DNA from: Candidatus Heimdallarchaeota archaeon
GTDB taxonomy: Archaea > Asgardarchaeota > Heimdallarchaeia > Heimdallarchaeales > Heimdallarchaeaceae
Direction of reading: 5' to 3'
DNA: 10,337 nt
Assembly: GCA_030668825.1 (NCBI GenBank)
Contig: DAOVET010000093.1
Location: 1 to 10,337, forward strand
Shown: positions 1-10,337 of the stretch, piece by piece
Layout of the letters: every line of letters starts with the position of its first letter
Numbering within the stretch: the first letter of the stretch is position 1
Translations under genes and position numbers: made by a program
Notes under the pieces: model-generated
Database searches by the model: none
Told to the model about the DNA's origin: nothing
Seen by the model: the letters and a program-made list of their open reading frames with translations, nothing else

Positions 1-708
1 TGATGTTGGTGCAACGGGAGTTGGTTCAAATTCAGCATCTTCAGCTTCATCTGTTCTTGATTTTCTTTTTGCTAAAGCATCTTTGACTTCTAGGTTAATT
101 GCCATGCTAGCAGGCATCGAACCTTCCACTCCCCCTGCAGCTGCTTCTCTTTCTTTCCTGTGCTCATCAGGATTAACCTTTGTTAATCCAGATCTAACAT
201 CTTGGATGTCAGTAGCACTAACTCCAAATGGACTAAAGACTGGTGCTGCTCCAGGCGCACCAGGATCTCCTGGTACAGGTTCTGGTGCTTTTTGTAAATT
301 GGATGCTGCTTTCATAAGATCGGAACTACTGATTCCACCTCCTGTGGATCCTTGAGTGCCAGATGGTGCAGGAATACCTCCCCCGTCTCCTACTGGAGCA
401 GATAAATTGGGTGCTCCAACTGTACCTGCGTTGCTTGCAGTTAAATTAGGCGCTGATGTCGATACAGGGGTAGCAACAGGTGATTGAAATGAAGGTGCAG
501 CTTGAGGTGAAACGCCCAATGCATGTTCAATAGCATTGATTCTATTAGTAAGAGTGTCAATATAGTCTTCCATTCGTTCTGTACTTCTAATCATGATCAC
601 CCCAAAATTTTCTATTAATTTGGTAATTTTCATGATTGCTTTCTTAGACGGTTCTGCTGTATCTGATAACAGGCCGTCTAGATAGTCGTCGATTGACACA
701 TGTATCAT
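1..708 (-). CDS. Hypothetical protein, 3' end outside the window (>=236 aa): N-terminal coiled coil, Pro/Gly/Ser/Ala-rich disordered linker, two WH2-like repeats, basic-ended helix and acidic patch; candidate actin-regulator-like protein
   Basis: Manual translation from ATG at 708-706 (alternative GTG at 699-697) is open to base 1: MIHVSIDDYLDGLLSDTAEPSKKAIMKITKLIENFGVIMIRSTERMEDYIDTLTNRINAIEHALGVSPQAAPSFQSPVATPVSTSAPNLTASNAGTVGAPNLSAPVGDGGGIPAPSGTQGSTGGGISSSDLMKAASNLQKAPEPVPGDPGAPGAAPVFSPFGVSATDIQDVRSGLTKVNPDEHRKEREAAAGGVEGSMPASMAINLEVKDALAKRKSRTDEAEDAEFEPTPVAPTS. Co-oriented with its neighbours, with an AT-rich TATA-like element upstream. Confidence refers to it being a CDS; the function is a hypothesis. 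Confidence 0.88.
   Translation of the reverse strand, partial: MIHVSIDDYLDGLLSDTAEPSKKAIMKITKLIENFGVIMIRSTERMEDYIDTLTNRINAIEHALGVSPQAAPSFQSPVATPVSTSAPNLTASNAGTVGAPNLSAPVGDGGGIPAPSGTQGSTGGGISSSDLMKAASNLQKAPEPVPGDPGAPGAAPVFSPFGVSATDIQDVRSGLTKVNPDEHRKEREAAAGGVEGSMPASMAINLEVKDALAKRKSRTDEAEDAEFEPTPVAPTS
175..336 (-). repeat. Two-copy internal protein repeat (WH2-like): GISSSDLMKAASNLQKA (336-286) and GVSATDIQDVRSGLTKV (225-175)
   Basis: The two 17-aa segments align without gaps to G-[IV]-S-x-[ST]-D-[LI]-x-x-[AV]-x-S-x-L-x-K-[AV] and are separated by a 20-aa Pro/Gly-rich spacer. Confidence 0.7.
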
Positions 709-726
709 GTGAACACAAAAAATATA

Positions 727-735
727 ATATAAAAA
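727..735 (-). promoter_or_regulatory. Putative archaeal TATA box for the left-edge ORF
   Basis: Minus strand reads TTTTTATAT, about 20 nt upstream of ATG708 and about 29 nt upstream of GTG699. AT-rich context, so the site is not unique. Confidence 0.4.
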
Positions 736-805
736 GTCTATGTTACTCCTCATATTATGTGTAGCTAGAGAGAGTAAGAGAAAATTGTTAAAAGACAATG
801 AATCT

Positions 806-1828
806 CTACTTAAAGACTTCTGGGATTACAGAAACAACTTGCTCAATATCCTCTGTAGTTATTCCAAAGTAGGTTACCATTCGGAAGAACTGATCCCCCA
901 TATAAGTTACTTTAATGCCATGTTTTTCCAAACCATCTCGAGCATCAGCGGCAGACCATTGACTAGCAGAAGTATCAACAACAGCAATATTTGTGTCAAC
1001 TGGCTTAACTTTGAATTCCTCAATTTCTGTAAGAACCTTTTCAAGCATCTTTGCATGTTTATGATCCTCAACTAATCTGTCTATCATGTTGTTTAAAGCG
1101 TAGATTCCAGGAGCAGCTATAATACCCGCTTGTCGCATTCCACCGCCAACAAGTTTTCTCTGTCTTTTGGCTTTATTAATAAATTCTTCACTTCCAGCTA
1201 TTACAGACCCTACAGGACATCCAAGTCCTTTACTTAAACATATTTGGACACTATCAGCGTTCTCAACAATCTTAGAAGCTGTCATTCCTGTAGCAACAGC
1301 TGCATTGAATACCCTTGCTCCATCCATATGTACTAAACCATTATTTTCATGAGCAATTTTGGCTAGTTGGTCAATATTTTCTTTAGGAATAATTTTACCT
1401 CCTCCTCTGTTATGAGTATTTTCTAAACAGAGAAGTTTCGGATCTACCCAATGGACATTATAACCTCGTGTAAAAATTGCTTCAACATCCTTAGGATCCA
1501 TTAAACCATTATTTCCTTCAATTAGAAAAGGAAACGCTCCAATTAGTTGTGAAAGTCCTCCTACTTCGTATAAGTAAATGTGACTCTCTTTTTCAAGAAC
1601 AACACCATCACCCCGATTAATATGAGTCATATTTGCTACAAGATTTCCTTGAGTACCACTAGAGACAAGTAGACCTGCTTCCTTTCCAAGTTTCTTAGCT
1701 GTTAAAACTTCAAGTTCTTTTACTGTTGGATCTTCCTCCCACACATCATCTCCAAGTTCAGCTGTTAGAATAGTTTCCAACATTTCTTTTGAAGGTAGAG
1801 TAAAAGTGTCTGAACGTAGATCTATCAT
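806..1828 (-). CDS. ltaE: Low-specificity L-threonine aldolase (PLP-dependent, beta-eliminating lyase family), 340 aa
   Basis: Family motifs MIDLRSDT, GDDVWEEDPTV, SGTQGN, HIYLYEVGG, LENTHN, HMDGARVFNA, CLSKGLG (PLP lysine) and GGGMRQAG. Start placed at ATG 1828 rather than TTG 1840 because family members begin M-I-D-L-R-S-D-T and a TATA box lies ~23 nt upstream. Confidence 0.95.
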   Translation of the reverse strand: MIDLRSDTFTLPSKEMLETILTAELGDDVWEEDPTVKELEVLTAKKLGKEAGLLVSSGTQGNLVANMTHINRGDGVVLEKESHIYLYEVGGLSQLIGAFPFLIEGNNGLMDPKDVEAIFTRGYNVHWVDPKLLCLENTHNRGGGKIIPKENIDQLAKIAHENNGLVHMDGARVFNAAVATGMTASKIVENADSVQICLSKGLGCPVGSVIAGSEEFINKAKRQRKLVGGGMRQAGIIAAPGIYALNNMIDRLVEDHKHAKMLEKVLTEIEEFKVKPVDTNIAVVDTSASQWSAADARDGLEKHGIKVTYMGDQFFRMVTYFGITTEDIEQVVSVIPEVFK

Positions 1829-1850
1829 TAAAGGAAACAATCTCAGTTAA

Positions 1851-1863
1851 ATTTTAAACTTGT
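1851..1863 (-). promoter_or_regulatory. Putative BRE/TATA promoter for ltaE (probably a leaderless transcript)
   Basis: Minus strand reads ACAAG-TTTAAAAT, ending ~23 nt before ATG1828. Confidence 0.5.
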
Positions 1864-1893
1864 CGATTTAAAGAGACAACTGGTGTGGGCTTT

Positions 1894-3438
1894 TCAGTGA
1901 AATTTAACGGGTTCTGGGAGTTTATCAATGTATTTAAGGAATTTATTTGGCCAGTTATCTTTATCCAAACCTTTCTGAGAAATGAAAGCTGTAAGAAATC
2001 TCTCGAAACTACCACCACCGCATCCTGACCATAATTCAATATTTCCTTCAGCTTTGACAGAGAAGCCTTTTGGATATTTCTGACCTATTATAGAAATATT
2101 CTGAATTTCTAACCATTCACTTTCTTCTCGACTTCCTCTATATGGCATATAAGCTTCATAGTCAATGGTTCCAACAACTAAATCTTCAGCTGAATCCATC
2201 TCATCCTCATGAGCAGATTGTTGTAACCACCATGGAGTAACCTTGGCTTCTCTAACCTCTAAATCAAGAACTTCTTCAAAGATAACTCTAAGTTTGTCTT
2301 TTACAGCCATACCTATTTGTTTAACTTGCTCAGGAGAACCTATGAATAATGTTTCAATACGGTGCAATTCATCAACTCGTTCAAATCCGTAAGCACTACC
2401 TGACTCATAGCGATAAGTGGGGCCACTCCAGTCATAAACCTTGATTGGAAGACTTTCTTTAGCAAGAGTTTTACCCTGAATCCAAGCCCAGAAGGGAGGA
2501 CATTGAGCATAAGACAATCCCCCAATAGGAGCTGATACTTTCTCAGCAAGTTTCTCTAATGGGATAGTTTTTGTGATGGTAATATAATCCGCAATTTCTT
2601 CAAAGTATTCGGGGTCAGCAGATTTAGGTTGAACTACAAAATAGGGTTCAAAACCCCCTTGATAAATACCTTCAGCATGTTCAGATCTCAACCAAATTGA
2701 CCAATCCACCAATTTTGGTATCATCATTTGATTGAACCCTAAAGGCTCATAGACATAATCTATCATAATATGTTTTAATGCTTCAGCTAAAGCAGTTATG
2801 GTGGGAGAAAGTATCCATTGGTTTCTGTAATTTGTTCGTTGAATCCAATTAGCTTTTTGCATCATTTGAGTAGGATTTTCTTCAGTATGATGTTTCTTTT
2901 CCCCACTATACCAGGAAATTTGATGATGTTCCCTTTTAGCACCATAATGCTGTTTAGAAATTTTTTCACCTACTCGACGTACAATACGTTCAATAGCTCC
3001 TTTTTCTACAAAATCTTCTTCAATTTCTGGATCAATTTCGATTTTAACATAACTCTTTCCTTTTTCTTCAAAAAATTCTAGGTTTTTTACTAATGGTAAA
3101 GTGAACTCTTTAACAGGCTTTTCTTCCAATTCTGTTTCAATGATGTATTTGATAAAAGCAAAACCTCTTAGTCCTACACGATATTTTTTACCTATTGCAG
3201 CAGAGAGCTTTTTCCTTAATCTGAGTACTGCCACATGTGGAGATAGTGAATCAACCGATGAAATTGTTATATCAAGTTTAGTTCCCTTGGTTTTCCATTC
3301 GGTGATCTTGAATTCCCCTTTATCTCTTGATTCTTGAGTTTTTTCAGTAAATTGTTTGAAAAGTTCTTCAATTTCACCCTTACTTTCAGGAGGTAAGGGT
3401 CCACTTAATGTAAATTGTACTTCGAGATAGTGTTTCAT
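1894..3438 (-). CDS. serS: Serine--tRNA ligase, type 2 (methanogen-type, zinc-dependent SerRS), 514 aa
   Basis: Full-length resemblance to Methanosarcina-type SerRS as I recall it: N-terminal tRNA-binding domain (RLRKKLSAAIGKKYRVGLRG), YGAKREH, PKLVDWSIW..SEHA, YAQCPPFW (Zn Cys), motif 2 YRYESG..GFERVDELHRIE (Zn Glu), VTPW..Q serine-ordering loop, WLEIQNIS..GQKYPKGF, LWSGC (Zn Cys), ER and QKGLD..NWP. Confidence 0.95.
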   Translation of the reverse strand: MKHYLEVQFTLSGPLPPESKGEIEELFKQFTEKTQESRDKGEFKITEWKTKGTKLDITISSVDSLSPHVAVLRLRKKLSAAIGKKYRVGLRGFAFIKYIIETELEEKPVKEFTLPLVKNLEFFEEKGKSYVKIEIDPEIEEDFVEKGAIERIVRRVGEKISKQHYGAKREHHQISWYSGEKKHHTEENPTQMMQKANWIQRTNYRNQWILSPTITALAEALKHIMIDYVYEPLGFNQMMIPKLVDWSIWLRSEHAEGIYQGGFEPYFVVQPKSADPEYFEEIADYITITKTIPLEKLAEKVSAPIGGLSYAQCPPFWAWIQGKTLAKESLPIKVYDWSGPTYRYESGSAYGFERVDELHRIETLFIGSPEQVKQIGMAVKDKLRVIFEEVLDLEVREAKVTPWWLQQSAHEDEMDSAEDLVVGTIDYEAYMPYRGSREESEWLEIQNISIIGQKYPKGFSVKAEGNIELWSGCGGGSFERFLTAFISQKGLDKDNWPNKFLKYIDKLPEPVKFH

Positions 3439-3466
3439 AGTGATTACAAAAGAAAATCTATCTAAG

Positions 3467-3482
3467 TAATTTTAACTTTTCC
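3467..3482 (-). promoter_or_regulatory. Putative BRE/TATA promoter for serS
   Basis: Minus strand reads GGAAAAG-TTAAAATTA about 30 nt upstream of ATG3438. It closely matches the GAAAAG-TTTAAATA element upstream of the VTT gene. Confidence 0.55.
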
Positions 3483-3498
3483 TAATGCGATTATTTTT

Positions 3499-3514
3499 AA
3501 AAAAAGGAAGAAGA
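3499..3514 (-). terminator. Putative archaeal oligo-U terminator of the ABC operon
   Basis: Minus strand reads TCTTCTTCCTTTTTTT immediately after the ATPase stop codon at 3518. Confidence 0.5.
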
Positions 3515-3517
3515 TGA

Positions 3518-5260
3518 TTATTTTTTATTCGTATAATCTTCTTGTATTTGCAGATATTCTTTAAGAATCCCTTTCAAAGAGTCTTGAGTAATTCTTGAAT
3601 CTTCTGTAATAAGACCATCAGAAATACGAAGATGTCTGAAACCAGGTCTTAATAGAGATAAATCATGAGAACACATGATGAAGGTAGCATTATTCTCTTT
3701 TACGAAACTCATTAAAACATCCATAATTTCTCTTGCTAAATCAGAGTCCATATTCGCTGTTGGCTCGTCTGCAAGCAGAATTGGCGTTTTTCGAGTAAGG
3801 GCTAAGGATAAAGTTGCTCTCTGTTTTTCACCAGCTGATAATTCATCAGGATATGATTCTAATTTATGACTGATATGAACATTTTTAGTCACTTCATTTC
3901 CAATATCTGGGTTGTATTCCTTGCCAAGAAATATGTAAGGAACTAATAGATTGTCTTTCAGTTGTATTGGTTCAAACAGACTATGATATTGAGTGATATA
4001 GGCGATGTTCTCCAATCTGAAATCTGATCTGGATGTATCATCTGCTTTTCCCATTGAATAGTCGTCAATGCGCACAGATCCCTTATCAGGAATCAAAAGC
4101 CCTGCAATAGTATTAAGTAAGGTGGTTTTTCCTACTCCAGAAGGACCAGAGATAAAAAGAAAGTCTCCTTTCTTAATAGTAAGATCTATGCCTTTGATGA
4201 CCGGATGAAGTTGACCAAAAACCCAATAACCCTTTTCTAATCCTTTTATGCGAATATAGTCCTTAGCTTTTGGATTGTATTTGAATTCATTCTCGAAAAG
4301 ATATCGAACATCGTCAAATGAAAGTTCATCCACTGTTTCTTTATATTCATCTGGAGGTTGTTGAAGGATATTGAAAACTTCTTCTTTAGTAACCAAATCA
4401 GGATTCCAAAGCATTGCTAGTTTCTTTGAAGGATGAACTTCAAATTCAGCGAATTCTCGAAGAGCGATTGAATTCTTAACTCTATCCGGAATTTGAAGCA
4501 TATGAGAAGGATCAATGTAAGCACGGTTCAATTCAGAAGAATCCTTAAAAATATCTAACTTTTGTCTTTCTTTTTCATACCCCACGCCAACAAGCCTTCC
4601 ATCACGAATGAGGAAGCTCTTTTCGAAAACATTTCGATATCGAACATCATGAGTGACAATAACCATGGTAGTTCCAAGTTCTTTGTTAACTCCCTTCAAA
4701 GTGTCAATAATGCTGAAAGTGTTCTTCGAATCTAATTGACCTGTAGGTTCATCTGCTAGAATAAAGTGTGGTTGTCTTGCCAAAGCTATAGCAATGGATA
4801 ATCTCATCGATTCTCCCCCACTTATTTTTGCTGCTTTATTGTTTTTCACATGCGTCAGATTGAATAATTTGAGTAATTCTTCCATTTCTTTTCTGGCCAT
4901 TTCTCTTGGAGTATATTTCATTTTCATAGGCATTAGAACATTATCTCTAACTGTTAGTTGTGAGTAGAGATTCTTGCTTGTAAATTGATTTACAAGACCT
5001 ATGTTTTCATATCTGAATTTTCTTCTTTCTTTTTCAGTTAGTAAATCAAGTTGTACCCCTCTTATCATCACCAACCCACCAGTTGGAGTATCAACCCCTG
5101 ACAGAATGTTCATTAAAGTGGTCTTACCTGCTCCTGAAGGACCGATGATCGAGACAAGTTCCCCATCCCCTATATCTAAATCTAGTCCTCTTAAAGCAGA
5201 TACTTTGTATTCTGTTACAGGATCGTGGTAAATTTTTATAACATCTACACATCTTATCAT
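3518..5260 (-). CDS. ABC transporter ATP-binding protein with two tandem LolD/MacB-family NBDs and a central AbrB/SpoVT-like segment, 580 aa
   Basis: NBD1: Walker A GPSGAGKT, signature ISGGESMR, Walker B/D-loop ILADEPTGQLD, H-loop VTHD. NBD2: GPSGVGKT, LSAGEKQR, LLADEPTANMD, CSHD. The DEPT..LD form is typical of the LolD/MacB/FtsE family. Linker contains AYIDPSHMLQIPDRVKNSIALREFAEFEV. Confidence 0.93.
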   Translation of the reverse strand: MIRCVDVIKIYHDPVTEYKVSALRGLDLDIGDGELVSIIGPSGAGKTTLMNILSGVDTPTGGLVMIRGVQLDLLTEKERRKFRYENIGLVNQFTSKNLYSQLTVRDNVLMPMKMKYTPREMARKEMEELLKLFNLTHVKNNKAAKISGGESMRLSIAIALARQPHFILADEPTGQLDSKNTFSIIDTLKGVNKELGTTMVIVTHDVRYRNVFEKSFLIRDGRLVGVGYEKERQKLDIFKDSSELNRAYIDPSHMLQIPDRVKNSIALREFAEFEVHPSKKLAMLWNPDLVTKEEVFNILQQPPDEYKETVDELSFDDVRYLFENEFKYNPKAKDYIRIKGLEKGYWVFGQLHPVIKGIDLTIKKGDFLFISGPSGVGKTTLLNTIAGLLIPDKGSVRIDDYSMGKADDTSRSDFRLENIAYITQYHSLFEPIQLKDNLLVPYIFLGKEYNPDIGNEVTKNVHISHKLESYPDELSAGEKQRATLSLALTRKTPILLADEPTANMDSDLAREIMDVLMSFVKENNATFIMCSHDLSLLRPGFRHLRISDGLITEDSRITQDSLKGILKEYLQIQEDYTNKK

Positions 5261-5269
5261 TTTTTTTCA

Positions 5270-8200
5270 CTACTCCAGATTCCTTGGCATATATTTTGCA
5301 TAATTTCTTTTCATCGACAGATAAAATATCCCCATGAATAGTACAGGTGCTACTACATACGCGATAATAAACGCTACTGCGTTGAATTTCCACAGATAAT
5401 TTATTCCACTATAGAAGAATCTCTTCGTTGCCCAGGTGAATCCCCACATTATAGCGAACCCCACCCCTGTTCCTAATATCAACCCTGGTATAATTCCAGT
5501 AAACATCGCTTCGAACATCGTTAATCGTATAATTCGTTTCGTCGATATTCCCATTTTCTTCAGTCTATCATTTTTTGTTATTCTTTGTTGCAGAATCTTT
5601 ATGGGATTGCTTATGCTTATGAAAGCTATAGCTATTAGACACACTAGCATTGAAAGAGCGAATTCTGCCGAAACTATGTTGAAGAATGGAAATGTTTCAA
5701 ATTGCCTTTCATCACTATCAGTAATTGCTGAATCTATGCCTAGGTTCAATTCTTCAGTTAGATAATGCTCTATCAATGTAAAATTTGCATTTTCTGACAG
5801 CCTAATGAGTAACCTATCTTTATATTTCTCACTTGCGATGTTCACAGTTTCTCTTATTCTCTCAAAATTAGATTGTGTCATTACCACACCTGCGATTCTA
5901 ACAGTTACTCCTGGAATATACTCTCCTGATGTATAAAAAACAGGAATGTAGTTGAATATGTCATATATTTCGAATGTTAAATTCATTGGTGGAAAGAGTG
6001 ACTCAAATTCGAATTCATATTTCTCTCCTGCTCTATCATCATAGAAATATTTTGTGCTAAGCATTGTGTCATTAGCTTCTAGTGCCGTTATTGTCTCTTC
6101 CCAATTATTAAATAGCCTACTTGGAGGCGTATATACCGTGTTCAAGAATTCAGTAGTATTCTCTATCAGATACACTGCTAATGGTTCAAAATCATAACTA
6201 GCTTCTACTTCATGAACAAACGCAGTGCTTTCTACTCCTTGTATAGCTTGAATCTCTGGCAACAGAGATTGATTCTGATCCATCCAATTCTTAACGTATA
6301 TATCTGCACCATTATACAAATATGCATCTTTATCATAATTGAATTCTACAGTTAAGGGGCTCATAATTGATGGTATAGTAATCCCTACTATTAGTAGAAA
6401 AGCAAAGAACATGTTACTGAATAGTTTGATGTCTGATCGAACTTCAACTAAAGTAAATGACCCTATAGTTTTTCTCCGATTCCACGAAATTTTGCTTATT
6501 GCGATCATAATAACTCCATGCAAATCTTTGAGCAATAATCCAATACCTAGTAGAGCTAATAGAACACCTAAGCCTGCAAGATAGACATTAATCATTAGTA
6601 TTGATGTATTTCCTATAGAGGATAGGTTTCTTAGATTTACTTTGTACAAACTGAAGAAAAGTAGAGTTAGACCTATACCAACTCCAATCAGTAGTATTGT
6701 TGGAAGTCTTATTTGTTTTAACAGAGTAACAAGTCTTTGAGGAGTTTTTTGGAAAGTGGTTTTCTTTGTTGAAACTTGTATAATCTTTGGTATAGAGACC
6801 ACTATTAAGGCCGTTATAGTAAATAGTGTGGCCCATCCTAAACCACTGAAATTCAGTACTTGATTCTGCTGGTTGAATGTAAGAAAGGAATCAACTTTCA
6901 GTAATGGAGGTACTAAAGCAAAAGATAAGCCAAACCCGACAAATGATGCTGCTATAGCTTCAAAAATCTTCAAAATCATATAATTAAAGGCTATTCTTCC
7001 AGAAGATAGTCCTTTTGTTTGAAATATTTCTATTTCTTGTTCTAGTCCTTGCGAATACAACTCATTTGTTTCAAATATCAGGAAAATTGCCAAATATAGA
7101 ATTGGTACAGCTAACATGAAAAACAGTAGCATTGATGATTGAATTCTCGGTTCGAGAATCTCTATCATTTTATCTAATTCAGTGTTAAAATCCCAATATC
7201 CATTTTTCATATCTCCAGTGAATTTAAAAAAGTGATAGTTCTCAGATATTATTGCAATGTCTTCCTTTAACTGAGTTAGCATCTCAGGTTTGAAATTACT
7301 GAAATCATAATAGAGTTGTACATAAGTATTTACGAACATATAGTATGGATTTAATCCTTCTAAGTTAGCCCAAGCATTTTCACCAAAAGAGACCATTCCT
7401 CCATAAAGGTTAGTTAAAACTTGAGCAGAATCCATGGGAAGATTATAATCAGTCCAAATTCTTTCAAAATCTGCTGGACCTGGAGATTCAAATAATCCGA
7501 CAATTGTTAGGTTTACATGTGTATCTCCTAGATAAGTATTATAAGAACCAATTTGAGATCCCCAGAAAGTGATTGTGTCATCTACTGTAACATTCAAATT
7601 TATGGTAGGAATATGATCAACAGTATGAGCAATATCATAATGTAATAAGACTTCTCCTGGTGCATATGGCAATCTTCCCTCAACTATGAACTCATTTATG
7701 AAATCGCTGTAATTGTTTGATACAGCCATATATGTTACAACTCTTAAAGAACTAGTATTAGACGTCATGTCCTCTATCATTCCATAGAACTGCGTCGAGT
7801 ATTCAAACCCACTCACAATACTCGCAAAAACTTCTTGTTCTAGTTTAAATCCTGTGAAAATTTCACTTAATGCAACTTGCTCATAATTTTGGACAGCTGG
7901 AATGCTTACATCTTGGGTTCTTGTATCGTAACTGTAAGATAAAGATAAGCTTTCTTTTCCATCATTTAGTATGTTTAGAGTATTTGTATATTCATCAAAC
8001 AATACTTCTCTCTTTGAACTATAAAGTGCAGTACTTGTTAGTATAATTAAAGCCAAAACAGTCATGCTAATTAGATTCATCAGATGACGTTTCTTGTTTG
8101 TTTTAAAAAGATCAAAAAGTGATGAGAAGAAATTAGAGATAAATACCCAGGAATTGATAAAAGGTAAAAAGAGTTTGTTCTTATCCTCATAAATTGGTCT

Positions 8201-9625
8201 GGTCAAGTATCTTTTAATTATAATGAAACCTCTTTTTACTCTCTTTCTAAGCAATATGATAATAAGAGCTAAAACTGATCCAGCAACTATTAAATAAATG
8301 CCAACGTTCTTGAAAAAGATCTGAAATCTATTTAGTTCCTCTAAACCAAGAAAACCAAGTTTCTTAAATTCTTCAATATCATAATCTGAGGAAACATAGA
8401 ATGCAATCATCTCCTCTTCTGAAAAGATACGACCTGGCAGATCTCCTTGTGCTAAAAGCGTTGTATGTGTAAATATTCTTTTTCCATCTTCTGTTTCATA
8501 AACATAGAATGAATGATAATTATCTTTGTCAGGGACATTATAAATGAAGATTTCTTCTTTTGTGAAACTGGTATAGTCGTCAGTTATAATAGCAACCTTT
8601 GACTTCAGGTTATTTCCAGAGAAAAATTCCTCTGTACTAACATGGGGTTCTGAGTCAATAATATATTTTGAGTTGTTTTCTCCTTGAGCAACATAAAAAT
8701 TATTGTATGGATAAACTCCTGTGGTTGTAACATTGAAATCAGCGAAATCAATAGTTTGGTTTATAGAATATTTTAGACGATAAATCTTATCGTCTCTTGC
8801 CATTACTAAACTGAAATTTCCATCATTTGTTAAATAAAACCTCGGATCAAATCCTCCTTCAAGTAGAATCATAGAATTTGACACATAAGAATCGTTGTAC
8901 CCTTTCGTAACTATTGTTGTATACGTGTGTTCATAGGAAAATCTAGGAGTTTCTCTATACAAACTATAGATTGTACCATTGACATAGTGATAATCAACTA
9001 AATAATCAAATTCTGCATCAAGAATCCATCTCTCCTCAAGAATATGTGAGCCATTTTCATAAAATCGTGTCATTTCAAACCTTGTTGTAGCAATTTCTGA
9101 TGTTGGAGGCCAATTTTGAATGAAAGCTAAAACCATAACCATTGTGTTATTTTCTTCATGGTATAGTTTCATACGAGGATAGTTCATGTTAGCGTTGTAA
9201 GCATAAAATTCCTCATCACTTGGACCAGCTGTTTCTGTCCAGATGTATCTATGGAATTTCATATAGCCAAAGAAAGTGTGAAATGCATAAAATAATTCAA
9301 TCCCCCCTTCTATAGTGAACAACTCGAAATAGTCAATATTGAAATCCTCGATTATTACGATGTTGGTTTCATCATTTACCTTATGAATTATCATAAATGT
9401 ACTATTTTCATATAAAATTCGTGCGAGAAAATGAAAATTACCTGAAGTATCTACAATTGATTTAGTTTCTATACCTATTTCATCTCCTGTTCTGTTAAGG
9501 AGTAAGAATAGCTCATCATCCATTTCTATTTGAGCATTCACTCTCAATTGCTGACTAAGTGATACTGTTGATGAAACAAATAAGATTATCATGAATAATA
9601 GATAAAGGGGCTTTTTTCTCTTCAT
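5270..9625 (-). CDS. Large ABC permease, FtsX/MacB (type VII) family, with two fused permease halves and an additional N-terminal extracellular domain, 1451 aa
   Basis: Signal or anchor sequence (MKRKKPLYLLFMIILFVSS), then ~400 aa hydrophilic aromatic-rich domain and a TM helix (VGIYLIVAGSVLALIIILLRKR). MacB-PCD motifs IVEGRLP..PGEVLL and NLTIVGLF; FtsX motif EQEIEIFQTKGLSSGRI; second half with NGADIYV and QRITKNDRLKKMGISTKRIIRLTMFEA. Stop codon is 9 nt from the ATPase start, consistent with an operon. Confidence 0.9.
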   Translation of the reverse strand: MKRKKPLYLLFMIILFVSSTVSLSQQLRVNAQIEMDDELFLLLNRTGDEIGIETKSIVDTSGNFHFLARILYENSTFMIIHKVNDETNIVIIEDFNIDYFELFTIEGGIELFYAFHTFFGYMKFHRYIWTETAGPSDEEFYAYNANMNYPRMKLYHEENNTMVMVLAFIQNWPPTSEIATTRFEMTRFYENGSHILEERWILDAEFDYLVDYHYVNGTIYSLYRETPRFSYEHTYTTIVTKGYNDSYVSNSMILLEGGFDPRFYLTNDGNFSLVMARDDKIYRLKYSINQTIDFADFNVTTTGVYPYNNFYVAQGENNSKYIIDSEPHVSTEEFFSGNNLKSKVAIITDDYTSFTKEEIFIYNVPDKDNYHSFYVYETEDGKRIFTHTTLLAQGDLPGRIFSEEEMIAFYVSSDYDIEEFKKLGFLGLEELNRFQIFFKNVGIYLIVAGSVLALIIILLRKRVKRGFIIIKRYLTRPIYEDKNKLFLPFINSWVFISNFFSSLFDLFKTNKKRHLMNLISMTVLALIILTSTALYSSKREVLFDEYTNTLNILNDGKESLSLSYSYDTRTQDVSIPAVQNYEQVALSEIFTGFKLEQEVFASIVSGFEYSTQFYGMIEDMTSNTSSLRVVTYMAVSNNYSDFINEFIVEGRLPYAPGEVLLHYDIAHTVDHIPTINLNVTVDDTITFWGSQIGSYNTYLGDTHVNLTIVGLFESPGPADFERIWTDYNLPMDSAQVLTNLYGGMVSFGENAWANLEGLNPYYMFVNTYVQLYYDFSNFKPEMLTQLKEDIAIISENYHFFKFTGDMKNGYWDFNTELDKMIEILEPRIQSSMLLFFMLAVPILYLAIFLIFETNELYSQGLEQEIEIFQTKGLSSGRIAFNYMILKIFEAIAASFVGFGLSFALVPPLLKVDSFLTFNQQNQVLNFSGLGWATLFTITALIVVSIPKIIQVSTKKTTFQKTPQRLVTLLKQIRLPTILLIGVGIGLTLLFFSLYKVNLRNLSSIGNTSILMINVYLAGLGVLLALLGIGLLLKDLHGVIMIAISKISWNRRKTIGSFTLVEVRSDIKLFSNMFFAFLLIVGITIPSIMSPLTVEFNYDKDAYLYNGADIYVKNWMDQNQSLLPEIQAIQGVESTAFVHEVEASYDFEPLAVYLIENTTEFLNTVYTPPSRLFNNWEETITALEANDTMLSTKYFYDDRAGEKYEFEFESLFPPMNLTFEIYDIFNYIPVFYTSGEYIPGVTVRIAGVVMTQSNFERIRETVNIASEKYKDRLLIRLSENANFTLIEHYLTEELNLGIDSAITDSDERQFETFPFFNIVSAEFALSMLVCLIAIAFISISNPIKILQQRITKNDRLKKMGISTKRIIRLTMFEAMFTGIIPGLILGTGVGFAIMWGFTWATKRFFYSGINYLWKFNAVAFIIAYVVAPVLFMGIFYLSMKRNYAKYMPRNLE

Positions 9626-9714
9626 TCTACTTCTTCCAATATATTTACACTTATATTTCTATTGCTTAACAATTTTGAGCATGATTTGCATAAAAAATTC
9701 TCTCAAAAGGTCGT

Positions 9715-9737
9715 GAGAATGCTTCTAACCCATTCTC
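9715..9737. repeat. Inverted repeat GAGAATG-N9-CATTCTC in the divergent intergenic region
   Basis: Perfect 7-bp arms at 9715-9721 and 9731-9737. Confidence 0.6.
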
Positions 9738-9788
9738 GGGAACTATAATGCTTGAAAAAGAGGTTTAGTACTGTATATTCTTTGTCTG

Positions 9789-9813
9789 AAAATGAGAAAG
9801 GTATTCTCATTTT
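9789..9813. promoter_or_regulatory. Perfect inverted repeat AAAATGAGAA-N5-TTCTCATTTT, candidate transcription-factor operator
   Basis: 10-bp arms at 9789-9798 and 9804-9813, between divergent genes. Shares the GAGAA/TTCTC core with the 9715-9737 repeat. Confidence 0.55.
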
Positions 9814-9852
9814 TGTATGTGTGTGTTCTCATATTATCTTTTTTTCTGCTTT

Positions 9853-9866
9853 GAAAAGTTTAAATA
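9853..9866 (+). promoter_or_regulatory. Archaeal BRE + TATA box for the VTT/DedA gene
   Basis: GAAAAG (BRE-like, 9853-9858) followed by TTTAAATA (9859-9866), ending 23 nt before ATG9890. This spacing fits a leaderless or short-leader transcript. Confidence 0.65.
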
Positions 9867-9889
9867 GTAAAGCAAGTTGATAGAACAAG

Positions 9890-10337
9890 ATGAGCAGCTC
9901 AATAGAATCAAATAATGCTGATTCAGTCAATGATGAATCTTTGAAGAACAATGATTCATTAACTCCTACTGGAAGAAAGAAAGTAGTTTGGACAAAGAAA
10001 CGTATTGTTCTTGTAGCGTTTTTTGTGATATTAGTCATTGTTTCTATAGCTGTATTAATTATGATTATAATAGATAAAACATTTCTTTTCGAGATAATCC
10101 GAGATTATTTCCTAGCTCCCCTTGTTAGAATGGGTTATTGGTCCATTTTTCTCTTTCTAGCGCTTATGATCGTTCAAAGCTTGATCGTACCTATCCCTTC
10201 TGAATTGGTTTTGTTATGTGGGGGGATGCTTTATGGAATCTGGCTTGGATTACTTGTTGGAGTGATTGGGTCTGTTTTAAGCGGTGTTGTAACATTCTAT
10301 ATTGCAAACAAAGGGGGGAGACCTATTCTAGAAGCTA
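9890..10337 (+). CDS. TVP38/TMEM64 family (VTT / SNARE-associated / DedA superfamily) membrane protein, 3' end outside the window
   Basis: Manual translation, open to the window end: MSSSIESNNADSVNDESLKNNDSLTPTGRKKVVWTKKRIVLVAFFVILVIVSIAVLIMIIIDKTFLFEIIRDYFLAPLVRMGYWSIFLFLALMIVQSLIVPIPSELVLLCGGMLYGIWLGLLVGVIGSVLSGVVTFYIANKGGRPILEA. Contains the family pattern Q..IVPIPSE.V...GG.LYG...G......G..L......FYIA..GGRP. Confidence 0.9.
   Translation, partial: MSSSIESNNADSVNDESLKNNDSLTPTGRKKVVWTKKRIVLVAFFVILVIVSIAVLIMIIIDKTFLFEIIRDYFLAPLVRMGYWSIFLFLALMIVQSLIVPIPSELVLLCGGMLYGIWLGLLVGVIGSVLSGVVTFYIANKGGRPILEA

Follow-up and report, generated by a model that had tools for sequence, protein, structure and literature searches.

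The gene at the contig end and its family

The window, that is, the whole stretch of 10,337 nucleotides analysed here, begins on the minus strand with an open reading frame (1..798) that is 3'-open, exits at position 1 and has an ATG at 708-706. The gene is real, its opening 236 codons occupying minus-strand positions 1-708, and the ORF is truncated by the contig end; since the window begins where contig C81 begins, this truncation is not caused by the window. The complete protein was recovered as P0037, which has 264 aa with the start called at GTG 699 and is 100% identical across 99% of the query, confirming the proposal of an earlier note that a real minus-strand ORF of at least 236 aa lies here. 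Residues 1-233 of P0037 fall inside the window and the final 31 beyond it; the gene, which belongs to a Heimdallarchaeaceae archaeon, is 264-268 codons long and its first 88% is covered by the ORF. The 3' half, true stop included, occurs once more in the same bin, on contig C120 (C120:1-516), at 89% identity. The column of ATG 708 was compared across 18 orthologues and contained ATG in 11, TTG in 5 and GTG in 2. A TATA-like box, TTTTTATAT, was found upstream in all 17 orthologous loci having sufficient upstream sequence, and since the centre of the box lies about 23 nt before the ATG the mRNA would be leaderless or nearly so, with the transcription start deduced from the box. The gene neighbours are threonine aldolase and seryl-tRNA synthetase, and downstream in relatives there is an ORF bearing HAHLDHTG, a metallo-beta-lactamase-type motif. 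No link to actin was seen among these neighbours. A single RNA run, itself doubtful, covered no more than parts of the threonine aldolase gene.

Orthologues were found in 20 of the 24 genomes of the genus, and the family was present in 26 of the 30 genomes of its own taxonomic family, including all 5 sampled genera, and in 31 of the 400 genomes of the phylum. All named members are annotated as "hypothetical protein" of Heimdallarchaeota, Heimdallarchaeaceae, Kariarchaeaceae or the "Asgard group". A four-family profile search returned nothing outside Heimdallarchaeaceae/Kariarchaeaceae except one spurious integrase-domain protein, and an f3 relative used as query added only one fragment and the Kariarchaeaceae protein P0074. 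In the ESM Atlas the whole protein matched only unnamed Asgard clusters (0.82-0.84), and the C-terminal half gave no usable match to named clusters. Membership of an unrelated known family, which the earlier note had listed as evidence against its own reading, was not found by Pfam in the window protein, its relatives or the 53 aligned members. P0037 represents a conserved but unnamed protein family of Heimdall-group Asgard archaea.

Layout and conservation of P0037

The coordinates of the features are listed in Table 1. The AF2 model, built on the 53-sequence alignment, has helices at residues 3-12, 16-61, 125-133, 162-171, 177-189, 197-217 and 237-261 and is disordered in the remainder, so that on this model P0037 is a modular, mostly disordered protein. 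Every feature named in the earlier note (coiled coil, linker, two repeats, C-like helix and acidic run) was present, the acidic patch with a correction: in P0037 seen whole it is not the end of the protein, as a C-terminal helix comes after it.

Table 1. Position of the gene features in the window, with P0037 residue numbers
Feature	P0037 residues	Window position	Strand	Sequence or remark
TATA-like box		727..735	-	TTTTTATAT; sequence reading; centre ~23 nt upstream of ATG 708
Start region		697..708	-	ATG 708-706, GTG 699-697; P0037 called from GTG
N-terminal helical domain	3-61	517..693	-	helices 3-12 and 16-61; AF2 pLDDT ~85
P/A/G/S linker	62-121	337..516	-	disordered, pLDDT <50; APNLT 439-453, APNLS 400-414
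Repeat unit 1	122-140	280..336	-	GISSSDLMKAASNLQKAPE; helix 125-133, then N-LQKA-P
Repeat unit 2 and extension	155-187	139..237	-	FSPFGVSATDIQDVRSGLTKVNPDEHRKEREAA; helix 162-171, G-LTKV, helix 177-189
Basic-ended helix	193-215	55..123	-	GSMPASMAINLEVKDALAKRKSR; AF2 helix 197-217; C-like helix of the earlier note
Acidic patch	216-226	22..54	-	TDEAEDAEFEP; net charge -6
Start of last linker	227-233	1..21	-	TPVAPTS; gene then leaves the contig

The helix of residues 16-61 has L/I/V/M/F at 9 of the 13 a/d positions in the best heptad register and probably oligomerises the protein as a parallel coiled coil; its core positions are rich in Ile, which suggests a trimer. The majority-residue frequency of the N-terminal helical domain is 0.86. 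Compared against the PDB, the profile of this helix matched the trimeric influenza HA2 coiled coil (E 0.0012) and other coiled coils. CCDC53 (WASHC3, PF10152) was the Pfam family matched by most members, 9 of the 53 at E<=1, and two relatives exceeded its curated cut-off of 24.6 bits (P0069 with 26.9 and L080 with 25.5). The window protein itself had no Pfam match whatsoever, CCDC53 included, and the CCDC53 model was silent throughout the genome, also with the threshold relaxed to E<=10. Since the same profile matches influenza HA2 at that E value, the likeness of the N-helix to CCDC53 appears generic, being no stronger than that to the HA2 coiled coil.

Majority-residue frequencies were 0.83-0.97 in the motif blocks as against 0.47-0.64 in the linkers, so that the check proposed in the earlier note, whether motifs are kept while linkers drift, came out positive for the repeats and the C-like helix. 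Within the P/A/G/S linker the chain drifts (0.54-0.60) whereas the APNLS motif is conserved (0.95). This gene is the sole ORF among the 7445 of the genome with at least two copies of the APNLS motif, and the Kariarchaeaceae relative P0074 has eight. The conserved motifs likely act as functional sites, judging from their retention between drifting linkers.

Repeat units 1 and 2 aligned in register over 20 columns (hhalign probability 76%, E 2.3e-5), a test that is partly circular because the segments had been pre-cut in register by a regular expression anchored on L-x-K. In the 53 sequences, which extend down to 46% identity, 38 columns are invariant, L135, K137, L172 and K174 being four of them, and G171, V175, H180, R181, E183 and R184 of unit 2 are kept at >=90%. 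The bare L-x-K-[AV] is a very short pattern whose chance occurrence is not negligible, and the units of the window protein, LQKA and LTKV, are without the first basic residue; unit 2 reads LKKV in at least 10 family members, and f3 and Kariarchaeaceae relatives have ALSSLKKV and ALANLKKAP. A profile of the repeat, run against the 7445 ORFs of the genome, matched nothing but the present gene and the copy on C120; the gelsolin genes were not matched. There are two units in the genus of the window, three in genus g13 (L080, L081) and three in the f3/Kariarchaeaceae relatives. At the level of sequence the unit thus behaves as a tandem repeat, as indicated by the in-register alignment and the variable copy number. 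According to AF2 helices 125-133 and 162-171 stop at N/G just ahead of L-x-K-[AV], which is predicted to be non-helical, and this modelled structure would be compatible with a WH2-type unit. The short helices are weakly amphipathic (hydrophobic moment 0.26-0.43).

The basic-ended helix has a conservation of 0.85, with E204 and R212 invariant. In the acidic patch >=90% of the members share F224 and P226, while the acidic residues drift (0.55); the Phe at the place of the canonical Trp, already a caveat of the earlier note, is therefore a stable feature. About 38 further residues lie C-terminal to the patch. The 31 residues beyond the window comprise a C-terminal helix, STKQMKEALQGELRDAFSSLLESD, and an acidic tail. 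This helix is the best-conserved block of P0037 (0.97), and K242, L245, Q246, L249, A252 and F253 are invariant in a 10-sequence alignment spanning four families.

Actin genes of the genome and searches for actin-binding modules

The genome encodes two eukaryote-like actins, with 446 and 430 bits to Pfam Actin, so that the lack of such an actin, which the earlier note had said would count against its reading, does not apply. Three gelsolin-domain matches and an ARPC4-like gene (31.5 bits) were also found. Arp2/Arp3 were not found, the only Pfam Actin matches in the genome being the two actins, nor were ARPC3 or ARPC2 at E<=1, the search controls for ARPC2 being equally silent. As the genome is 90.6% complete, Arp2/Arp3, ARPC2 and ARPC3 are to be regarded as not found rather than as absent. 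Pfam Profilin had no match in the genome at E<=0.001, where the controls were silent too, or at E<=10.

The earlier note had proposed WH2 (PF02205) as a test of its reading. With the threshold at E<=10, the window protein, 7 + 6 relatives and the genome (0 matches, 12 candidates scored) were all without a Pfam WH2 match, and at E<=1 the 53 members likewise had none. The profile of the C-terminal half gave 0 PDB matches at E<=10, with no WH2, VCA or VASP chain, and the repeat profile gave two unrelated PDB matches and again no WH2, VCA or VASP chain. Pfam VASP and WH1/EVH1 models matched neither the window protein nor the 7 + 6 relatives nor the 53 members, and Myo1_CA matched 2 of the 53 members (best E 0.27). 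Nothing in WH2 or VCA proteins corresponds to the C-terminal helix. A C-terminal acidic region with Trp, as in VCA, is replaced by an internal patch with F224. The reading of the protein as a WASP/WAVE nucleation-promoting factor is thus unsupported, with no WH2, a Phe instead of the Trp, an internal patch and Arp2/Arp3 not found.

Tandem-WH2 nucleators and sequesterers include Spire, Cobl, the bacterial VopL/VopF and beta-thymosin/ciboulot. Like these, the P0037 family carries 2-3 copies of a short helix joined to an LKKV/T-like stretch, set in a predicted disordered chain, and as in VopL a putative oligomerising element multiplies the sites. Unlike them, P0037 has no Pfam WH2 or PDB WH2-chain match and its helix-to-Leu spacing is shifted, the distance from the helix hydrophobics to the Leu being presumably 1-2 residues off canonical WH2; T or Q frequently takes the place of the middle basic residue in the family, which has the C-terminal helix and the APNLS repeats as additional conserved modules, and the host is archaeal. 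The EVH2 of Ena/VASP has a G-actin site, an F-actin site and a tetramerising coiled coil, with a proline-rich region ahead. P0037 resembles it in its predicted oligomerising coiled coil, its proline-containing linker, its WH2-like putative monomer site and an Arg/Lys-rich helix end (MEVKDALAKRKSR in the window protein, SEIMGVLSRRRDRK in the distant relative P0012). The EVH2 order is not kept, however, as AF2 places the coiled coil at the N-terminus and not at the C-terminus, and P0037 has no EVH1 and no true polyproline run. A further likeness is found in Asgard two-domain gelsolins, which according to PMC9433394 have a Leu-basic-basic-Val/Thr stretch (LKHV/LRRT in Heim, LRRV in Thor); the Leu, the two basic residues and the Thr/Val form a crystallographic actin contact in Thor and Heimdall gelsolins, and an LKKT-like motif thus already serves on actin in this lineage. 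In those proteins the WH2-like LKKT motif links two folded gelsolin domains, whereas P0037 is predicted to be disordered and has no gelsolin domain.

Possible role in actin assembly

We tentatively read P0037 as a putative oligomeric, multivalent actin-monomer-binding assembly factor, nearer to the tandem-WH2/VASP type than to a WASP/WAVE activator of Arp2/3, and give this reading a probability of roughly 0.35. We infer that members of the family may oligomerise, bind actin and affect its polymerisation. An actin-monomer-binding role can still be entertained because actins are present, the motifs are conserved and no match to an unrelated known family was obtained for the protein. The N-terminal 46-residue helix would form a parallel coiled coil and gather several flexible arms. 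Each arm would carry APNLS-type short linear motifs, which may recruit a further factor, e.g. profilin, and two short helix + L-[KTQ]-K-[VA] units (three in some relatives). The basic-ended helix and the acidic patch could provide extra contacts or regulation, and the invariant C-terminal helix could be a separate docking or autoregulatory site. The clustered putative monomer-binding sites would nucleate filaments or supply monomers to growing ends without the Arp2/3 complex. Such clustering of sites would follow the logic of tandem-WH2 nucleators and Ena/VASP.

A reading that we regard as about equally probable is that the protein has nothing to do with actin and is a disordered adaptor or scaffold, in which the coiled coil oligomerises the chain and the APNLS motifs, the helix + LxK[AV] units and the basic and C-terminal helices dock partners. 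The failure of all family-level sequence tests for actin-binding modules argues for it, as do the synteny with housekeeping genes, the protein-language-model look-up, which yielded either no match or, below 0.9, unnamed clusters from Asgard archaea, and the fact that the top-conserved block, the C-terminal helix, is one without a WH2/VCA counterpart. It accounts less well for the specific combination of a variable-copy helix + LKKV-like unit with an oligomerising helix and a proline-containing linker, or for the restriction of the family to a lineage having eukaryote-like actin, and no result points to another partner. The repeats might otherwise be MIM1-like helices for MIT domains (e.g. of Vps4), which would make the protein an ESCRT or membrane-remodelling adaptor. 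The MIM1 consensus, acidic-x-x-L-x-x-A/R-L-x-x-L-K/R, forms a continuous helix that binds the MIT domain, and judged by eye DDLQAALSSLKK and GIADALANLKK of f3/Kariarchaeaceae relatives fit it loosely, about as well as they fit WH2. In the genus of the window, however, a helix breaker (G171, N134) stands right before the Leu and AF2 terminates the helix there, whereas a MIM1 helix continues through L-K/R; with a Pro 1-3 residues further on as well (LQKAP, LTKVNP), we consider this explanation improbable.

The order of the elements in P0037 (assembly helix, Pro-containing linker, V, V, C-like helix and acidic patch with an aromatic residue) is that of WASP/WAVE/WASH, and the weak CCDC53 matches in 9 of the 53 members recall their complexes. 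A true class I NPF precursor would have a CCDC53/BRK1-type N-helix and a V-V-C-A segment activating an Arp2/3-like complex, and the matching order, the two relatives above the CCDC53 cut-off, the Myo1_CA matches and the ARPC4-like gene are consistent with it. Against this stand the lack of any Pfam match in the window protein, the silence of CCDC53 in the genome, the apparently generic likeness of the N-helix, shared with influenza HA2, the internal patch with Phe for Trp and an Arp2/3 complex not detected in the 90.6% complete genome (Arp2/Arp3, ARPC3 and, with silent controls, ARPC2), and the chance of such a precursor seems to us very slight.

To our knowledge no Asgard actin nucleator or polymerase is on record. 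In the literature on Asgard/Heimdall actin we found no description of a stand-alone WH2-type, VASP-type or nucleation-promoting protein, while the supplementary tables of PMC13716822 may list relevant proteins. That paper describes dynamic actin filaments and protrusions in Asgard archaea and records only profilins and gelsolins as regulators; the organism of its co-immunoprecipitation study is a Lokiarchaeon. The P0037 family was not found in Lokiarchaea. The Heimdall lineage is called the phylogenetically closest to eukaryotes in the abstract of PMC8813620.

The P0037 family is a candidate for the missing archaeal actin-assembly factor despite the failed WH2/VCA sequence tests. That it would be the first archaeal actin nucleator or filament polymerase, a coiled-coil oligomer with tandem WH2-like units related to or foreshadowing the eukaryotic V-C-A and EVH2 modules, we consider unlikely but worth stating. 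Since P0037 is small, soluble-looking and modular, with invariant residues that can be mutated (L135, K137, L172 and K174), the hypothesis is bench-testable. If true, WH2-type actin assembly would be older than eukaryotes, and motif-based actin assembly would predate the Arp2/3 complex and eukaryogenesis.

Completion of the gene and its surroundings

The minus-strand reading frame is open across window 1-798 up to base 1, and the window corresponds to bases 1-10,337 of contig C81; the gene, whose ORF the earlier note described as running past the window, is therefore truncated by the contig end. The rest was supplied by a complete 264-aa protein in a public collection (P0037, whose numbering is used here; 100% identical, 99% of the query covered) and by positions 1-516 of contig C120 in the same genome bin, which carry a second copy of the 3' half with the true protein end ...PTSPQKSTKQMKEALQGELRDAFSSLLESDTKED and then the stop. 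Beyond this stop lies an ORF of 436 aa that carries HAHLDHTG, a motif of the metallo-beta-lactamase type. The bin (2.76 Mb, 138 contigs, 90.6% complete, 4.67% contamination) thus contains the 3' half twice, the two copies sharing 89% identity at the DNA level and 91% at the protein level and each reaching a contig end; they probably derive from two strains binned together, the assembly having broken in the repetitive linker.

P0037 was called from a GTG, and an alternative ATG lies upstream. At the column of this ATG, 18 orthologous loci have ATG (11), GTG (2) or TTG (5). A TTTTTATAT box is found upstream in all 17 orthologous loci with enough upstream sequence, in a position consistent with an archaeal promoter and a leaderless or nearly leaderless mRNA.

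As far as the compared loci reach, the order seryl-tRNA synthetase, threonine aldolase, gene under study and metallo-beta-lactamase-motif ORF (with a long N-terminal extension) is kept, with all four genes in the genus g13 loci L080 and L081 and the last three in L077, L079 and L083; L082 ends inside the gene under study. The seryl-tRNA synthetase of the window is of the methanogen type (Pfam tRNA_bind_4). Also in the window, a two-cassette ABC ATPase (580 aa) adjoins a 1451-aa membrane protein whose sole Pfam match is a C-terminal FtsX-like permease domain (23.9 bits, just below cut-off); together they resemble a MacB-type exporter whose extracytoplasmic part is very large.

Features of the gene, its protein and related loci (conservation, majority-residue frequency by segment)
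Feature	Position	Strand	Basis or value
GTG start of P0037	window 699	minus	database protein
Alternative ATG start	window 708	minus	three codons upstream of GTG 699
TTTTTATAT box	window 727-735	minus	centre ~23 nt from ATG 708
3' half, two versions	window 1-420; C120:1-516 (L002)
APNLS/APNLT repeats	window 400-414, 439-453	minus
Neighbour genes	window 806-1840, 1894-3438		compared with L077-L083
ABC ATPase	window 3518-5260	minus
1451-aa membrane protein	window 5270-9625	minus
ARPC4-like ORF	G000:C94:21613-21918 (L028:1480-1980)	minus	Pfam ARPC4
Short helix	residues 3-12		predicted, AlphaFold2
Long helix	residues 16-61		predicted, AlphaFold2, pLDDT about 85
Disorder	residues 66-121		predicted, AlphaFold2
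Short helices	residues 125-133, 162-171		predicted, AlphaFold2
Further helices	residues 177-189, 197-217, 237-261		predicted, AlphaFold2
N-terminal helix			conservation 0.86
Linkers			conservation 0.47-0.64
APNLS motif			conservation 0.95
Repeat unit 1			conservation 0.83
Repeat unit 2			conservation 0.84
Basic-ended helix			conservation 0.85
Acidic patch			conservation 0.55; F224 and P226 retained in at least 90%
C-terminal helix	L002:418-516 (outside window)		conservation 0.97

Architecture, conservation and range of the family

The AlphaFold2 model built on a 53-sequence family alignment gave a mean pLDDT of 59 and a pTM of 0.21, low scores as would be expected of a largely disordered chain. 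In its best heptad register, the long helix has L/I/V/M/F at 9 of 13 core positions, with many Ile. Apart from the acidic patch, the motifs reach 0.83-0.97 in conservation while the linkers drift. Only 38 columns are invariant, and they include the Leu and Lys of both L-x-K-[AV] stretches (L135, K137, L172 and K174). When the units were compared as profiles, hhalign aligned them in register (probability 76%, E 2.3e-5), a partly circular result since the segments were pre-cut on the L-x-K anchor. At least 10 main-family members have LKKV rather than LTKV in unit 2.

The conserved APNLS/APNLT repeats stand within the drifting linker. The gene under study is alone among 7445 ORFs of the genome in having at least two APNLS-type copies, and as many as 8 occur in relatives (as GPNLxAGP in the Kariarchaeaceae protein P0074). 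The repeat resembles a short linear motif; profilin as its reader would be a guess.

Searching 1.84 billion representative proteins with a profile returned only 13 at E<=0.001, and a 90%-identity collection yielded 64, the named ones all being "hypothetical protein" of Candidatus Heimdallarchaeota, Heimdallarchaeaceae or "Asgard group". A single-protein query found orthologues in 20/24 genomes of the genus and in 0/16 genomes from three further families within the order. With the family profile, 31 of 400 phylum genomes were matched, including 26/30 in its own family (all 5 genera), 1/1 in family f2, 2/12 in f3 and, marginally (E 4.5e-4), 1/12 in f7; the largest family sampled gave 0/135.

Distant relatives keep the same plan with altered parts. 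In genus g13 there are three units (FASEIANAAKSLQKAP, SAILEAKAKLQKAP and SAILEAKAKLKKVDPDAHKKER); f3 proteins combine GGPNLGGAP repeats, three D/E-x-[IL]-x-x-AL-x-SLK[KS]V units and a C-terminal EEMKSLLQEKLKAAFK; and P0074 has PNL-type repeats, three ...ALANLKKAPEKEE units, FASILEKRRQTTEDE and a C-terminal MKAQLQNRLKSAFKK. In a 10-sequence, four-family alignment L135 and the C-terminal K-x-x-L-Q-x-x-L-x-x-A-F are invariant, and K137 and L172 are retained in at least 90%. It is this C-terminal helix, K-x-x-L-Q-x-x-L-[KR]-x-A-F, that marks the wider family, and the long f2 form (P0012, L084) has four occurrences of similar [LV]K-x-AF motifs.

Actin genes and tests of kinship

The eukaryote-like actin on which the proposal of the earlier note depended is encoded by two genes matching nearly the full Pfam Actin profile (446 and 430 bits; mutual identity 83%), and this type of actin is present in 38/41 related genomes. 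The genome also has three gelsolin-domain matches. In this 90.6%-complete genome no further Pfam Actin match offered an Arp2 or Arp3 candidate, ARPC2 and ARPC3 were not found at E<=1, and Pfam profilin was not found, a search in one run of which control genomes were equally silent. Asgard profilins are divergent. One 166-aa ORF matches Pfam ARPC4 above cut-off (31.5 bits) in this genome without detected Arp2, Arp3, ARPC2 or ARPC3. Two genomes of the genus (G005:C42:17305-18108 and G007:C116:3381-4184) have an ORF of ~490 aa that shares 37-41% identity with actin over its C-terminal two thirds; it may represent an actin-related protein lacking or unassembled in the window's genome. A single in-frame TAG codon was reported within the actin gene of a related genome (G027:C275:2869-4002, L054), and another within the match to the family under study in a different genome (G026:C3:107623-108120, L085).

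The WH2 assignment was not borne out by Pfam PF02205, which matched nothing in the genome, the window protein or 13 relatives at E<=10, nor in 53 members at E<=1. A C-terminal-half profile retrieved zero PDB chains at E<=10, and a profile of 26 repeat units retrieved two unrelated chains and zero WH2 proteins. CCDC53 was the Pfam family matched by most members (9/53 at E<=1), its curated score of 24.6 bits being exceeded by two relatives (P0069, 26.9 bits; L080, 25.5 bits); the window protein itself had no CCDC53 match. The N-helix profile also hits influenza haemagglutinin HA2 in its trimeric coiled coil (E 0.0012), and the CCDC53 signal is therefore at the level of a generic, perhaps trimeric, coiled coil. 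Weak Myo1_CA matches in 2/53 members (best E 0.27) carry no weight in the reading.

Possible role in actin assembly

We tentatively predict, with a probability of about 0.35, that the protein is a multivalent, monomer-binding actin-assembly factor of the tandem-WH2 or VASP type. Each tandem unit, variable in copy number, comprises a predicted short helix, a helix breaker and a non-helical L-[KTQ]-K-[VA] stretch, and a linker that contains proline joins the units to a putatively oligomerising helix. The support is architectural and evolutionary, the family being confined to a lineage with eukaryote-like actin; homology is unsupported by any sequence test. Within gelsolins of this archaeal lineage an LKKT-like motif makes contact with actin (PMC9433394), and the lineage has no known nucleator or polymerase (PMC13716822).

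Against an actin-assembly factor stand the shortness of the motif and the C-terminal helix, the most conserved block, which that model leaves unexplained; a scaffold unrelated to actin is an equally probable, and equally tentative, alternative. A MIM1/MIT-type adaptor, with a docking motif for membrane remodelling, seems improbable. A true nucleation-promoting-factor precursor is very improbable. The evidence agrees less well with an Arp2/3 activator than with a multivalent assembly factor, since no Arp2/3 complex was detectable and the acidic patch, besides being internal, has no Trp.

In the literature searched, we found no description of such a protein in Asgard archaea. If it does not bind actin, it would be an uncharacterised lineage-specific scaffold; if it does, it would add a new archaeal form to a known class of regulators, and Asgard filament nucleation would become directly testable.

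What the first reader, a model, noticed from the sequence alone, without database searches (positions are those of the whole stretch)
175..336. Tandem 17-aa repeat resembling WH2/beta-thymosin actin-binding motifs
Seen: GISSSDLMKAASNLQKA and GVSATDIQDVRSGLTKV align gap-free with G, S, D, S, L and K identical and I/V, S/T, L/I, A/V, A/V conservative. They are the only such ordered elements within a Pro/Gly-rich stretch. Established: WH2 is a short amphipathic helix followed by an LKKT/LKKV-like tetrapeptide, and tandem WH2 arrays nucleate actin by themselves (Spire, Cobl, Vibrio VopL/VopF). Inference: LQKA and LTKV are LKKV equivalents. The 37-aa start-to-start spacing could bridge two actin subunits, and oligomerisation through the N-terminal coiled coil would multiply the sites.
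Basis: partly seen in the sequence, partly recalled or inferred. Interest (0 to 1): 0.7.

Follow-up and report, generated by a model that had tools for sequence, protein, structure and literature searches.

The report
Tandem WH2-like motifs, Heimdall scaffold protein
Two copies of a short, strongly conserved docking motif in an unannotated scaffold protein of Heimdall-group Asgard archaea resemble the actin-monomer-binding sites of eukaryotic actin regulators, but they fail the formal family tests and actin binding is still untested.

Summary
Window 175-336 (- strand) encodes residues 122-175 of a 264-aa protein, and the two 17-aa elements align as described. In one sequence the likeness is marginal (76 of 1000 shuffles reach it). 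At family level it is a true repeat (hhalign 96.4%, E 1.1e-09). An AF2 model gives each element a 10-residue helix that stops just before an extended L-x-K-[V/A].

The protein is a scaffold found in one order of Heimdall-group archaea, one gene per genome. It has an N-terminal coiled coil, a disordered PNL-rich arm, 2-3 such motifs, a basic helix, an acidic patch and an invariant C-terminal helix. Divergent members carry canonical LKKV.

Against WH2 membership: the Pfam WH2 model hits 0 of 35 members and nothing in the genome. The helix-to-L spacing is shorter than in the VASP G-actin site. The window's own motifs (LQKA, LTKV) have one basic residue.

Actin binding could not be tested, because the one complex job was not folded. 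My best reading is a WH2/VASP-like multivalent G-actin recruiter, at about 0.4. An ESCRT-type or other partner remains open. The scan met this family before in at least seven other genomes.

The parts
1..708 (-). 5' part (residues 1-233 of 264) of the scaffold gene. It is cut by the contig start. The start codon is ATG 708 or GTG 699.
   Evidence: ORF. P0002 (264 aa) is 100% identical. Contig C120 carries an 89% identical variant of the 3' part with the stop codon. A public contig runs 3152 nt beyond window base 1 with 0 differences over 1-537.
721..736 (-). A+T-rich TATA-like box about 20 nt upstream of ATG 708. Seen by eye and not tested.
   Evidence: Read directly from the sequence. No promoter scan was run.
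514..696 (-). N-terminal conserved helical (coiled-coil) domain, residues 2-62.
   Evidence: Mean share of the commonest residue is 0.81. AF2 helices at 3-12 and 19-61, pLDDT 79-85. PDB profile hits are coiled coils only. Weak Pfam CCDC53 matches.
349..513 (-). Disordered Pro/Ala/Gly arm with A/G-P-N-L-S repeats, residues 63-117.
   Evidence: pLDDT below 50 for 64-121. P97 and N98 are invariant, and repeat number varies from 2 to about 16 among relatives.
286..336 (-). Repeat 1 (R1), residues 122-138: N-cap S124, helix 125-134, C-cap N134, then L135-Q-K137-A, followed by P139.
   Evidence: L135 and K137 are invariant in 32 of 32, A138 and P139 in 31 of 32. Helix 125-134 in the AF2 model. The repeat HMM scores 41.6 bits at C81:271-348.
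226..285 (-). Pro/Gly linker between the repeats plus the FSPF lead-in of R2, residues 139-158.
   Evidence: pLDDT below 50 for 139-156. Variable in length and sequence.
175..225 (-). Repeat 2 (R2), residues 159-175: N-cap S161, helix 162-171, C-cap G171, then L172-T-K174-V.
   Evidence: S161, L172 and K174 are invariant in 32 of 32; G171 in 29 of 32; V175 in 30 of 32. Helix 162-171. Repeat HMM 45.8 bits. Strain variants at residues 171, 173 and 174 are all synonymous.
133..171 (-). Charged helix straight after R2 (P-D-E-H-R-K-E-R...), residues 177-189.
   Evidence: AF2 helix 177-189. H180, R181, E183 and R184 are present in 29-30 of 32 rows.
49..111 (-). Basic helix, residues 197-217. It is a degenerate third repeat, and by eye it is like the F-actin site of VASP.
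   Evidence: AF2 helix 197-217. K206 is invariant. It takes the place of the third LKK repeat of three-repeat relatives.
1..54 (-). Acidic patch with a nearly invariant Phe (F224), followed by the start of the last linker. The invariant C-terminal helix (residues 238-262) lies beyond the window.
   Evidence: The C-terminus is seen in P0002 and in L002. AF2 helix 238-262, pLDDT about 80.

Best explanation
Shown. The two elements are two copies of one short linear motif. Each copy is a capped, roughly 10-residue amphipathic helix followed at once by an extended L-x-K-[V/A] and then a Pro or Asp-Pro. The copies are the first two members of an array of 2-3 motifs in a mostly disordered scaffold protein. 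That protein occurs once per genome in one order of Heimdall-group Asgard archaea. Its layout is: N-terminal coiled coil, PNL-rich floppy arm, motif array, basic helix, acidic patch, invariant C-terminal helix.

Inferred. Each motif folds on binding to a globular partner, and the most likely partner is monomeric actin. [quoted passage not shown] The L-x-K-V stretch would run along the actin surface towards the acidic pair that corresponds to Asp24/Asp25 of eukaryotic actin (numbering recalled). This is how WH2, beta-thymosin, the VASP G-actin site and the LKKT-like linker of Asgard gelsolins bind.

Joined into an oligomer by the N-terminal coil, the protein would gather several actin monomers. 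It would then feed or seed filaments, like Ena/VASP or tandem-WH2 proteins.
For: 1. True repeat: hhalign R1 against R2 gives 96.4%, E 1.1e-09. Column permutation: 11 of 1000 reach the observed score.

2. Purifying selection on exactly the WH2-critical positions.
- L135, K137, S161, L172 and K174 are invariant in 32 of 32 rows that reach down to 28% overall identity.
- Natural strain variants inside G171-L-T-K174 are all synonymous, while the linker at 189-192 takes replacements.

3. Shape.
- AF2 gives helices 125-134 and 162-171 that end just before L135 and L172. The tetrapeptides are non-helical.
- The N-cap is Ser in 27 of 32 rows (R1) and 32 of 32 (R2). The C-cap is Asn or Gly in 26 of 32 (R1) and Gly in 29 of 32 (R2).
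- The 11-residue hydrophobic moment is 0.56-0.57, against a protein mean of 0.29 with sd 0.16.
- This is the WH2 definition of PMC8102491, read as passages.

4. Canonical tetrapeptides in relatives. R2 reads LKKV in 8 of 32 rows and LKKA in 1. The three-repeat proteins of a sister family carry LKKV, LKKV, LKSV or LSKA, LKKA, LKKA.

5. The partner is present and eukaryote-like. The genome has two actins about 60% identical to animal actins. The acidic pair is kept (G-F-A-G-E-D). The genome also has gelsolins.

6. Precedent. In crystal structures, Asgard gelsolins contact actin through an LKKT-like motif (PMC9433394, passages). Arcadin-2 binds crenactin's groove with a short helix on a floppy linker (PMC5173319, passages).

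7. The architecture parallels the VASP EVH2 module. The G-actin site, F-actin site and coil are printed in PMC10340426, section 3.4.

8. One array per genome across the order: the repeat HMM hits 42 of 83 genomes of the class, with f1 27/30, f3 3/3 and f4 9/12.
Against: - Pfam WH2 (PF02205) hits 0 of 29 and 0 of 6 divergent members at E<=10. It also finds no match in the six-frame genome at E<=10.
- The repeat profile against the PDB at E<=10 gives 2 unrelated chains and no WH2, thymosin or VASP chain.
- The window's own tetrapeptides are LQKA and LTKV. Each has one basic residue, where the signature quoted in PMC9433394 asks for two.
- The helix hydrophobics lie at -7 and -4 from the Leu. In the printed VASP G-actin site they lie at -9 and -5 (by eye). 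There is no spacer between the helix cap and the Leu.
- The windows with the highest hydrophobic moment include L-x-K itself. A continuous helix, as in ESCRT tail motifs, is therefore not excluded.
- No cytoskeletal gene neighbours. The conserved neighbours are a threonine aldolase and a metallo-beta-lactamase-fold protein.
- The array is confined to one order, whereas actin, gelsolin and profilin are Asgard-wide.
- No binding evidence of any kind exists. The AF2 confidence of the motif helices is only 56-70.
Confidence: 0.4

Rival explanations
1. The motifs are docking helices for a partner other than actin. The leading candidate is the MIT domain of the Vps4-type ESCRT ATPase (an MIM1-like motif). 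Another hub protein is also possible. On this reading the scaffold recruits membrane-remodelling or other machinery.
For: - The hydrophobic pattern Phi-x-x-A-Phi-x-x-L-K-K of the three-repeat relatives matches the leucine spacing of the MIM1 consensus L-x-x-R-L-x-x-L-K. That consensus is recalled from memory, not taken from a call.
- The genome encodes an MIT-domain protein, 49.2 bits.
- The amphipathic moment peaks over windows that include L-x-K.
- Two earlier notes of this scan (e1-5449725, e1-5639249) judged an ESCRT tail motif an equally good fit.
Against: - The MIM1 Arg position holds Ala or Val in 13 of 13 repeat units.
- MIM1 motifs sit at the C-terminal end of ESCRT-III proteins (recalled). 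These motifs are internal and tandem.
- The repeat profile finds no ESCRT-III chain in the PDB at E<=10.
- AF2 ends the helix before the Leu, and a Gly or Asn cap sits there in 30 of 32 (R2) and 26 of 32 (R1) rows.
Confidence: 0.2
2. The helices have no external partner. They pack within the protein or between its chains (auto-inhibition, condensate or gel formation), or they act as spacing elements of a structural scaffold.
For: - The protein is mostly disordered: 108 of 264 residues have pLDDT below 50. It has several short amphipathic helices and an oligomerising coil.
- No family, PDB or Atlas hit points to a partner.
Against: - Invariance of single residues (L, K, S) over an order-wide clade, and a fixed 33-42 residue spacing, fit a specific interface better than bulk properties.
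- AF2 shows no packing of these helices on the coil: pTM is 0.21.
Confidence: 0.15
3. The protein is a WASP/WAVE/WASH-type nucleation-promoting factor. R1 and R2 act as V, the basic helix as C and the acidic patch as A, and together they activate an Arp2/3-like complex.
For: - The order of parts is coil, Pro-rich arm, two V-like motifs, a basic helix, then an acidic patch with a nearly invariant aromatic residue, F224.
- Weak Pfam matches exist. The WASH-complex subunit CCDC53 matches the N-terminal helix in 7 of 35 proteins scanned, one of them over the cut-off (25.5 bits against 24.6). Myo1_CA matches in 1 of 29 at E=1.
- An ARPC4-like ORF is in the genome, 32.2 bits.
Against: - No ARPC2 at E<=1 in the genome, which is 90.6% complete. 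Only two near-identical canonical actins match the actin model, with no clear Arp2 or Arp3.
- The acidic patch has Phe where WASP-family proteins have Trp (the Trp is recalled).
- In three-repeat relatives the 'C' helix is simply a third LKK repeat.
- A further invariant helix follows the acidic patch.
Confidence: 0.05
4. Chance similarity of two low-complexity stretches with no function.
For: In the single sequence, 76 of 1000 shuffles reach the observed score.
Against: hhalign gives 96.4%, E 1.1e-09. Residues are invariant in 32 of 32 rows. The repeat HMM recovers 2-3 copies per genome across three families. Variants inside the motif are synonymous only.
Confidence: 0.02

Closest known systems
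WH2 domain / beta-thymosin motif (Pfam PF02205). Definition from PMC8102491, passages read: an N-terminal amphipathic helix plus a C-terminal LKKV motif.
   Same: A short capped amphipathic helix is followed by an extended Leu-x-Lys-Val/Ala. The motif is disordered when free. It occurs in tandem copies separated by Pro/Gly linkers. Relatives carry canonical LKKV. R2 is followed by a second helix, as in beta-thymosin (that layout is recalled).
   Different: No Pfam match in 35 of 35 proteins scanned. There is no spacer between the helix cap and the Leu. The window's own copies hold one basic residue. Actin binding is untested.
Ena/VASP EVH2 module: G-actin site 223-239, F-actin site 259-278 and tetramer coil 343-380 of human VASP, as printed in PMC10340426, section 3.4.
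   Same: A Pro-rich arm is followed by an L-x-K-V site and then a basic helix. By eye, residues 201-216 share 5 identities and 4 conservative pairs with 16 residues of the printed F-actin site. An oligomerising coil is also present, so the protein is multivalent.
   Different: The coil is N-terminal, not C-terminal. There is no EVH1 domain. There are two to three G-actin-site-like copies. No Pfam VASP or WH1 match appeared. An extra acidic patch and a C-terminal helix are present.
LKKT-like 'WH2-like' linker motif of Asgard two-domain gelsolins (PMC9433394, passages; PMC13716822 and its preprint, passages).
   Same: These are from the same organisms and would contact the same actin. They carry an L-[K/R]-x-[V/T] tetrapeptide that touches actin in crystal structures.
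   Different: There the motif follows the long helix of a folded gelsolin domain. Here it stands alone on a disordered scaffold.
Arcadin-2 of Pyrobaculum (PMC5173319, PDB 5LY3; passages read).
   Same: An archaeal protein whose core is joined by an unstructured linker to a short conserved helix. That helix docks in the hydrophobic groove of an archaeal actin.
   Different: Arcadin-2 has a single C-terminal helix built around a Trp, and it acts as a depolymeriser. There is no sequence likeness and no LKK motif.
Tandem-WH2 nucleators (Spire, Cobl, Vibrio VopL/VopF). Recalled from memory, not from a call.
   Same: Two to four motifs about 30-40 residues apart, combined with an oligomerising part.
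   Different: No sequence relation was shown. Nucleation is untested.
ESCRT-III MIM1 tail motif. The consensus is recalled from memory.
   Same: The leucine spacing followed by Lys. An MIT-domain protein is present in the genome.
   Different: No Arg at the key position in 13 of 13 repeat units. The motifs are internal and tandem. AF2 ends the helix before the Leu.

Membership tests
WH2 domain (PF02205) | Match to the Pfam WH2 profile | tested here: not met
   0 of 29 family members, 0 of 6 divergent members and the window protein itself match at E<=10. The six-frame scan of the own genome gives 0 matches at E<=10 with 12 candidates scored.
WH2 domain (PF02205) | N-terminal amphipathic helix of 2-3 turns (PMC8102491) | tested here: met
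   AF2 helices at 125-134 and 162-171, pLDDT 56-70. Ser N-caps and Gly/Asn C-caps. Hydrophobic moment 0.56-0.57 against a mean of 0.29.
WH2 domain (PF02205) | C-terminal LKKV-type motif, extended: Leu, two basic residues, Val or Thr (PMC9433394) | tested here: inconclusive
   L and K are invariant in 32 of 32 rows for both copies, and both tetrapeptides are non-helical in AF2. The window has LQKA and LTKV. Full LKKV occurs in 1 of 32 rows (R1) and 8 of 32 (R2).
WH2 domain (PF02205) | Usual register between the helix hydrophobics and the Leu | tested here: not met
   By eye against the printed VASP G-actin site: hydrophobics at -9 and -5 there, at -7 and -4 here. There is no spacer after the cap.
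WH2 domain (PF02205) | Binds G-actin in the barbed-face hydrophobic cleft | not testable with these tools
   The single complex job (own actin + ATP + residues 115-188) was not folded. No other route was taken.
Ena/VASP (EVH1, Pro-rich region, EVH2) | EVH1 domain and a C-terminal tetramerisation coil | tested here: not met
   No WH1/EVH1 or VASP_tetra match in 35 proteins scanned. The only long helix is N-terminal.
WASP-family VCA | Acidic tail with a conserved Trp, and an Arp2/3 complex to act on | tested here: not met
   A Phe (F224) stands in the acidic patch instead of a Trp. ARPC2 is absent at E<=1 and only an ARPC4-like ORF is present, in a genome that is 90.6% complete. Myo1_CA matches 1 of 29 at E=1.
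ESCRT-III MIM1 | Arg inside the Leu triad, and a position at the C-terminal end (recalled consensus) | tested here: not met
   Ala or Val at that position in 13 of 13 repeat units. The motifs are internal. No ESCRT-III chain appears in the PDB profile search.
CCDC53/WASHC3 N-terminal helix (PF10152) | Pfam match over the gathering score | tested here: inconclusive
   7 of 35 proteins match. One is over the cut-off (25.5 bits against 24.6, a relative in genome G016) and six are under it. The window protein itself does not match. Coiled coils often match by composition.

The most novel reading that the evidence does not exclude
These are the first free-standing WH2/beta-thymosin-type G-actin-binding motifs outside eukaryotes and their pathogens. 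They would be borne by an oligomeric, VASP-like actin-assembly factor in the archaeal lineage closest to eukaryotes. That factor would be the actin nucleator or elongator that has not been found in Asgard archaea, and possibly a forerunner of the eukaryotic WH2 motif.
Probability: 0.3. Interest if true: 0.85.

Novelty: new variant of a known kind. Interest (0 to 1): 0.55.

Why it matters
The papers I could search name only profilins and gelsolins as Asgard actin regulators (passages in 10.1101/2025.11.30.690169, PMC12050087, PMC11853071). None of my six searches turned up a free-standing WH2 protein, a nucleator or an elongation factor from Asgard archaea. How these cells start and extend actin filaments, for example in their protrusions, is therefore open.

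This family gives a concrete, cheap test: two peptides, four point mutants and one 264-aa protein. If it binds actin, multivalent monomer delivery would be placed before eukaryogenesis. If it binds something else, it still defines a new conserved docking motif of Heimdall-group archaea.

Tried and rejected
- Complex prediction. After many queue-full answers the job was accepted and came back NOT FOLDED. The tool does not pair a eukaryote-like chain with a microbial one, judged by likeness. This is no evidence either way.
- Pfam and NCBIfam on the window protein: 0 families.
- Family profile against the PDB: 4 weak hits, mostly coiled coils.
- Repeat profile against the PDB: 2 unrelated hits.
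- Whole-library HMM search: only 13 proteins at E<=0.001. All are family members or fragments, except P0186, a 572-aa repeat protein that is probably a chance match.
- ESM Atlas. For the whole protein, the nearest clusters are unnamed Asgard hypotheticals at 0.82-0.84, which is a lead only. For residues 115-264 among named clusters there was no usable hit.
- HMMs of the repeat and of the C-terminal helix against all 19,203 six-frame ORFs of the genome: only this gene's two contig pieces hit. The next best E-values are 1 and 0.35.
- RNA evidence: no RNA holder is listed. The one run guessed to be RNA covers only parts of the neighbouring aldolase gene and is probably DNA.
- My first idea, a WASP-type V-V-C-A factor, was dropped. 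The reasons are the three-repeat relatives and the missing ARPC2.
- Fold search was not run, because the model is mostly disordered (pTM 0.21).
- PMC4884163 (the WH2 review) is not held.
- Supplements were not consulted. The supplementary tables of the Asgard crawling-motility paper (PMC13716822) and its bioRxiv preprint (10.1101/2025.11.30.690169), which reports the co-immunoprecipitation of actin partners, might list a relative of this protein.
Full report
WHAT IS THERE

The finding lies on the - strand in an ORF that starts at ATG 708 or GTG 699 and runs off base 1 of the window. The window is the start of contig C81 of its assembly, so the gene is cut. Three results supply the rest:
- A database protein, P0002 (264 aa), is 100% identical over the window part and gives the full length.
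- A second contig end (C120) carries an 89% identical variant of the 3' part, with the stop codon.
- A public contig covers window 1-537 without a difference and runs 3152 nt further.

Window 175-336 corresponds exactly to residues 122-175.

IS THE REPEAT REAL?

The two 17-mers align without gaps with 6 identities, as described. BLOSUM62 is 33, the best 17-mer pair in the protein. However, 76 of 1000 shuffles of the protein reach that score, so one sequence alone does not prove a repeat.

With family profiles the case becomes clear:
- The same pair is again the best, and 11 of 1000 column permutations reach it.
- All nine other pairs of blocks stay at 14.2% or below.

THE FAMILY

The first search found 60 relatives (E<=0.01 among 1973 candidates). 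Where a source names them, they are hypothetical proteins of Heimdallarchaeota, Heimdallarchaeaceae or 'Asgard group'. I aligned 29 of the 60, chosen to span the identity range with fragments and near-duplicates left out (A1). I later added three divergent genome-derived members (A3, 32 rows).

Distribution:
- An HMM search of 1.84 billion representatives found only 13 proteins at E<=0.001.
- In 400 genomes of the phylum the whole-protein profile hits 30: f1 26/30, f4 2/12, f13 1/5.
- A 27-position HMM of the repeat alone (A4, 13 units from 5 proteins) hits 42 of 83 genomes of the class: f1 27/30, f2 1/1 (weak), f3 3/3, f4 9/12, f5 1/22 (weak), f6 0/2, f7 0/12. Nearly all hits are 2-3 copies in one ORF per genome.
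- In the window's own genome, only this gene matches among 19,203 six-frame ORFs.

ARCHITECTURE

- Residues 2-62: conserved helices 3-12 and 19-61 (pLDDT 79-85).
- Residues 63-117: a disordered arm with P-N-L repeats.
- R1: helix 125-134, then L135-Q-K-A-P.
- A Pro/Gly linker.
- R2: helix 162-171, then L172-T-K-V, then D/N-P.
- Helix 177-189.
- Basic helix 197-217.
- An acidic patch with F224.
- A linker.
- An invariant C-terminal helix, 238-262.

Relatives vary on this plan. A short form in another family has only the coil, the arm and the C-terminal helix. Three-repeat relatives have a third LKK repeat where the window protein has the basic helix.

CONSERVATION OF THE CRITICAL RESIDUES

They are invariant: L135, K137, L172 and K174 in 32 of 32 rows, down to 28% overall identity. 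S161 is invariant as well.

The tetrapeptides are:
- R1: LQKA 26, LSKA 3, LTKA 2, LKKV 1.
- R2: LTKV 22, LKKV 8, LTKI 1, LKKA 1.

Cap residues also fit a short helix. The N-cap is Ser in 27 of 32 rows (R1) and 32 of 32 (R2). The C-cap is Asn or Gly in 26 of 32 (R1) and Gly in 29 of 32 (R2). Strain variants seen in metagenome contigs are synonymous at residues 171, 173 and 174, and N176D restores the family consensus. The linker at 189-192 takes several replacements. The L-to-L spacing is 33-42 residues in 31 of 32 rows and 60 in one.

IS IT A WH2 DOMAIN?

By the definition in PMC8102491 (passages), a WH2 motif is an amphipathic helix plus an LKKV motif that extends along actin. The shape is met: the AF2 helices stop just before the Leu and the tetrapeptide is not helical.

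By sequence it is not a member:
- Pfam WH2 hits none of 29 + 6 proteins at E<=10, nor the window protein.
- It finds nothing in the six-frame genome.
- The repeat profile finds no WH2, thymosin, VASP or ESCRT-III chain in the PDB.
- The window's copies have one basic residue, where the signature quoted in PMC9433394 has two.
- By eye, the helix hydrophobics sit two residues (the distal one) and one residue (the proximal one) nearer the Leu than in the VASP G-actin site printed in PMC10340426.

I therefore file it as WH2-like in design and not as a WH2 family member.

DOES IT BIND ACTIN?

This is not shown. The context is favourable. The genome has two actins about 60% identical to animal actins, gelsolins and an ARPC4-like ORF. 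It has no ARPC2 and no Pfam-detectable profilin, in a genome that is 90.6% complete.

Precedents exist. Asgard gelsolins touch actin through an LKKT-like stretch (PMC9433394). Arcadin-2 docks a short helix on a floppy linker into crenactin's groove (PMC5173319).

The one complex job I had was not folded by the tool's pairing rule. The key inference therefore stays an inference.

RIVALS

The leucine spacing of the three-repeat relatives also fits the recalled MIM1 pattern of ESCRT-III tails, and an MIT-domain protein is present. Against this, the key Arg is absent in 13 of 13 units and the motifs are internal.

A WASP-type reading was my own first idea. It has weak support. CCDC53 matches in 7 of 35 proteins, one just over the cut-off, and Myo1_CA matches once at E=1. 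It lacks an Arp2/3 complex to act on.

Gene neighbours do not help. The order threonine aldolase, this gene, metallo-beta-lactamase-fold protein is conserved across genera.

LITERATURE

Six searches and passages of eight papers show WH2-like motifs in Asgard archaea only inside gelsolins. The text names profilins and gelsolins as the main regulators. I found no free-standing WH2 protein or nucleator reported. I did not see supplements.

EARLIER NOTES OF THIS SCAN

The same family was met in at least seven other genomes. Those agents reached the same verdict: VASP-EVH2-like layout, fails sequence tests, actin binding untested. I took from them the VASP comparison and the arcadin-2 lead, and I checked both in the papers.

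New in this report:
- The hhalign proof of the repeat.
- The invariance test with divergent members.
- The order-wide repeat scan.
- The cap and AF2 evidence for helix plus extended tetrapeptide.
- The synonymous-only strain variants.

VERDICT

My best reading is a multivalent WH2/VASP-like G-actin recruiter at about 0.4. A non-actin partner is about 0.2, and an internal or structural role about 0.15.

Noticed in passing
window 1-411 and G000:C120:1-419 (L002): Two contig ends overlap inside this gene at 89% identity. Metagenome contigs show many variants at 44-260. Strain mixture probably broke the assembly here. Conserved gene order in two other genera shows that C81 and C120 belong to the same locus.
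   Followed up: partly
residues 25-108 of relatives; L035:1498-2439 residues 23-67; L041:1441-1863: The N-terminal helix gives recurring weak Pfam matches to CCDC53 (WASH complex subunit 3). This holds for 7 of 35 proteins, one of them over the gathering score (25.5 bits against 24.6). It may be coiled-coil composition only.
   Followed up: partly
G000:C94:21613-21918 (L005:1480-1980, - strand): A 166-aa ORF matches Pfam ARPC4 over the cut-off (32.2 bits), while ARPC2 is not found.
   Followed up: partly
L041:1441-1863 (genome G113) and P0189: Short and variant forms of the family exist. One is a 140-aa protein with only the coil, a Pro-rich arm and the C-terminal helix. Another is a 452-aa form with different internal helix repeats. 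The C-terminal helix is the most widely kept part.
   Followed up: partly
window 5270-9625 and 3518-5260, - strand: A 1451-aa multi-pass membrane protein has only a sub-threshold FtsX-type permease match at its end (23.9 bits against 25.5). It lies next to a 580-aa protein with two ABC ATPase domains (LolD/FtsE-like). Together they look like an unusually large MacB/FtsX-type exporter.
   Followed up: no
window 1894-3438, - strand: A methanogen-type seryl-tRNA synthetase matches NF002120 at 472 bits, under that model's 611-bit cut-off.
   Followed up: no
L003:91-1236 and L004:1492-2685: The genome has two closely similar canonical actin genes. One has an extra basic N-terminal extension of about 18 residues.
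   Followed up: no
P0186 (572 aa, source unknown): A protein built of about ten 57-aa repeats matched the R1-R2 region of the family profile at E 1.3e-10 in 8 stretches. It is probably a compositional match.
   Followed up: no
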